IMG/VR virus record: IMGVR_UViG_3300042518_000658
Coordinates: 1 to 60,339 of that record
Origin: a virus
Taxonomy: Duplodnaviria; Caudoviricetes
Strand: one strand, 5' to 3'
Length of the DNA stretch: 60,339 bases
This document shows, in pieces, positions 1-60,339 of the stretch; position 1 is the first letter of the stretch, and each line of letters opens with the position of its first letter. The notes under the pieces were generated by a model that was not told the origin of the DNA, searched no databases, and saw only the letters and a list, made by a program, of their open reading frames with translations. Position numbers and translations under genes: made by a program.

Positions 1-127
1 ACGACAGGATCAGGCACTTCTTCATCATCCACCAACCTTTCTTTGGTTACTCGAAAACTTGGGTCCAGAAAATGGCTCGTCCGCTATTGACGGCACCAAC
101 CCCGATGGTTGAGTACCGACCGTTCAG
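1..127. repeat. Terminal direct repeat (copy 1), circularisation/assembly overlap
   Basis: Bases 1-127 are identical to 60213-60339; 127 nt is a common assembler k-mer length, and the gene order reads continuously across the junction. Confidence 0.95.
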
Positions 128-481
128 GATGTTGGCTCTATGACCGCGACTGTTCATCCACGCTTGCATGACTTCTTGGGGAGTGTCTTGTCCATAGGCG
201 ACGTTCTCCCCGTAACCCATGCGGGAATGGTGCATCCGGCTTTTGGCTTGGACATGGCTCCAGTTGCGGGCATCGCTCATCATCTTGGGGTTTATCTTTA
301 ACGGCTGAAGGCCCCGGGAAGTTCTTTCTGCGTTGGTCAGCCGAACCACCTCAATCTCGAAGTCCGTCCCGATCCGGGGCGGGCACTGTGTCTTGCAGGG
401 GGCCGGAGGGACAACCTTGGTCCCGACCACCCAGAAGGCCCAAAGCAGGAGCAGGGCGGCAAGAACTTTGGCTCTTCCCAT
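47..481 (-). CDS. CAP/SCP (cysteine-rich secretory protein family) domain protein with N-terminal signal or anchor
   Basis: VVRLTNAER..GL.PL, GENVAYGQDTPQEVMQAWMNSRGHRANIL and IGVG..FWTQVF are canonical CAP motifs; hydrophobic N-terminus. Confidence 0.92.
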   Translation of the reverse strand: MGRAKVLAALLLLWAFWVVGTKVVPPAPCKTQCPPRIGTDFEIEVVRLTNAERTSRGLQPLKINPKMMSDARNWSHVQAKSRMHHSRMGYGENVAYGQDTPQEVMQAWMNSRGHRANILNGRYSTIGVGAVNSGRAIFWTQVFE

Positions 482-499
482 ACCTGCACGCTTTGGATG

Positions 500-793
500 C
501 TATTTGCCGAACAGGGCGTTCTGCTGGGGTGCTGGGACCGAAGCGGCCTCTCCGTACACGATGGCAATGACCAAGTCCTTGCAGAGTTTGGCCGCGACCG
601 TGTGACCTTCCTTGTCGAGTTTGTCCTTTAGGGTCAGCAACTCGACCGTCACCTGCTTCTGGAAGTCGCCCTTGGTGATAGTCGGGGACTGGTATCCGGT
701 CAGTGCCAGAAAAGCCTTAACGGCATACGGCCCTGCAAGAAGCAGGACCGCAGCCGCTAAGACGATGTTCTGGAGGGTCAGCCACTCGGGCAT
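500..793 (-). CDS. Small membrane protein (holin-like candidate)
   Basis: Start taken at MPEWLTL (ATG 793); hydrophobic stretch IVLAAAVLLLAGPYAVKAFLAL; lies directly after the capsid genes. Confidence 0.55.
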   Translation of the reverse strand: MPEWLTLQNIVLAAAVLLLAGPYAVKAFLALTGYQSPTITKGDFQKQVTVELLTLKDKLDKEGHTVAAKLCKDLVIAIVYGEAASVPAPQQNALFGK

Positions 794-803
794 GATCTTC
801 CCC

Positions 804-1304
804 TTAGGCGATGGCCGCCGAGTTGTAGTGGAGGCCAACCAACACGCGGGTCTTGTCATCCTCGGTCTCGGTCAGGGCGAAGCCGAGGCCCGTGCCACCG
901 GCAGCCTCACCACCGGCACCCACCGACACCGTATCGTCCGGCTGGAAGGCACCACCAAGAACGACGGTCGGGCCGGTCACGACGCCATAGAAGACATCGT
1001 CAACCTTCACGCCCGCAGCCGGAAGGTACTCGTCCACCACGGCGACGATGGGGTCACCAGCGGCAGCAAGGCCGATGGCTTCCTCCATGTTGCACTTGAC
1101 CAACTGCCCGGGGAGCAGGGGGTCGGTGTGGCGGTTACGGAGACACACCACCCGGACTTCCCGGTTGGAGTAGACCGTGCCGTCATGGGGATTGGCGTCG
1201 GTGAAGACCTTGACGGAACCGATGACGTTGTTGCCTTCGGTGACCGACTTGACCCCGAGGGTGCTGCCACGGCCAAACGGCGGATCAGAAGTCAGAACGC
1301 TCAT
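804..1304 (-). CDS. Probable capsid decoration/cement protein
   Basis: 166 aa, Gly/Ala/Val-rich beta-type sequence immediately downstream of the major capsid gene. Confidence 0.6.
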   Translation of the reverse strand: MSVLTSDPPFGRGSTLGVKSVTEGNNVIGSVKVFTDANPHDGTVYSNREVRVVCLRNRHTDPLLPGQLVKCNMEEAIGLAAAGDPIVAVVDEYLPAAGVKVDDVFYGVVTGPTVVLGGAFQPDDTVSVGAGGEAAGGTGLGFALTETEDDKTRVLVGLHYNSAAIA

Positions 1305-1339
1305 TGCAGTGCTTTCTGTTTAAGGGTTGTGGTTTAGGG

Positions 1340-2458
1340 TCAGGCGATGGCCTGCAACTTGAAGAAGTTACGCGGCGAACGGAACTTAAGGTTGGCCAAC
1401 ACGGAAACGACATACCTATAGGACTGTAGGTCCTCGTTGTAGAACGGCCCCTCGGCTGTCATCAGGCTTCCCTCCATGCAACGGAGTTCCATGTTCTGGA
1501 TGGAGAGCCCATAACCGCAGCCAGCGGGCACTGCATATTCCGTCGAGATTTCAACGCCGTCCTGCTCGAAGACATCGTTGAAGCCGTAAGACTTCAGGCC
1601 ATTGGTCCGGGTTACGATGGCCCGTTCCTTGGAGTCGAGTTTGTTCAGGTACTCGATGAACATCTTCCGGTCGAGGATGACCATGTCGATCTGGCTCTCG
1701 CGTGTGTCATTACGCTTGGCCTGATGGATGCCCTCTCGGGTCGCCACGACGCAGTTGTCAGCCCAAGTAGGGGTGTTGCCACCCTTGAAGTAGGTTGACG
1801 TATAGTTCACTACAATCGGGCTATAGAAGTCATACTCAGGATCGGCCACGCCATTCGGCCATACGCCTTCCAACTGGGAACCGGCAATGGCACCGAGTCC
1901 AGTGTTGATGTTGGCGTAGACATCGGCGGGCCAGCCAAACGGGTCTTCGGCGTTGGCGGTACGCTTGGTGCCGTCATTGATGTTGATGGTCCCATCAATG
2001 GCCATGAAACTCTCGATGCCGTGGAACCGCAGTTCGTTCCCGGCCTTTGCCCCGTCGATCCAGACTTCCTTGGCGAGGTGCTGCTCCATCGACTCCTGAA
2101 GGCGGCTGGCCATCTTGCCAGCGACATTGATAAGGGCCTGCTGGCCACGGTTCTCCAGCATCTCCTTCTTATAGATGCTATCCGTCACCTGATAGCCACG
2201 ATAAGGAAGTTCTGCGTTGACCCACAGGTTCTGCCTAGCGAAAACACGCGGCGTCTCGCCATTGTTTCCGGTCACGGGCTGATTTCTATACCTGACTTCC
2301 CACTGAAGGCCCCGGCCTCCTTGGTTCATAACCACGTTGCCCGACCCTTCAAGGGCCGAGAACACCTTAAACTTGCGGAAGGTGGTTAACTCTTCCTCCT
2401 TAAGGTAGTTGATAATGGTCGTGCCAATGGAACGAGCCCAGTCAGTCGAAGACGGCAT
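1340..2458 (-). CDS. Major capsid protein (HK97-like fold)
   Basis: 372 aa; follows the scaffold-like gene; strong RBS (AAAGGA) and biased codons; capsid-like segments such as MEQHLAKEVWIDG..ELRFHGI and ANLKFRSPRNFFKL. Confidence 0.82.
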   Translation of the reverse strand: MPSSTDWARSIGTTIINYLKEEELTTFRKFKVFSALEGSGNVVMNQGGRGLQWEVRYRNQPVTGNNGETPRVFARQNLWVNAELPYRGYQVTDSIYKKEMLENRGQQALINVAGKMASRLQESMEQHLAKEVWIDGAKAGNELRFHGIESFMAIDGTININDGTKRTANAEDPFGWPADVYANINTGLGAIAGSQLEGVWPNGVADPEYDFYSPIVVNYTSTYFKGGNTPTWADNCVVATREGIHQAKRNDTRESQIDMVILDRKMFIEYLNKLDSKERAIVTRTNGLKSYGFNDVFEQDGVEISTEYAVPAGCGYGLSIQNMELRCMEGSLMTAEGPFYNEDLQSYRYVVSVLANLKFRSPRNFFKLQAIA

Positions 2459-2471
2459 GATGTCTATCCTT

Positions 2472-3593
2472 TCAGATTAAGCCTCGGGAACCTGCGTCTT
2501 CCCTTAGCATTTGTTCAAAGGTCATCTTGGGCTTGCTGGCCCGGTTATCGGTCGATGCTGACCCGGCTGATCGGCTGGGATTTCTCGCAGCCTCTCGGCG
2601 TAGGTACTCCATGTTTTGCTTGGCCAAATCCTGCTGCGGCGGTTGCGGTTGTGGGGCAGGCCGGGCCGGTTGTGGGGCGGCGACCTGCTGATCCATGAAC
2701 TGCCTAGCCGATTGCTGAATCTGGTTGGTGTAAGCAGATTGCTGGTCATCAAAGGCCTTCGCCAGCATTTCCCTTTCGGTCATTGCTATGGCGTAGTCCC
2801 ATCGGGCTTGCGGCCCGCTGATGCCTCGCTCTCTGGCTTCTTCGATGTACTTATGTACCAACAACCCCTCGGGTGTGACATTTCCTGTCTGCTTGTCAAA
2901 AAGCCAGTCCCGGTTCTGCTCCTCGATGCTGCTGACAAACTGCTCGTTTTCCTGCTTCTGGAACCGTTCTTGGATAATCTGCTCGGCCTGCTTTGCGGCT
3001 AGGTCCTGTACCATCGGTCCAAGGGCTTGCTCTGGGTTTTCCAGAAACTTCTTGGCGAAGTCAGCCTTGTACTGCTGGTATTCGTAGAGTTCTTCCCGGG
3101 CCGTAATTGGGGCATTGGGGTCAATGACCTCCCGCCCGTCCTCGTCCTTAATCAAATACCGCTTGGACGAGTCGCGGACCTGAGGGGGATTCCACCAAGC
3201 CTTGGCCTGCGGCTGGGCCTGCTGGAGTTGCTGGGCCTGCTGCACCTGCGGGCTGGACTGGGACTGCCGCCATGCCTCGAACTCACGGCGGTTCGACAGG
3301 TACTCCTGAGCGTAGGGGAGGACCTGCTGGTACTGGGCAAGTGCCTTGGAGGCGGCCTTTTCCCGCTCCATGGCGTTGTACAACCGGGACGCGATTGCCC
3401 GGTCATCCTGCCCCTGAAAGTCAGGCAGCCGCTTAAAAGCATCCCACGGCGTCTGCAACTGACTGGGCGAGGAGGGCTGCTGACTATCACCACCTCCGAG
3501 CGGAGGAGCAGAAGATTCCGCTGATGTTACCGGGGATTCCTGCGGCTCCGGGCCAGCGTCACCAATCGAAGACTCGACAATATCGTCGCTCAT
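2472..3593 (-). CDS. Capsid scaffolding protein
   Basis: Acidic disordered N-terminus, Q/A-rich coiled coil, short C-terminal helix (KMTFEQMLRE); directly upstream of the capsid gene; AGGAGGAG RBS. Confidence 0.7.
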   Translation of the reverse strand: MSDDIVESSIGDAGPEPQESPVTSAESSAPPLGGGDSQQPSSPSQLQTPWDAFKRLPDFQGQDDRAIASRLYNAMEREKAASKALAQYQQVLPYAQEYLSNRREFEAWRQSQSSPQVQQAQQLQQAQPQAKAWWNPPQVRDSSKRYLIKDEDGREVIDPNAPITAREELYEYQQYKADFAKKFLENPEQALGPMVQDLAAKQAEQIIQERFQKQENEQFVSSIEEQNRDWLFDKQTGNVTPEGLLVHKYIEEARERGISGPQARWDYAIAMTEREMLAKAFDDQQSAYTNQIQQSARQFMDQQVAAPQPARPAPQPQPPQQDLAKQNMEYLRREAARNPSRSAGSASTDNRASKPKMTFEQMLREDAGSRGLI

Positions 3594-3661
3594 AACTCCT
3601 CCTAGAGAAATGGACCTCTAGGCTGAGTCTTGGATCGCGGGACAACTCTGGCAATGGGCAT

Positions 3662-5017
3662 TCACCAGCCGGTCACTGGGAGGTTGCCCATGTCATCGTG
3701 TTTTACAGCCGGGGCAGACTTCTGGAGGTTGTCTAATTCATGGAGGGCAACGACACGCTTCCGTGCCAGTGCCTGTCGCTCCTGCTCCCACTGCTCTTGG
3801 GTTTGATCTGGAAGTTCAGGCCTGTGGCCGGGCGTGAACAAGTTCCACCCCCACGGAACGCCAGAGCCGCCCTTGACCTCGGCTGCCCCCACCGTTGCTC
3901 CACCAAGGGCAACCATGGGAACCGTTTCGGAGGCTGCTTCTCCAGCGACATGGCCAATAGCCTTGGAGGCAGGGGTCACTGGAGCCCTTAGTCCCTTGGC
4001 TGCGGCCTTGGCTGCGGCCTCGGCATATGCCTTGGCTGCGTTCTTGCTTAGGGCCTTGGCCACGTTCTTGCCCACCCCCAACCCGGTAAAAGGTGTAGTG
4101 AAGTCAAGAAGGTTCTGGCCGAGCCACATGAGCGTGCTGCCTCCGTAGGACGGGTATTGCCCGTTCTCGCGTCGGTATGACTGGTCATAGGCAGAGCGGT
4201 CTGCCGGGGCAGGAGCGGCGTCGGTCAGGGCTTGCCGCAGTTCCTTGAGTTTTGCCTCTTTTTCCTCGGGAGTTTGCGGGTTTCCCGGCAAGACGGGGTC
4301 GTAGTCGTTGGCCCAGTTCTTGAGTTGCCTGTGCTTGTTGGCGTCGGTCGCGTAGTTGCTGTGGCCGTTCCAAGCCCCGTAGTCAATGGCTTCCGTGACT
4401 GGGTCAAACAGGTTGTTGATTAGCCAGCCAAACGGGTTCTCGTCGCTCTGCATCATCCGGTCGTTGTCCATGTGGGCGTGCTTGGACGCCCGCCGCTCAT
4501 TCCACTGCTGGGCGGCCCCGGCGAGGTGCTGATCTGCCGTGGTGCCGGTCCATGGGGCCGGGTACTTCGGCGGCTTCCCCGGCTCGGGCGGCTTCTGGGA
4601 ATCAATCAGGGTGTTCAGGAAATCCCTGTTCACGCTCCAGTCATACGCCTGCTTGCCCCCTCGGCTCAGGAGGCGGTGATGATGGTAAACCCCCTTTGCA
4701 TTAAGTTCGTCCAGTTCCTTCTGGGTCCAGCCGCGACCCTCGAAGCCCTCCCACTGTTTTGCCCGGAGTGCTGGCAGCCCCTCGTCAACGTCCGGCGTAT
4801 CCGGGTTGTCGGTGATGTCGGGGTACTTCTGCTGCACCTCTGTGATTGATAGGTCCGGGTTGCCGGTGTCCATCAGCAACTGCATCAGGGCCGTGTGCTG
4901 CGGGCTGCCGGACAGAACGCCCTTGGCCACCTCGGACGGCTCCAGCCCGGTCATCCCGGCCCGGCCCATCTCCTCCGCAACGATCTTGGCTAGGACCTCT
5001 TCGTGTTGGCTAGGCAT
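3662..5017 (-). CDS. Hypothetical protein (possible virion-internal protein)
   Basis: 451-aa ORF overlapping the end of the upstream gene; Ala/Gly-rich C-terminal helices. Confidence 0.6.
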   Translation of the reverse strand: MPSQHEEVLAKIVAEEMGRAGMTGLEPSEVAKGVLSGSPQHTALMQLLMDTGNPDLSITEVQQKYPDITDNPDTPDVDEGLPALRAKQWEGFEGRGWTQKELDELNAKGVYHHHRLLSRGGKQAYDWSVNRDFLNTLIDSQKPPEPGKPPKYPAPWTGTTADQHLAGAAQQWNERRASKHAHMDNDRMMQSDENPFGWLINNLFDPVTEAIDYGAWNGHSNYATDANKHRQLKNWANDYDPVLPGNPQTPEEKEAKLKELRQALTDAAPAPADRSAYDQSYRRENGQYPSYGGSTLMWLGQNLLDFTTPFTGLGVGKNVAKALSKNAAKAYAEAAAKAAAKGLRAPVTPASKAIGHVAGEAASETVPMVALGGATVGAAEVKGGSGVPWGWNLFTPGHRPELPDQTQEQWEQERQALARKRVVALHELDNLQKSAPAVKHDDMGNLPVTGW

Positions 5018-6140
5018 GAGATGTGTCCCGCTGCTTCCTTGCGTCCCCTAGGTTAATCCAAAGGCCGCTGTCTTTGTTTAGGATTTGCTTCTGGGTCTTG
5101 GAGTCCGTGTTGTTGTAGATGTGATAAATGGACCGATGGAGGTCGTTCCAAAAATCTAACTCTTGCCCTGACATTGGGACATCACCCTTCAGCACCGGAT
5201 TAGCGGCCCTGTATGAAGGCGGCCGCTTCATCATGCGATGAAACAGGTCCACTTCGTCGCCAATCGTCTTGGGTTTTTTAATGCCAAGGACGTAGGGAGA
5301 GAGGTACTTAAAGATGGCCAAGTCCGGCAGGAACTCTGTAGTTGAGTCCCCATACCGATCTATGTGGTGAAATGTATTCAGGGCCTCGCGGCTTGGGGAT
5401 ACGTCCTTAAACCCAGTGGTCGGGTCTTGGAACTTGTCCATGCCCCCGGTTTTCTTGGCGTGATTCGTCGCTTCGGTCAGGGCGTCATAGAGCCGCAGCG
5501 AAGATGTCTGCTTGGCGTGGTCCGCTGGCCACTGGCTTTGGTGCAGCGGGGCATGGGTGGGAGTGAGTGCCGCGTGGGCTCGCTCATGGATTTTCGTGTA
5601 ATCACTGCCGTTGGCGAAAAAGAGATGGTCCGAGCCCGGGTGGTAGTAACCCAGCCTGCCGCCGAGTTGTGTGTTGTATTCGTTTAGGGGTGATTGGATA
5701 ACCGTGACGGGCCGGTGCAACTGCTCCTCCATGGTCGGGAAGCCACGGCGGATGTCGAACGGACCCTGTCTGGTAGCCAAAGGCCCCTTGTTTGGGTTTC
5801 TGGCCACGATGTTGTCGATGATTTGCTTTCCGTCTTTGTCCCCTACCAGCCCCTGAAAGAACTCATGGACCCGCTGTTTGGCGATGGTGGCCGCCGATAA
5901 AGTCTGGGGTCCGCTACTCCCGGGCATGATGATGTCCCGGTCAGCGATGTATGCGGGCGGGTCATTGGAGACCGGGGTGCCCTTGGCCGACTTGCTGTAG
6001 GCCTCGTCCAGCAAAGCCCTCAGGGGACTGGTGGCATCCCGTGTGGACTGGCCAGCCTTCACTGCGGCGTTGGCAGCGTTTATCCCCGCATCAAGGTCCA
6101 GCGGGGGCGGCCTTTTGACGATCTTCGGCAACTGCCCCAT
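5010..6140 (-). CDS. Hypothetical protein with zincin-like HExxH motif
   Basis: 376 aa; LGYYHPGSDHLFF...TKIHERAHAA resembles the beta-hairpin plus HExxH of zinc metallopeptidases. Confidence 0.55.
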   Translation of the reverse strand: MGQLPKIVKRPPPLDLDAGINAANAAVKAGQSTRDATSPLRALLDEAYSKSAKGTPVSNDPPAYIADRDIIMPGSSGPQTLSAATIAKQRVHEFFQGLVGDKDGKQIIDNIVARNPNKGPLATRQGPFDIRRGFPTMEEQLHRPVTVIQSPLNEYNTQLGGRLGYYHPGSDHLFFANGSDYTKIHERAHAALTPTHAPLHQSQWPADHAKQTSSLRLYDALTEATNHAKKTGGMDKFQDPTTGFKDVSPSREALNTFHHIDRYGDSTTEFLPDLAIFKYLSPYVLGIKKPKTIGDEVDLFHRMMKRPPSYRAANPVLKGDVPMSGQELDFWNDLHRSIYHIYNNTDSKTQKQILNKDSGLWINLGDARKQRDTSHA

Positions 6141-6143
6141 GGC

Positions 6144-6494
6144 TCACCCCCTGCCGTTGTACTGGCCGACATACGGAAGCGGCTTCGGCTGGGGCTTGGC
6201 GTGATAGGAGACCTCCCCGCTAAACGGATTGGTCTGGGGTTGCAGGCCCAAGTCCTTGGTCAGGTCTTGGTTCACCATGGACGGCGGGGCAACCTGATCC
6301 ATGAAGTTCTGGGTCGGGTACTGGGCCTCCGGGTAGAAGCCCTCCTCGATCCCGATGGGCCGCCGCATATCCACTTGGGCCGCAGCCTGCCGGTGGCCTT
6401 CAGGCAGCCGGGTCATCGGGAAGCCTTCCGGTTCCCTCATCGGCGGCTGCATCGGTCTCTTGCTCAGGCTCAGTGTCCGAATCAGTTCGCTCAT
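6144..6494 (-). CDS. Hypothetical Pro/Gln-rich protein
   Basis: Start at MSELIRTL with a GAGGGGG RBS; ends 3 nt before the next gene start. Confidence 0.55.
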   Translation of the reverse strand: MSELIRTLSLSKRPMQPPMREPEGFPMTRLPEGHRQAAAQVDMRRPIGIEEGFYPEAQYPTQNFMDQVAPPSMVNQDLTKDLGLQPQTNPFSGEVSYHAKPQPKPLPYVGQYNGRG

Positions 6495-6597
6495 GGAACA
6501 CCCCCTCAAAGATTTTCAGCGACAATCCGGCCAGTGCCGCCAAAACATTGGCAACAGCGATCCCTGTAGCCACTAGGGCTAGGGCATACAGAAACAC
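6400..6597 (-). CDS. Possible small single-pass membrane protein
   Basis: GTG start gives MFLYALALVATGIAVANVLAALAGLSLK plus an acidic tail; lies just downstream of the promoter motif at 6632-6661 and overlaps the next gene. Confidence 0.35.
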   Translation of the reverse strand: MFLYALALVATGIAVANVLAALAGLSLKIFEGVFHERTDSDTEPEQETDAAADEGTGRLPDDPAA

Positions 6598-6631
6598 ATC
6601 AGCCTGACCGGATGGGCACGCCATACGGGGG

Positions 6632-6661
6632 TTTATGTCCCGAAAACCGTCCTTCGGGCCA
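6632..6661 (-). promoter_or_regulatory. Putative phage-sigma (late) promoter TGGCCCG-N15-GACATAAA
   Basis: One of four minus-strand copies of TGVCYCG-N15/16-GACATAAA, each just upstream of a gene start. Confidence 0.65.
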
Positions 6662-6842
6662 TCCTGCTCGAACACATCGGCAAACCCGTAGTTCAGCCGA
6701 GCCGGTCAAGCAGGGCACGAAGGGTAGCCTGCAAGGCGCGTGTCTCTGCCGGGCTGGAGGCCAGTTCGTCTGCCAGCCGGTCGTAGACGTTGATGACATC
6801 ACCTATTGCCGCTCACCCGATCCAGTAGTCACAAGCCACACA

Positions 6843-7076
6843 CTAGCCATAAAGCCCCCCTAGCCCTTCAAGCAACGAAGACAAGGTATCCGTTGCGTCT
6901 ACCTGTTCCGGTTTAGCCTTTGAGGTTGCCTTGTTACCTTGCTTCCGGGCTCGGTATTTCCTCATGTTGGCAGCCACCCGTGCATTTCGGGCAGCCAGTT
7001 TCTCAGGGTCCTGCTTCAGCCGCTCGTAGTAGGCCTTGGAGTGAGCCCGTGACTGGAGGCGTGCGTCTAGGTCCAT
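6843..7076 (-). CDS. Small basic helical protein (possible nucleic-acid binding)
   Basis: MDLDARLQSRAHSKAYYERLKQDPEKLAARNARVAANMRKYRARK; GAGGGA RBS. Confidence 0.6.
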   Translation of the reverse strand: MDLDARLQSRAHSKAYYERLKQDPEKLAARNARVAANMRKYRARKQGNKATSKAKPEQVDATDTLSSLLEGLGGLYG

Positions 7077-7136
7077 GGGTCCCTCGGTGTGGTTCCTTGG
7101 ATGGTCACGCCCCATCGTCACATTGGTCAATGGGCA

Positions 7137-7506
7137 GTTATCTCAGGTTTCAAGACTTAGGAAAACTTCAGGAGGGGTACGTTATATAGACATCGAGTCT
7201 CGCGGGGGGGCGGGGCTTTCTCTTAGAAAGCCACACGCAAGCAACTAGCCGCGTATACCTTGTGACATACCGCGACGTTCACTATGCCGCTTCCCTAAGG
7301 CAAGAGCCTTAGGATTGGCTGACAACCCCCCAAATCCCCTCCCTAAAGCCCTTAAGGGCTTTCAGCCTATCCCCGGTCGGTCTGGGAGAGTCTGGCCTGT
7401 AAAGCCCTGTAAGGGGCTTTAATGTCACAGTCGATCCAAGCCCCTCGCGGGAAGATTCTTACTCGCCCACCCGTATGCCCGTAAAGACTCCTTACTCGCG
7501 GGCAGG
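7137..7506. promoter_or_regulatory. Divergent non-coding control region rich in palindromes
   Basis: Strand switch point. Inverted repeats at 7214-7232, 7294-7313, 7345-7362 (perfect 18-bp palindrome) and 7400-7421; direct repeat CTTACTCGC occurs twice. Confidence 0.6.
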
Positions 7507-7549
7507 GTCCCCGTAGGGGACAGCGGCGTTTGGTCAGTGTCGCCGGTCG
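7507..7549 (+). promoter_or_regulatory. Early hairpin-box element, copy 1
   Basis: GTCCCC-GTA-GGGGAC hairpin followed by AGCGGCGTTTGGTCAGTGTCGCCGGTCG. Confidence 0.65.
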
Positions 7550-7582
7550 GATCACCGGGACAGTCCCCCGGAGTCCTTGCCC

Positions 7583-7810
7583 ATGACGTTCACGAACTAC
7601 GAGACCGGGTTTGCCTACGAAGATTTCTTCAGGCTCGACCCGGATGATGCCCAAGCCGAGGGTTACCAGTGGGCAAGGACTCTGGCCGACATCGAGAACG
7701 AGTTGGATTGCGTGGCGGCAGCCCGTAGGGCTGGGTACGACTCCCTCGATGAGTTCTTGGACTCGGAGGGCGATCCCCTTCCCCCTATCGGGGAAGTCGA
7801 GTTGTTCTAG
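7583..7810 (+). CDS. Small highly acidic early protein
   Basis: 75 aa, D/E-rich; GGAG RBS; followed by a terminator. Confidence 0.7.
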   Translation: MTFTNYETGFAYEDFFRLDPDDAQAEGYQWARTLADIENELDCVAAARRAGYDSLDEFLDSEGDPLPPIGEVELF

Positions 7811-7818
7811 TCCCCATA

Positions 7819-7858
7819 GCCGAGGTCAGTCCCTAACGGGATTGGCCTCGGTTTTTTT
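7819..7858 (+). terminator. Rho-independent terminator (UAAC loop)
   Basis: GCCGAGGTCAGTCCC-TAAC-GGGATTGGCCTCGG followed by T7. Confidence 0.85.
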
Positions 7859-7898
7859 GTCGGCTCACAAGGTTTCTCCCGTGAGCAGGCCCGCGTTG

Positions 7899-7941
7899 GC
7901 TGCCGTAGGCAGCAGCGGCGTTCGTTCAGTGTCGCCGGTCG
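7899..7941 (+). promoter_or_regulatory. Early hairpin-box element, copy 2
   Basis: GCTGCC-GTA-GGCAGC hairpin followed by AGCGGCGTTCGTTCAGTGTCGCCGGTCG (26/28 identical to the copy 1 box). Confidence 0.65.
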
Positions 7942-7987
7942 CTGTTGGCCGGTGCAGGATTCTTCCCCTCCACACAGGAGCGTTCCC

Positions 7988-8293
7988 ATGTCGTTCGACC
8001 CCACCAAGTTCTCCAAGACCTCGCTCAAGACCATGCTGGAGAGCGAAGCCTTCAAGGCCCACCATGAGGCCATCAAGGCCTTCCTGAGCCCGAAGCCCAA
8101 GGACATGACCCCGGTGGAGGGGAAGATCAACTGGCGGGCCAAGTCCTCCTCCATGTCCACGACGGTGTACCCCAAGGGGTACGTCCGGCTGGAGGCTAAC
8201 TCCGGCAATGGCTGCCTCTACAAAGAGGCAGCGGAGGAGATGATCCAGCACCTCATGGAAATCCTCCCCTCGCTCAAGTCTTACAAGTCTTGA
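7988..8293 (+). CDS. Early hypothetical protein, paralogous to 9706-10152
   Basis: CACAGGAG RBS; strongly biased codons; motif STTVYPKGY...NGCLYKEA. Confidence 0.75.
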   Translation: MSFDPTKFSKTSLKTMLESEAFKAHHEAIKAFLSPKPKDMTPVEGKINWRAKSSSMSTTVYPKGYVRLEANSGNGCLYKEAAEEMIQHLMEILPSLKSYKS

Positions 8294-8306
8294 GCCCTCC
8301 CCCACG

Positions 8307-8354
8307 AAGCCCCCTTGGTTCTGGCCCTAACGGGTTGGGCCAAGGGGGTTTTTT
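8307..8354 (+). terminator. Rho-independent terminator (UAAC loop)
   Basis: CCCCTTGGTTCTGGCCC-TAAC-GGGTTGGGCCAAGGGG followed by a T-tract. Confidence 0.85.
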
Positions 8355-8394
8355 CGTGTCGCTTCAAGTTCTTTTCACACAGGGGAGACTGGCC

Positions 8395-8613
8395 ATGAAA
8401 ACTTCTTCTTTCCACGCCGCCGTGGGCAATCTTGTGAGCAAGGTGTCGGGCCGCAGGCCCGAGGACGTTGACCCTGATTTCAACGTCGAAGCCTACTTTG
8501 ACCCCGATGCGGTCAAGGATTCTGCCCTTGCGGCGGCTGCGGACCTGCTGGCCGAGAACGGTTATCTTGACACTTCGGAGCCGGTCGAAGCCCTGCTGGA
8601 AGTCTTGGGCTAG
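8395..8613 (+). CDS. Small early hypothetical protein
   Basis: ATG with GGGGAG RBS; bracketed by terminators. Confidence 0.65.
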   Translation: MKTSSFHAAVGNLVSKVSGRRPEDVDPDFNVEAYFDPDAVKDSALAAAADLLAENGYLDTSEPVEALLEVLG

Positions 8614-8622
8614 TCCCCCTTG

Positions 8623-8662
8623 CCCCGGTCAGTCTCACCTTGAGGCTGGCCGGGGATTTTTT
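8623..8662 (+). terminator. Rho-independent terminator
   Basis: CCCCGGTCAGTCTCA-CCT-TGAGGCTGGCCGGGG followed by ATTTTTT. Confidence 0.8.
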
Positions 8663-8775
8663 GGCGGCGAAGATGTTTCCCTCAGGGCTTAGGCCTAAGT
8701 CTTGAGGGCTAAGTCTTACATGGAAGCAGCCAAGGGTTTTTGTTGTCCCTGCACCCCAAGTCAGGAGGTCAAAAA

Positions 8776-8976
8776 ATGATCGGTGACCGTGTTCAGGAAT
8801 TGGAGGAGTCAAACCTTGCCCTCAGGAGGTCACTGACTGCTGCTTGTGACCGGGCCGTGGCAGCCAAGAACGAGGCTGACCGGTACAAGAAACTCTATGA
8901 GTCAGCGACCAAGCGGAAGCAGGAGTTGTTCCTTGGCCTGATTGCGGCCAAGAGGGCTCTTGAGGAGGTTGCATGA
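8776..8976 (+). CDS. Small coiled-coil protein
   Basis: Perfect AGGAGGT RBS; heptad-like sequence. Confidence 0.7.
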   Translation: MIGDRVQELEESNLALRRSLTAACDRAVAAKNEADRYKKLYESATKRKQELFLGLIAAKRALEEVA

Positions 8977-9188
8977 CTTGTCCAGTGTGCGGTCAGGAAA
9001 TTGACCCTGAGCGGCTGGAGTTCTTGCGGATGGCCCGGAAGGCCTTGACCTGCCTTGGATGCTCTAACGAGCGGCCCAAGGTTTGTCTTACGTCCTATGA
9101 CCATAAGACGGCTGGCCATTTAGTGATTGTTGGTACAGACCCCGAGCAAATACGTCTTGCCCAAAGGGCTTATAGAAGGGAGCGGTGA
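8973..9188 (+). CDS. TraR/DksA C4-type zinc finger protein
   Basis: CPVCGQEIDPERLE...TCLGC matches the DksA/TraR finger pattern CxxCGxxIxxxRL...CxxC; ATGA overlap with the upstream gene. Confidence 0.75.
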   Translation: MTCPVCGQEIDPERLEFLRMARKALTCLGCSNERPKVCLTSYDHKTAGHLVIVGTDPEQIRLAQRAYRRER

Positions 9189-9415
9189 AGATGGAAGATC
9201 AGGCCAATGAAATCACTCGTCTGCAAGTCCTTTTAACAAGACTTCAGGCCGACTTGAGGGAGCGGGAAGAACGAATTATCTCCCTCCACGAACGGCTGAA
9301 GTCCAAGGAAACCGAGGTTCAAGACTTGGAGTCCTTCCGTAACCGGGAGAAGCAGGAGCATCAACGGGATGTCTCCCTTCTCCTAGCGGCAATCAAGGCT
9401 TTTGGGGGCCACTAA
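9185..9415 (+). CDS. Small coiled-coil protein
   Basis: GTGA overlap with the upstream gene; Leu/Glu/Arg heptads. Confidence 0.65.
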   Translation: MKMEDQANEITRLQVLLTRLQADLREREERIISLHERLKSKETEVQDLESFRNREKQEHQRDVSLLLAAIKAFGGH

Positions 9416-9571
9416 ATGACCGAATGGCAGAAGGCTTGGAAGTACGTCACCAAGAACTCAAGCCGGAAGAACAAGGCTTGGCTGCGTCGGCAAAACCACA
9501 GGGCTAACCGCCGAGCAGGAAAACTTATGTCAAGCCAGCACATCAGGCTTGATAAATGTCAAGTCTGCTAG
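9416..9571 (+). CDS. 51-aa Arg/Lys-rich peptide (not in the ORF track)
   Basis: ATG abuts the upstream TAA; MTEWQKAWKYVTKNSSRKNKAWLRRQNHRANRRAGKLMSSQHIRLDKCQVC. Confidence 0.55.
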   Translation: MTEWQKAWKYVTKNSSRKNKAWLRRQNHRANRRAGKLMSSQHIRLDKCQVC

Positions 9572-9581
9572 ACACGCGATA

Positions 9582-9617
9582 CCCCTAACGGGGCAGCGGC
9601 GTCTGGTGGATGGCGGC
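9582..9617 (+). promoter_or_regulatory. Early hairpin-box element, copy 3
   Basis: CCCC-TAAC-GGGG, then C-AGCGGCGTCTGGTGGATGGCGGC. Confidence 0.55.
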
Positions 9618-9621
9618 AACG

Positions 9622-9666
9622 GCCCCCTATCGGTAAGTCTAAAAGGCTTGCCGGTAGGGGGTTTTT
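9622..9666 (+). terminator. Rho-independent terminator
   Basis: CCCCTATCGGTAAGTCT-AAA-AGGCTTGCCGGTAGGGG followed by a T-tract. Confidence 0.75.
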
Positions 9667-9705
9667 GTTGGTTGTGTTCTCTGTCTTTCATCACAGGAAA
9701 TAACT

Positions 9706-10152
9706 ATGTCTCACGACGAAGATTCGGACGCATTTGACGATCTGTTCGCTGAAATTACTGCCGATGGCACGGCCACCAAGACTGCCGAAGTCAGCGACGA
9801 GCCGGAAGTGGTTGCCCCTTTGGCCGATAGCCGGGAAAACCTGATCGAGAATCTTGTGGCCGAGCCGGTTGTTCGGGAGGTTGCCAAGCCCGACGAGAAG
9901 AAAGTGGTCTACAAGACCGTGGATAAGGTGGAGATTGAGGGCGGCCCTAACGGGACTTCGAGCAAGGTTTATCCCCTTGGATACCTTGCCCTGACGTTTC
10001 TGGGATGGCGGTTCCAGAACAAGGCTTGCCTCTACCTTGATGCTTTGAAGTCTTTCGTGGCCTTCTGCCGGAGCCCTGAGTGTGATGCTTGGATGGCCCG
10101 CCTTGAGGCTGCTGGCTGTCGGAATCGTGGTGAAGCCCGGAAGGAGGGCTAG
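9706..10152 (+). CDS. Early hypothetical protein with acidic N-terminus, paralogous to 7988-8293
   Basis: CACAGGAAA RBS; motif SSKVYPLGY...KACLYLDA. Confidence 0.75.
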   Translation: MSHDEDSDAFDDLFAEITADGTATKTAEVSDEPEVVAPLADSRENLIENLVAEPVVREVAKPDEKKVVYKTVDKVEIEGGPNGTSSKVYPLGYLALTFLGWRFQNKACLYLDALKSFVAFCRSPECDAWMARLEAAGCRNRGEARKEG

Positions 10153-10155
10153 TCC

Positions 10156-10233
10156 ATGAGCGACGAAGCCTTCTGGTTTGTGGCCGGTGTGGTGGCGTCT
10201 TGGGTTGCGTCCAATTCCTTTATCTTGGGGTGA
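10156..10233 (+). CDS. 25-aa hydrophobic peptide
   Basis: MSDEAFWFVAGVVASWVASNSFILG; AAGGAGG RBS; fills the gap between neighbouring genes. Confidence 0.4.
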   Translation: MSDEAFWFVAGVVASWVASNSFILG

Positions 10234-10237
10234 CACT

Positions 10238-10360
10238 ATGCCTAGCGAATTGCCGGAGTCCCATGAGGTTTCGATGACTCTTGTGCCGAAGCCGGATGAG
10301 CAAGTCATCTGGTGGATGGACGAACTGGAAGGCTTCATTCAGACGGAAGCCTACTGCTGA
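10238..10360 (+). CDS. 40-aa acidic peptide
   Basis: ATG 4 nt after the preceding stop; followed by a terminator. Confidence 0.45.
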   Translation: MPSELPESHEVSMTLVPKPDEQVIWWMDELEGFIQTEAYC

Positions 10361-10384
10361 TTTTGTTGGTGATTCTCCTGTGTG

Positions 10385-10424
10385 GCCGGGGCGGCTCCTG
10401 ATTTTGGGGCCGCCCCGGTTTTTT
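10385..10424 (+). terminator. Rho-independent terminator
   Basis: GCCGGGGCGGCTCC...GGGGCCGCCCCGG followed by T6. Confidence 0.8.
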
Positions 10425-10617
10425 GTTGCCTCCCGGGTTCAAGCCCTTAGGGGCTCCGGCTTGGCAATCCATCGACCGGCAGGGGAATCGAGGCCCATAA
10501 GTCCTGAGGCCTTGCCCTGAGGGTTGCCGCTGGCCACGGCAATCCTTGGGGCCGGAAGGTGGTTTTTCTCGGCCAAAAGTTTTCTTGACATAGCCCATAA
10601 GACATAAGGAGCGGCGT

Positions 10618-10713
10618 ATGCCCGAGTCATGTCACTGCGAATCTTGTGATCGGTTTCTATGGGGCGAAGGGGATTCTCTTTGCCCTGAGTGCAAGGAACA
10701 AAGCGATGAGTAG
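10618..10713 (+). CDS. 31-aa zinc-ribbon peptide (not in the ORF track)
   Basis: TAAGGAG RBS; MPESCHCESCDRFLWGEGDSLCPECKEQSDE carries two CxxC motifs. Confidence 0.55.
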   Translation: MPESCHCESCDRFLWGEGDSLCPECKEQSDE

Positions 10714-10729
10714 AGGCGGCCATAGAGGA

Positions 10730-10870
10730 ATGAGACAGCGATGGGAGTTCACTTGGAAGGCTGTCGGCTACGGGGAAAACAGGGACGAAGCCCTTGCGGA
10801 CGCCAAGTCTTTCCTTAATGAGGCCGAGCCGAGCGAAGAAGTCCTGCTTGAGGAAGGAGACGAAGAATGA
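10730..10870 (+). CDS. Small acidic protein
   Basis: MRQRWEFTWKAVGYGENRDEALADAK...; ATGA overlap with the next gene. Confidence 0.5.
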   Translation: MRQRWEFTWKAVGYGENRDEALADAKSFLNEAEPSEEVLLEEGDEE

Positions 10871-11082
10871 CCCTGTTCACTGAGGACGAACTGAAGATGC
10901 TCAACGGGCTCCGAAACCGAGGCTTTGCGGTCTGTGTCTTTACCCCTGAGGAACTAGAGAAGGGGAAGTGCAGCCGCAAGGCTATGGAGGAAGTCCTTGT
11001 CGAGTCGGGCAATGAGATTCTTGTTGACCCTGATGATGTCAAAACGTGGCGAAACCCTGAGGACCATGAGGAGGGCAAGTAA
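10867..11082 (+). CDS. Small hypothetical protein, paralogous to 13795-14001
   Basis: Shares LRNRGFAVxxFxP and RKxxEx motifs with 13795-14001. Confidence 0.7.
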   Translation: MTLFTEDELKMLNGLRNRGFAVCVFTPEELEKGKCSRKAMEEVLVESGNEILVDPDDVKTWRNPEDHEEGK

Positions 11083-11342
11083 TGGGCGTGGCAAAGAAGT
11101 CCATGAAAAAACTTTGCCTAGCACTGAATGGCAAGAGCAAGGTGTGGTGTGACCTCATCGAAGCCGGATATGAGGACATTGACCCCCGCATCAAGGGCAT
11201 CTTGAAGGAGGCATACCTCCTCATCAGTGAGGTTCGGGAAATCAAGGACGAGTATGCGGACGGGCTGGAGCAGCGGGAAACCTTAGAGGAACCGAAAGAC
11301 CCCCAAGACGATTACGAGGAGGACGAAGAAGATTATGGCTGA
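11082..11342 (+). CDS. Hypothetical protein with acidic tail
   Basis: TAATG coupling with the upstream gene; 86 aa. Confidence 0.6.
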   Translation: MGVAKKSMKKLCLALNGKSKVWCDLIEAGYEDIDPRIKGILKEAYLLISEVREIKDEYADGLEQRETLEEPKDPQDDYEEDEEDYG

Positions 11343-12237
11343 CAAGACAATCAACATCGACGGCTCCGGCAAAGACGGGGCCATGACGTACTGGGAACCG
11401 GGCGAGATTTCTCGGACGGGATTGGTGTCCGCACTGGACAAGATTGGCAAGGTGAGCCTGACCCCCAAGGGCAGTACCCGTGGGGCAGCCCTGCAAGATG
11501 CCTTCTCGGCCTTCATTGACCGGGCCAAGATCAAAGTCAGGGGCAGGCCGATCAAGTTCTTCCCCTTGTCGGCGGAAGTCACGGGCTTTGATGCCCGGCA
11601 GATTAACCCCGGCAATGAGGAAGTCGATCCGGTTTTCGTGGCAAGCATTGTGGTGGATGACAACGATCAGGTTCAGATTGCCAAATACAACCCAGCAATC
11701 CTACCTCAGTTGGACAACCACAAGGCTAAGGTTGAGTCGGTGCTGCAATCTGTGTTTGACAACAGATGCAATTACTTCCCCACCGCAACTGTCTCTGCCT
11801 GTGTGGCCCGAGTGATTGAAAGCCTTGGCGGGATTCGTATTCGTCGGGCTGGAGGCTACTACTTCGTTCCCCGCAAGGGGCTCGATGACTTTGATGACTT
11901 CTCGAAGGAGGTTGCCAATCAAAGCGGGCCGGAGATTGTGGCAGTCAAGTTTCCGCTGGTTCCAACGGAGACTTCCTATGCCGCAGTCCTCAAGTCAGTA
12001 AAGACCGTGGCCAAGGAGAGGCTTGCGGCGATTGAGGCAGGGCTTCTTGAGTTGGGCACCGACCGGAAGATGAGGTCCAACGGCAAGGAGTCACGCCTGA
12101 AGGAGTGTGAAGATGTCCTCTCCATGCTCAAGGACTATGAGGAAATCCTTGGTGTCAGCCTTAGTGAGTCCAAGGAACTCGTAGCCAAGGTAGAGACTGC
12201 GGTTCATGCCCACGCTGCTCTTGAGTGGGCTCTGTAG
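11335..12237 (+). CDS. Hypothetical protein of the kind found beside MoxR-AAA/VWA genes (DUF3150/DUF6744-like)
   Basis: GIRIRRAGGYYFVP motif and C-terminal helical region; adjacent to the AAA and VWA genes. Confidence 0.55.
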   Translation: MADKTINIDGSGKDGAMTYWEPGEISRTGLVSALDKIGKVSLTPKGSTRGAALQDAFSAFIDRAKIKVRGRPIKFFPLSAEVTGFDARQINPGNEEVDPVFVASIVVDDNDQVQIAKYNPAILPQLDNHKAKVESVLQSVFDNRCNYFPTATVSACVARVIESLGGIRIRRAGGYYFVPRKGLDDFDDFSKEVANQSGPEIVAVKFPLVPTETSYAAVLKSVKTVAKERLAAIEAGLLELGTDRKMRSNGKESRLKECEDVLSMLKDYEEILGVSLSESKELVAKVETAVHAHAALEWAL

Positions 12238-12260
12238 TCCTAATCGTTAGTACGCACGTT

Positions 12261-12297
12261 GCCCCTAACGGGGGAGCGGCGTCTGGTCAGTGTCGGC
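12261..12297 (+). promoter_or_regulatory. Early hairpin-box element, copy 4
   Basis: CCCC-TAAC-GGGG, then G-AGCGGCGTCTGGTCAGTGTCGGC, upstream of the AAA ATPase. Confidence 0.65.
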
Positions 12298-12337
12298 CAG
12301 CCCGCCCCCCACCCCATAGCACAAGGAAAATCCGTAC

Positions 12338-13480
12338 ATGGTCAGTTCAATTCAGTCTTGGTCGAAGGCCTGCCCAAATGCAACGGCCCTGATCGCTGCC
12401 CAATCGAAGGCTCCGGTCGAAGTCATAAGCCCGCCGGGTTGTGCCAAGTCCTCGGTGATTTGGCAGTGGGCGACGGCCCTGAAACGGGACTTGATGTACC
12501 TCATCGGTTCCACCCATGCCCCGGAGGATTTCTCCGGCATCCCCTTCCTGTCGGAGTGCAAGACCTTCTTCACTCAGACCCCTCCCCGCTGGGCCGAGAG
12601 GCTTGCCCGCCCCGGGGCCATGCTGTTCCTTGACGAGTTGACCACGGTTCCTCCTTCGGTTCGGGCGGCAATGCTGTCCATGCTGACGGAGCGGCGGCTG
12701 GGTGACCTCGTTATCCACCCCGATACCCTGTTCCTTGCGGCCTGCAATCCACCGCAGATGGCTCCCAACGCCAGCCCTCTGGAGAAGTCGATGGCCAATC
12801 GCTTCTTCCACTGGGACTGGGTCCATGACTATGAGGCTTGGGCCACGGGGATGCTGAGCGAGGACGATAACTTCACCCCCTCTTGGGTGCCGGTCGTTCC
12901 CAATGATTGGAAGCGGTTCAAGCCGCAGTTCGGTGCCCTGATCGTTTCCTATACCCGGAAGAACAGCAACGAACGGATTGCCGTGCCGCAGAACGATGAG
13001 GAACTGGCCTTCGCCACTCCCCGTTCTTGGAAGTACCTCCGAGATGCCTTGGCGGCAGCCGAGTCTGTCGGTGCCCCGATGGACATCAAGAAGAACCTTG
13101 CCATCGGCATGATCGGCAAGCAGTCGGGCCGGAACTTTATGCAGTTCCTTGCCCAGTTCGACCTCGTTGATCCCGAGGAAGTTCTGGCTGGCAAGAAGGA
13201 GTTCAAGCACGACAAAAAGCGGGCCGACCTGACGGTGACCCTGATGACTTCCATCGTCACGGCCATCAAGCAGCAGTACACCGAGTCTCGGATGGACGCT
13301 GCGATTGAACTGTTCTGTGCCAACCTTGGGAAGGACACGGCAGACCTTGTGTTCACGCAACTCAGGCACCTGATTGAGTCTCGGCCCACCGGAACTGCCC
13401 TTAGCAAGAAGTCTCTGGCTGCGATTGCTGAATTCGGGGCAAGAATCCCTCCCCACCTTCGCAAGAAGAAGGCGGGGTAA
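12338..13480 (+). CDS. MoxR-like AAA+ ATPase
   Basis: Walker A SPPGCAKS, EDFSGIP, Walker B LFLDEL, sensor AACNP, arginine finger ANRF, and ATPRSW. Confidence 0.88.
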   Translation: MVSSIQSWSKACPNATALIAAQSKAPVEVISPPGCAKSSVIWQWATALKRDLMYLIGSTHAPEDFSGIPFLSECKTFFTQTPPRWAERLARPGAMLFLDELTTVPPSVRAAMLSMLTERRLGDLVIHPDTLFLAACNPPQMAPNASPLEKSMANRFFHWDWVHDYEAWATGMLSEDDNFTPSWVPVVPNDWKRFKPQFGALIVSYTRKNSNERIAVPQNDEELAFATPRSWKYLRDALAAAESVGAPMDIKKNLAIGMIGKQSGRNFMQFLAQFDLVDPEEVLAGKKEFKHDKKRADLTVTLMTSIVTAIKQQYTESRMDAAIELFCANLGKDTADLVFTQLRHLIESRPTGTALSKKSLAAIAEFGARIPPHLRKKKAG

Positions 13481-13483
13481 ACT

Positions 13484-13795
13484 ATGTCGAAGCCATGCGT
13501 TCTTGTTGTTGGAAACCCTTCGGATGGCTACCGATACATCGGGCCATTCGAGGACTTCGATGCGGCAGCACAGTTCTCCGAAGGGGCGGATAGCGATAAC
13601 TGGGTGGCGACTCTGGAGGCCCCAGATGGGGCCAACTTGTTGGCGGCGGCACCGGAGATGCTGGCTGCCCTGAAAGACCTGATGGAACTGTATTCCAACG
13701 GGCAACTCGTCATCGAAGGCGAGCGTGACGAGGGAGACGATCCAGTTGTTGGTGCCGCGTTCCATGCCATCGCCAAAGCAGAAGGGAGGGGCTGA
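13484..13795 (+). CDS. Hypothetical phage protein
   Basis: Contains the common phage motif NLLAAAPEMLAALK...AIAKAEG. Confidence 0.65.
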   Translation: MSKPCVLVVGNPSDGYRYIGPFEDFDAAAQFSEGADSDNWVATLEAPDGANLLAAAPEMLAALKDLMELYSNGQLVIEGERDEGDDPVVGAAFHAIAKAEGRG

Positions 13796-14001
13796 TGTTC
13801 TACCGCAAGGCCTACAAGGCAGGCATGACCCGGGAGGACGAGGACTTGCTGCGGCGGCTCCGAAACAGGGGGTTCGCCGTGGCGATCTTTGCCCCCGTCG
13901 ATGTTGGAAATCCTTTGAACCGCAAGCCGGTTGAGGATTCGATGGTGAAGGCCGGGCGAAACTTACTCAAACAAATGGAGGTCCGCAGTGAGTCACGTTG
14001 A
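13795..14001 (+). CDS. Small hypothetical protein, paralogous to 10867-11082
   Basis: LRRLRNRGFAVAIFAP; TGATG coupling with the upstream gene. Confidence 0.7.
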   Translation: MFYRKAYKAGMTREDEDLLRRLRNRGFAVAIFAPVDVGNPLNRKPVEDSMVKAGRNLLKQMEVRSESR

Positions 14002-15469
14002 GTTGGTTGATCTTGTCAGCCAGTTCCGGATGATGATCTACCAGCACTTCCCCTACTTAGCCCCTTACATCTATAGCCTTACCCCAGTGGAGAGGCCGGG
14101 GCTTGGGACCATGGCGGTAGATAAGTATGGCCGGATGTATTACGACCCGGCTTGGTGTGAAACCTTAACCCTTGAGCAGGGCGGATACGTTGTCTGCCAT
14201 GAGTGCTGGCACCTTATCCTTCGGCATTGCCATCGGGCTCCGAAGATTGTTGGTGAAAACCCCACACCCAAGGAGTCTTATCTCCTGAACGTGGCGATGG
14301 ACATTGTGGTTTGGGAGATGATGGAAACCATTGCCCCGATGGCCCCCGAGGGTGGAGTCACCTTCCCCGAGGCCAAGAAGCGGTGGCCCAAGATCGAGAA
14401 GAACATGACGGTGGAGCAACTTTACTCCATCATCACCGAGCAGGAGGATGAGCCGGGCCAGAAGCCCGGAGATGGCGACAAGGAGAGCGAGAAGAAGGAG
14501 GACAACCCCATCGGTGGAGACTTCCACCAGCCCACCGACGAGAAGCCCGAGGATTCCACCCAAGAAAACGAGGACGGCAATGGTGATGGCGAATCCGAGC
14601 CTGATGAAGCAGATCAAGATGATGGCAAGACTGGCCGAGGCAAGGACGATCAAGGCAAGCCGAAAGACGGTGATGGTTCCGGCGACGAGCAGTTCGACAA
14701 GCCCTTCAAAGTGAACGAAAGTTCGGCGGCTGACGGCAAGCCCAAGGACTACGAGGAAGAACCTGACCCTGTGTGGGAGGCCTTCAAGGAGGACCGCCTG
14801 CTGGAGTCGGTCGAGAAGAAGATCGAAGAACTTGAGGAGGATCGTGACTGGGTTGGTGGCCGGGGCACCATTCCTGCTGGGCTGAAGCGGCTCATCAAGA
14901 ACAAGTTGCGGCCCCAGCCCAACCCTTGGGATCAACTCCGGGCGACGGTTGCCAAGTGTGCTGCCAATCACCGGGGCTGCCCGGACTATACCTATCGCCG
15001 CCTCAATAGAAGGCAGCAGGGCTCGGCGGATATGCCTCGGCTCAAGGGAACACAGAAGTATTCCCCCAAGGCTGTGGTCATTATCGACACCAGCGGTTCG
15101 ATGACTGCTCGATGCCTTGCCAAAGCCCTTGTGGTTATCAAGCAAGGCTTGCAGGCACTGGGTCAGGTTCCTGTTGTGACCTGTGATGCCAAGGTCCATC
15201 AGGACAAGGTACTCACTGGCGTTCACGAAGAGTTTGAATTGGTTGGCGGCGGCGGCACCGACATGACTGTGCCGATCATCTACACCCAAGAGAAGTACAA
15301 GCCGGATGTCACTGTCCTTGTGACCGACACCGGAACCCCTTGGCCCGACCGCCCCATCAAGGGGCAGTTGATTGTGGCCGCAACGCAGGATGGATACGTC
15401 CCGCCTTGGGCAACCAAGGTTCGTATCCCCGATTCCCCCGAGAAGAATTCACTGGAGGGCGACGAATGA
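13988..15469 (+). CDS. Metallopeptidase-VWA protein (DUF2201-like)
   Basis: TMAVD, HECWH (HExxH), N.AMD, an acidic linker, then VWA motifs IIDTSGSM, GGGGTD and VTD. Confidence 0.88.
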   Translation: MSHVELVDLVSQFRMMIYQHFPYLAPYIYSLTPVERPGLGTMAVDKYGRMYYDPAWCETLTLEQGGYVVCHECWHLILRHCHRAPKIVGENPTPKESYLLNVAMDIVVWEMMETIAPMAPEGGVTFPEAKKRWPKIEKNMTVEQLYSIITEQEDEPGQKPGDGDKESEKKEDNPIGGDFHQPTDEKPEDSTQENEDGNGDGESEPDEADQDDGKTGRGKDDQGKPKDGDGSGDEQFDKPFKVNESSAADGKPKDYEEEPDPVWEAFKEDRLLESVEKKIEELEEDRDWVGGRGTIPAGLKRLIKNKLRPQPNPWDQLRATVAKCAANHRGCPDYTYRRLNRRQQGSADMPRLKGTQKYSPKAVVIIDTSGSMTARCLAKALVVIKQGLQALGQVPVVTCDAKVHQDKVLTGVHEEFELVGGGGTDMTVPIIYTQEKYKPDVTVLVTDTGTPWPDRPIKGQLIVAATQDGYVPPWATKVRIPDSPEKNSLEGDE

Positions 15470-16905
15470 CCGAAGCCAAAAAGATTCCCACGTTTTCATG
15501 GCTCATCCGCAAGGCGGAAGCCATGCTGCGGAAGGACCCCGATGAGTACAAGGAGTTGCGGAAGTACGGCTCCACCAAACTCCTTCGCGGCGTCCGAGTG
15601 AAGATGGAACTGATGGACAGTTGCAGCGATAACGCCTTCACTCTTATCAGCAGCGGCGAGAATGGAGTCGATTACGCAAGGATCACAGCAGCCCGGCACA
15701 ACGGGGAGTTCTACACCCGATACCAACTTTTGTTCACCACCACCAAGTACCGGAAGCGGATGCACAAGTTCTTGCCGATCAGCCTTCCCGAAGGAGCCAA
15801 GTGTCGGAAGCACACGAAGTGCATCTACTACAACGCAGATGGAACCAAGTCCCATGAAGGTCATTGGTATGGGGGTAGCCGAGGGAGAAGTGGCACCCCG
15901 AGCGAAGGCCAACTGCACGTTAAGGACTCGGACGGCACGTTGATTAAGTGGTCGGAACTTCCGCCGGGTGACGAGAACACATTGGCCCATGACCTTAACT
16001 ACGCCAACCCGACCGACCTTTGGCATGACTTCCTCCCCGGATCATGCAACTCCAAGTTGGATTGGTATGCCAGCATGGTGCCGCCCGAGGTTGAGCATTA
16101 CCGGACGGTGTGGAGCGACGGGAGCCCCTTAAAGACGAAACTCTCCGGCCTGCTGTGGGATGCCAACAAGATGCGGCTGCTGGCTGCCAAGGTTCACTCG
16201 GCTGCCATCCGGCTGGCCAAGAAGTATCCCCACCTGAAGGTTGCCCTGTACCCCATGGCATCCAGTCGGCCAGACGGCGAACACTTGTACGATCACCCCA
16301 TTCACCTTAACAGGTTCGAGCGGGACGGCGAGTCCTTCCGGCAGGAACTTGTCCTTGGCCGGGATGAGGACGATGAGCCGATGATCTGGCACCTGCCCGA
16401 GTTGGTTGTGTACTGGACTATTCCGGCTGAAAAAGCAGGCGTCCGGTTTCACAAGGGACTTCACTACCCCAAGTGGATCAGGGTTCAGATACCCCCGGTG
16501 GGATGCCAGTCCTTGCTGCGTGACAGCATGGACTCGTCGGCGTTCTCCAAGTTCTACCGATGGGGTGCCAAGCGATACCCGAGTTCTTACTTTTCGGTCA
16601 GCCGTTGGCAACTTCCTGTTGAGGCTGCATACCACAGGCTCATTGCCTTGGCCGAAGGCAGCCGGGGCAACTCGATTCGCGGAGTCCTTCAGACAGGGAG
16701 ATACCACTTCCGTCAGCACGGAACTGTTGATGCAGACACCAAGATTCACGACTGGAACCAAGGCCAGAATGTTGTGGTTGTATGGGACAACTCGGCAGAC
16801 AACGACGATGACTGGGTGCGGATGGAGCCTATTGCTTGCCGACCCGACAACGTCTTTGCCGGGATGGAAGAGCGGGAGTTGATCGACTCCCTTCCGCTCT
16901 GCTGA
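15466..16905 (+). CDS. Large hypothetical protein (479 aa)
   Basis: Start at MTEAKK with an ATGA overlap and GGAGG RBS; aromatic-rich; no family recognised. Confidence 0.7.
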   Translation: MTEAKKIPTFSWLIRKAEAMLRKDPDEYKELRKYGSTKLLRGVRVKMELMDSCSDNAFTLISSGENGVDYARITAARHNGEFYTRYQLLFTTTKYRKRMHKFLPISLPEGAKCRKHTKCIYYNADGTKSHEGHWYGGSRGRSGTPSEGQLHVKDSDGTLIKWSELPPGDENTLAHDLNYANPTDLWHDFLPGSCNSKLDWYASMVPPEVEHYRTVWSDGSPLKTKLSGLLWDANKMRLLAAKVHSAAIRLAKKYPHLKVALYPMASSRPDGEHLYDHPIHLNRFERDGESFRQELVLGRDEDDEPMIWHLPELVVYWTIPAEKAGVRFHKGLHYPKWIRVQIPPVGCQSLLRDSMDSSAFSKFYRWGAKRYPSSYFSVSRWQLPVEAAYHRLIALAEGSRGNSIRGVLQTGRYHFRQHGTVDADTKIHDWNQGQNVVVVWDNSADNDDDWVRMEPIACRPDNVFAGMEERELIDSLPLC

Positions 16906-16935
16906 ACAAATGACCATTGACCCAAAGAATAACCC

Positions 16936-17211
16936 ATGACACAACACCAAGAGCCAGTCCTATTGGCATTGGCCTTCTGCGTTTTTTGGATTGTCACACT
17001 GCAACGGAGCCTGAACTCAACCCCATGGTTCATCCTAAGGAGTCTGGTAGTAGCCAGTTATTCCTTCGTGACCATCGGGGGCGAACAACAATTCGATTCC
17101 ATTGCTGAATGGGTTGCTCAGGCAATGGTCTGGAGTCACTGGTTTACGGTTGTCACTGTGTTGGTTTACCCCGATCCAAGATTTCAAAGGAGAAGCAATG
17201 CCAGAAGATAA
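16936..17211 (+). CDS. Small membrane protein
   Basis: Two to three hydrophobic segments; lower GC than the surroundings. Confidence 0.55.
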   Translation: MTQHQEPVLLALAFCVFWIVTLQRSLNSTPWFILRSLVVASYSFVTIGGEQQFDSIAEWVAQAMVWSHWFTVVTVLVYPDPRFQRRSNARR

Positions 17212-17476
17212 GAAAGATGTGCAGCCGACCGAGTTCAACGTCTACGGATACTGCGTGACATACAAGAAGGAGGGCCAGTGGATCATTGACCAATGCGACG
17301 AGTATCTGAATTTGCCAGCCCACTATCCGTTCTGCTCGGAAGCCCTAGACAGAGTGGCCTACCTGCGGGAGCGGGGATTTGATTGCCGAGTTGCAGCACT
17401 GCTTGCAGAAAAGTCCGACACCCCCGAAGAGTTTGAAAGGAACAAGATTAATGAGTGCGAAACGGACCCCAATTGA
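17198..17476 (+). CDS. Hypothetical protein
   Basis: Start at MPEDKK with an AAGGAG RBS. Confidence 0.6.
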   Translation: MPEDKKDVQPTEFNVYGYCVTYKKEGQWIIDQCDEYLNLPAHYPFCSEALDRVAYLRERGFDCRVAALLAEKSDTPEEFERNKINECETDPN

Positions 17477-17807
17477 ACAGTTCCTCCCCGCCTACATGAA
17501 GGCGGCGAAGGAGGGCATGACGAAGGAGGCGTTTGCTGAACAGATCGGCGTCAAGCCGTCCACTGTTTACCAGCGTGTCTATGAAATCCGTAAGAACGGC
17601 CACCCCGAGGTGCCGCTTCTCCGGTCGGAGGGAGTCAAGTCCCTCAAGGAAAGGATCGACGCCATACTCGGTGATGCAAAGCCCGAGGCGAAGGCCCCGA
17701 AGCAGAAGGCAAAGGCGAAGGCCGAGCCCAAGGTTGAGGAGCCCAAGTTGGTGGCCGATGACGAAGCCGATGCCGAGGAGCAGACGCTCTCGGAAATCTT
17801 CGGCTGA
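17451..17807 (+). CDS. HTH DNA-binding protein with Lys/Ala/Pro linker and acidic tail
   Basis: TKEAFAEQIGVKPSTVYQRV fits a helix-turn-helix. Confidence 0.7.
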   Translation: MSAKRTPIEQFLPAYMKAAKEGMTKEAFAEQIGVKPSTVYQRVYEIRKNGHPEVPLLRSEGVKSLKERIDAILGDAKPEAKAPKQKAKAKAEPKVEEPKLVADDEADAEEQTLSEIFG

Positions 17808-17825
17808 CCTGTAGGCAGACGGCAT

Positions 17826-17868
17826 GACCGGGGCACTGGAGCATGAGCCTTCAGTGCCCCGGTCTTTT
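17826..17868 (+). terminator. Rho-independent terminator
   Basis: GACCGGGGCACTGGAG...CTTCAGTGCCCCGGTC followed by TTTT. Confidence 0.75.
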
Positions 17869-17903
17869 GGTTAACCCACCCATTTCTTTAAGGACAAAGA
17901 ACT

Positions 17904-18305
17904 ATGAATCTTGTGTTTGCCCCGGCCCGCGACATTAAGAACACCGACTTCGACATGACGGCCCACCATGTCCAGAACGCCAGCCGTGGCACTCGGAGCA
18001 GTGCCATCGACCTCAAGATCAACCCGAGGTGCTTAAGGACTCTGGGCTATGTCCGTGGCGACCGGGTGATCGGCCACTACGATGACAAGAACAGGTCGAT
18101 GACCCTTGAGCGTGTCGGCATTGACGATCCCCGCCCTGCCTACAAGGTTCGGCGTGGCAACGGCAGCCGCATGAAGTCCTGTGCTTTCGTTCGGTTCACC
18201 GTCACTCCAGCAGTGGCCAATGAGTTCTTTGGCTCCGCTGCCCGGCGGGCGTTTGATTTTCTGGAGGCCAACGACAAGGGTGCCGTGTTCGTGGAGGCAA
18301 CCTGA
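17904..18305 (+). CDS. Hypothetical protein
   Basis: TAAGGA RBS; 133 aa. Confidence 0.65.
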   Translation: MNLVFAPARDIKNTDFDMTAHHVQNASRGTRSSAIDLKINPRCLRTLGYVRGDRVIGHYDDKNRSMTLERVGIDDPRPAYKVRRGNGSRMKSCAFVRFTVTPAVANEFFGSAARRAFDFLEANDKGAVFVEAT

Positions 18306-18622
18306 TGGACTACAGCCAGCCCACGAAGAGGCAGATGCGGGTCCTGAGGATGATTGCCAGCGGGGCAGCCAGCGGAATCCAGCCGTCCATACGGGACATT
18401 ATGAAGCGGCTGAGAATCTCCAGCCCCAACGGAGTCACCTGCCACCTTGAGGCCCTTGAAAAGAAGGGCTTCATCAAGCGGTCCAGCCGCAAGGCTTCGA
18501 GGTCCATCGTTGTGAACTGGGACAAGTACCCAGAAGAGCCGCCGCCGAGCCCGAGGGAGACTGCTGCTGCCATAGCCAAGGCCAGCAGGATGTTCCTTCG
18601 GGCACTGGGGAAGTTGCCGTGA
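18305..18622 (+). CDS. LexA-type winged-helix DNA-binding protein lacking the peptidase domain
   Basis: TKRQ..VL..I...PSIRDI......SPNGVTCHLEALEKKGFIKR....RSI matches the LexA N-terminal domain. Confidence 0.85.
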   Translation: MDYSQPTKRQMRVLRMIASGAASGIQPSIRDIMKRLRISSPNGVTCHLEALEKKGFIKRSSRKASRSIVVNWDKYPEEPPPSPRETAAAIAKASRMFLRALGKLP

Positions 18623-18715
18623 GGCTCCCCAGTTGGAACCAACTGCTTCAGTCCCTAGTCCTGATTCGTATGGGTCAGGAACTAGGGACTGACAGCAAGT
18701 TGGCAAGGGCAATTC

Positions 18716-19000
18716 ATGCCCTCATTGAAGTTTGTTTATCCCTATTCAGGTAAGGAGTTGACTGTGGGCAAGCCTGCTTGGACTGAGAAGGTGCAGCGGG
18801 GGATGTGGCTAATCGTTGCCCGGTCCCCAACGGTTATGGCTGCCGAAATGGGCGACGTATTCCTTGGCAAGGAGGACAGCGAGGCGGTTCGTGCCGCTTC
18901 TCGCTACGCCGATTATCACTGGGACGCAACAAGAAAGGACGATGAGGATGACAGTGAACGAGGCGATTCAACTGGCGACGGTGGTGGGGTGGAGGGTTAG
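18716..19000 (+). CDS. Hypothetical protein
   Basis: 94-aa ORF following the long hairpin at 18639-18703. Confidence 0.5.
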   Translation: MPSLKFVYPYSGKELTVGKPAWTEKVQRGMWLIVARSPTVMAAEMGDVFLGKEDSEAVRAASRYADYHWDATRKDDEDDSERGDSTGDGGGVEG

Positions 19001-19247
19001 GTCAGACAATGGCGAGTGGTGTTCGTTTCCGTTTTGCACTTCAAAGATTCTGCGGGTTGTCCGGCTGGTGAAGGAGTGCAGGAAAGGCGGAAACGTCTGG
19101 TACGAACAGGGAATCTTGGTTGAAGTTCCCGCCAATATGCAGGTCAAGAAGCGGTATCACACCGAGGTCAGGAAGTACAACGCAAAGTTCATCGCCCAAC
19201 TGGAAGAGGCCAAACAGATTGCACCCGTGTTGGAGTTCTGCACCTAA
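18948..19247 (+). CDS. Hypothetical protein
   Basis: Start at MTVNEAI with an AAGGA RBS. Confidence 0.55.
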   Translation: MTVNEAIQLATVVGWRVRSDNGEWCSFPFCTSKILRVVRLVKECRKGGNVWYEQGILVEVPANMQVKKRYHTEVRKYNAKFIAQLEEAKQIAPVLEFCT

Positions 19248-19258
19248 GGGAAAGACCT

Positions 19259-20131
19259 ATGCCAAAGTTCTATGGCTACTGCCGGGCTTCGACGGCAGGT
19301 CAGCAATACACTTTCGAGGCACAGCAGAAGGCTATCACTCAAGCCTATGAGTCCAAGTACAAGGTCGAAGGCTATGAGTGGGGTGGGTTCTACGAGGACA
19401 AGGCTACGTCAGGCGGCAAGCCATTCACCGAGCGGCCCAAAGGTCTTGCCTTGTGGGTGACAGCACAGAGCGGGGACATGATTTGCTGGGCCAAGATGGA
19501 CCGGGCATTTAGAAATGTCTTTGACGCCACCACCTTGCTGGAAATGTTCTCCACCAAGGGGGTCAAGATGCTCTCCTTGGACATCGCCCTCGACACCGGC
19601 ACTGCACTCGGCAAGTTCGTGATGCACCTGCTGGCTTCGGTGGCGGAACTGGAACGGGAGTGGATCAGGACTCGGACCAAGGATGCACTGGCGATCCGGC
19701 AGGAGAAGGGGCTGCCTCACTCCCGCAGGCCACCTATTGGGTGGAAGAAAAGGCCTGACGGATGGTGGGTCCACGACGATGCCGAGCGGAAGTTAATCGA
19801 CTGGGCCATCGACCTGAACGCCACAGGTGTCAGTTGGGACAAGATCGTGGAACGGCTCAGGGTGGAGGGGATCAGGCGGGCCAACGGAGACAGATACCAC
19901 CAGCCTTGGTTTCACTATGCCGTCAAGGCGAAGGCTGCTGGCTACCCCGGTCGGGATGGGTGGCGGGAGAACTGTGCCTTTGGCGGTTCAGTCAGGAGGA
20001 AGGGAGCAAAGGCCTATCGTCGGCTGATTAAGGCTGCTCCTCATACGCCTCCCGAAGTTTGTCCAAGTGACCCATCAGAATCTTCTTCGCCGTCCGGGGA
20101 TCACGACCAGACTCCCGGCCAAACGCCTTGA
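19259..20131 (+). CDS. Serine recombinase (resolvase/invertase family) with C-terminal extension
   Basis: YGYCRAST (catalytic Ser), EDKATSG, RP, KMDRAFRN, AELEREWIRTRT and PPIGW. Confidence 0.93.
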   Translation: MPKFYGYCRASTAGQQYTFEAQQKAITQAYESKYKVEGYEWGGFYEDKATSGGKPFTERPKGLALWVTAQSGDMICWAKMDRAFRNVFDATTLLEMFSTKGVKMLSLDIALDTGTALGKFVMHLLASVAELEREWIRTRTKDALAIRQEKGLPHSRRPPIGWKKRPDGWWVHDDAERKLIDWAIDLNATGVSWDKIVERLRVEGIRRANGDRYHQPWFHYAVKAKAAGYPGRDGWRENCAFGGSVRRKGAKAYRRLIKAAPHTPPEVCPSDPSESSSPSGDHDQTPGQTP

Positions 20132-20540
20132 AACTGGCACCTTCAAAGACGTACTTCTCGATCCACGACCGCTCTTCTTCGGTCAACTGAAGCAGGGCAG
20201 GGAGGGCCGACTCTCCCTGCTCTCGCTTCGGCGGCTGCCTGCGGTGGATTTCCTCTAGTGGAATCCGCTTGATGGAATGGGCTTGGGTTTTTATTTCTTT
20301 CTGCACTTCCCGAAGCATGGCGTTCTTGATGGCCACCGAGAAGTAAGCGGACAGGCCTATCCCCCTAGTGGGATCGTAGGTCTTGGCCGCTTTACAACAC
20401 GCTACATAGGCCGCACTCTCTAAGTCACAACACTCGGCCACTTGCCTGACGCAAGGCATTGAATTGAGGAAGGTCCTGATGCAAACCGGGACCAACTTCA
20501 TCGCCTGCTCGGCAACTTCCTGCTGCTCGGAGGACAACAT
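20028..20540 (-). CDS. Sigma-70 family RNA polymerase sigma factor
   Basis: Region 2 DLESAAYVACCKAAKTYDPTRGIGLSAYFSVAIKNAM and region 4 LTEEERSWI..YVFEGASFKAFG...AKKI. Confidence 0.85.
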   Translation of the reverse strand: MLSSEQQEVAEQAMKLVPVCIRTFLNSMPCVRQVAECCDLESAAYVACCKAAKTYDPTRGIGLSAYFSVAIKNAMLREVQKEIKTQAHSIKRIPLEEIHRRQPPKREQGESALPALLQLTEEERSWIEKYVFEGASFKAFGRESGRDPRTAKKILMGHLDKLREAYEEQP

Positions 20541-20744
20541 TTACTGGTATCCGTACCGTGTAAAAGTATCTTCCCTGATGACCACCCGGCAGGCTCTTTC
20601 GTGGCAATCCCTGCATCTCCACTTGTCCGTCACCACCCCAAACGTATCGCACCCGTACACACCTGCGCGCCCGCACTCATGGCACGGCTTAGGGCTACGC
20701 TTTTCTGCTGCCTCAGGCTTAACGGAACTGCGGCGTTTGAACAT
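20541..20744 (-). CDS. Small zinc-finger protein
   Basis: CHECG...YG...WRCRDCH. Confidence 0.55.
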   Translation of the reverse strand: MFKRRSSVKPEAAEKRSPKPCHECGRAGVYGCDTFGVVTDKWRCRDCHERACRVVIREDTFTRYGYQ

Positions 20745-20777
20745 GGGGTTTAGGCTATCAACGCCCAGCCTGAGCCG

Positions 20778-21128
20778 TCAGGGGCATTCAGGACTGTTAT
20801 CCCCGGGCATCCGCAACTTCACGGGCCGACGCCGGTTCTCCCGGCAGAACTCCATGATCTTCTCGCGGGCACGGACTGGGTCTACATCCATCGCCTCACA
20901 GCACTCTTCAAAGGTGATTGCCCCAACGCCACCGCTGATCCAAGCCTTGGCATGGGCCTTCTGGTAGAGGAGTTCCTTATCAATTCCACCCTTTCCGGTT
21001 AACTTCCACCGGCTTCCGGGCTTGCACAACTTGCTTGAGGACTCCATCTGCTGGACCCCCTGAAGCAGGACGCTGGAACACAGTGCCCTCCATGCACCGG
21101 CCAAGGCCTGCGGCTCGATGTCGATCAT
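20778..21128 (-). CDS. Hypothetical phage protein
   Basis: Start at MIDIEP (ATGA overlap); motif AKAW...FEECCEAMDVDPVRAREK. Confidence 0.65.
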   Translation of the reverse strand: MIDIEPQALAGAWRALCSSVLLQGVQQMESSSKLCKPGSRWKLTGKGGIDKELLYQKAHAKAWISGGVGAITFEECCEAMDVDPVRAREKIMEFCRENRRRPVKLRMPGDNSPECP

Positions 21129-21331
21129 GCCTTCTCCTTGCTTAACTCCCACACCTTGACCTTGAGGTTGAGCCTTTCTTCCCTTAGGCGATCTGCCTCC
21201 ATTGCGTGGCCGAGTGACCGATTCATCCACAGGTCCCGCTCCTCTCTTAGGCGTTTGACTTCTTCTTGCAGCCGGTAGATTTCAGGTTCTTGCTGTTCAC
21301 TTGCTGGCACTTGCACGTTCCTCCCGGTCAA
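21125..21331 (-). CDS. Small coiled-coil protein
   Basis: EIYRLQEEVKRLREERD heptads; exact start uncertain. Confidence 0.55.
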   Translation of the reverse strand: MTGRNVQVPASEQQEPEIYRLQEEVKRLREERDLWMNRSLGHAMEADRLREERLNLKVKVWELSKEKA

Positions 21332-21644
21332 AGTGACAAGCCATCATCAGGTTGGCGGCGGCATGGCCAAGGTGATCCTCGGTCATGTCTCCGTCCAAGA
21401 AGTTGAAGATGTGGGCCAAGGCATGATTCAGGATGTCTCCCATTGGCATACCCTTCTGCCAATTCTTCTCGCCAAATCTGGCGGCACCGTGAGCCATCGC
21501 CACGGCTACCCTCCTCACCCCTTCGGCTGGCACTAGGTCGTACCGTTCGTTGAGGCTGGACCGTGCGGCCCCGGTCGCGTACCGATGGATTCCACCATCC
21601 TCGACAGGTCGGCCAAGTCCTTCAGCCTGATGGTCAGGAGCCAC
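21297..21644 (-). CDS. dATP/dGTP diphosphohydrolase domain protein (DUF5664-like)
   Basis: TGAAR...RYDLVP...GAARFGEKNWQKG...HALAH...EDHLGHAAAN; start uncertain because it overlaps the resolvase. Confidence 0.8.
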   Translation of the reverse strand: MAPDHQAEGLGRPVEDGGIHRYATGAARSSLNERYDLVPAEGVRRVAVAMAHGAARFGEKNWQKGMPMGDILNHALAHIFNFLDGDMTEDHLGHAAANLMMACHFDREERASASK

Positions 21645-21916
21645 CCCTCCCGTGCCCGGTTCGTCCGGTGGCACAAGATCGGCAACTTCCCGTGGCACTG
21701 ATCCGCAGCCTTCTCTATCGCCTCTGGGACATTCAGTTTTTGGACCCGCTTCGACTCCACGAAAACATCCGGCAACTCCAGTATCAGGACATCGGAGTCT
21801 CCGGCATTGCCGCAGTGCTGCTGGGTCCGTCGCGCTTCCCACCCGAACAATTCTTTCAGCGTATGGCATAGTTCTCTTTCCCCTGCGGCTCCCTTAGTTC
21901 TTGAGTTGATAGGCAT
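21533..21916 (-). CDS. Holliday-junction resolvase-like PD-(D/E)XK nuclease
   Basis: NSRTKGAAGERE...SDV...VESKR pattern. Confidence 0.8.
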   Translation of the reverse strand: MPINSRTKGAAGERELCHTLKELFGWEARRTQQHCGNAGDSDVLILELPDVFVESKRVQKLNVPEAIEKAADQCHGKLPILCHRTNRAREGWLLTIRLKDLADLSRMVESIGTRPGPHGPASTNGTT

Positions 21917-22137
21917 TAACGTATCTCTGTGTGTTTGAAGTGGCAGTCATACACACCCTCATGCTCAGTGGGCATGAGCGTGTACTGGTAGACGTAGATA
22001 GCCCCGTTGTCTGTGATGTAGTGGAACCCCTTCTCGGTGTCGCGGCACAGCCGGACGGACCCGCCGTCAATCGGGCCACCCAAGACGGGCAGCCACACCT
22101 CGTCACGACGCCTACGCCGCCGTCTACCTTTTCGCAT
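21916..22137 (-). CDS. Small hypothetical protein
   Basis: MRKGRRRRRR...VLGGPIDG motif; TAATG coupling to the resolvase. Confidence 0.55.
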   Translation of the reverse strand: MRKGRRRRRRRDEVWLPVLGGPIDGGSVRLCRDTEKGFHYITDNGAIYVYQYTLMPTEHEGVYDCHFKHTEIR

Positions 22138-22501
22138 TGATCTCCCTCTCTTGTATGGCCCAATCTGGCAAGGGCTTCTTGTCTTCACGAAGACCCACCC
22201 GACCCATAAGGCTGGCAAGAAAAGGAATATCAACTTCTCCATCCTCATCCTCCTTCGCTTGCAGTATCTGACCAAGGGTCAGGGATTTGCTGCCTCCTGA
22301 GTGATAGCCATAGTGACACTCGTTACATACCATCAATAGGTTCCGGTGATGGTGAGGGTCCTTGCCCCTGCGTCCTACGATATGGTGCAGTTCACAAGTC
22401 CTGCCGGGACGGAACTTTCGCCAGTAGCAGACGGCACACCGGACGGACTGCTCGGCATAAACAGCCAGCAGACGTTTCGATCTTTCGCGTTGCTTGCTCA
22501 T
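22124..22501 (-). CDS. HNH endonuclease
   Basis: CAVC...ELHHI...NLLMVCNECH. Confidence 0.85.
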   Translation of the reverse strand: MSKQRERSKRLLAVYAEQSVRCAVCYWRKFRPGRTCELHHIVGRRGKDPHHHRNLLMVCNECHYGYHSGGSKSLTLGQILQAKEDEDGEVDIPFLASLMGRVGLREDKKPLPDWAIQEREINAKR

Positions 22502-22539
22502 GCCCCAGTTGTAAAGGCGATGTCAAGTCACATCCATCT

Positions 22540-23259
22540 TTACTTTTTCAGAAATTCTTCCGCCCGTGCGATGTCCTCTGGGCCGACAACATCTCGCACC
22601 CTCTTGGCGTTCCAGTCGATGAATGACTGGAGTTCTTCCCCGTGCTTGTAGTCAGGGTGGATCTTGGCCATGTCCAACATCAGCCTGACGTAGACCTCCA
22701 TCTCCAGAAAGAACCGCACCGTGTCGATCCTCTCGGCCCCGGTCTGTCCAAGGCTCCTTCTGCAAACACACCCATTCCCATAAGCCACCCACTCGTTGAG
22801 CAGGTACAGCGGCTCGGCGTTCCACCACTTCCGCTGGTCCACCAAGTAGGTCTGGTAGATGGTCCGGCGGTCCTTCTCGGGAACCCGGACGGCGATGTCT
22901 GCCAACGTGAACGGCGGGTGGGTCAGGATGACTCCCTTGCCATCCATCAAATAAAGGCCCTGCTTGCCCTTCTGGCGGGCGATCTGGGAGTTGATGTAGT
23001 GGGTGCCCTCATGTACCCAAGTGACGGGATCGGCGTCGTAATACGAATGCTGGGCGGGCAGCCTGCTTTCTACATCTGAGACAGCGGAAGAGACATGGCG
23101 AAAGTGCTTAGTGGACGGGACATCTACAAACGCCAAAGCCCCACCGATACGGTGAGGCCTTGGTATCTGAACATTAGGAAACACCTTGCCCTCCGGCCTC
23201 TGGGGTCGAGCCCCAAAGGCCAAGAGGAGTATCAGTAGGGTGTTCTTAAGGGGTGGCAC
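22540..23259 (-). CDS. Secreted zinc-metallopeptidase-like protein
   Basis: Signal-peptide-like N-terminus (KNTLLILLLAFGA); TWVHEGTH (HExxH) and a downstream LNEWVAY that may supply the third ligand. Confidence 0.65.
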   Translation of the reverse strand: MPPLKNTLLILLLAFGARPQRPEGKVFPNVQIPRPHRIGGALAFVDVPSTKHFRHVSSAVSDVESRLPAQHSYYDADPVTWVHEGTHYINSQIARQKGKQGLYLMDGKGVILTHPPFTLADIAVRVPEKDRRTIYQTYLVDQRKWWNAEPLYLLNEWVAYGNGCVCRRSLGQTGAERIDTVRFFLEMEVYVRLMLDMAKIHPDYKHGEELQSFIDWNAKRVRDVVGPEDIARAEEFLKK

Positions 23260-23265
23260 ATATGG

Positions 23266-23296
23266 TTTATGTCACCGGGGGCTGGAGAACGGGTCA
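23266..23296 (-). promoter_or_regulatory. Putative phage-sigma promoter TGACCCG-N16-GACATAAA
   Basis: Copy of the four-site consensus, ending 6 nt before the GTG at 23259. Confidence 0.6.
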
Positions 23297-23631
23297 TCCA
23301 CAAGGTCTTCGGGCTTCTGCCGAAACTTCACCCAGCCCGAGCCATCCATCCAGTTGCCCATCTTGTCCTTACGCCGAGGGTAAAGAGCCCCGTCCTGCCG
23401 ACGCTGGCCGAACGACAGGCTTGACCCACAGTCAAGGCACTTCATTTCGTAGTAGTGGTTACCGGCATTCTCCCTGACCACAGGGATGGTCCTCTGGGAA
23501 TCACAAGCACCGCACTGGGAATTGGAGAACACCTCGACTGCCCCAGCCAACTGGGTAAATACATCCTTGGCGTCTTTCCCTTCCACCTCGACCTCGATCT
23601 TCTCTGACTTATAGCGAACCCTCATATCCAT
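23272..23631 (-). CDS. Zinc-ribbon hypothetical protein
   Basis: CGAC and CLDC motifs; TAAGGAG RBS; acidic DDPF near the C-terminus, reminiscent of SSB tails. Confidence 0.7.
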   Translation of the reverse strand: MDMRVRYKSEKIEVEVEGKDAKDVFTQLAGAVEVFSNSQCGACDSQRTIPVVRENAGNHYYEMKCLDCGSSLSFGQRRQDGALYPRRKDKMGNWMDGSGWVKFRQKPEDLVDDPFSSPR

Positions 23632-23644
23632 ATCTCCTTAGTAA

Positions 23645-24050
23645 TCGCCATTAGTTACCCTCAGGTGCAGAGCAACATCCCTCATGGTTCCCCCCTTCTC
23701 CCCCAACCTGCGGCTGGGTACTGGAGAAGTTGGTCAACCACCTGTTTATCCTCGTCACCGAGTGGAAGCCCGACACCTATGACGTTATCTCTGGCCGCCG
23801 CACACAACTCTTGTGGTAAGGGGAACCATGTAGACCGGGACGTTGTTGCATTGCTGGATCAATTACCAGCCCGTTGCCCGGATTTACCTGACCCTAGGTC
23901 AGGCGGTTGTGTGTTGTACAGCGTTGTCCGACAGTCCGATTCTGCCTCCGCAGGTTCTTTAGGCTCGCGTCTTTTTATGGTTGGAACGGCGAGTAAATAG
24001 ACAACCAGTTCATGGTACTGCGTCAGTCAAGCCTGCCCATCTTTACATTG
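23645..24050 (-). ncRNA. Candidate structured RNA or structured leader (possibly a replication origin)
   Basis: Intergenic stretch of about 400 nt with a long-range 11-bp perfect helix (23683-23693 with 23820-23830), a flanking helix and several hairpins; G-U pairs favour the minus strand. Confidence 0.45.
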
Positions 24051-24053
24051 CTT

Positions 24054-25751
24054 TCAGTGGGCTGATTTCCAGAGCGCGTGTCTTTGCTTTTCAAACTCAC
24101 GCTTAAACCCGTTGCTCTTTCCGGGCTTGCCGCGAACCGGGACTGGCGTCCCAGTGGCTTCTGCGTGAGCCTGAGCCTTCTGTGCCGCAGACTTTTCGGC
24201 AGCGTGTCGGCGGTTGATCTCGTTGGTAAAAGCCTGCTTCCACATTGGAGTCAGGCGGGCCTCCCGAACGGCCCACTCCAGATAGGAAGTCTTCACCAGC
24301 GGGGAGGACAGTGGCTGCCCTTTCCATTTCCCAAACGGAAAACGGAACTCCCGGCGATGGGCGGTCTTCCTGTCAGCCAGTGCGAACGGGTCTCGATCCT
24401 CGGAGCCGAACGTCACGCCAACGACCAAGGACTGCTTCCGTCTCCGCTCCTCTTCCCTTTGGAGGCGGGCCGCTTCAGCCTCGGCCTTCAGTTCAGCCTC
24501 AACCGCAGCGTCGATGTCCTCAATGGTGGCGTCCTCGGGCAACTCCTCCTTGACCTTGTCCACGATCTTGCGTGGCTGGCCCGCTAGGACCTCCACAGCA
24601 GACATGATCTGGTGGCAGCGGGTGGTGTCGGTCAAATCGAACACCCTGAAAAACGGCTTGTCTGAGGCCGCGATGGCAGCCAGCCGCTCTTCTCGGGTCT
24701 CTAGCCCATCCAAAACCTTGTCCAGCGTCCGGGTGGCACGGCCAATTCGTTGAACATATTTGGCAAGGCTCTTGGTTGGCTTTGCCATATAGACTTCGGC
24801 CACTGGTGGATGGTCAAAGCCTGCGGAAAGTATGTCCACGTTAACGATCAGGTCTCTGGCTCCGCTCTTAAAGCAGCCGATCTCCTGCTCGTACTCCTCG
24901 TCGGACTGGTAAGAGTGGACAAGGGAAACATCCATGCCATGCCGGTCCACCATGATCTCCCTGAGCCGGGTGGCATGGCGAACGGAGTGGGCGAATATGA
25001 TTCCCTGCTTGCCCGGAACGTGCTGCTCCTTGACCAGACCAACGATGTCGTGGAGTGCGGCCTCCGATGACAGGATGGCGTCGAGTTCCCGGGGATCGAA
25101 GTCTTCTCTGGCCTTCTTTGCCAGCCCCTTAAGGTCAATCGACTTGACCTGATGGACCGTCACCCTCGGGCCGACCAGCCAGCCGTCTCGGATCGCCTCC
25201 CTAAGGGGCAGGCACCAAGACAACTTGTCGTAGAACCCAAGCAGGTTCTTCTTGTCTGACCTGTATGCCGTGGCCGTACAGCCCAGCACCCTAGCCCCCG
25301 CATCCACGAACTGATTAAGGACATCCCGGCACAGGACCGTGAAGTTGATGTGGGCTTCGTCCACAACTACTAAGTCCACCTTGCCTAGGAACCGCTTGTA
25401 CCTGTCGTTGCTGACCAGCGTGTCCCAACTGGCAACCACAAACTCGGTCTCGGGGATAGCCCACAGGTCTGCCTGCTCTATGTCAGCCTCGCAATTCCTG
25501 AGGCCCCTAATCTGCCTGACGGTTTGCAGGATGAGTTCACGCCTCGGGACAATCACCAATGTCCTCGCCCCCTCCTTAGGCAAAAGGACAAAGGTTCTCG
25601 TCTTGCCCATACCCGTGGGCATTTCGATCAGCAATCGCTTCAGGCCAGACCGCCAGTCCTGACGAAGCAGGTTCTGGGCCTCCTTCTGATAGGGCCTGAG
25701 GAGGTGGTCAAACAGTGGTAACGCACTACATTTCGCGGCTGTTGCGGCCAT
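24054..25751 (-). CDS. Superfamily II DEAH-box helicase
   Basis: LRPYQ, MPTGMGKT, VVDEAH, TAT, GFDHP and QRIGRATR motifs; C-terminal FPFGKWKGQPL module. Confidence 0.93.
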   Translation of the reverse strand: MAATAAKCSALPLFDHLLRPYQKEAQNLLRQDWRSGLKRLLIEMPTGMGKTRTFVLLPKEGARTLVIVPRRELILQTVRQIRGLRNCEADIEQADLWAIPETEFVVASWDTLVSNDRYKRFLGKVDLVVVDEAHINFTVLCRDVLNQFVDAGARVLGCTATAYRSDKKNLLGFYDKLSWCLPLREAIRDGWLVGPRVTVHQVKSIDLKGLAKKAREDFDPRELDAILSSEAALHDIVGLVKEQHVPGKQGIIFAHSVRHATRLREIMVDRHGMDVSLVHSYQSDEEYEQEIGCFKSGARDLIVNVDILSAGFDHPPVAEVYMAKPTKSLAKYVQRIGRATRTLDKVLDGLETREERLAAIAASDKPFFRVFDLTDTTRCHQIMSAVEVLAGQPRKIVDKVKEELPEDATIEDIDAAVEAELKAEAEAARLQREEERRRKQSLVVGVTFGSEDRDPFALADRKTAHRREFRFPFGKWKGQPLSSPLVKTSYLEWAVREARLTPMWKQAFTNEINRRHAAEKSAAQKAQAHAEATGTPVPVRGKPGKSNGFKREFEKQRHALWKSAH

Positions 25752-25929
25752 CCTTAGCCCTCCCTTGATGGTGGTGACTGATCTCTTCCCGCAGAATCCT
25801 CACTGACCTCGGTGCTTCAATCGCCAGACGAATCCCGTACTGGGTATCCCTGACGTACTTCACCCTGATTGGGCCGTCCCTCGTCTCCATGACGATGGAC
25901 TCACCCGGCAGTCGGCTTAAGGCAAGCAT
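25726..25929 (-). CDS. csrA: Carbon storage regulator CsrA-like RNA-binding protein
   Basis: MLALSRLPGESIV...IRLAIEAPRSVRILREEI matches the CsrA consensus MLxLxRxxGESI...VRxGIxAPxxVxIxREE. Confidence 0.88.
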   Translation of the reverse strand: MLALSRLPGESIVMETRDGPIRVKYVRDTQYGIRLAIEAPRSVRILREEISHHHQGRAKDGRNSREM

Positions 25930-26273
25930 CAGCAATCACCTCCCATCTGCCGAAGGGTTCTGCTGAATGATTCACCCAATTCCTCGGGCCTCGATAGGTA
26001 GCGGCCCACCCACCTCTTGGCTGCCTGCTCCTCCGTCCACGTTTCCCTGATCGCGTCCCTTCTTCGGGCGACCTCGGCCTCGTCTAGGTCTGGTTCCTTG
26101 GGGCACCCCTTCGCTCGGATCACTCCCTCCAGACACTGCCTCAGGTCGGACCTGCTGATCTGGCCGAAGTACCGATTCCCCAGCGACCAGAGGGACTCCC
26201 CCGCTATGTATTCCTTGCGAATCTGCTCCACCAATTCCCTGCGTGGACGCTGCATAGTGCTGTTGGCTATCAC
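25929..26273 (-). CDS. Hypothetical protein (possible HTH)
   Basis: EQIRKEYIAGESLWSLG and EVARRRDAIRETWTEE motifs; TGATG coupling to csrA. Confidence 0.6.
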   Translation of the reverse strand: MIANSTMQRPRRELVEQIRKEYIAGESLWSLGNRYFGQISRSDLRQCLEGVIRAKGCPKEPDLDEAEVARRRDAIRETWTEEQAAKRWVGRYLSRPEELGESFSRTLRQMGGDC

Positions 26274-26442
26274 TTCCGATGTCTCCTAAGAACGAGTTGA
26301 CCTTGGAATCGAGGGTCGCCTTGACCAATCGAAGTTCCGCGAACAGCACGGGGATCGCTCTCGACAGGATCAACGGGAGTTGGTCCATCGTGGAGAACAC
26401 GATCAGCCTTTCGAGGGATTCAATTTGCTCGTCGCTTAACAC
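25972..26442 (-). CDS. Hypothetical protein whose disordered tail overlaps the next gene
   Basis: AAGGAG RBS; helical N-terminal 55 aa; the Gly/Pro-rich tail lies over 25929-26273 in another frame. Confidence 0.5.
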   Translation of the reverse strand: MLSDEQIESLERLIVFSTMDQLPLILSRAIPVLFAELRLVKATLDSKVNSFLGDIGSDSQQHYAASTQGIGGADSQGIHSGGVPLVAGESVLRPDQQVRPEAVSGGSDPSEGVPQGTRPRRGRGRPKKGRDQGNVDGGAGSQEVGGPLPIEARGIG

Positions 26443-26585
26443 AAAACTTCTCCTTTGCTGTTGAGGATTCGGATCGACTCACTGTCTTCGCGGGCCATGT
26501 AATCCACGGCAGCCCGAAGCAACTCGACGCTATCACCGAACTTCCCGATACCTGCGTTGGCATACGGCATCGGCAACAAGTCTTT
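26436..26585 (-). pseudogene. Recombination endonuclease VII C-terminal remnant (or 44-aa peptide)
   Basis: In frame after the ERF stop: KDLLPMPYANAGIGKFGDSVELLRAAVDYM, resembling EndoVII RGLLCxxCNxGLGxFxDxxxLLxxAxxYL without the cysteines. Confidence 0.55.
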
Positions 26586-27248
26586 TCATCGAGCATTCGC
26601 CTTCTCCTTCTTGGGCTCAGGAATGGGGTACGCACCCTTCAGCCACTCGGCATCGGGCTTCCGCAACTCGCCCTTCTCGACAAGGGAGTCCATCTTTTGA
26701 TGGGCTTCCTGCATCTTGGCGGGGTTGTTGGTCACCAACTTCAGATAGCCCTCGACCTTTGCCTTGATCGCCTCATAGGCAACGATCTCTTGGTCGATCT
26801 GCTCCTCGACCTTCGCGTCCTCGGCTACGTCCTGATCCTCTGCCTCGTCCCCCTCGGCCCAGCCACCGGCCAGACACAGCAAGAGATTTTTTTTGGCGTA
26901 GGTGCAGGCGATCTCCCACTGCCGTGGATCAACGGAGCCGTTGTCTCGGATCGGGCAGGTGCTGCTGATCCACTCTCCGCTGTCGCCGTGGGCCAAGGTG
27001 CCGACCATCTGCCAGCCGCTTGCGGTCACAGTGGTCCTAGGAATAAAGACCAATCCGTTGGCAAGCAGGCTCGGGAGAAGGGCATCACAGATGTCCTTCC
27101 ACGTTGAGTACCTGTAGGTATCCCTTCCCTCAAATGAGGCCGACTTGGCAACGGGCTTGTATGCGGCCTGTGCCTGAGCCAATGCCTTCACCAACTTGCC
27201 CACCTCAGGGCTGCTACTGCACCCTGCATAGTGCTGATCGAGAACCAT
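26586..27248 (-). CDS. ERF-family ssDNA annealing protein
   Basis: LVKALAQAQ..K...YRYS...L...GL...LAHGDSGEWI...TYAKK..L; adjacent to the exonuclease. Confidence 0.85.
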   Translation of the reverse strand: MVLDQHYAGCSSSPEVGKLVKALAQAQAAYKPVAKSASFEGRDTYRYSTWKDICDALLPSLLANGLVFIPRTTVTASGWQMVGTLAHGDSGEWISSTCPIRDNGSVDPRQWEIACTYAKKNLLLCLAGGWAEGDEAEDQDVAEDAKVEEQIDQEIVAYEAIKAKVEGYLKLVTNNPAKMQEAHQKMDSLVEKGELRKPDAEWLKGAYPIPEPKKEKANAR

Positions 27249-28212
27249 TTCGTTCCTCCATGTAACGCTCGGGGACGTACAACTCAGTCACCTGCCCCGA
27301 GTCCGCAGGCAACCAGTGATCCATTTCCAATCGGGCCTGTAGTTCCGCGATGGTTGTGCGGACTTGGCCCTTGGCTTTGGCGATGAGCCGTGCCGGAAGA
27401 GTCACGGCATGGCAGGCGTAGGGCGGCACAGTGCTAGTCACAAGGAAAACGAATTCCTTGATGTCTATGCCTGCCGCCTCAAGGCCCATCAGGTAGAGGA
27501 CTTGCTGGAACCCGTAGCCAAAATCGACTACCGATTTCCAGAACGTCTCTGAGGGCTTGGCTTCGCGTGTGGTCTTGAGGTCCCAGATGCAGGATTCAGT
27601 TACTGCATCGGGCCTGCACTTGAGTTGGAGACCGGAAGTGTCCACCCATCGGACACTGAACTCACGGGCTATGGTCTGCTCGGTGAGTTGACAAAAGGCG
27701 TCGTTGGCAAGGATCGCAGCAAACTGTGCCTTGTAGGCTGCCAGTTCGTCTGCCTTAAGGACGATGGCGTCTGGCCTGTTGGCCAAGACCTCGGCCTCAA
27801 ACTGATCGGTGGCCTTAGTCCTTCTGCCACCAGCCCCCAGTGCGTCTTCGGGTATCTCGACTACCCGCTCAAGCCAAGCATCGTTTCCCTGCTCGGCCCA
27901 TTCGTGGACATGCGTTCCCTTTCTCAGGGCATCGCTGTCGCCATATGTTTGGGGGGTGCCGAAGTAGCGGGCATGGAACGCCGCTGGCCCCTGACTGTGG
28001 AGCGTCCACAGTTGGGACTTCGACCACCACTCCCGGTCGGAGTGGTAGGACTGGATCAATTCGTTGTGGAGGAGAGTAGCGGCGGCCGGACTTGAACCGG
28101 CGACACCCGGCTTATGAAGCCGGGCATCCCTCGCAAGTGGCCCCTCGGTTGTGGAATTGAGGGGGCTTGCTGGCGAACTACTCTCCCCTGCGGCAGCAGG
28201 AGAGACATCCAT
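27214..28212 (-). CDS. RecE/exonuclease VIII-like PD-(D/E)XK exonuclease (DUF3799-like); start uncertain
   Basis: YH...SKSQL, ALRKGTHVH, KCRPD, WDLKTT, YGFQQVLY. The first ~50 codons are low-complexity and span attP; an alternative TTG start lies at 28059. Confidence 0.85.
   Translation of the reverse strand: MDVSPAAAGESSSPASPLNSTTEGPLARDARLHKPGVAGSSPAAATLLHNELIQSYHSDREWWSKSQLWTLHSQGPAAFHARYFGTPQTYGDSDALRKGTHVHEWAEQGNDAWLERVVEIPEDALGAGGRRTKATDQFEAEVLANRPDAIVLKADELAAYKAQFAAILANDAFCQLTEQTIAREFSVRWVDTSGLQLKCRPDAVTESCIWDLKTTREAKPSETFWKSVVDFGYGFQQVLYLMGLEAAGIDIKEFVFLVTSTVPPYACHAVTLPARLIAKAKGQVRTTIAELQARLEMDHWLPADSGQVTELYVPERYMEERNGSRSALCRVQ
28077..28123 (-). mobile_element. attP core: 3' half of a tRNA with CAT anticodon (probably elongator Met)
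   Basis: Minus strand reads CCGGC-TTCATAA-GCCGG (anticodon arm), GTGTC, GCCGG-TTCAAGT-CCGGC (T arm), CGCCGCT-A (acceptor). No D arm or 5' acceptor strand upstream; 87 nt from the integrase start. Confidence 0.85.
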
Positions 28213-29029
28213 GGACGATTTAGCCTCGCAGTATTGCAGTGAGCGGGAGGTGACGCCCGACTACCGACAGGCCCTGCACAGGGTGGCCCGTTCGATGGCG
28301 GCGGCAGGCATCACTCCTTCGATGCTGACAGACTCCTTAGTGAACCGCTGGCTGGCTGGACTCAAGCAGTCCGCGACAACCCGCAGCAACTATCGGCGGA
28401 TGGCTTGCACATTGCTTCGATTCGCAGCCGACCGGCAGTTGGTTGGTGGACAGTTTAGCGGTCGAGTGATAAAGGTCAAGCAAAAACTTTCGCCGCCGAT
28501 TGCATGGTCGATGGCCGAACTATCGACGCTGATCGCTGCTTCAAAAAAGTTGGATTACGATCTGCGGAAGGGCTGTCCTGCCGCTTTGTTTTTCGAGGGC
28601 TGGGTTCGAGCAGGCTTCGAGACCGGGCTGCGGTTCAGTGACCTGCTGGAACTGAAGGTGTCGTGCCTGCGTGGGGACCGTCTGTATGTCGTGGCCAACA
28701 AGACGGGCGTGCCGATTCCAAAGAACCTGTCGGCCCGCTGCGTGGAGAATCTCACGGAACTAAGTGTCCGAGGAGACGGGGTGACATTCTTCCGCTGGGC
28801 TCTGGCTGAACGGTGGCTCAGAATCCACTTCGCCCGACTGTGCCGGAGTGCCGGTCTGTCTGGAACCCCGAAGTGGCTGCGTCGGTCTGGGGCCACACAC
28901 TGCGAGGCCAGAAGCCCGGGGTCTGCCAAGCGGTTTCTGGGTCACCTGTCTGACGGTTTAGCCCTAAAGCATTATGTGGACCAGACCCTGCTGCCCGATC
29001 AGTGCCCAGCCCCGCCGCCGATCCCCTAG
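28211..29029 (+). CDS. int: Tyrosine recombinase/integrase
   Basis: TRSNYRR, TGLRFSDLL (R), NKTG (K), KWLRRSGAT (HxxR variant), LGH and KHY (Y); the only standalone plus-strand gene recognised in the right half; adjacent to attP. Confidence 0.92.
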   Translation: MDDLASQYCSEREVTPDYRQALHRVARSMAAAGITPSMLTDSLVNRWLAGLKQSATTRSNYRRMACTLLRFAADRQLVGGQFSGRVIKVKQKLSPPIAWSMAELSTLIAASKKLDYDLRKGCPAALFFEGWVRAGFETGLRFSDLLELKVSCLRGDRLYVVANKTGVPIPKNLSARCVENLTELSVRGDGVTFFRWALAERWLRIHFARLCRSAGLSGTPKWLRRSGATHCEARSPGSAKRFLGHLSDGLALKHYVDQTLLPDQCPAPPPIP

Positions 29030-32000
29030 TAGAACAGCGGGTTGCTCATGTCCACGCCCTTGGGTGGCTTGCGTTCCTGCCGCTGCTCCCGGTTGAGTTG
29101 CCGCTGGAGGGCATACAGCCGGACAACCTCTGGGTCAGTCAGAGGCAGGGCCTCCTCGGGGATGTAGGCCTGCTCAAACCTACGGACATTGGGGTGATCC
29201 CCGATTATGTCTTGAATCTTCTGGAGTGCGTCATACCTACGAACATCGTCTGAGATGTTCTGTATCTTTACGCCAGTAAAGGCATTGAACACGTTCTGTG
29301 CGGCACGGGCAGAATCCACCGGCACCCGCTCGGAGTCAGATGCCCGCCGTGCCAACTGGAGAACACGCGGCACAAAGGGCACCAACTGGGCCAGCGGGTC
29401 CAACGAGCCCAGCAAATTGTCGGCGGCAGAGTACCGGGCCACAACTCCCGTCCGTCTGCCCAGTGCCTGTAGGGTGGCTTCGCTTGTTGCCTTAGGCCTC
29501 TGGGTATAGAGGTCCTGCCCGGTCATGGCCTCGATGCCTGACTTCATCAGGGGGTGGAGGAGCCCGCCCGACAGGCTCTGGAACGTCTTCCAAGCACTCT
29601 GCCCGGGTGCCACGCGGCCATCCATGTCGGTGGCTAGTTTGATCTGGTTCAACTGGTCGATGCCCGGGAAGTCCACATCAGAGAGCCACGCAGACACGCC
29701 TTCTGTGGCCGGGGAGATGGCGTTGACCGCCGCCCCCAGCACGGGAAGGTTCCGCATGGGCTCCAGACTCAGGCCGTACTTTTGCCGGATGGAGGCAGGG
29801 ACGTACCCGTCTTGGTCATTGGTCTGGGCCAGCCGCTCAGGCAGACGCATCCCGAGTTGGAAGAACCGGCCACCCGGGTCGTTATAGAGTTGATCCGCAG
29901 CGTACTTGGATATGCGGGAGGTATAGGCCCAGAACGGAACGACGCGCCTGAACCATTCCCTTTCGACTCTGGTAAGGGACCCATAGTCCACTTGACTAGC
30001 CTTGATCCTAGCGGCGGCAGCCTTGGGGTTGAGGCCTTGGCCAAGCATTGCCATGTAGCCAGAGATGCGGTTGATGTTGTCTGTGGTGTCGCCCAGTTTG
30101 GAGGACCACCGCAGGATCGGGTTGGTCAACTCCGGGTCGCCCACCTTCCCGATGTTCATCGGGTTGAGCGTTTCTAGTGCCTTGCCCGGCTGCATGGCCC
30201 AGTTGTTGAGGTTCCCGAGTTCCGAGTAAGCCGTGTTCTTTACTGACACGGGAGCCCGGCCAGATATAAGGTCTCCAATCTGGTAGCCCAGTGTGGTCTG
30301 CGGTGCGGAGCCGGGGACCATCTCGCCCATGATCCCCCGACCGGAAGCCCTCGATGCTGCCTCGCCACCAAGGTCTGTGATCCTGCGGCCCCGAAGCAGC
30401 CCGCTGGCGGCAAGGTCACCCAAGAAGGCCCGCCGCCTTTGGTCCGGTGCCATGTTGGCGTAGCGGGGCATCAGCGACACGACTTTGTCTGCTCGGTCCC
30501 ACTGCCCCTGCAAGACGTACTTGGCACCCGCATAGCCACGCATCAGGTCTGAAGGGCTGCCAACTTCCAGCAGGTTAGAGAACATACCTGAGTACCAGTC
30601 CCTAGTGAACCGGGCAGGCCACGCAAGTATGCTTCCTTTCCATAACTTGGTGATGTTGTCTATGGCTTGCAGGAACTTGTTATGGACTTCGGGCTGATGA
30701 TAGAAGTCCGCGATCCTGTTCAGCCTCTCCATGAGCCGCTTGTCTATGGAGATGTCCTTGAGTTCGTTGAGTGCCACGCCGGAGAACCCGCCCCGCTGCT
30801 GAAGACGCTGCAACAGATTGGCAGCCGCACCCTCGACCTTCCGGCTGACGCCCGGAAGCATGGGGCCAATCTCCGTGTAGGTCTTGAGTTTCAGGTTCTG
30901 CATGGCCTGCTTGATCGGCATCTGGCCAGAGGCGTCTAGGTAGTTGTTCCGCTTGGCACGGCTTGCAAGAACGTCATAGAGGACATCCGCACGCTTGAAG
31001 GCACGCTCTCGGCCCGTCATGTAGCGGGCGGCATCCTCGGCAACGTGCGCCCCGAACAGCGGGTACTTCTTCTCTATTGCTTTAGGGTCAATCTGGTTGA
31101 GCAGGCGGGCCAGTTTCTGGGCGTGACGCAGGTTGTATCTGGCTGGCTTGCCGTTGGGCAGCCGTCCGCTCGGGAACATCTGGGCAGCCTTGGCGTCCAA
31201 CTTTCGCTTGATGTACTTGGCAGCCTCGGCATCGGTGGCAATCGACCGACCCGGCCCCGCGACATTGGGGTCAAGGCTCAGTTCGTTGATCGTGTCCGAC
31301 CCGCCCGGAACGTGATAGGCCTTGTCTCTGGCCAACTGGTCTCCGGTCGTGACCGAGTAGTTCTTGCCGCCTGACACCTGCCCGCGAACCCGCTGCTCGA
31401 AACTCAGGTTGTCTATGCTGCGGGGGAAATACTGAGTTCCCCACTTGTCCATGAGTTCAGCCGACCCGATCCCCGCCTTGCGGCTTTTGGTGATGTAGTC
31501 CCGGGCTTCACTGGCCCAGTTGTCCACAAACTTCTGAAGGGCAGGGACGCTTTGGATGAACTGCCGCTCTGCCGGGGTGGCTACATTCTCGATCACTTTT
31601 CGCAGGGTCTGGCTGGTGTTGGCATTCAGATGCTGCTCTGGGTAGTCCAGCATCATGTTGGCTACTTTGTCAGCGGCCACCGCCTCACCGGCTGCATCTG
31701 CCCTTGACAACTGCTTGGCCAGAATCTGGTCGCCCTCGTCAACAGTTCCTCGAACGCTGTTGTCGAACGTGGAAACAAGGTGTCTGCCCGGCCCGCTCCA
31801 CCGCATGGCCTGCCCCACACGGTCCAACTGTTTGCCGATCACCTCACCGCCCGGCAGGTTGAACACGGTAGAGGTGTCGGACAGGGGAAGCCTGAACCCG
31901 ATGTCTCCACCCAGCGTCTGGTTGGCAACGTCGGAGTAGGTGCCGCCAGACCTATAGAGGTAGTCGTTGATGTCCTTGATAGCCGCAGCCTGATCCGCAG

Positions 32001-32664
32001 CCGGACGGGCCTTAACCAGATCGTCCAGTGTGGTGGTCCGGGCCGCCTGCCGAGGGCCGACAAGGGGCCGGGCGGCAAGGTCGCCATCGGTCAGATCGTT
32101 CAGGCCGATGCCGTCAAAGTTCCTCTTGAATGCGTCTAGGGCGTTCTCTCCGAACTTCCCAAGATCACCGCCGGTATTGATCAGGCGACGAGACGCAACC
32201 CTCTGGACATCGTCAAATATGTTGGCGGCCTTGGCTGCACGGGCTGCCTTATTAACTGCACCGGCTCCGAACGTGATGAGGTTGAGTGGGTCAATCGCCA
32301 TCTCCAAGCCAGCCCCAAGGAGCGGCCTGCCCCATCCGCCTAGTGCCTGCTTGCTGGGAAGGAGCCCCATGCCCTCAAGGGCCTGTTCTCCGGTGGTCTT
32401 AGAACCGAGCGGCTTCCCGGTCAGGATGTCCAATGCCCAAGAGGTAGGGGCATTTATGGCATTGAACAGCGTGCTGCTGAACTGCGGGGCTTTCTCGTCC
32501 AGTTGGGACAGGAGTTCGTCCCGTTCCTCTAGGGGTATGCCCGTGGCAGAGACCTGCTCGTCTAGCCCGGAGTAGAGGCCGGGCAGTACCCCAGTGCCAA
32601 TGGGGGACCGCCTAGCCTGACGGGCTGACTGAACCGGAGTGTAGCCGCCCAGTTCTTCAAACAT
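29026..32664 (-). CDS. Large internal virion/ejection protein
   Basis: 1212 aa, helical; VDYGSLTRVEREWFRRVVPFWAY motif typical of podophage large internal proteins; last gene of the late arm. Confidence 0.65.
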   Translation of the reverse strand: MFEELGGYTPVQSARQARRSPIGTGVLPGLYSGLDEQVSATGIPLEERDELLSQLDEKAPQFSSTLFNAINAPTSWALDILTGKPLGSKTTGEQALEGMGLLPSKQALGGWGRPLLGAGLEMAIDPLNLITFGAGAVNKAARAAKAANIFDDVQRVASRRLINTGGDLGKFGENALDAFKRNFDGIGLNDLTDGDLAARPLVGPRQAARTTTLDDLVKARPAADQAAAIKDINDYLYRSGGTYSDVANQTLGGDIGFRLPLSDTSTVFNLPGGEVIGKQLDRVGQAMRWSGPGRHLVSTFDNSVRGTVDEGDQILAKQLSRADAAGEAVAADKVANMMLDYPEQHLNANTSQTLRKVIENVATPAERQFIQSVPALQKFVDNWASEARDYITKSRKAGIGSAELMDKWGTQYFPRSIDNLSFEQRVRGQVSGGKNYSVTTGDQLARDKAYHVPGGSDTINELSLDPNVAGPGRSIATDAEAAKYIKRKLDAKAAQMFPSGRLPNGKPARYNLRHAQKLARLLNQIDPKAIEKKYPLFGAHVAEDAARYMTGRERAFKRADVLYDVLASRAKRNNYLDASGQMPIKQAMQNLKLKTYTEIGPMLPGVSRKVEGAAANLLQRLQQRGGFSGVALNELKDISIDKRLMERLNRIADFYHQPEVHNKFLQAIDNITKLWKGSILAWPARFTRDWYSGMFSNLLEVGSPSDLMRGYAGAKYVLQGQWDRADKVVSLMPRYANMAPDQRRRAFLGDLAASGLLRGRRITDLGGEAASRASGRGIMGEMVPGSAPQTTLGYQIGDLISGRAPVSVKNTAYSELGNLNNWAMQPGKALETLNPMNIGKVGDPELTNPILRWSSKLGDTTDNINRISGYMAMLGQGLNPKAAAARIKASQVDYGSLTRVEREWFRRVVPFWAYTSRISKYAADQLYNDPGGRFFQLGMRLPERLAQTNDQDGYVPASIRQKYGLSLEPMRNLPVLGAAVNAISPATEGVSAWLSDVDFPGIDQLNQIKLATDMDGRVAPGQSAWKTFQSLSGGLLHPLMKSGIEAMTGQDLYTQRPKATSEATLQALGRRTGVVARYSAADNLLGSLDPLAQLVPFVPRVLQLARRASDSERVPVDSARAAQNVFNAFTGVKIQNISDDVRRYDALQKIQDIIGDHPNVRRFEQAYIPEEALPLTDPEVVRLYALQRQLNREQRQERKPPKGVDMSNPLFY

Positions 32665-32666
32665 GG

Positions 32667-35216
32667 CTACTTAGCGGGATTGGGAGAAGCCTGTGCTGTG
32701 TTGCCAGCCCCGCCGCTAAAAAAGCCAACGACATCGCTAAAGGTGGGCAACTGAATCCCCGGCGGCTTGCCGGTGATGTTGGTGTACTTGGCCCGGCTGG
32801 CCGGGTCCTTGGCGTTAATGCCCGTGTAGTGGCAGAACGTGGTGTAGTCCATGTCGCTCGTACACTGGCGAACGTAGTTGATTTCTTCTGGCGTGGGCTG
32901 GCCGTTCCTCTGGACAATCTCTGCGGCCTGAGGCTGGGCAATCTGGACATGCAACGCCCGCACATGCTCGGGCTTTGCTCCGGGGCCGAGTTGCTGTTGG
33001 GCAAGCGTGCCCCACTCTGCAAACGTCGTGTCGCCTACCGGCTTGGACGAAACGGAATTGATGTTCTCCCGGTGCTTCTTGCCCGGGTCTTTGGCCTGTC
33101 CAACGGTGCCAGCAATCCACCTATCCAAAGCGGCTGCGTCCATGTCCCCACGAACAAGCATGGCTGCCATCTTGTCCCAGCCCATCATCGGCTGCTGGGC
33201 GTGCATCACCATAAAGGCGTTGGCTTTGTCTTGGGCCGTGGTTGCACTACTGACCCCGTCCAGCCCGGTCACAATAGCCTTGGGGATGCCGAACCGAACC
33301 GAGCGGTTGTACTGGTCTCGATCCTGCTGGACAGCAAGGGCGACGTTCTGCTCTTTGCGGAGCCGGAAGCCATTGAGTTGTTCGCTGTTCAGTTCCTGCA
33401 TGGCAGCAGCGTGCGGGTTCTGGTGACCGGCCTGAGCCGCCCGCTGGTAGGCAGACATATACAGGTTCTCAAGGTCCTTTCCAGAGACCCCAGAGTCCTT
33501 CATCTCCTTGGCCCAGCGTTTGGTCAGGGTCCGAATGGACTGATCCCGGTTCCGCATATCTTCCTTGTAGCGGAGTTCTGCACCGGGCTTGTAGCGTGTG
33601 CCACCGCCAGCAACGTCAGACGCTTCGTACCCGGAAGAAGCCATGCGTTCGTGACGCTTCCGCTCACGGGCAACATCAGCCTTCAGCATGGCGTCGTTGT
33701 CGCCATAGGCATGAATGTCTATCCCGTAGAGCATGGCTTCCTTGCGGTAGTTGCCCTCTGCCTGTGCCTTGCGGGCAGCCGCCATGTTGTCTTGGGTCAT
33801 CCCCCTCGGGACATAGGCACCGTTCTCGCCAGCGGTCTGATCCCAGACGTAATAGCCGCCGCGTGCGGTGCGGGGAGTTCCGTCAACGTCGTAGGCAATC
33901 TTGGCCTTCTGCTCGGGGGTCATCAGGTCCAGCGGGATTCCGTCCGGCACGCCCTTTCGACCGGCAAGGATGGAGTCATCGTCTTCGTTGACTCGGTTGT
34001 CCTTCCAGCCACGGCCCAGCGGATCGCCGTCCGGGTGGTTGATTAGGCTCTCTGCCACGATCTCGTCCATCTTGGCACCGGCCTCTTCAGGCCTCATGTT
34101 TGGCTTCAGCCCTTTGTGCTGGAGCCATTCACCAAAGTGCATATCGCCAATGAGACCGGCATCGCTTTCGATCTGGTAGGCCCGCTCAAGTTTGGCCGTG
34201 CTGCCGCCGTTCTGCTGGCTCCACTCGGCCACAGTCGGGGGCAGGGTCTCTTCGCCCGGAAGCGGCTTGGTGCCAGCCGGGTCGGCCCATCCACCGCCGG
34301 GGCCTTTACGCCCTGCCTGCCGTTCACGCTGGGCAGTTGCAGCGGCACGCCTTCCACCGGACGCATTGCTGGCATTGGGGATTTCCGGCGGCAGTTCCAT
34401 CCGTGGGGCGACCGGATTGGGTGCAGTGCCAACAGGAAACGAGTTGCCCTGTGCCTGCCGCTGGTCTTGAACAACGGCATCTCCGGCGGCCTTGTCCTTC
34501 GACCGTCGTGCATCCCCTACGTCAATGCTGGCCCCCATCGGGAGTTCGGGCTCCTGAGGAAGCATCGAGGTCGGGTCCAGTTCGGTCTGTCTAGCCAACT
34601 GGGAAGCAAACTGATCTTGGGTAAGGGCACCCGGAGAACGCCAAGGCTCAAACTCTGGGTTCAGCGGCTCTTGCTGCGACTGCCTGTTCATGGCCAGCGG
34701 ATTGAAGTTGGCCCGGCCATCGCCCTGCACGTTGTCGAACCGCCCGGCCTGCAAATTACGGTAGCCCCTGACGCCAGCCCGTGTGTCCTTCTGGGCTTTG
34801 GTCAGTGCCCCGGGTGCCCGCCATGCCTCGAAGTGTTCGGGGGGCAGGAATGGGTGACCGTTTCCGTGAAACGCACCCATCTCTAAAGGATTCACTGGCG
34901 ACTCGCCCGGCCCGGCAACGCTGTCAAACTGCCCGGCATGGAGCAACCTGTTGCCCTGTGCTGCGGCTGCTGCGTTTGCCTCGGCTTCCCTGTCCGCAGC
35001 GAACTGACCAGTGGCCTCTAAAACCTGATCGGCAAACTGGCCTTGCTGCTGCTGTGCTGCCGCCTGCTGCTCGGCGGCTTGCTGCTGGGCTACACGAATC
35101 CGCTCAATGGACTGCGCAGCGTCAAACACCTCCGGCATGGGCATAGTGGCGGGGCTTGGCCTCCACCGTGACGGGGGCACGGGCGTCGGCTGCGGCCATC
35201 CATAGTTCTGATTCAT
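32667..35216 (-). CDS. Probable internal virion/ejection protein
   Basis: About 849 aa, Q/A/G-rich; lies between two other large late genes. Confidence 0.6.
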   Translation of the reverse strand: MNQNYGWPQPTPVPPSRWRPSPATMPMPEVFDAAQSIERIRVAQQQAAEQQAAAQQQQGQFADQVLEATGQFAADREAEANAAAAAQGNRLLHAGQFDSVAGPGESPVNPLEMGAFHGNGHPFLPPEHFEAWRAPGALTKAQKDTRAGVRGYRNLQAGRFDNVQGDGRANFNPLAMNRQSQQEPLNPEFEPWRSPGALTQDQFASQLARQTELDPTSMLPQEPELPMGASIDVGDARRSKDKAAGDAVVQDQRQAQGNSFPVGTAPNPVAPRMELPPEIPNASNASGGRRAAATAQRERQAGRKGPGGGWADPAGTKPLPGEETLPPTVAEWSQQNGGSTAKLERAYQIESDAGLIGDMHFGEWLQHKGLKPNMRPEEAGAKMDEIVAESLINHPDGDPLGRGWKDNRVNEDDDSILAGRKGVPDGIPLDLMTPEQKAKIAYDVDGTPRTARGGYYVWDQTAGENGAYVPRGMTQDNMAAARKAQAEGNYRKEAMLYGIDIHAYGDNDAMLKADVARERKRHERMASSGYEASDVAGGGTRYKPGAELRYKEDMRNRDQSIRTLTKRWAKEMKDSGVSGKDLENLYMSAYQRAAQAGHQNPHAAAMQELNSEQLNGFRLRKEQNVALAVQQDRDQYNRSVRFGIPKAIVTGLDGVSSATTAQDKANAFMVMHAQQPMMGWDKMAAMLVRGDMDAAALDRWIAGTVGQAKDPGKKHRENINSVSSKPVGDTTFAEWGTLAQQQLGPGAKPEHVRALHVQIAQPQAAEIVQRNGQPTPEEINYVRQCTSDMDYTTFCHYTGINAKDPASRAKYTNITGKPPGIQLPTFSDVVGFFSGGAGNTAQASPNPAK

Positions 35217-35218
35217 CG

Positions 35219-38200
35219 CTATCTCCACTGGAAGAAGGTTTGGGGGGTGCCCTGCGGGATGTAGTGCTGGCTCCGCAAGAGCCGGATGCGGTCTTCGGGC
35301 GACAGCGGGCCGTCATATTGTGCGGCACCAACCCCCATCCCGTCACCCGAACTCGGGGCCTGACCCATGGTCGGTCTGCCATCGGCACCACCCGGCCATC
35401 CATTCCCAACTGACGGATCGGTGGAGGTGTCGTTGGCTGCCATCTGATGAAGGGCAAGGGCACCCAACCCCAAGGCGGTCTTGTACGGATGCCTGAACGG
35501 GTAAGTGACAACATCTTTGGCGGCACCTCCAAGTGAGCCAAGCCAAGTTCTTGGTGCTGGCTTTACGGCCCCATCGGCAGGAACATCGGTCTTGGTCTCT
35601 GGGCTTCCGGCATCCTTCGGAATTGTCTCCGACTCTTCTGTCAGCCTCTTAGCCTCGGCGTCTTCCGGTGCCTTCTCTGCATCTGCCTTGGCTGCGGCCT
35701 CTGCTTCTGGTGCGGCCTTGGCTGCTGCATCTGGCCCATCCTTCACCTCAAACTCGGCGTCGATGATGTCTTCATCCAGAGGGGTGCTGGAACTCTCAAC
35801 TGCGTCGATGGGCCTTCCGGCATCGGCGTCATCTGCCGGGCTGCTCCGGCCCACTGCTGCCATGCCAGTGCCGGGGTCAACCGGGTCGGCATCGACGGCA
35901 TCTTCAGCGGACCTGCGGAAGTTGGGCATCCCGTCCGCTGCGTTGCCCGGACCAGTGGCGACCAGACCAGTCCCCGGGTCCACGGGCGGCTCTGCCGGGG
36001 GTGCTTTCTCGGGCTTTGCCTTCGGGGTCTTGGGCGGTGCAGCGGAACGGCGAACCCGCTCTTCTAGGGCTGACCGCATGGGGGCCACAACCTCGGCTTC
36101 CCACAGTTCGGCGTCGGTTCCCGACAGGGCCTTACCGCGAGACTCCAGTTGCCGCATCTGCTCGATGGCTGCCTGCAACTGCTTCTGGCTGCCGTTGCCG
36201 GTAAAGACAGAGACAACCTGCTCGGCGTCGGCCTTGCCAGAAATGACCGGGTGTTCAGGCTCTGCCTTGGCAGGGGCGGGATTAACCGTGGGCTGCTCGG
36301 TGCCCGGACGGTTAGAGATAGCCGGGGCATCGTCCTCCCCGAGGTTGATATTGCTGGTGGTCTCTGCCGCCTTGCCCTTGTTCTTGCCAACCCGGCCACC
36401 AAGGGGCGGGGTTCTGGCCGACTGGATGCCGGTGAGAGCATCGGTGTGCCGGGCCTTGGCAAGACGCTCTTTCAGGTCATCCAAGAGGGAGTAGTCATCG
36501 GCCTTGGACCGAACGTGCTGGGCGTTCAGTTCCTTAAGTTGATCCCTAAGGGCCGTGGCCTGAGACGGGGTAATGCCCTCGGCCTCAAGTTGGTCATAGA
36601 TTTTGGAGATTTCAGGCGGCACCTCACCGAGGCGTTCGTTCACCTCGTCAATCTGGCGAAGCAGGTCCGATGTCCGCTCGTTCGTCAGGCTGTCAGGGAA
36701 GAACCGCGACCTTTCGGCAGCCAGTGCCTCACGCCGGGTGACTTCATCCGGTGTGAGGTTCCGGTTGCGGGCGTTGTAGGCGGCAAACTCGTCTTCGTAA
36801 CTGCTGCTCTTGGTGGGCTTTCCGTCCTTGTAGTTGCGGTAAGTCTCCTTATGCCAGTCATCAGCCGAGTCCCTGCTCGTCATCGGGCGAGGGCCAACCT
36901 CCGGCTCATCGACTTCGACTGCTTCATCGGCCTTGCGGGGCTCGGGCAGTTTGCCGTCCCAGTTCTTCAGGACCTCGTCCTTGGTGAACGTATCTTCTCC
37001 GGCAAGTTGCCCTGCGGTTTCGCCGTCAATCGAGTCTTGATCGACTGACCGGGAAAAGTCCTGATCGGATCGCGGCCTCACCGGAGTCTTGACGTATCGG
37101 TCGCTGTCCTGATACGCCTGAGAGGCTGTTTTATTGCGGGTTTCACGAAGCAGGCGTTCGCTATCCTGCTCGTACCTTGCCATCCTTTCCTCAAACGATC
37201 CTAGTTCATGCTTGCCAGCCTTGTTGGGGACCCCACCTTCCATCGGCACGTTGGCCGGGTCTTGGGTCGTGCTGACCGGCTCACTTGGCATCCGAGACTC
37301 TGGGGCCGGGTACAACTCCAAGTCTTCTTTATCAAGCCGGGCGGGACGGTAATCGTCGGCGGTCTCCACAATCCGGGTGGCACCGGGCTTGTAGTCTTCC
37401 CCCCACTGCGTACCCAGCCGTGACTCGATCTGCTTGGTCAGCCGCTCAATGGCCTGATCCCGGGTGACTGCCCTGTCTGCCTGTGTGTAGGGTGCGTCCG
37501 GGGAGTATTCCTTGGCCACCTGCTTGGCGAACTTGTCGCTGTTCTTGTTGACCGAGAGACCGATCTGGGCCATGGACCGCTGGTTAGCCGTGACCGGCAT
37601 GGTGTCGAACATGGACTGGTTGGCATTGCGAACCAGAACTTCGGCCATTTCGCGGGCACTTGTGAACACCTGCTGGGGCGGCAGTTTAGAGGCCTTGCCG
37701 CCGTCTTGGAGAAGTTTCCAAGCGTTCATCAAAGAGTCGTTGTCGCCGCCCTTGAGTGCCGCAGCCTCAGTGGTCGGATGCCCTGACCGCTTTGGGGTGT
37801 AAACAGCGGAGGTCGGATTGCCAAAAGCCAAGTCTTGGACGTACTGGTCGAAGGCATCCTGCGGGGACTTAGTACCGGCAAGGTCGTTGCTGGATGGGTA
37901 TGGCTTCTTAGGGACCGGGGCCTCCTTGTTGGCCATCTCCCTGACCATCTCAAACTGCTTCAGGATGGCTTCGTCGCCGTCGTTGGCTTTCGCAATAGCC
38001 TCGGCAATGCCCTTGTCCGACCCGAACAAGCCCAGCAGGGTTTCCCTCTGGAACTTGATGTTGGCCTCGACTGCCGCCTCGTAGGCCTCGCCATGCTTCA
38101 TGCGGGTGAAAGACTCTACGTCCCGCCTGCCAGTTCCCTGATCGACAGAGCGAACAGGGACTTTGCCGTTGGGAGTTTCAACCATATCGACGGTGGCATC

Positions 38201-38911
38201 ACCGGCATCGAGTGCAGTCCGGGTCTCAATGGATGACCGGCTCTGGTTCTTTCCGCTACCGCTATTGGGGTCTTTGATTCCACGGGCCTTGGGGTCAAGC
38301 CCCTTGGGGAGAGGCGGCCTCGCCAGCCCGGACGGCTCGTCCAGTTCGCCCGGAGCCTCCATGGCCATAGCCCCCTCGGGGGCGTCAGCAGATGTAGCCC
38401 GAGTGTTGATCGGGTCCATGTCCTCTACGGCAGGCTCATGGGACTTTACGCGAACACCCTTGCCGGGCTTGCCGCCGTCCTGTGTTTCGACCCGGACCAC
38501 GCCAGCATTGGCATCATTGAGCGTGTCGGCGTTCTTGAGGGTTCCGCTACGAAAGACCTCGAAAACCCGCTTAACGTCATCGGAGTAAGCCGCCTTGCCG
38601 GTCTCCGGGTTGATGCCGGTGCGGTGAACGGGGTGCGGGCTGGCCGCCACCAACTCCTTGACGAGGGCTTCTTTCTGTGTGCCGTCGAGGCCGTCCCAGA
38701 CTTTCTTCAGGGCAGCCCGGCTCTCATCGCTGCCGGTAGCCATGCCCAGCATGACATCGACGCGACGGGCCGAATCAGCCGCCTTGGTCTTTCCCCGGGC
38801 CATCCCCAAGATGCGGCCCAGCGAAGCGGCATTGGTGGGGTTTGCGGCCTTAACACCAGCAGCAACACCCTTGGCAGCCTTGGAACCAGACAGTTTTGGA
38901 GTCGTGCCCAT
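35219..38911 (-). CDS. Large low-complexity probable ejection protein
   Basis: 1230 aa, D/E/A/P-rich, almost no Cys; single hydrophobic segment near the C-terminus (TALGLGALAL). Confidence 0.6.
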   Translation of the reverse strand: MGTTPKLSGSKAAKGVAAGVKAANPTNAASLGRILGMARGKTKAADSARRVDVMLGMATGSDESRAALKKVWDGLDGTQKEALVKELVAASPHPVHRTGINPETGKAAYSDDVKRVFEVFRSGTLKNADTLNDANAGVVRVETQDGGKPGKGVRVKSHEPAVEDMDPINTRATSADAPEGAMAMEAPGELDEPSGLARPPLPKGLDPKARGIKDPNSGSGKNQSRSSIETRTALDAGDATVDMVETPNGKVPVRSVDQGTGRRDVESFTRMKHGEAYEAAVEANIKFQRETLLGLFGSDKGIAEAIAKANDGDEAILKQFEMVREMANKEAPVPKKPYPSSNDLAGTKSPQDAFDQYVQDLAFGNPTSAVYTPKRSGHPTTEAAALKGGDNDSLMNAWKLLQDGGKASKLPPQQVFTSAREMAEVLVRNANQSMFDTMPVTANQRSMAQIGLSVNKNSDKFAKQVAKEYSPDAPYTQADRAVTRDQAIERLTKQIESRLGTQWGEDYKPGATRIVETADDYRPARLDKEDLELYPAPESRMPSEPVSTTQDPANVPMEGGVPNKAGKHELGSFEERMARYEQDSERLLRETRNKTASQAYQDSDRYVKTPVRPRSDQDFSRSVDQDSIDGETAGQLAGEDTFTKDEVLKNWDGKLPEPRKADEAVEVDEPEVGPRPMTSRDSADDWHKETYRNYKDGKPTKSSSYEDEFAAYNARNRNLTPDEVTRREALAAERSRFFPDSLTNERTSDLLRQIDEVNERLGEVPPEISKIYDQLEAEGITPSQATALRDQLKELNAQHVRSKADDYSLLDDLKERLAKARHTDALTGIQSARTPPLGGRVGKNKGKAAETTSNINLGEDDAPAISNRPGTEQPTVNPAPAKAEPEHPVISGKADAEQVVSVFTGNGSQKQLQAAIEQMRQLESRGKALSGTDAELWEAEVVAPMRSALEERVRRSAAPPKTPKAKPEKAPPAEPPVDPGTGLVATGPGNAADGMPNFRRSAEDAVDADPVDPGTGMAAVGRSSPADDADAGRPIDAVESSSTPLDEDIIDAEFEVKDGPDAAAKAAPEAEAAAKADAEKAPEDAEAKRLTEESETIPKDAGSPETKTDVPADGAVKPAPRTWLGSLGGAAKDVVTYPFRHPYKTALGLGALALHQMAANDTSTDPSVGNGWPGGADGRPTMGQAPSSGDGMGVGAAQYDGPLSPEDRIRLLRSQHYIPQGTPQTFFQWR

Positions 38912-39210
38912 TACTTCTTGAACCTCTTGTTGCTGGCGATCTTGGGCTCTTCTTCCTCCTCTTCTTCAGGGAAGGTCACGCCCTTGGGCATATCGTCTTT
39001 GCTCACCTTGGGGGGCTTGCTGTCGCCCTTCTCCCGGTGAAGGTCAACGAGATCATCGTTCTCCTTCGCCTCTTCGTCGGACTCCTCGTCGCTCTCTTTC
39101 TCTTCCTTCTTGCCCTTGGGCATGGACGCCCGCATCGAGCCCCTCAGGATTTGCCTGAGTTGCTTGGGGGTCAGGTCATCAAGGTCGAGTCCAACTGGAA
39201 CGTGAGACAT
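38911..39210 (-). CDS. Small highly charged protein
   Basis: 99 aa, E/K/D-rich; TAATG coupling to the next gene. Confidence 0.65.
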   Translation of the reverse strand: MSHVPVGLDLDDLTPKQLRQILRGSMRASMPKGKKEEKESDEESDEEAKENDDLVDLHREKGDSKPPKVSKDDMPKGVTFPEEEEEEEPKIASNKRFKK

Positions 39211-39211
39211 C

Positions 39212-39745
39212 TCAATCCTTCTTCATTAGGGCCATCATCAACTGCAACTTAGCCTGCTGCTGGGCCATCTTGATTTGGGCGGCAGCGGACTGCTCTGCAA
39301 ACTGCCTCGTCCAGTCCGTCTGGGATCGGGCGTGCTGGATCATGGCCATCTGCTGGGCTTCTTGTTCGCGGGCCTTTTCGTAGTCAGACCGCATCTTGGA
39401 GTTGGCGGCCATGTCCTGCACCCGCATCTCGGCGGATTTGTTGGCAGCCTCACCAACAGCCTGAGCCCCCTCCTGACCGGCAACGAACTGCTGGCCACGG
39501 CCACGGGAGATTCCGGCACGGTCCAGTTGCTTCATCTGAAAGCGGCCGTCCCCCTGCTGGTAACCCTTGGCCATGACGTTGTTGACCGCGTCTTCGGTCG
39601 TGTCCATGCTCAAGTAGTTGGGCTTCTTGATGGTGGACTGGCCTGTATATCCCGCCTGCCCAAAGGGGCTTGGCTGTGACTTCTGCACAGGGAACGGCGA
39701 TGGCGTGGAGCCGGACGGACTGAGGCTCATGTTGCTGCCGATCAT
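39212..39745 (-). CDS. Gln/Ala/Met-rich probable pilot or internal protein
   Basis: Helical Q/A/M-rich C-terminal half; ATGA overlap. Confidence 0.6.
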   Translation of the reverse strand: MIGSNMSLSPSGSTPSPFPVQKSQPSPFGQAGYTGQSTIKKPNYLSMDTTEDAVNNVMAKGYQQGDGRFQMKQLDRAGISRGRGQQFVAGQEGAQAVGEAANKSAEMRVQDMAANSKMRSDYEKAREQEAQQMAMIQHARSQTDWTRQFAEQSAAAQIKMAQQQAKLQLMMALMKKD

Positions 39746-40188
39746 GCCCCAGCCTCTCCGATTAAGGCCGTCATCAGGGCGGCCCGGTTGCGGATCATGG
39801 CCTGCTGAAGTTGGGCAGCCAGACTGATCTGGTCAGTGGCCCGAGAGGTCATGTCGGCGTAAATCTTGGCTTGGTTAGACAGGCCAGCCTGCATAAGTTC
39901 AGACCGTGAAACTTGGTTCTCCAGCCCAGACTGGGCGTTGGCGGTCTCGATCCCACGACGCAACTGGGACTGGTCGTTCACCTGCTGGGACTTGACCAAG
40001 TCTGCTGCCCCCTGCCTGCCGGTAGGGGAGCCGAACTTAGGGGTAAACGCAGACTCTTTGTTCAGTCTGCCAGTGGCGTGGCCGGTGTTGATGGCCTGCC
40101 GGTCGGCGTTCATGCCGGTCTTGTAGCCGAACCCGGCCCCTCCCTGCGGGGGCTTAGGGAACCCGAAGGCTGGCTGGTTCGAGTTCAC
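39742..40188 (-). CDS. Gln/Ala-rich probable pilot or internal protein
   Basis: Same composition as its neighbours; GTGA overlap. Confidence 0.6.
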   Translation of the reverse strand: MNSNQPAFGFPKPPQGGAGFGYKTGMNADRQAINTGHATGRLNKESAFTPKFGSPTGRQGAADLVKSQQVNDQSQLRRGIETANAQSGLENQVSRSELMQAGLSNQAKIYADMTSRATDQISLAAQLQQAMIRNRAALMTALIGEAGA

Positions 40189-40619
40189 CCGAGGAGGCTC
40201 CCCTTAAACGGAGCGAACGAACCACCAATCTTGTTTCCGCTGCTGGAGTACAGGCTGACGCTCGGAGACTGCGTTTGGGTTGATCCGAACTCGCCGCCGC
40301 CAAAGCCCCCAAGAGCCATGGACTGGAATGCTTTGGACTTATTCAACTGAGACTGCCGTGCTGCCTCGTTGTTCTTCTTCTGCTCCTCCCACTGCTCCCG
40401 CATCTGCTGCTCGGCCATGGCCTGCTGGCGATTTGCCTCTTCCTGCTGAAGCCGCTGCTGGTAGTTGGCCTCAACCTGTCGCTGGTTGGCAGCACCGTAA
40501 GGGTCCGCGTAATAGGACTCATGGGCCATGCCGACATCGCGCCCCACTTGGCTGCCTGCCCACTGGTAGGAGCGGGCGTCCGTGGGCTGAAGAATGCCTG
40601 CTGAGTATGCGTATGCCAT
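40185..40619 (-). CDS. Gln/Gly-rich probable pilot or internal protein
   Basis: Coiled-coil Q-rich centre; first gene after the promoter motif at 40647. Confidence 0.6.
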   Translation of the reverse strand: MAYAYSAGILQPTDARSYQWAGSQVGRDVGMAHESYYADPYGAANQRQVEANYQQRLQQEEANRQQAMAEQQMREQWEEQKKNNEAARQSQLNKSKAFQSMALGGFGGGEFGSTQTQSPSVSLYSSSGNKIGGSFAPFKGSLLG

Positions 40620-40646
40620 TACTTGTTCCTCTGTGGGGCCACGGTA

Positions 40647-40676
40647 TTTATGTCGGGTCCGGCGTCTGCCGAGGCA
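40647..40676 (-). promoter_or_regulatory. Putative phage-sigma promoter TGCCTCG-N15-GACATAAA
   Basis: Intergenic; both boxes and the spacing are identical to the copy at 52809-52838. Confidence 0.7.
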
Positions 40677-40739
40677 TTGGACCTACGCCCGGCTAGACAT
40701 TGCCTTGCCGACTAGCCAATCAAATTGGGGAATGTTTCT

Positions 40740-41159
40740 TTATGGTTTGGCATTGGGATCTTTTTCTGCCTTGCGAATGGCGAACTTAATTAGCCTTCTT
40801 CCGGCCAAAGCGATGTACGGGAGCCCCCTATTTGCCGATTCCTCTGCCAGCCAGCCTGAGATCAATTCCACGTTGTCCTTGCACCACTGGATGCCCTCTA
40901 GGTCCATTCGCCGGGCTCTGGCGTTGCACTTGCAGTTTGGTGTGGCCTTGATGCCTATTAGGCCAAGCAGTTTCTTGAGTTCCGTCCCGGCCCCTGCTGG
41001 AGGTGCTGGCGGGGTGCAGTTGGCGTAGGGCATGACGCCGCCCTGCCACTGCATCGTGAATCCGCATCGGCGGCAGACGATGCCTGCCCCGCCAGACACA
41101 AAGTCACACAGGAGACTAGGCGATGGTGACGCTGACTGTGGCGGTGCCAAAGTTGACAA
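40740..41159 (-). CDS. Small Cys-containing hypothetical protein (start uncertain)
   Basis: CRRCG...GAGTELKKLL...CKCNARARRMD...WC motif; follows the Cys-rich gene. Confidence 0.65.
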   Translation of the reverse strand: MSTLAPPQSASPSPSLLCDFVSGGAGIVCRRCGFTMQWQGGVMPYANCTPPAPPAGAGTELKKLLGLIGIKATPNCKCNARARRMDLEGIQWCKDNVELISGWLAEESANRGLPYIALAGRRLIKFAIRKAEKDPNAKP

Positions 41160-42438
41160 AACCCCCTCCTCCCGCCCCGGTCATCGGGGTCGAGTAATTC
41201 CCCCTGCACTTGTAGTACAAAAAACACGAACAGTCTGAAAGGTAAGTCTTTTCAAGTGGCGTGCAGATTCGTTCGGGAGTTGAAGAGCCTGAGTTCCCTA
41301 TCCCGCTCAAGGACGGGCGGACTATCACTTCCAGCAATCGGCAGTACGAAACTCCGTCATCGTTCAGAAAAAGACGCACCAGCACGCCAAATGGACTGCC
41401 CGGGAAGCCATCAATTTCTACGGGGACATTTACTTCATCGAGTTGGCACGATCCGGGCACGCGGGGCCGCAACACAAAGGCCCTGTTAACTGCATCGACC
41501 AGTGGCTGCAACTCTGGAGAAACCGGCGTGCCGTCGCCATTCTTAAACAACTCTGCCCCTTGGATGGCGACGGTAGCCGATGTGATGGCCGGTGAGCAGA
41601 AGATGTTGCCTTGGCAGCCATCGGCAGGGTCCGGGCCATCTCCTGAACATTGAGTGGGATTGCCGGACCCATAGCAGTCTCCGGGGCATGGAGCCTCGGA
41701 GCATTTTTTCCCAGCAATCCAAGTCCCGCCTACCGCATCGCACGCACTTTTAGTGGCCGAGTTGAAGCAGCCGCCCGTGATGATCGAGCCTTTGCCAACA
41801 GCCAGTTCTTTTGTTGCCCACCCAACAGGATCGCCTGTGCAGAACGGTGGGCTGGAGGGACTGCCCGCATAAACCCCGCAACCATCGGTGACAAGCAGCG
41901 TCACATCGGGGTCGGGCTGCACCAACTCCGGCACACCTCGGTTCAGTGTCCAGTACGAATCGCAGTTCTCGCAGGAGCCGGGCTCACACGGTGTGTACGT
42001 TGTCTGGCAGCAAGCCCCGGCAGTGTTGCACTCGTCTTGGCACGCACTCCAACTAGGGTAAGAAGCCTGAAATGGCGGGCAGTAGGGCACAACCGTAGGG
42101 TCGCATCCAGCACCAACAAGCCACCACGGACAGCAAGGCTCGCAGGTAGATGTCTCTTCCTTGCAGTAGTAACTAAAGGAACCACCGCACCCAGAAGCCA
42201 CGCAGGCTGCCTCATTGGCGTGCGGGCCAGACACAATCAACGTCGGGTCTACGACATCTTTTTCACGAACGCACGATGAACCTTGTGCGGGATTGGTTGA
42301 GACATAAACGCAGAACCATTTTTCGGGCGTGCAGCACACACAATCAGCCACAAACGAGCCGTTCTGCTGCTGGCCTTCGTTGATGGACAGGCCGGTATCG
42401 TCAAGGAGCAGGCCTTCTGCGGTGGCAACGATCCTCAA
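41116..42438 (-). CDS. Cysteine-rich virion-associated protein
   Basis: Probable TTG start overlapping the upstream TGA; numerous Cys, including GACC and C..VGGTW...C...PC motifs. Confidence 0.65.
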   Translation of the reverse strand: MRIVATAEGLLLDDTGLSINEGQQQNGSFVADCVCCTPEKWFCVYVSTNPAQGSSCVREKDVVDPTLIVSGPHANEAACVASGCGGSFSYYCKEETSTCEPCCPWWLVGAGCDPTVVPYCPPFQASYPSWSACQDECNTAGACCQTTYTPCEPGSCENCDSYWTLNRGVPELVQPDPDVTLLVTDGCGVYAGSPSSPPFCTGDPVGWATKELAVGKGSIITGGCFNSATKSACDAVGGTWIAGKKCSEAPCPGDCYGSGNPTQCSGDGPDPADGCQGNIFCSPAITSATVAIQGAELFKNGDGTPVSPELQPLVDAVNRAFVLRPRVPGSCQLDEVNVPVEIDGFPGSPFGVLVRLFLNDDGVSYCRLLEVIVRPSLSGIGNSGSSTPERICTPLEKTYLSDCSCFLYYKCRGNYSTPMTGAGGGGFVNFGTATVSVTIA

Positions 42439-43205
42439 GGCCCAGTACCCCCGGTGGTGGTCTTGCACTTGGCCAGCGGAACGTCGTAGTACCCGGGCAG
42501 CCCTTCTCCCAGCCACGCCAGCACCGGAGTGTTGGTGAATCTAAAAACGGGCTCAGTTCCGGTCTCACCCGGGACGCCGTTTGGGTAGAAATCGACGCCC
42601 GTGACAACCCTGATTGCCTTAAGGTTCTTCAAGCCGTACTCAAGAATGGTCTCGTTGGGGCGGTTATCCAGCCACTCCACGACGATATGGTTGCCGTTGA
42701 CTTGGTCGCCATCGTTTTCAGTGCTGGTTTCTTGTGCTTTGAACGCAACGCCCCGGACAAACCCGTTGTTGAAAATGCAGTGCTTGCCGTCCCTGAAGTC
42801 TTTGTGCTTCAGGTGAATCTCTTCGTTCTTGATCTCGATGTAGTCCCCAGCCTTCAGGTTCTTGCCTTTGTTGTCGGCTTCTGGACCTGCGGGGCCAACC
42901 GGCTCTGGCTCTGGGAGTATGGGCTGCGGCTGCGGTTGCGGCTTCTCCTCTGGGGGTACGTTCTTGGGTGGCTTCTTCTTGTGTTCCGGTGGCAGCAAGT
43001 CACCGATCTGCGGGAACTTGGTCTTTGCTGATTCTGGGTCAATCAGCCGCATGGACGGTGTGGTTGGGTCCACCGAGATGGGGCCGCGATGCACAAGCGT
43101 GGCCCGGCACTGGCCAACAAGGTTCTGCACCTCGCTGGCTTGAGCCGGAGACAAACCGCCTTGCCAGAGGGCCGTATGGATCGACGGTGCCTGACGGGAG
43201 AACAC
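42435..43205 (-). CDS. Tail-associated hypothetical protein
   Basis: 256 aa with a Pro-rich linker; coupled to the upstream tail gene. Confidence 0.6.
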   Translation of the reverse strand: MFSRQAPSIHTALWQGGLSPAQASEVQNLVGQCRATLVHRGPISVDPTTPSMRLIDPESAKTKFPQIGDLLPPEHKKKPPKNVPPEEKPQPQPQPILPEPEPVGPAGPEADNKGKNLKAGDYIEIKNEEIHLKHKDFRDGKHCIFNNGFVRGVAFKAQETSTENDGDQVNGNHIVVEWLDNRPNETILEYGLKNLKAIRVVTGVDFYPNGVPGETGTEPVFRFTNTPVLAWLGEGLPGYYDVPLAKCKTTTGGTGP

Positions 43206-46090
43206 TATTCGCCTCCCTTGCTGTTGACGCCATACACATCGACTTGATGGATAGACACAGGCCCGGACCCATCCTGTTTTCCAGAAAGGGCAATGCTGAC
43301 ATGGCGGTCGGAGCCGGTCATGTCATCAAGCACTCTTCCTGCGAAAAGTGCCCGTGCCACACCGTGGGCCTCGGCATCTTGTTGAGGAGTAGACTTCATA
43401 TTCAACACGGCGGCGGGGATTTCATCGGAGTGGACGAATCCGGCCCCACGGTCACGCCTGACCACATTGCTGCGTGGGTACTTGGCGTTGTTGTAAAAGC
43501 CCTGAAGCCGTAACTCGCAATCCCCCGTGGTGGGCTGGTAAGTCACCGAGCAGTGCCGGGACTGGGTTTCGCCGCCCTTCTTGTCCTGTGCATCGGTGAC
43601 GTACTCAAAACAGCCCGAGCGGAACGACCAGTGGACCGGAGCAGAGCCGCTGCCCACAGTGAACGATGCCACTGCCTGCCTGCCGCCAGATTCAGGGGGC
43701 TCAATCGTAAGCGGGCCGGGGCTGTACCCGGTGCCGGGGTGCTTGATGACGATGCCGGTGATCTCGCCATCCGGGTTGATGCCAGCCTCGAACTCTGCCC
43801 CATGCCCGCCGGGGGCTGTGATCTTGGGGGGTTTCCGGTAGCCGCGACCGCGATCAGTGATGGTCACGCTGCTGACAGAATCGTCGGCCAGATCGGTCAG
43901 GCCAGACGAAAGTTGCCTGAGTGCCCCACGGGAGGTGCCGTAAACAAGAGCCAGTTCGCCGTCATCCGTCCGGCAATCAGCCCCAGCCGTCAGTTCAGTG
44001 GGGTATCGCTCTTCCCACCACGACTTGTAGTCAAAGGAATAGACCAGTTGGCGGGTTGGGTATTTCTGGGAGCCGTCGCCTTTGAGGGCAATGTTGACCC
44101 GCAGGACGTTTAACTTCCTGTCGGCACGCACCATGAACCACTCACGCAGGGACATATCAATCTCGCCCTGCCAGAGGTTGTCTAGGCCTAAGGACAGGTT
44201 CTCGACATTGCCCTGAGCGTTCATGGAGTAAACGCCTTGAGAGTCCATGGCGTAGATGACGCCCTCGTAGATGTCCCAGCACCGCTGGTTGATGCAGCCC
44301 CTGTAGGCAAGCAGGAACACGGCGGCGTCGATCAGCGGCTGCGAGACGTAGGTGAGCCTGTGGCTGTGCCGTGACTGGCAGCAGATCATGGCCCCGGCAT
44401 ACGGGATCAGGGCAGTCAGGTAGTCCGTGGACCGAAGGTTGCTCTGGAGGATGATCTCGTTGACATCCGGCATCGACTCCGGCTCATCGGCCTCCGAGAG
44501 CCGGAGCGTGTTTGGCTCCTTGCCGGTCGTGTCCACTCCCATCCACATACGGTCCTGAAACATGACCCCAACGGCAAAGTTGGATGGAGGAACCCCAAAC
44601 CTATTGGCGTTCAGTTCGCCGTTTGGAAGCAGGATTGGCATGACCTGAAACCCATCCCGGTCGGCATCGACCAGTTCCCAATCGGAAAGCGTGTCAGTGG
44701 TGCTGCCGAAAGAGTCGCCGCCGCCGATCTTGGCAACCCGGAACAGCGTGGTGGCTTGATTGCTTGTCGTTCGCCACAGTTCCACCGAAAACCCACTTGG
44801 AGGGCTTGCGTAACTCCATGTCAGTTCAGAAGCCCCGTCTCCGCAGTCAACCTCGGTGACGGGGGACAGGCTGGAGTACAGGGGGCCGCCTTCTTCTTCT
44901 GGGACGGTGTCGTTGACGTATCGGTAGTAGCACTGGTAAGTGCCCCTAAGAGTGGCACGCACTATCGCCGTGGCCTTTGCCTCGGTGCTCCCCCTTACTG
45001 AAAGGCCGGGCGGGAACAGAACCGTGGTTCCGATCAGTGCCTTGTCTGCGTCCGTAACCCCGGTCACCTCGCCTGAGCAGTTGGACGTAGCAGTAAGAGT
45101 CCCGAACGAACCGGCGTCCACTTCTGGGGCACGAAGGTACATGGAGCCGGGGTTAGTTACTGAAATCCCCGTTACCTTGCGTGAACGCCATGGATTCAGT
45201 GAGGTCAGGCTCGACTCATTCGGGCACTTGGGGTGGCCAAGCGTATACCCCTTAATCACTAACTTGCATGGGTTGGGCGGGGTGAGCCCGCACGGGGCTC
45301 TCTCCAGAATCAGCGTGACCTCGTCAGATGGCGAGTACCCGGAGCCGAATGACTCGACCTCAACGTCTGGTGCTTGGGCACGCTTAATGCCGGAGCCGGT
45401 CGCACACGGGTCTTCGTTGACCATTTCGGACCCCTGACGCCAGATGACGCCAAAGGCATTGATCTTGACCGTGGCCCCCGTCCCGGTGCCGCCAGAGCCA
45501 GTGCCCGTGTAGTAACTGACCGTAAACCCCGGCCTATTCTGGGTGTCGCTGACTTGAGTTATCCCGTCGCGGCAATACAGGCGAAGGCTTGTCTCGCCCT
45601 GCTCGACCTCCCAGTAGACGATGCCTGTCCTTGGGTCGCCGCCTGTGTCGGCTCCGTCCAGCGTGACGCTGACCTCGGCCCCGGTGCCAACTGCCGGGTC
45701 CAGATCGTCGCTGACCACCCTGACGCACGGGGTCTGGCTGTACCCTTTGCCATATTTAGTTACGTCTATTTCATTAACCGCCCCTCCCCGGATTCTGGAG
45801 ATGGCCTCGGCGGGCTCCGTTGGGGCTGGCCCGATGGGGGTAATGACGATCTTGGGCGGCTTGTTGTACCCAGACCCCTCGCCCTCAATGTCGATCCGGG
45901 CGACGTAATAAGTTGGGGTGGTGTTTATGGAGATGTTTGGAGAAGCGGTGGGGGCATCCATTCCCACCTCCCGCCAAGCCTTCAGGCTTGGGCTATAGAC
46001 CATCCCCCTGTTGCCATAGCCTTGGTAGACGTAGACCTCGTTTCGCCGCCCTTGGGAAAAAGCGACTGTGTGTTCGCCTGTGAAAGCCAT
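43205..46090 (-). CDS. Tail nozzle/stabilisation protein (P22 gp10- or T7 gp12-like) with inserted beta repeats
   Basis: 961 aa; FQDRMWMG...LRLSE..EPES, GCINQR and VYSFDYKSW propeller-like segments; repeated I..[GP]GSGY...P units. Confidence 0.65.
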   Translation of the reverse strand: MAFTGEHTVAFSQGRRNEVYVYQGYGNRGMVYSPSLKAWREVGMDAPTASPNISINTTPTYYVARIDIEGEGSGYNKPPKIVITPIGPAPTEPAEAISRIRGGAVNEIDVTKYGKGYSQTPCVRVVSDDLDPAVGTGAEVSVTLDGADTGGDPRTGIVYWEVEQGETSLRLYCRDGITQVSDTQNRPGFTVSYYTGTGSGGTGTGATVKINAFGVIWRQGSEMVNEDPCATGSGIKRAQAPDVEVESFGSGYSPSDEVTLILERAPCGLTPPNPCKLVIKGYTLGHPKCPNESSLTSLNPWRSRKVTGISVTNPGSMYLRAPEVDAGSFGTLTATSNCSGEVTGVTDADKALIGTTVLFPPGLSVRGSTEAKATAIVRATLRGTYQCYYRYVNDTVPEEEGGPLYSSLSPVTEVDCGDGASELTWSYASPPSGFSVELWRTTSNQATTLFRVAKIGGGDSFGSTTDTLSDWELVDADRDGFQVMPILLPNGELNANRFGVPPSNFAVGVMFQDRMWMGVDTTGKEPNTLRLSEADEPESMPDVNEIILQSNLRSTDYLTALIPYAGAMICCQSRHSHRLTYVSQPLIDAAVFLLAYRGCINQRCWDIYEGVIYAMDSQGVYSMNAQGNVENLSLGLDNLWQGEIDMSLREWFMVRADRKLNVLRVNIALKGDGSQKYPTRQLVYSFDYKSWWEERYPTELTAGADCRTDDGELALVYGTSRGALRQLSSGLTDLADDSVSSVTITDRGRGYRKPPKITAPGGHGAEFEAGINPDGEITGIVIKHPGTGYSPGPLTIEPPESGGRQAVASFTVGSGSAPVHWSFRSGCFEYVTDAQDKKGGETQSRHCSVTYQPTTGDCELRLQGFYNNAKYPRSNVVRRDRGAGFVHSDEIPAAVLNMKSTPQQDAEAHGVARALFAGRVLDDMTGSDRHVSIALSGKQDGSGPVSIHQVDVYGVNSKGGE

Positions 46091-46092
46091 GG

Positions 46093-46404
46093 TTAAATAA
46101 GGCCGGGGGTGGGGTCTGTGTATTCAATGCTGGGACTAACAAACTGGACGATCTCCCCGGCATCGGTGAACGCAAAGACGATCTCCGTCTGGTTCGACCC
46201 GGTGCTGTAGCCCCACAGTTCCAGCAGAGCCCCGCCAGTGGCCACCTGCGGCCCTTCGGTAGCCACGGGCATCATGCCGCCCCTGACAGACAACTGGCCC
46301 GGGGGCAGGCTGGTGGCGTTCACCTGCTCAACGGCACCGCCAGCGGGCAGGATGTAGGGCGAGGCATTCGAGACCCAGCCCGGCCATTTGCTTATGCGAA
46401 TCAT
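46093..46404 (-). CDS. Tail protein; resembles a detached N-terminal part of the nozzle protein
   Basis: 103 aa; N.....GQLSVRGG motif is typical of nozzle N-termini; ends 2 nt before the next start. Confidence 0.5.
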   Translation of the reverse strand: MIRISKWPGWVSNASPYILPAGGAVEQVNATSLPPGQLSVRGGMMPVATEGPQVATGGALLELWGYSTGSNQTEIVFAFTDAGEIVQFVSPSIEYTDPTPGLI

Positions 46405-47471
46405 CCGCAGGCTCCGAAGACCGTGCTGGCACTGCCGCCATCCCAGACTTCGGTGCCAGAGTTAGAAGCATTGCCGCCAGACACACTGGGCTTCAATGGG
46501 CATTGGCCTGTAGGACCGCCATGCCCACCACCACCGGACCCACCGTCAGTGCCCGGACGGAGATACCAGAAGTTGTAGTAGTGGCTTCCGTTGTTACGCC
46601 TTCCAGACAGCGGAGCCATGGCGTCCTGCTCAAAAGCAAGGCGAAGGTCCCTTCCGTAAATGCCGGTTGCGCCTTCGATATTCTTGCCCAAAAGCCGCGA
46701 AACCCACACTTCAGACCCTGAAAGAAGGGCCGTGTACATATTCGGTGAAATGTCCAGATAGTCGGTCACGACGTACTTGGTATTGGCGTGGGCAACACCG
46801 GACACAGGAGACCAGACGGATAGTTTGGTTGGGCTTTCAACTCCTATGACCATGCCCTCATCTCGAAATGGGTGCATTCCGGCAAGGGACTCTGGGTGGT
46901 AGGCACTGTCGCCAGACGCCCGGAGGATGGAGCCGAGCATCTGGTTGTTAAACTGGGTGCCAGTGCCAACAGCCTCGCCGTCAGCCCAGTCCAGAGTGCC
47001 GGACCTGCTGGAAGGCTCCCACCCGGTGCATCTCAGGTCTTTTGGCCTGCGGCGGTAGGTGAGCATACAGGTCTGCCCGTACCTGTAGCCGTTCAAGATT
47101 TTCAGGTCGAACCGATCTGGGAACGTCTTGGATGGGGCTATGGTCCACACCAGCCTGACGAGTTGCCGGTAGGGCGAGTTCGTGAGCCTGTCCCATTCAG
47201 TGGGGTCAACGTACTCTGCCAGAAGGTGGGGCTCACGCAGTTGAATCGAGTCAACCGACTGCACTCCCCAAGGCAGGGTGTGGAGGGTGATGTCCTCGGC
47301 GTTGGGCAACTCCAGTTGCTCAGAGGCGTGATACCACCGCCAATCCCTAACCGATACCAGATCCCGGTAGGCATGAAACAAGGCCTGACGCAAGACCCTA
47401 TGCTCTTGGTCTTGGGCACCACCGCCAGTGGTGGACATCAGGTATTCGATTACGTCTAGGGCTGTGTACAT
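46401..47471 (-). CDS. Head-tail adaptor/gatekeeper protein
   Basis: Start at MYTALDV; AYRDLVSVRDWRW and LTYRRRPKDL motifs; upstream of the nozzle gene. Confidence 0.6.
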   Translation of the reverse strand: MYTALDVIEYLMSTTGGGAQDQEHRVLRQALFHAYRDLVSVRDWRWYHASEQLELPNAEDITLHTLPWGVQSVDSIQLREPHLLAEYVDPTEWDRLTNSPYRQLVRLVWTIAPSKTFPDRFDLKILNGYRYGQTCMLTYRRRPKDLRCTGWEPSSRSGTLDWADGEAVGTGTQFNNQMLGSILRASGDSAYHPESLAGMHPFRDEGMVIGVESPTKLSVWSPVSGVAHANTKYVVTDYLDISPNMYTALLSGSEVWVSRLLGKNIEGATGIYGRDLRLAFEQDAMAPLSGRRNNGSHYYNFWYLRPGTDGGSGGGGHGGPTGQCPLKPSVSGGNASNSGTEVWDGGSASTVFGACG

Positions 47472-47509
47472 GACTAAGTGTGGGCTGTTCCCCCTAGAAC
47501 CGAATCTGC

Positions 47510-47713
47510 CTAGTTCTTCTCTTCCGATTCCGGCACGCCAGCAGCCGTCCGCTGCCTTGCCCACTCAGCACGGTCTTCGCCCTGCCACACAATCGAAGCA
47601 CCGGCCCCGACATACAAGACCTGCTCGGGCGTGAGTTCAACAGCGAACGGGTCGCCCGCTGGGGTACGCAGCACGAAGTAGGTGGTCCGCTCTGGGTATG
47701 CGATCTCCGTCAT
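47510..47713 (-). CDS. Small hypothetical protein (possible fibre chaperone)
   Basis: 67 aa; TGATG coupling to the upstream adhesin gene. Confidence 0.55.
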   Translation of the reverse strand: MTEIAYPERTTYFVLRTPAGDPFAVELTPEQVLYVGAGASIVWQGEDRAEWARQRTAAGVPESEEKN

Positions 47714-49269
47714 CAGACTGTCCCTCCGTCAGTGATCGTCCAGCCAAAGGCAATCAGGGACTGCTTGGCAGTTGTGCCTGCACCGCTGGACTTGGAATTG
47801 CCAAACGAAATGGCGTATGGCGTCTTGAATCGCACCGGAGCCAGCCGCCGGTTATTCCAATCCGTCAGCGTGTCGTTGTAGGCGTCCGTTGGCAGGCTAA
47901 AGTTTCCACCGAGGCTTGTGGGCGTGACGGCATTCGGCCCAATTGTCCAGCCAGTGAGCCTCTGATTGAACTTTCCGCATCCGGCGTAGATGCCCTCGAA
48001 GTGGGTGGTCGTCGGCCCGATCTCAATGTCGGATGACGTAAGTTCCGGGCATCCACTGAAGCAGCCGTTGATGCTGAGCAGACGGGATGTGTCTAGGCCA
48101 GAAAAGGTCTTGAGGGAGCGGCAGTTTCTGAAGGCTTGGATCATCTGCACGGGGCTTCCGCACTCACTAAAATCTGCGTACTCCAGTGCGATGCAGTTCT
48201 CGAAGGCAAGACCCCAATCCTCCGAAGAAGGCAGGTTCAGTCGGGTTAAGCCATTTTCATTGCTCAAGACCGCAGACAGAGACACGCACTCCCTAAACAA
48301 CGAACTGACTTCCGTAGCAGCGGGGGCATCTATGTAGGGGCATTGATCGAGCGACCGGCAACCTATGAACATCGCCGTCATGTCGATGGCCGAGGGGAAC
48401 GAGTAGGAAGTTTCCCCCGACAGCGCGAGGCAGGTTTCAAACATAAACCGGACGGACTCAGCGGCGGGCAGGTTCAGAGCAGGCCAGACCCGCATGGCCG
48501 AGCAGTTGCTAAACATACGATCCGCATTTACAGCGACAGGGGCACTTATTACCTGCCGCACGGTCATGGAGGTGCAGGATTCAAACATCCCGAACACGCT
48601 CGTCGCATTCGACAGGTCAAACGCCACTGGCTGATTGAAGGACGAGCAGCCGCTGAAAATACCTGACACGCTGGTGACGGCAGAGGTGTTAAAGAACAGC
48701 GGTTGATTGAATGAGCGGCAGTTCCTGAACATCCCGTCCATATTGGTGACGGTTAGGGGCGGTGCCGGAACGTGCATATTCATAAAAGAGGAACCGGAGA
48801 ACGCTTCGGCCAGCGAAGTCAGTCCGGTGTCGCCCCACGACAAGCAGCCGACCAGCATGGGACCGGCTGTGGATATGCGCGATACCGTGCCCCGAATGTG
48901 GACAACGTACAGCCCATCGGCGGCGTAAGTGTGCGTGGGCGAGTCATCGGTCACCGTCTCCTGCGGTGAGCCGTCACCCCAATCCACGACAGCATTCAGA
49001 GCCGCAGTTCCATTGCGGAGCGGCAGGGTGACGGTGGTGTCCCCAGTGCCGTCGTAGGTCGTGTCAAAGGCAAAGGCCAATGCAGTTGGGTCGAACTGCA
49101 CAATACGGCCATCGGGCAGTGATCGCAGGCCGGTCAGGTCAAGGTGCAGCAGGGAGTCGCTGCCCGTGCGGAGGGCGTTGTTCGGATCGGCACTGGGCGT
49201 GCTGGGGCCTTCAGGCCCGATCAGGCTGTGCCAATCTGCACCGTCGAATATCTGGACGGACTTAGCCAT
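47713..49269 (-). CDS. BspA/DUF285-type leucine-rich-repeat adhesin with PKD-like domain (probable receptor-binding protein)
   Basis: VDWGDGS...HTYAADGLYVVHIRG (PKD-like); repeats such as VTNMDGMFRNCRSFNQPL; C-terminal LIAFGWTITDGG. Confidence 0.85.
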   Translation of the reverse strand: MAKSVQIFDGADWHSLIGPEGPSTPSADPNNALRTGSDSLLHLDLTGLRSLPDGRIVQFDPTALAFAFDTTYDGTGDTTVTLPLRNGTAALNAVVDWGDGSPQETVTDDSPTHTYAADGLYVVHIRGTVSRISTAGPMLVGCLSWGDTGLTSLAEAFSGSSFMNMHVPAPPLTVTNMDGMFRNCRSFNQPLFFNTSAVTSVSGIFSGCSSFNQPVAFDLSNATSVFGMFESCTSMTVRQVISAPVAVNADRMFSNCSAMRVWPALNLPAAESVRFMFETCLALSGETSYSFPSAIDMTAMFIGCRSLDQCPYIDAPAATEVSSLFRECVSLSAVLSNENGLTRLNLPSSEDWGLAFENCIALEYADFSECGSPVQMIQAFRNCRSLKTFSGLDTSRLLSINGCFSGCPELTSSDIEIGPTTTHFEGIYAGCGKFNQRLTGWTIGPNAVTPTSLGGNFSLPTDAYNDTLTDWNNRRLAPVRFKTPYAISFGNSKSSGAGTTAKQSLIAFGWTITDGGTV

Positions 49270-49286
49270 TGAGGCTCCCTATCAGT

Positions 49287-49523
49287 TCAAGTGTTGTCGA
49301 TCCAGATGGCACCGGGCCGGGTCGGCGTCGGCTGCGAAGCCTGCACGAACACCTCGATGCTCTCGCCGTCATTGCCGGGGTCACCCTTGGCACCGTCCGC
49401 ACCGGGTGCCCCGTCCGCACCGGGAGTACCATCGGCACCGGGGGCACCGTCAACTCCGGCGTCACCCTTGGGGCCAATGAGGGATACCCATGCGGTTCCT
49501 GTCCAAATGCTTGCCGATGCCAT
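49287..49523 (-). CDS. Mini collagen-like fibre subunit
   Basis: About 12 uninterrupted Gly-X-Y triplets (GADGAP-type) between IWTGTAWV and PTPTRPGAIWIDNT. Confidence 0.8.
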   Translation of the reverse strand: MASASIWTGTAWVSLIGPKGDAGVDGAPGADGTPGADGAPGADGAKGDPGNDGESIEVFVQASQPTPTRPGAIWIDNT

Positions 49524-49536
49524 TCCTGCTTACTCC

Positions 49537-49734
49537 TTAGGGTTGAAACCAAATCGTTCCGGGTTTGGGATTGCTGGGAGCGGTGGCCTGCTCCACCACC
49601 ACGATTGACTCGCCGTCCTGTCCGTCTGCACCAGCCGGGCCAGCAGGGCCTTGGGGGCCGGGCGTACCGCCACCACCGCCTCCGGTGGAGACCGGAACCC
49701 AGTTCGCGCCGTCCCAGTAGTTGAGCGTTGGCAT
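49537..49734 (-). CDS. Mini collagen-like fibre subunit
   Basis: YWDGANWV, poly-Gly, a Gly-X-Y run, then APSNPKPGTIWFQP. Confidence 0.8.
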   Translation of the reverse strand: MPTLNYWDGANWVPVSTGGGGGGTPGPQGPAGPAGADGQDGESIVVVEQATAPSNPKPGTIWFQP

Positions 49735-49737
49735 TGG

Positions 49738-51159
49738 TTATTCGTATGCGGGGTAGGAGATGCCGTCGAGCCAGACAGTGTTGAGTGCGTTGTCGCAAGA
49801 AATGCCGACTTGCCGGTTAACCTGAAAGGTTGCGTACCCGTAGTAGCGACCGGCCGGGCTGGTGTTTTTACACGCCAGCGGGATCACCATTTCCCGAGGG
49901 GGTGGCGGGATCGTTGCGGGAAGTTGGAAAGCGTTGGCGATGTATCCCGACCCTATCGACTTCACCACCTCGCCTCGCAGATAAACCACGCCGTTCAGAA
50001 CCTTTGCCTGCGGGGTAGATGCGGCAGACCCAGCGTTGACCATATTTGTCCACGGCACATCGGCGGGGATAGTCTTGCCACCCGACATCATCTTCTTGAC
50101 TTCATCCAGCACCGATTGCTTGAAGGTGGCTAGGGCCGGATCATTGATCGACGGTGAGCCGAGCGGGTTGATAGCCGCCAGCCTGTCATCGACCTGCTTG
50201 CGGGAGTACAAGAACAACGCCATCTGGTTGTCGAAGTCGGCCTTGCTGAACGCTTGGTCAATTCGCATGAAGCGGTCATCGGTTTGCTTCTGCGTGTAGT
50301 ACCTGCCGTCCGACTCTGCACGGGTGTAGATGCTGTCGAAGATGGCCTGTGCCTGCGCCTGAAGCAGCGTGACGGCTTCCTTTCGGGCGTACTGCACATC
50401 GGCATCGACAATGGTGACGTAGGGGGAAAGATCGACCGCCGGTGCCGCCTTGGACTCCAGCGACTCCACCCTTGGCAGGAGTGCATTGAGCGGATCGAGG
50501 TCGGACTTTAGGACGAGGTAGTCATTGACCAAGCCCTGAGTGAAGACCAGACGGGGGCCATAGCCTTCACCAGTATCGGTGTAGGTGAGTGCCACCGGAG
50601 GCAGAAGGGAGTCGCCAAACCCAATAGCCTGAACGGTAGCGGTCTTGGCAAGGAGAGCCTGCTCGTTGTCCTGCTTCCGGGCGTAGCGTTCATCCGATTC
50701 GGCACGGTCGCAGTAGTCCGACAGGTCAACCACACCCCCGCCGCCGGTAAGGGCGAACAGGTCAACCATCTGGGGATTGTCGAAGGGCTTATCCAGTTCG
50801 GCACTGGTAAACCGCATCCACTTGCCGTCTGAGTCACAAGTGACAAGCGTGGACGGGTTCTGGGTTGTGGGCTGGCCCGTGCTGCTCTTGACGATCCTTG
50901 CCACCGAGCGGATCGGACCCTGCACCACTACCGTAGTCTGGTACTCCTGCCTCACGACAGAGATGACGGTTGCGGCGTCCTTGTAGTAGTGCAGGCCGTC
51001 AGCCAGACCCTTGTAGGCATCCTCGACACCGCTGGGGGTCGGGAAGGTCGGCTGCGGGATCGGGCCATCATGGATGGTGATGGACGATGGCGAACCACCA
51101 GCCCCGGAGCCGATCCATCGGCCATTGCTGTAGACGTAGAGAGCCTTGGCATCAGACAT
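49738..51159 (-). CDS. Tail fibre protein
   Basis: Repeated Y[TS]xx[EQ]xDxR[YFL] units; C-terminal NGVVYLRG...FQLP..WLDGISY tip domain. Confidence 0.7.
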   Translation of the reverse strand: MSDAKALYVYSNGRWIGSGAGGSPSSITIHDGPIPQPTFPTPSGVEDAYKGLADGLHYYKDAATVISVVRQEYQTTVVVQGPIRSVARIVKSSTGQPTTQNPSTLVTCDSDGKWMRFTSAELDKPFDNPQMVDLFALTGGGGVVDLSDYCDRAESDERYARKQDNEQALLAKTATVQAIGFGDSLLPPVALTYTDTGEGYGPRLVFTQGLVNDYLVLKSDLDPLNALLPRVESLESKAAPAVDLSPYVTIVDADVQYARKEAVTLLQAQAQAIFDSIYTRAESDGRYYTQKQTDDRFMRIDQAFSKADFDNQMALFLYSRKQVDDRLAAINPLGSPSINDPALATFKQSVLDEVKKMMSGGKTIPADVPWTNMVNAGSAASTPQAKVLNGVVYLRGEVVKSIGSGYIANAFQLPATIPPPPREMVIPLACKNTSPAGRYYGYATFQVNRQVGISCDNALNTVWLDGISYPAYE

Positions 51160-51844
51160 AAGCCGTTGCTCCGTCTAGCGTGACATGGGTGATCTTGCCG
51201 CCGATGGGGCAGATGGAGAGCCTGCCAGTGGTGCTAATCTGGTAGGCAACGGGCTTGAACGCCACGCCAAGTTCCTTGCCTACCAAGATGCCCTGATAGG
51301 CAACGTCGGGCTTCGGGAAAGATGCTGGCAGAGCGCGAACATCGGTGTACGAGCCAGTTGCCGAGTTCGTGTAAACGAGTTCACCCCGCAGCGTGATCTG
51401 GCCGTTGCGGAGGCGGGCCTCGATCAGGCCGGAGCCTGCGACGTTGGTGGTGGGCGTCCAGTTGATGTCTGGCGGGACTTCCTTGCCACCCGACATGGTC
51501 TTACGGACAAGGGCCACAACCTGCTGCTCGGTCAGGCCGGGGTTCTGCGAGATGGCACGGGCAACCTCCGCATCAATGTCCTCTCGCGTAACCAATGGGC
51601 CTGCGACCACGCCAGCCAGCCACAGGTCACCGTCCTTGCAGCCAGTAGGCTCGGCGTCCTGCTCGAACACTGCGGGGAGGTCTTCTGTCTTGGCGTACCC
51701 ATTAAGGTCAACCGGGCCGGCAGGCAGGTTCGCCAGCAGTTGATCTACTTCGGCATCTGTGTAGTAACCGACAAGCCCCTTCGTGTAAGCCCACGAAGAG
51801 GTGCTATCGGTTCTGGTCGGTGGCTGGCGGTCTGGGGCTGGCAT
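51152..51844 (-). CDS. Tail fibre protein with tip domain paralogous to 49738-51159
   Basis: YYTDAEVDQLL, MSGGKEVPPDINWT, NGQITLRGE and TLDGATAY. Confidence 0.7.
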   Translation of the reverse strand: MPAPDRQPPTRTDSTSSWAYTKGLVGYYTDAEVDQLLANLPAGPVDLNGYAKTEDLPAVFEQDAEPTGCKDGDLWLAGVVAGPLVTREDIDAEVARAISQNPGLTEQQVVALVRKTMSGGKEVPPDINWTPTTNVAGSGLIEARLRNGQITLRGELVYTNSATGSYTDVRALPASFPKPDVAYQGILVGKELGVAFKPVAYQISTTGRLSICPIGGKITHVTLDGATAYV

Positions 51845-52791
51845 TATTCGTCCGCTACAAGGAGGAGGTACTTCTTGCCGCCAATCAGGACAGGAATAGC
51901 CCCGGTGATGAGTGGCTGATGGAATGTCAGCCCGTCAGCGGACAGGCCAATGGGAGTGCCATCGGTCTGCGTCTCCACCATGGCCCCGTCAAACACGATG
52001 GGCGAGTCTTCTGTGAACACCCCACCAGCCGTAACCGGGGTGTTGTCAGCGGTGTTGACCCACAGGGCGTCACCAGCCGGAGCCGGAGGTGCGGTGTCGG
52101 AGGTGAAGACCTGCGGCTCAGACGAACCGCCAGACCCGGCAATCGGAACCCACGCCGTTCCGTTCCACACGTTGAGTTCAACGGCATTGGCTGCGGTGAC
52201 GGGCCTTATCCAGATGTCTCCAGTGCGGATGGCCGTTGGTGCGGTATCTGACTCAAAGACAGTGACTGATTCGCCGTCAACTCCGTCAGTTCCGGGCTGT
52301 CCGTCTTGCCCAGCGGGGCCTTCTGGCCCACGGATCGGTCCAGCAGGGTTCCACTTGGTGCCGGTCCAGACATAACCGTCGCCGGGCTGTGATCCTGCTG
52401 GTGCTGTCGGGGGGAGCGGGTCACCGAGAATCCAAAGGTCACCGATCTCAGGGACGCCAGCAGGGGGCCAAACATCGGCCTCGCCTTTGACCTGAATGCC
52501 TTTGCCCGGGGGTCCGGCGGGTCCGGGTAATCCCGGCTGGCCTGCTGGACCACGGGACAGGAGGTACGGCAACTCCGACCAGCGGGTGCTGCCGGTGCCG
52601 ATCTTCAGTTTCCCGGTGGGGTAGCCAATCTCGTAGCCGAACTCACCTGATTCAAGAACGGGATCGTTCTTGGACCAGTTCTCGGCAGAGTCCTGACGAA
52701 GGCTGATCCGCTGGGCGACCCGCTCATAGGAGTCGGCTGGGTTCAGGCCTTGGGCTACGCCAGAACGGTGGCTCGGTGGAACTAACGACAT
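51844..52791 (-). CDS. Tail fibre protein with Mtd/hyaluronidase-like N-terminal attachment domain and collagen repeats
   Basis: ISLRQDSAENWSKNDPVLESGEFGYE..TGKLKIGTGSTRWSELPY; Gly-X-Y runs; DGYVWTGTKW...GPIRGP. Confidence 0.8.
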   Translation of the reverse strand: MSLVPPSHRSGVAQGLNPADSYERVAQRISLRQDSAENWSKNDPVLESGEFGYEIGYPTGKLKIGTGSTRWSELPYLLSRGPAGQPGLPGPAGPPGKGIQVKGEADVWPPAGVPEIGDLWILGDPLPPTAPAGSQPGDGYVWTGTKWNPAGPIRGPEGPAGQDGQPGTDGVDGESVTVFESDTAPTAIRTGDIWIRPVTAANAVELNVWNGTAWVPIAGSGGSSEPQVFTSDTAPPAPAGDALWVNTADNTPVTAGGVFTEDSPIVFDGAMVETQTDGTPIGLSADGLTFHQPLITGAIPVLIGGKKYLLLVADE

Positions 52792-52808
52792 AGTGGGTCC
52801 TCACCCCT

Positions 52809-52838
52809 TTTATGTCGCCCTCTGCTTGAACCGAGGCA
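52809..52838 (-). promoter_or_regulatory. Putative phage-sigma promoter TGCCTCG-N15-GACATAAA
   Basis: Ends 17 nt upstream of the first fibre gene; boxes identical to 40647-40676. Confidence 0.7.
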
Positions 52839-53358
52839 CATGCTTGGATTTGACCTTGGCAATAGCGTCCTTCATGGACATGGAAGGGTTCTTGGCAATC
52901 TCCTTCTTGGCCAGTTCTTTGGCGATTCGCGGGTTCAGGTCTTTCCTGATGGGGGCCTCTTCGCGGGCTTCGATGTCCACGATTCCCCTGACCTGAAGGT
53001 TTCTTTCCTTGGCGACCCGCCTCACATCGGCAATGTCGGAGACCCATGCCTTGGGGTCACAGTGCCCCAACTTGTTGGCCAAGCCGCTCATGTACTGCTT
53101 ACCGCTGATGTCTATGCCTGCTGCCTTAGCCTCTCGGACTATCCTTCTGGCCTGATGGACGGGGAGGTCATCGAGCCAGTTGCCGTCGAGCCTGCCCTGC
53201 TGGAAGGCCCGGTCTGAGCCCTTTGTGCCGGGCGGCTGCTGAAGGGCGACCATGGCGGCAAACTTCTCGCCGTGACCTTCAGCCAACACCTTCAGGTAAT
53301 GGTGCTGAACATCGGGGGAAGCATTGGCAATCTCGAACGGCATGAACGGCTTAATCAC
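52810..53358 (-). CDS. Hypothetical protein downstream of the portal
   Basis: 182 aa, basic; DPKAWVS...VRRVAKERNL motif. Confidence 0.65.
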   Translation of the reverse strand: MIKPFMPFEIANASPDVQHHYLKVLAEGHGEKFAAMVALQQPPGTKGSDRAFQQGRLDGNWLDDLPVHQARRIVREAKAAGIDISGKQYMSGLANKLGHCDPKAWVSDIADVRRVAKERNLQVRGIVDIEAREEAPIRKDLNPRIAKELAKKEIAKNPSMSMKDAIAKVKSKHVPRFKQRAT

Positions 53359-53492
53359 CCTCCACCTCCTCCACCATGGCTGCCGGACTGAACAAACTGC
53401 TGGTTGACCCCAGACGGAGAAGGGGCCTTCGGGTTCTTGGGTGCGGCTGTCTTCTTGCCGGAAGAAGCCAAGGCACGAATCAGGTTGCTCAC
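53355..53492 (-). CDS. 45-aa peptide (not in the ORF track)
   Basis: MSNLIRALASSGKKTAAPKNPKAPSPSGVNQQFVQSGSHGGGGGG; GTGA overlaps at both ends. Confidence 0.55.
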   Translation of the reverse strand: MSNLIRALASSGKKTAAPKNPKAPSPSGVNQQFVQSGSHGGGGGG

Positions 53493-55627
53493 GGGTTCAA
53501 CTCCCGTGGGACCTGAGGTGGCGGCCCTTCAGGTGGCGGCCCTTGGGGTGCCCCACCGCCGCCGTCACCGGGAGGAGGTCCACCTTCGCCCGGAGGAGAA
53601 GCGTTGGGGGCCACGGGAGGCGGCGGCGGGGGCTTGGGCACAAGGAACTGCTTGGAGTCAATGTCGAGGCTCTTGGCCCACTCAGTGATGAGGGCATTAA
53701 ACGGATCGACAACACCCATCGGAATCAGGCCCTGTAGGACCGGGCCGAGGGTTTGCAGGGCCATTTGCATCTGCTCGACCCTGCCAGCCTTGTTGGGCTT
53801 GCGTGCAGAACCAGCCTCAATCCTGTAGTCGTACTCGCGGGCCAGTGCATTGATGTCCAAGTTCTGGATCATCTCCTCCCACACTTGGGCACCAAGCGGG
53901 CCAAGCACGGGGGCGATGTCTCGGGGGTTCAGGAGCCACCGGGCTGCTAGTGCCTCCTTCCTTGCCAACATGGACATGGCATCTTCCAGTGCATTGGCCA
54001 TGTCATCAGGTCTTACTGAAATCTGCTCGGACTTGACCTGCGCCTCGGCAGCACTACGAAACTGGTTACGGGTCATGCCATAGACAAGTTCCGTCAGTCC
54101 GACTCTTTTGTCGAACATATCCATAACAGCCTGCATGATCTGCCATATGTCTGGCGTGACCTGCGGCATCTGGAAGACAGACACAATGTCGTTGACCGAC
54201 CGGCCAAGGGTCTCGGACAACTCCAGCAGCGAGAATCCGTTCTCTTCGTGCTTAAGAATCTGGTCCTTGATGTCATCCCCGGCTGCCTTGGCGACACCCA
54301 CCACGGTCTTGCAGGACACCATGAGGCGTCCGGCAAGGAAGGAAATTGCCCAGTTCAAGAATTTGAGTTCCGCCAGACCCGGCTTCAAATGGCTGATCGG
54401 CCAGATGTACCCGGGCTTTCGGTGGAACTGGAGCGGAGTCCAAGGCCAGCACGAAATGTCGGCATAGAACGGGATCGGCCACCGGGTCTGGGTGAACAGG
54501 GTGTTCGGCAGGCCAGACTCGTCCGGCGGCTCAAGGGCGATCTCTTTGGGGCAGTTCAGCGGGTAGTCCACCCCTTCGGCCACCACGACGTAACAGTTCT
54601 GCCCGAGGGAATCGAACATCCCGGCGAACTCTTTGGGTGCCCCCTTCAGGGTGTGACCAAAGCCAGTCTTGCTGTAAATCTTCCAGTAGACGATCAGGTC
54701 ATTGGTCTTGCCGTTACGCTTCTTGGTCTTGTACTCCCGCTCTTCTTCTGCGGAACGGGAAACGTGGCTCTCCAAGTGGCCCTTCAGGTCATCCCTGTTG
54801 AGCCCGTACTTTCTGGCCACCTCGTCAATGGGGTGGATGCAGCGGCGGGCACACCACAGGATGTCCTCCTGCTCGTCCGCATCCGGGTCCATGAGCAGGT
54901 TGTCTACCGAGTCGGCAAAGGACCCGACAATCCCAACTGGGTCCTCGCCATCGGCACCGGGGAGTTCGACCAGTTCGGTCCACCACACCCCCATGCCCTT
55001 GATGATCCCCTCGTCCACAACCCTGCGGGAATGCTCCTTTAGGTTTAACTCGACAGGGGTGTAGTTCAGGTAGGACTCGACCAGAGAACTGATAGTTCGC
55101 CTTGTCTCCTCGATCATCCCGATCTGCTGGGATGCCTGAATGAACTGCTGAATCCTCGGGTCCTGCATGGGCTGGCCCGTCTTGGGGTCAACCTGCGGAG
55201 GGGCACTTGGGTCGATCCCTAGGGCTGTGGGTGGGATGACAGGAAAGGTCTTGGGGGTTACCGTCCGCACCGGGTTACGGGCATAGATAACCGAGCCAAA
55301 CAGTTTTACGGCCTCGAACGCCTTGTTGATGCAGAACCTGAACGACGGCGGGGCAATCTTGGAGATAGGGGCCTCCTTGCCCGTACCCCCTTGGCCGTTC
55401 TTCCAGAACCAGTCCCCGTGCCCGTCATAGAAGTTCATGCACTCCTTGGCGTCCTCACTGAAAGGACGCTTGTGCTTTTCGGCCTGCTTGATCTTGGAGA
55501 GCCAAGACGAAGAGATAGACCTGAGGGCGTCCTCCATCTTCTTTTGGGAGATGGCGTCCTCTGGCAACTCTGGCAGGCCGCCTTCGGCACCCTCAATCGG
55601 CAGTTCGGGGGCTAGTTCGTCCATCAA
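53489..55627 (-). CDS. Portal protein (P22/T7-like)
   Basis: 712 aa downstream of the terminase; NLLMDPDA, VGLTELVYG..RSAAEA, YDYRIEAGS motifs and a Pro-rich tail. Confidence 0.85.
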   Translation of the reverse strand: MMDELAPELPIEGAEGGLPELPEDAISQKKMEDALRSISSSWLSKIKQAEKHKRPFSEDAKECMNFYDGHGDWFWKNGQGGTGKEAPISKIAPPSFRFCINKAFEAVKLFGSVIYARNPVRTVTPKTFPVIPPTALGIDPSAPPQVDPKTGQPMQDPRIQQFIQASQQIGMIEETRRTISSLVESYLNYTPVELNLKEHSRRVVDEGIIKGMGVWWTELVELPGADGEDPVGIVGSFADSVDNLLMDPDADEQEDILWCARRCIHPIDEVARKYGLNRDDLKGHLESHVSRSAEEEREYKTKKRNGKTNDLIVYWKIYSKTGFGHTLKGAPKEFAGMFDSLGQNCYVVVAEGVDYPLNCPKEIALEPPDESGLPNTLFTQTRWPIPFYADISCWPWTPLQFHRKPGYIWPISHLKPGLAELKFLNWAISFLAGRLMVSCKTVVGVAKAAGDDIKDQILKHEENGFSLLELSETLGRSVNDIVSVFQMPQVTPDIWQIMQAVMDMFDKRVGLTELVYGMTRNQFRSAAEAQVKSEQISVRPDDMANALEDAMSMLARKEALAARWLLNPRDIAPVLGPLGAQVWEEMIQNLDINALAREYDYRIEAGSARKPNKAGRVEQMQMALQTLGPVLQGLIPMGVVDPFNALITEWAKSLDIDSKQFLVPKPPPPPPVAPNASPPGEGGPPPGDGGGGAPQGPPPEGPPPQVPRELNP

Positions 55628-55974
55628 CGGTATCTCTTGCAGGCGTAAAACCGGCCATCTCGACCACGGGCAACGCCTTGGTCGATCACTGACATACCGC
55701 TGCGGGAATAGCAGCAGTTGGACAACGCCTGCTCTGGGGTCATCCCCATGCCGACGCCTTCGTATCCCGAGTTCCCGCCGAGGTGAGCCATGACGCCACG
55801 CTCGGCCATGATCTCAGCCACCCCCTGTGCCGTGCTGGTGTTCCAGCGGGGCATGATCTGGCACTTTCCCGAGGGGCAGTTAGAGGCGACCCCGGTGGTC
55901 TTGCGGGGCTTGGCGTTTGCCTGACCCGACAAGGCACAAAGGACGAGTGCAATAAGTGGAAGACGTTTCATCAC
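55624..55974 (-). CDS. Secreted minimal CAP-like protein
   Basis: Signal peptide ending ANA-K; AQGVAEIMAERGVMAH.GG...EGVG...A..NCCY...GVARG.DG.FYAC looks like a condensed CAP fold. Confidence 0.65.
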   Translation of the reverse strand: MMKRLPLIALVLCALSGQANAKPRKTTGVASNCPSGKCQIMPRWNTSTAQGVAEIMAERGVMAHLGGNSGYEGVGMGMTPEQALSNCCYSRSGMSVIDQGVARGRDGRFYACKRYR

Positions 55975-56312
55975 TGCACCTCCTTCTTGACGTTCTTGGC
56001 CGCCTCGATCTTCTGCTTGGTCATCAGGCTGGCCAGTTCTTTCAGGGTCTTCGTGTTCGGGTGCAGGTCATAGGCACCCCACTTGCCCCACGCGGCGGCA
56101 GTGTCGTTCTCTTTCCAGAACGGGTCATCCCGGTGACGGACGGATGGCTTCTCGACAAAGCCAGCGTTTTCCGCCCAGCACAGGATATTTATGGTCTGGG
56201 AACCCGGCTTGCGTGACACCCAGCCCATGACAGGGTCTTGGGGTGCAAAGGGGTTTGAGTACCAAAGGACCATGTCCCCGACCATAAGGTCAGGGGTAGA
56301 AAAACTTGGCAT
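55971..56312 (-). CDS. Hypothetical protein
   Basis: Start at MPSF with a GGAGGAG RBS; VGDMVLWY...SVRHRDDP...WGAYD. Confidence 0.65.
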   Translation of the reverse strand: MPSFSTPDLMVGDMVLWYSNPFAPQDPVMGWVSRKPGSQTINILCWAENAGFVEKPSVRHRDDPFWKENDTAAAWGKWGAYDLHPNTKTLKELASLMTKQKIEAAKNVKKEVQ

Positions 56313-56401
56313 TTGCTCCTCCAAAAGCCATGTAAATGTCGGGGTTCACACCGACCAACATGATCTACAAGAGGGAAACGCCAGAGATCAACGGGCATCC
56401 G

Positions 56402-58954
56402 CTATGCCACCCATGTCTCGGTGTATGAGTTTGGGGCTAAGTAAACAACGCCGCCCGTGCCCTTTGCTTTGTCCCGCTTCTCTTTCCATGACCACCACCA
56501 AGGCTGCTCGACCTGCTGCTCGGGCTTGTGGTAGGCGGGTTCGTAGGAACACAGGTAACGGACGCAGTCCACCAGATGGAACTCGCCACGCTTGTTTGGC
56601 TCGTCCGTCACCACCGATGTCCCGGCGACGTAGGCCACCTTCTTCTTGTACCTCTTCATTTCCCTTTCGAGATTAGGCATGGTTCCACGGAGATACCTTA
56701 GCCTTGCAGTTCCACATGCCCGTATATGAAGCATATTGCGGACTGCCTGAAGACCGGCCAGAACATCGTCTGACCCCGGGATGAAACTGGACCCGGTGAC
56801 TCGGGACCTCACGTTCAGGGCCGACAACTGCTCGGTGTACTGGTCCTGCGGGCTGCGGCCTGAACCAATGTCGGTCAGGCGGGCACCGTGGGCGTCGATC
56901 AAGAAGGCGTGAAACTGCTTGCCCTGAACCTTCCGCAGGAACTCTTGGCCAAAGATGATGGCGTTGCAGTTGCGGATATAGAGTTCGTCGTAGAGCAGGA
57001 TGAACTTCTCGTCCGGGGGGACAGCCGCGAACAGGACGGCGGTGATGGCGTGCCCGGGGTCGATGACCGCATACCGGCACCAGTCATCAGGGACTTGCCC
57101 GCCCGGAAAAATACTTGAATCAAACCCGTGGATCGACGGACTCCAGTTGGGGTAAACCAAGATGGAGTCGGTGATGAACTCACCCTCGGACCTCTGCCTG
57201 AGAATGTCATCCCCGACAGCCGACCACCGCTCGATCATTTTCCGCTTTTCGTCTTGGTCGATATGGGGATTGTCCAGAAACCGGAAGACGAACCGCCGGA
57301 TGTCCTTGGTGTTGCCCTGCTCCTCGGCCTTTTCGGCCCGCTCATTCAGGCCTATGAGGGCTTCATTCTTCGAGTGCGGCATAGCAGACCAGTTAAACAG
57401 GCCCTTCCTGTCGGCTAGTCTTGCCTGCATCTCTGGGACCCATGCCTCGTTGTTTAGGTCCTCGTCTATATGAACCCTATCTGCTTGGAAGCCTTGGGGT
57501 GGGTCTCCCTCTGAGGAGAAGCAGTAGATGGTCCAGCCGTTGACCAACTCGCAGGAGTTCAGGTATCCGGCTGACTTCAAGACCCACGAATAACTTTTAA
57601 TCATCCGGGGCGGGATCAGGGGCGGTGCTGGCTTTGCCTCGGCAAGCCTGCTGGCGTCTGCAACCGGGTCAAAGGCACGGAACTGGCCGGTCTGCTCGTC
57701 CCGAATGATCTTGAAGGCCCCGGCCTTAAACAGATATGGCACAACAACTAGGCCAATGTGCTTCCAGTTCTGGCCGATGATGACGAGGTTGCCGCCCTCC
57801 TTGCGGTACTTGCCCTCGACGGGATGGGTGCCAGTGGCGGCCCACGCATCCTCAATGAACGTGGCTAAAGACTTGCCGCTGTTGTGATGAAGGACGCCGC
57901 CCGCAAAGTAGCACTCGGTGTCTTCGACTGTGATGTCCCAGATTTTTCCTTGCCCGATTAGGCGAACGGAGGTAATACAAACAGATTCCCTCCAATCAAG
58001 AGATGCCGATGCCAACGAAAAGAAATCCGGTTCTTTGGGACTTTGATCTTCTTCGCCGTCTTTATGAAGACGAACTCCTGACCGTTGAGGAAATCGGCGT
58101 TCGTCTTGGCGTGTCAGGAAAGGTTGCCAACAAAGCCTGCCGCCGTGCTGGTGTTCGGATGCGGCGACGAGGGCCGCTATCTGGGAAAGGCCATCCCTGC
58201 TGGAAAGGCGGCGTGACAACTGACAAGTCTGGCTACGTCCTTCGGTACAAGCCGAATCACCCCTTCTGCAATGCAGGCGGCTACATCCGAGAGCATCGAC
58301 TTGTGATGGAGCAAAAACTGGGAAGGACCCTTCTGCCGCTGGAGGTTGTCCACCACAGGGATGATGACCCGTCGAACAACCATCCAGACAACCTTGAACT
58401 GTTTGCGTCAAACCGCGAGCATCTGGCCGCAACCCTGAAAGGCAAGTGCCCTCAGTGGTCGGAAGAGGGAAAAGCAAGGATTGCCGTTGCAGTGCGTCGG
58501 CCACGGAAACCCACCCTTCGGACGAAAGCACTCGATGAGCAAGAGTCGTCCGAATCGTCTGGCCGTTCGACAGCGTGACTTCCCAAAGATCGCCATAGCC
58601 CTTGACGAAAGGACGGCAGGCTGACTTAACCACCACGCCGCTGCCGTCCCAAGACAAGACATGAAAGTCTGAGTCTATTTCATCAACCCGGATGGTGCGG
58701 TCGAGAACGGGGTCGTAGAGTTCTTGGCTGCCGTCAAGACACCGATTGCCCCCGATTACCAGCGTTTCACTGGACAGGCACTGATGAAACTCCAACTGCC
58801 TCGGGGTTGGCTTGTATAGCCTCAAGGCTTCGATCCGCCTCTCGTTCAACTCGCTCTGCAAGGTCCGCAATTCGTCCCGCTGGAACGAGGATATGCTCTG
58901 GACCGTTGGCAGCGGGGGCATGGGTGATTGCGGCTGCTTCTTCTTGCGGGGCAT
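56402..58954 (-). CDS. terL: Terminase large subunit containing an intein
   Basis: After splicing (563 aa): PRQLEFH, Walker A GGNR|SGKS, Walker B VHIDED, nuclease motifs VIDPG and HLVDCVRY. Confidence 0.93.
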   Translation of the reverse strand: MPRKKKQPQSPMPPLPTVQSISSFQRDELRTLQSELNERRIEALRLYKPTPRQLEFHQCLSSETLVIGGNRCLDGSQELYDPVLDRTIRVDEIDSDFHVLSWDGSGVVVKSACRPFVKGYGDLWEVTLSNGQTIRTTLAHRVLSSEGWVSVADALQRQSLLFPLPTTEGTCLSGLRPDARGLTQTVQGCLDGCSTGHHPCGGQPPAAEGSFPVFAPSQVDALGCSRLHCRRGDSACTEGRSQTCQLSRRLSSRDGLSQIAALVAASEHQHGGRLCWQPFLTRQDERRFPQRSGVRLHKDGEEDQSPKEPDFFSLASASLDWRESVCITSVRLIGQGKIWDITVEDTECYFAGGVLHHNSGKSLATFIEDAWAATGTHPVEGKYRKEGGNLVIIGQNWKHIGLVVVPYLFKAGAFKIIRDEQTGQFRAFDPVADASRLAEAKPAPPLIPPRMIKSYSWVLKSAGYLNSCELVNGWTIYCFSSEGDPPQGFQADRVHIDEDLNNEAWVPEMQARLADRKGLFNWSAMPHSKNEALIGLNERAEKAEEQGNTKDIRRFVFRFLDNPHIDQDEKRKMIERWSAVGDDILRQRSEGEFITDSILVYPNWSPSIHGFDSSIFPGGQVPDDWCRYAVIDPGHAITAVLFAAVPPDEKFILLYDELYIRNCNAIIFGQEFLRKVQGKQFHAFLIDAHGARLTDIGSGRSPQDQYTEQLSALNVRSRVTGSSFIPGSDDVLAGLQAVRNMLHIRACGTARLRYLRGTMPNLEREMKRYKKKVAYVAGTSVVTDEPNKRGEFHLVDCVRYLCSYEPAYHKPEQQVEQPWWWSWKEKRDKAKGTGGVVYLAPNSYTETWVA
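57881..58741 (-). mobile_element. Intein (287 aa) in the terminase Walker A motif
   Basis: Block A CLDGSQ, block B TTLAHRV, block F IWDITVEDTECYFAGG, block G LHHN followed by Ser+1. Confidence 0.95.
58003..58578 (+). CDS. HNH homing endonuclease encoded antisense within the intein
   Basis: N-terminal HTH-like LRRLY...TVEEIGVRLGVS; HPCWKGG; HNH core YIREHRLVMEQKLGR.L...EVVHHRDDDPSNNHPDNLELF. Confidence 0.9.
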   Translation: MPMPTKRNPVLWDFDLLRRLYEDELLTVEEIGVRLGVSGKVANKACRRAGVRMRRRGPLSGKGHPCWKGGVTTDKSGYVLRYKPNHPFCNAGGYIREHRLVMEQKLGRTLLPLEVVHHRDDDPSNNHPDNLELFASNREHLAATLKGKCPQWSEEGKARIAVAVRRPRKPTLRTKALDEQESSESSGRSTA

Positions 58955-59453
58955 TGATGTACCTCATTCCTCCGTAGGTCAGCACGGCCTGCTCCAGCCG
59001 CTTGTTGATCTCGGTCTCCAGTTCCTCCTCGGAGTACAGGTCGATTGGCTTCTTGGCCCCGCCCTGCTCGGTGTTCTTGGAGGCCAGCCGGACAACCATC
59101 TCTAAGATGGAGTTCCTGATCCGGCCCCCCGGGGGAGACTCGAAATACTGCTTCATCACCAGATTGGCGAACCCGTTGGTCCCGCCAAAGTTGTGCATGA
59201 TCGACTCAAGCAGTTCCGCCGTGTGCGGGATGCTAGAGCCCCCCGATACCGACCGGGAGATGTAGGCATCGACAGCCTTGGCCTCAATGGTCTTGAGTTT
59301 GGCCTGCCGCTTCTTCTCTGCCTTGCACTTCTTGCAGTTGAACTGGTAGGTGGACTGGGTGCCGGGGACCCGGGGGAAGAACTTGGGCAGGAGCGGCAAG
59401 ACCTTCTTGCACTGCTCACACTGCCTCGTCTGCGGCTTTGGGAGTTCGTCCAT
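58767..59453 (-). CDS. Probable terminase small subunit with N-terminal zinc finger
   Basis: CEQC...CKKC; SEEELETEI helix; immediately upstream of terL and overlapping it by 188 nt. Confidence 0.6.
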   Translation of the reverse strand: MDELPKPQTRQCEQCKKVLPLLPKFFPRVPGTQSTYQFNCKKCKAEKKRQAKLKTIEAKAVDAYISRSVSGGSSIPHTAELLESIMHNFGGTNGFANLVMKQYFESPPGGRIRNSILEMVVRLASKNTEQGGAKKPIDLYSEEELETEINKRLEQAVLTYGGMRYINAPQEEAAAITHAPAANGPEHILVPAGRIADLAERVEREADRSLEAIQANPEAVGVSSVPVQ

Positions 59454-59728
59454 TACTGGCGGTCCAGTTGGGTGATTGAGTCGATCATCGGGCTCGGGGA
59501 AGTGCCCTCTGCCAGCATCTGCTGCTGCACTTGCCGCAGATAGTCGCCCTTGGCTGACCGAAGTAGCACACTGGCCATGGACGGCCCCTTGAGGTAGTCC
59601 TCGAACGAGCCGGTCATGTCATCGGTGAGGTTGGTGTTCTGCCCGGTAAGCAGGTACTGGATCGCCTGCTTTTCCTCGGGGGACATCTCCTGCGGCCTTG
59701 CCCTCATCACCCGGATTCGATTGCTCAC
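59453..59728 (-). CDS. Small hypothetical protein
   Basis: 91 aa; TAATG coupling to the next gene. Confidence 0.6.
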   Translation of the reverse strand: MSNRIRVMRARPQEMSPEEKQAIQYLLTGQNTNLTDDMTGSFEDYLKGPSMASVLLRSAKGDYLRQVQQQMLAEGTSPSPMIDSITQLDRQ

Positions 59729-59738
59729 GGGAATACCC

Positions 59739-59816
59739 CTATTCGTTTAGTGCCAGCAGGGCGATAAGCATCAGGACTAGGAGCCAGACCAAGGACTGGA
59801 CTAGCCCCCGAGTCAC
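59739..59816 (-). CDS. Possible 25-aa transmembrane peptide (not in the ORF track)
   Basis: GTG start: MTRGLVQSLVWLLVLMLIALLALNE. Confidence 0.35.
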   Translation of the reverse strand: MTRGLVQSLVWLLVLMLIALLALNE

Positions 59817-59855
59817 GGGCGGGGGAGACGGTGTCCGTACCGTCTCCCCCGCCCG
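59816..59855. repeat. Perfect 17-bp inverted repeat (hairpin without U-tract)
   Basis: CGGGCGGGGGAGACGGT-gtccgt-ACCGTCTCCCCCGCCCG. Confidence 0.85.
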
Positions 59856-59889
59856 GTTGTCAGCATGGCCCCTCCCAGAGCCGCTGAAC

Positions 59890-60240
59890 TCAGTTGGCGT
59901 CATACGCCTTCATCACGGCTTCCTGCTTGGCCTCCTGAGTTGCCGCGTCGGCAGCCTTCCGGCTGAACTTGGCAGCCCGATGGCCCAGCACGGCAGCCTT
60001 CTTGGTGGCACGGGCCTCACGGTTGGCATCCTTGAACGCCGACCGAAGGCTGACGGACTCGGCAGGAACCACGACCGTCTCCTCGACCACAACAGCCGGG
60101 GGAACGACCACAACGGTCTCCTCGACCACGACGGGGGCCTTGGCGACCTTCTTACCGTGGCAGTCGCCCGCATGGACAACAGACGCACAGGCACAACCGA
60201 GGACAAACGAAAACGACAGGATCAGGCACTTCTTCATCAT
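59890..60240 (-). CDS. Secreted low-complexity protein with VVVEETVVV repeats
   Basis: Signal peptide ending VHA-G; duplicated VVVEETVVV unit; Ala/Lys-rich helix. Confidence 0.7.
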   Translation of the reverse strand: MMKKCLILSFSFVLGCACASVVHAGDCHGKKVAKAPVVVEETVVVVPPAVVVEETVVVPAESVSLRSAFKDANREARATKKAAVLGHRAAKFSRKAADAATQEAKQEAVMKAYDAN

Positions 60241-60339
60241 CCACCAACCTTTCTTTGGTTACTCGAAAACTTGGGTCCAGAAAATGGCTCGTCCGCTATT
60301 GACGGCACCAACCCCGATGGTTGAGTACCGACCGTTCAG
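60213..60339. repeat. Terminal direct repeat (copy 2)
   Basis: Identical to 1-127. Confidence 0.95.

What the first reader, a model, noticed from the sequence alone, without database searches (positions are those of the whole stretch)
47713..52791. Plug-and-socket fibre system: one hinge motif split across gene boundaries
Seen: in 51844-52791 the motif is contiguous (ESVTVFESDTAPTAIRTGDIWIRP...LNVWNGTAWVPI). Elsewhere it is cut in two. Four proteins begin with only the second half: LYVYSNGRWI (51159), LNYWDGANWVPV (49734), IWTGTAWVSL (49523) and IFDGADWHSL (49269). Four unpaired first halves exist: QVFTSDTAPPAPAGDALWVNT (in 51844-52791), VFEQDAEPTGCKDGDLWL (in 51152-51844), ESIVVVEQATAPSNPKPGTIWFQP-stop (49537) and ESIEVFVQASQPTPTRPGAIWIDNT-stop (49287). 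The two mini-collagen genes consist of second half, collagen rod, first half. They are separated from the downstream genes by out-of-frame gaps containing RBS-like sequence, so simple readthrough is not the explanation. Inference: the hinge domain is rebuilt in trans by strand complementation, giving a chain or branched fibre with extender units that may self-polymerise, capped by an LRR adhesin or tip domain.
Basis: partly seen in the sequence, partly recalled or inferred. Interest (0 to 1): 0.78.

Follow-up and report, generated by a model that had tools for sequence, protein, structure and literature searches.

The report
Split joint domain in phage fibres
In this phage's tail-fibre operon a small beta-sheet domain that normally sits between collagen-like rods is cut in two at gene boundaries, so that one protein ends with the first half and the next begins with the second half, which most likely lets separate fibre proteins snap together end to end.

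Summary
The window is a complete 60,339-bp podovirus-like phage genome. Six co-oriented minus-strand genes (47713-52791) form a tail-fibre operon.

A ~45-aa Trp-rich motif is contiguous in g1. Elsewhere it is cut at one loop. g4 and g5 end with the first half (H1). g3, g4, g5 and g6 begin with the second half (H2).

The split is conserved in 10 of 10 related fibre operons inspected. It gives 18 distinct stop|start junctions, with spacers of -1 to 62 nt in all three phases. Ribosome-binding cores precede 15 of 18 starts. In two relatives a whole extra gene lies between the socket gene and the plug gene. Readthrough, frameshift, decay and sequencing error are therefore excluded.

AlphaFold2 folds the intact motif as a compact beta-meander (pLDDT 89.1), and the cut falls in the loop between strands 2 and 3. 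Fused versions exist in other phages. By my unblinded count, unpaired H1s equal N-terminal H2s in 9 of 10 operons.

One complex prediction gave weak support only. Trans-complementation is thus well supported by inference but not shown (confidence 0.6). "Hinge" function and self-polymerisation are untested. I class it as a new variant of multi-protein phage fibres.

The parts
51844..52791 (-). g1, proximal fibre shaft (315 aa). Order: HylP/Mtd_N-like N-terminal anchor, collagen triplets, two contiguous copies of the motif, one lone first half, and a C-terminal ..GGKKYLLLVADE module.
   Evidence: One search gives the ORF. Mtd_N 23.3 bits (cut-off 26.3) and Collagen 20 bits (cut-off 27.2); tail fibre/tail assembly PHROGs, 3.5e-12 to 4e-11; residues 23-97 match the N-terminus of phage hyaluronidase 6x3m, E 9e-8.
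52330..52506 (-). Contiguous motif, long-loop type (..VWPPAGVPEIGDLWILG..GDGYVWTGTKWNPAGPIRG), flanked by G-X-Y triplets.
   Evidence: The same unit occurs inside the g5-like proteins of relatives.
52129..52278 (-). Contiguous motif, short-loop type (DGESVTVFESDTAPTAIRTGDIWIRPVTAANAVELNVWNGTAWVPIAGSG). This is the reference for the split copies.
   Evidence: AF2 model: pLDDT 89.1, with strands at residues 7-9, 22-27, 32-38 and 43-48.
52033..52095 (-). Lone first half (H1c) in g1, QVFTSDTAPPAPAGDALWVNT.
   Evidence: It aligns with the conserved HIVSxVEPPPxxExGxLWIDPTG consensus of the 8 aligned g1 homologues.
51152..51844 (-). g2 (230 aa). N-terminus MPAPDR.., an internal lone first half, then a helix and a receptor-binding head domain.
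   Evidence: The C-terminal 135 aa gave an AF2 model with pLDDT 86.4. Its best Foldseek hit is the lactococcal phage RBP head 2fsd_A, E 2.3e-4, TM 0.62/0.74.
51614..51673 (-). Lone first half in g2 (AVFEQDAEPTGCKDGDLWLA).
   Evidence: H1 profile hit at residues 58-77, 18 bits. Conserved in the g2 homologues of L030, L034, L035 and L167.
49738..51159 (-). g3 (473 aa). Divergent second half at the N-terminus (ALYVYSNGRWIG, roughly 51109-51144), a long shaft, and a C-terminal head domain related to that of g2.
   Evidence: In alignment A6 the g2 and g3 C-termini are 29% identical. Homologues start MKTLNVYNNGKW.. or MKTLHVHSNGQW...
49537..49734 (-). g4, mini-collagen extender (65 aa). Second half (about 49690-49725), 7 G-X-Y triplets, then first half ending at the stop (about 49540-49608).
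   Evidence: Homologues of 64-68 aa occur in L030, L034, L035 and L167.
49524..49536 (-). g4|g5 spacer, 13 nt (GGAGTAAGCAGGA), out of frame. It carries an RBS core and a TAA in the g5 frame.
49287..49523 (-). g5, mini-collagen extender (78 aa). Second half (about 49476-49511), collagen repeat, then first half ending at the stop (about 49290-49361).
   Evidence: Collagen 32.9 bits (cut-off 27.2). Also.
49270..49286 (-). g5|g6 spacer, 17 nt (ACTGATAGGGAGCCTCA), out of frame. It carries an RBS core, and TGA and TAG in the g6 frame.
47713..49269 (-). g6, distal adhesin (518 aa). Second half at the N-terminus (about 49219-49254), then GPEGPSTPSADPNNAL.., a PKD-like stretch and DUF285/BspA-type leucine-rich repeats.
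   Evidence: DUF285 79.1 bits (cut-off 25), LRR_5 22.1 bits (cut-off 27.7), PKD_4 18.3 bits (cut-off 27). H2 profile 40 bits at residues 1-19.

Best explanation
The operon encodes one modular, probably branched, trimeric tail fibre built from six separately translated proteins.

The joint is a small four-stranded beta-meander that, in its contiguous form, sits between collagen-like rods. At the g4|g5 and g5|g6 boundaries, and at many boundaries in related phages, this domain is divided in the loop between its second and third strands.
- The upstream protein ends with strands 1-2. This is H1, the socket.
- The downstream protein starts with the strand 3-4 hairpin. This is H2, the plug.

I propose that the two halves re-form the domain non-covalently. 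The upstream C-terminal edge strand would pair with the downstream N-terminal hairpin, once per chain and so three times per trimer. This would join the proteins head to tail and set the register of the next collagen helix.

g1 anchors the assembly to the tail through its HylP/Mtd_N-like N-terminus. g4 and g5 are collagen extenders. g2 and g3 (RBP-head fold) and g6 (DUF285/BspA LRR) are three alternative receptor-binding ends. g3 and g4 would plug into the lone H1 elements of g1 and g2.

What is shown: the split, its conservation, independent translation, the fused counterparts and the predicted fold.
What is inferred: the trans assembly, which plug fits which socket, and the branching.
For: 1. 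The split is real and under selection.
- I found 18 distinct H1-stop|start-H2 junctions in the window and its IMG/VR relatives. Spacers run from -1 to 62 nt, with phases 0/1/2 seen 3/6/9 times.
- The same gene order occurs in a relative whose portal is 81% identical.
- Conservation is at the protein level. In 16 sequences the invariant residues are G, G, V, P, G, W in H1 and G, W, G, G in H2, at 36-42% mean column identity. The DNA copies inside the window are only 63-74% alike over at most 39 nt.

2. The genes are translated separately.
- SD-like cores lie upstream of 15 of 18 plug-gene starts, against 19% of random 15-mers.
- Stops close both frames at the two window junctions.
- In L033 and L035 an extra ORF (245 aa in L035) lies after the socket gene; in L035 the plug gene follows it.

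3. Sockets are followed by plugs.
- Of 46 ORF ends that matched the loose H1 regex, 17 were followed within 100 nt by an H2 start.
- Of the other 29, I judged 6 to be genuine fibre-type ends.
- Five of those 6 are followed by a variant H2 start or by the inserted ORF; in L035 the plug gene then follows. One (L021) is not.

4. The two halves are parts of one domain.
- AF2 folds the contiguous window copy as a compact meander (50 aa, 23-row alignment, pLDDT 89.1, pTM 0.69).
- The cut falls in loop 28-31, between strand 22-27 and strand 32-38.

5. Fused counterparts exist.
- Collagen-H1-H2-collagen occurs in cis in unrelated IMG/VR contigs such as L111, L151 and L062.
- H1-H2-GPxGP-SADAGN occurs in cis in P0153 and P0148.
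- In L032, L033 and L034 the part matching the C-terminal third of window g1 starts as its own ORF within the motif's loop region (MADAVELRVWNGTAW..).

6. The counts match.
- By eye, in 10 distinct operons, unpaired H1 against N-terminal H2 was 4/4, 4/4, 5/5, 4/4, 4/4, 4/4, 5/5, 5/5 and 3/3. One operon gave 3/4 (L048).

7. Complex prediction.
- I submitted g5(20-78) x3 with g6(1-70) x3. The verdict was weak support: score 0.53, best of 3 controls 0.00.
- The mark was reached by 58 of 80 solved complexes and by 2 of 110 mismatched pairs. At 0.60 or under, only 7 of those 80 reached it, as did both mismatches that passed.
- The runs agree in at least 97% of contacts and the partner pLDDT is at least 71.
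- I used my own alignments and trimers, which differs from the calibration set.

8. The plug is a widespread N-terminal module on very different C-termini.
- Profile A5 found 901 proteins at E<=1e-3 among 1.84 billion representatives.
- 75 of the best 150 begin with H2 within 25 residues. They are 76-841 aa long.
Against: - No experiment and no confident structure shows the halves together. The single complex job gave only weak support, and no interface was returned.
- The AF2 model is a monomer, so packing in a trimer is unknown.
- I made the plug/socket counts by eye and knowing the hypothesis. g3-like proteins carry a degenerate H1-like stretch (ITIHDGPIPQP..GLHYY) that I did not count, and counting it would unbalance several operons. 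L048 is unbalanced.
- Two of the four plugs in the window (g3, g4) have no H1-ended gene upstream. They would need the internal H1s of g1 and g2, where the host chain continues. Whether a plug can enter there is untested.
- The lone H1 of g1 may be completed in cis by IVFDGAMVE.
- One H1-ended ORF (L021) has no plug gene after it.
Confidence: 0.6

Rival explanations
1. The two halves work independently. The N-terminal H2 hairpin is a common anchor or trimerisation nucleus. It would dock each protein on some other tail component, or only nucleate its own collagen helix. The C-terminal H1 would be a cap. On this reading the proteins are separate short fibres and not a chain.
For: - 75 of the best 150 library representatives carry the plug on very different C-termini. 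This is the usual pattern for receptor-binding proteins that share one virion anchor.
- g3 and g4 have no H1-ended gene upstream.
- The best, weak, structural neighbour of the intact domain is a collagen trimerisation domain, 9bnb_A: Z 4.8, rmsd 2.1 A, 45 residues aligned.
Against: - It does not explain why H1 sits at the very C-terminus directly upstream of H2-first genes at 18 junctions.
- It does not explain why the cut coincides with a loop of one predicted domain.
- It does not explain why fused forms keep the same order and spacing.
- It does not explain why free H1 and plug numbers track each other from 3 to 5 across operons.
Confidence: 0.25
2. The motif marks module boundaries only as an evolutionary scar. 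On this reading, recombination shuffles fibre modules at this conserved linker, and the halves left at gene ends have no assembly role.
For: - The operons are highly mosaic. g1 is fused to a tip in L039 and split in L034, extender lengths range from 64 to 294 aa, and tips differ.
Against: - DNA identity between motif copies is only 63-74% over at most 39 nt, which is too low and too short for homologous exchange within this genome.
- The invariant Trp, Gly and Pro are kept at the extreme termini across relatives that share only 25-66% identity. That argues for selection on the protein.
Confidence: 0.08
3. The pieces are joined during translation (readthrough, frameshift or ribosome hopping) into one long fibre protein, or the breaks are pseudogenisation or sequencing errors.
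For: - The spacers are short at the two window junctions (13 and 17 nt).
- g3|g4 is in frame, with a single TAA and a 3-nt spacer.
Against: - Each downstream frame carries its own stop in or next to the spacer, at or after the upstream gene's stop.
- Spacers range from -1 to 62 nt in all three phases, and three of them are about 60 nt long.
- RBS cores precede 15 of 18 starts.
- In L033 and L035 an extra ORF follows the socket gene; in L035 it is 245 aa and the plug gene comes after it.
- The split recurs in 10 distinct contigs.
- The in-frame g3|g4 arrangement is not kept in relatives, where the gaps are 1-2 nt.
Confidence: 0.03

Closest known systems
Phage T4 long tail fibre (gp34-gp35-gp36-gp37), as I recall it from the literature; no call tested it.
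   Same: Successive genes encode trimeric (gp35 monomeric) pieces that join end to end, proximal to distal, in gene order. The distal piece binds the receptor.
   Different: In T4 the joints are not visibly two halves of a domain that is contiguous elsewhere. T4 has no collagen-like extenders and no common plug motif. The only sequence link found here is a sub-threshold Phage_T4_gp36 hit in a relative's 563-aa protein (19.1 bits, cut-off 26).
Chain-like fibres of podophages GP4, VP1 and A1002 (PMC13730344; I read passages).
   Same: Several small fibre subunits are strung together. Attachment is by beta-sheet augmentation between different polypeptides.
   Different: In those phages, fibre dimers dock side by side on a 'rope' domain of a nozzle protein. 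Here, trimeric rods would be joined head to tail by a split domain. There is no collagen and no sequence similarity.
Trimerisation domains of collagens XV/XVIII (multiplexins).
   Same: A small beta-rich domain of about 50 residues lies directly beside a collagen triple helix. It is the best structural neighbour of the AF2 model: 9bnb_A with Z 4.8, rmsd 2.1 A and 45 of 57 residues aligned, and 3n3f_B with Z 3.0.
   Different: The match is weak, with every Z below 5, which the tool says can reflect a common arrangement only. Identity is 16%. The multiplexin domain is never split between polypeptides.
T4 fibritin foldon. The resemblance is recalled: a Pro-rich lead-in followed by a Trp-containing hairpin next to a trimeric rod.
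   Same: A short hairpin with a central Trp acts as a trimer node and is widely used to nucleate collagen-like helices.
   Different: No fibritin chain appeared in the PDB profile search at E<=10 or among the listed structure matches. This domain has four strands, not one hairpin.
Donor-strand complementation in chaperone-usher pili (established knowledge).
   Same: An incomplete beta-sheet in one subunit is completed by an N-terminal strand of the next subunit, giving non-covalent polymers.
   Different: Those are monomeric Ig-like pilins of bacteria with a chaperone-driven exchange. Here the partners are trimeric phage fibres, a hairpin is donated rather than a single strand, and there is no chaperone evidence.
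Conserved N-terminal anchor with variable C-terminus in phage receptor-binding proteins, such as lactococcal BppU/BppL and RBP head domains.
   Same: The g2/g3 head domain shares the lactococcal RBP head fold (2fsd_A E 2.3e-4; TP901-1, p2 and PSA RBPs). A conserved N-terminal module sits on very diverse distal domains.
   Different: In this phage group the anchor is half of a domain, and the other half is carried by the preceding fibre protein.

Membership tests
Collagen triple-helix repeat (PF01391) | G-X-Y repeats scoring above the Pfam gathering cut-off | tested here: met
   g5 scores 32.9 bits against a cut-off of 27.2. g1 scores 20 bits, below the cut-off. g4 has no Pfam hit but shows 7 G-X-Y triplets by eye.
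HylP / Mtd_N N-terminal fibre anchor (PF18454) | N-terminal ~40-aa domain matching the family profile | tested here: inconclusive
   g1 residues 31-69 score 23.3 bits, below the 26.3 cut-off. However, residues 23-97 match the N-terminus of phage hyaluronidase 6x3m at E 9e-8, and tail-fibre PHROGs match at 1e-11 to 1e-12.
DUF285 / BspA-type leucine-rich repeat | Profile match above the gathering cut-off | tested here: met
   g6 matches DUF285 at 79.1 bits (cut-off 25), in two stretches. LRR_5 scores 22.1 bits, below its 27.7 cut-off.
Lactococcal-phage-type RBP head domain (fold) | Beta-sandwich head preceded by a helix, structurally superposable on solved RBP heads | tested here: met
   The AF2 model of the g2 C-terminal 135 aa has pLDDT 86.4. 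Foldseek gives 2fsd_A at E 2.3e-4, prob 1.00, TM 0.62/0.74 and rmsd 2.7 A. PSA gp15, TP901-1 and p2 RBPs follow. The fold matches; no sequence family was assigned.
T4 fibritin foldon | Sequence or structure match to the fibritin C-terminal hairpin propeller | tested here: inconclusive
   No fibritin chain appeared at E<=10 with profile A4. None is among the rows listed by Foldseek or VIA-align. A 50-residue query gives low power.
Multiplexin collagen trimerisation domain | Structural superposition well above background, with trimer formation | tested here: inconclusive
   It is the top VIA-align hit, but only at Z 4.8 (9bnb_A), with 3n3f_B at Z 3.0. Oligomeric state was not testable with a monomer model.
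T4-type serial tail fibre (end-to-end joined gene products) | Physical head-to-tail association of products of consecutive genes | tested here: inconclusive
   The only test was one complex prediction for g5 with g6. It gave weak support: 0.53 against a best control of 0.00. 58 of 80 solved complexes and 2 of 110 mismatches reached the mark; at 0.60 or under, 7 of those 80 did, as did both mismatches that passed. The question needs biochemistry or cryo-EM.
Donor-strand complementation systems | An incomplete sheet in one subunit is completed by an N-terminal element of the next | not testable with these tools
   This is only inferred, from the position of the cut in the AF2 monomer model. No interface was returned.

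The most novel reading that the evidence does not exclude
The H1/H2 pair is a generic, partly promiscuous connector. Any plug can enter any free socket, and the H2-collagen-H1 extenders can add to themselves. One operon would then yield a population of fibres of variable length and branching, displaying three different receptor-binding ends. This would be a combinatorial host-range device, and because it is readable from sequence it could be reused to build designer fibres.
Probability: 0.2. Interest if true: 0.85.

Novelty: new variant of a known kind. Interest (0 to 1): 0.62.

Why it matters
Multi-protein phage fibres are known, but how their pieces recognise one another is rarely visible from sequence. 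Here the joint can be read directly: a C-terminal half-domain and an N-terminal half-domain that are one domain elsewhere.

If the trans assembly is confirmed, it would:
- give a rule for predicting which fibre genes connect, and in what order, in uncultured phages. The plug heads 75 of the best 150 representatives in a 1.84-billion-protein library;
- offer a natural example of a domain split by gene fission that still assembles;
- provide a small, portable connector, next to collagen rods of tunable length, for engineering receptor-binding proteins onto phage or pyocin scaffolds.

Tried and rejected
- GenBank phages. The region gave no blastn match. The portal gave one weak hit, Microcystis phage Mae-Yong1326-1, at 23.3% identity over 33% of the query. 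No annotated relative could be used.
I replaced it with a degenerate DNA pattern for WxGTAWV.
- The word-index search with g5 found only 9 proteins at E<=1e-3. One of them, P0007 (72 aa), is a true mini-collagen with both halves. That tool is not sensitive for this query.
- PDB by sequence. g1 matched only through its N-terminal anchor. The intact-motif profile gave one borderline hit, the C-terminus of 9d83_D 'Gp49', at E 0.058. I could not trace a paper for that entry (the hits were unrelated). Profile A2 gave nothing meaningful.
- Foldseek on the 50-aa model gave nothing at E<=1e-3.
- A foldon relationship was considered and is not supported.
- A DNA-level recombination or inversion switch was considered. 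There are no long repeats, no inverted-repeat cassette, and no minus-strand promoter-like or terminator-like sites inside the operon.
- Recoding was rejected.
- Literature searches for a described split fibre joint found nothing relevant. The term sets were: 'tail fiber' + 'collagen-like' + 'foldon'; 'tail fiber' + 'strand complementation'; 'collagen-like' / 'tail fiber' / 'split' / 'adjacent genes' / 'trimerization domain'; 'tail fiber' / 'gene fission' / 'split domain' / 'head-to-tail' / 'collagen'; and a cryo-EM podophage set. Subscription journals and supplements were not searchable.
- The Pa223 preprint (passages read) describes a different fibre attachment and has no gp49.

Full report
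**What the window is**

The 60,339-base window is the whole assembly, a single contig. GC content is 56-64%. Its 712-aa portal is P22/SU10-like by sub-threshold Pfam hits, so this is a podovirus-like phage genome.

GenBank phages hold no usable relative. IMG/VR holds many: 29 loci for g1 and 20 for g3, several on contigs of 61-63 kb. Two metagenome-assembled bins hold portal relatives at 81% and 70% identity.

**The observation**

Six tightly packed minus-strand genes lie between the portal region and the downstream tail genes:
- g1, 51844-52791, 315 aa
- g2, 51152-51844, 230 aa
- g3, 49738-51159, 473 aa
- g4, 49537-49734, 65 aa
- g5, 49287-49523, 78 aa
- g6, 47713-49269, 518 aa

No minus-strand promoter-like or terminator-like site lies inside this region.

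- g1 has the contiguous motif.
- g4 and g5 are second half, G-X-Y triplets, first half, stop.
- g3 to g6 start with the second half.
- The g4|g5 spacer is 13 nt and the g5|g6 spacer is 17 nt. Both are out of frame and carry GGAG-type cores.
- In both cases the downstream reading frame holds its own stop in or next to the spacer, at or after the upstream gene's stop.

In the whole window the second-half regex hits only the three N-termini of g4, g5 and g6 (3 of 3 hits). The first-half regex hits 7 times, 3 of them in these genes.

**Is it chance, decay or recoding?**

It is none of these, for the following reasons.
- The same architecture is present in all ten distinct fibre operons I inspected. 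These are the window, eight IMG/VR contigs and one MAG contig.
- I found 18 distinct junctions where an ORF ends with H1 within 8 residues of its stop and the next ORF starts with H2. The spacers run from -1 to 62 nt, with phases 0/1/2 seen 3/6/9 times.
- SD-like cores precede 15 of 18 of these starts, against 19% of random 15-mers.
- In L033 and L035 an extra ORF (245 aa in L035) lies after the H1-ended gene; in L035 the H2-first gene follows it.
- With loose regexes, 60 of 1796 forward ORFs against 13 of 2164 reverse-strand ORFs carry an N-terminal H2. The figures for a C-terminal H1 are 46 against 13.
- Of 46 H1-like ORF ends, 17 are followed by an H2 start within 100 nt. Of the remaining 29, I judged 23 to be regex noise in spurious or unrelated ORFs and 6 to be genuine. 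Five of the 6 are followed by a variant H2 start (YFDKDKQEWV, IYAGAIDGWV) or by the inserted ORF; in L035 the plug gene then follows. L021 is a true exception.
- Conservation is at the protein level. The invariant residues are G, G, V, P, G, W in H1 and G, W, G, G in H2 across 16 rows. The DNA copies within the window are only 63-74% identical over at most 39 nt.

**What the motif is**

The contiguous form is common in fibre proteins of unrelated viral contigs.
The regex called 27 of them contiguous, and several more look contiguous by eye.
- Only one match was an N-terminal plug behind an H1-ended ORF, and that one belongs to this phage group.

Pfam has no family for the motif. In the PDB only the C-terminus of 9d83_D 'Gp49' resembles it, at E 0.058.

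AlphaFold2, run on the window's contiguous copy with a 23-row alignment, gives a confident compact meander. The model has pLDDT 89.1 and pTM 0.69, with strands at residues 7-9, 22-27, 32-38 and 43-48. The gene-boundary cut maps to loop 28-31. H1 therefore supplies strands 1-2, and H2 supplies the strand 3-4 hairpin.

Foldseek finds nothing at E<=1e-3. The best VIA-align neighbour is the collagen XVIII trimerisation domain, with Z 4.8, rmsd 2.1 A and 45 of 57 residues aligned. Collagen XV follows at Z 3.0. This is a weak match and I use it only as an analogy. My recalled resemblance to the T4 foldon found no support.

**Fused against split**

- Collagen-H1-H2-collagen occurs in cis in other phages, for example L111, L151 and L062.
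- A profile of the g6-type N-terminus (H2 + GPxGP + SADAGN, 48 positions) found 901 proteins at E<=1e-3, and 162 at E<=1e-10, among 1.84 billion representatives.
- 75 of the best 150 begin with H2. They are 76-841 aa long and have very diverse C-termini.
- P0153 and P0148 carry H1 directly upstream in the same chain.
- In L032, L033 and L034 the part matching the C-terminal third of window g1 is a separate ORF. It starts within the motif's loop region (MADAVELRVWNGTAW.. against window ..AANAVELNVWNGTAW..). The upstream ORF has acquired a tip-like end.

**The rest of the machine**

- The g1 N-terminus resembles the HylP/Mtd_N anchor.
- The shared C-terminal domain of g2 and g3 folds with pLDDT 86.4 as a beta-sandwich head. 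It is most similar to lactococcal phage receptor-binding heads: 2fsd_A at E 2.3e-4 and TM 0.62/0.74, then the TP901-1, p2 and PSA RBPs.
- g6 carries DUF285/BspA-type repeats at 79.1 bits.

The operon therefore encodes one anchor and shaft, two collagen extenders and three receptor-binding ends.

**Mechanism proposed**

The C-terminal H1 of one trimer and the N-terminal H2 of the next would rebuild the domain non-covalently and join the proteins head to tail. g3 and g4 would use the lone H1 elements inside g1 and g2, which would create branch points.

Support beyond the anatomy:
- By-eye counts of unpaired H1 against N-terminal H2 agree in 9 of 10 operons, while the number itself varies between 3, 4 and 5.
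- One complex job, g5(20-78) x3 with g6(1-70) x3, returned weak support: score 0.53 against a best control of 0.00.
  - 58 of 80 solved complexes and 2 of 110 mismatches reached the mark. At 0.60 or under, only 7 of the 80 did, as did both mismatches that passed.
  - The runs agree in at least 97% of contacts, and the partner pLDDT is at least 71.
  - I used my own alignments and trimers, which differs from the calibration set.

Weaknesses:
- The counts were not blind, and they omit a degenerate H1-like stretch in g3-like proteins.
- L048 is 3 against 4.
- No interface was returned by the complex job.
- Entry of a plug at an internal H1 is untested.
- The lone H1 of g1 could be completed in cis.

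**A second candidate joint**

In g1 homologues that carry two copies of the C-terminal module, the linker between copies reads ..YLLPLIE-APxxLPxxxSTPLFTFAD... At the g1|g2 boundary the text reads ..YLLP(L/V)xxE* followed by MPAPDRxxP...KGIVGYY. This looks like another cut inside a repeated unit. The similarity is modest and I did not test it further.

**Comparison and novelty**

End-to-end fibres made of several gene products are known from T4, as I recall. Conserved N-terminal anchors on variable receptor-binding proteins are also known, as is beta-sheet augmentation in the chain-like fibres of GP4, VP1 and A1002 (PMC13730344, passages read).

What I did not find in five literature searches is a joint that is visibly one domain split across gene boundaries next to collagen rods. 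Subscription journals and supplements could not be searched. I class this as a new variant of a known kind.

**Verdict**

- Trans-complementation is the best explanation, at about 0.6.
- Independent roles for the two halves stand at about 0.25.
- The 'hinge' function, self-polymerisation and the exact branching remain open.

Noticed in passing
window 51835-51860 (g1|g2 boundary); L030, L035, L045, L167 g1 C-termini: This may be a second split joint. The C-terminus of g1 (..GGKKYLLLVADE*) and the N-terminus of g2 (MPAPDRQPPTRTDSTSSWAYTKG) resemble the two sides of the linker between tandem copies of the same module in longer g1 homologues (..YLLPLIE-APATLPPDSSTPLFTYAD..).
   Followed up: partly
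window 51155-51559 and 49741-50145 (C-termini of g2 and g3): g2 and g3 share a C-terminal domain that is 29% identical between them. Its AF2 model (pLDDT 86.4) has the head fold of lactococcal, Listeria and reovirus receptor-binding proteins. Together with the g6 LRR domain, this gives the phage three different receptor-binding ends.
   Followed up: yes
L035 10800-11537; L033 downstream of 10903: An extra ORF (245 aa in L035; only a sub-threshold NBD_C Pfam hit, 17.9 bits) follows the socket gene in two relatives; in L035 the plug gene comes after it. Its function is unknown.
   Followed up: partly
L038, L041, L043, L049 junction spacers (59-62 nt): Four of the 18 junctions have spacers of about 60 nt. 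These contain GC-rich self-complementary stretches such as GGGATGGCAATCTCGCCTCCC. They could be terminators, RNA-processing sites or regulatory hairpins inside the fibre operon.
   Followed up: no
L167/L168 (contig JBIPMW010000293.1) and L169: The nearest portal relatives (81% and 70% identity) lie in MAG bins labelled Crocinitomicaceae and Porticoccaceae. The first contig carries the portal twice, about 65.6 kb apart, which suggests an assembled phage concatemer binned with a bacterium and not a prophage. Host assignment from these bins is unsafe.
   Followed up: partly
P0010-P0159; window 49150-49200: The stretch after the g6 plug (SADxxNALxxGSDxLL) is itself a widespread repeat. Many library proteins match only profile positions 24-45, up to 36 times in one 2210-aa protein (P0010).
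   Followed up: no
window 49735-49740: The g3 stop (TAA) is in frame with the g4 start, three bases further on (..AYE*PMPTLNYW..). Relatives have 1-2-nt gaps here, so this looks accidental.
   Followed up: yes
L167 19770-21977; L030 11615-13870: Relatives carry a further large collagen-rich fibre gene (735 and 751 aa) downstream of the g6 equivalent; the L167 copy has an Mtd_N-like start. The window has only a 67-aa ORF at that position (47510-47713).
   Followed up: no
L039 7260-8879; L034 5897-6982: The g1 anchor is fused directly to a g2-like head domain in L039 (539 aa). In L034 (361 aa) it is fused to a different tip-like end. This shows that tips are exchanged onto the proximal shaft at the H1 position.
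   Followed up: partly
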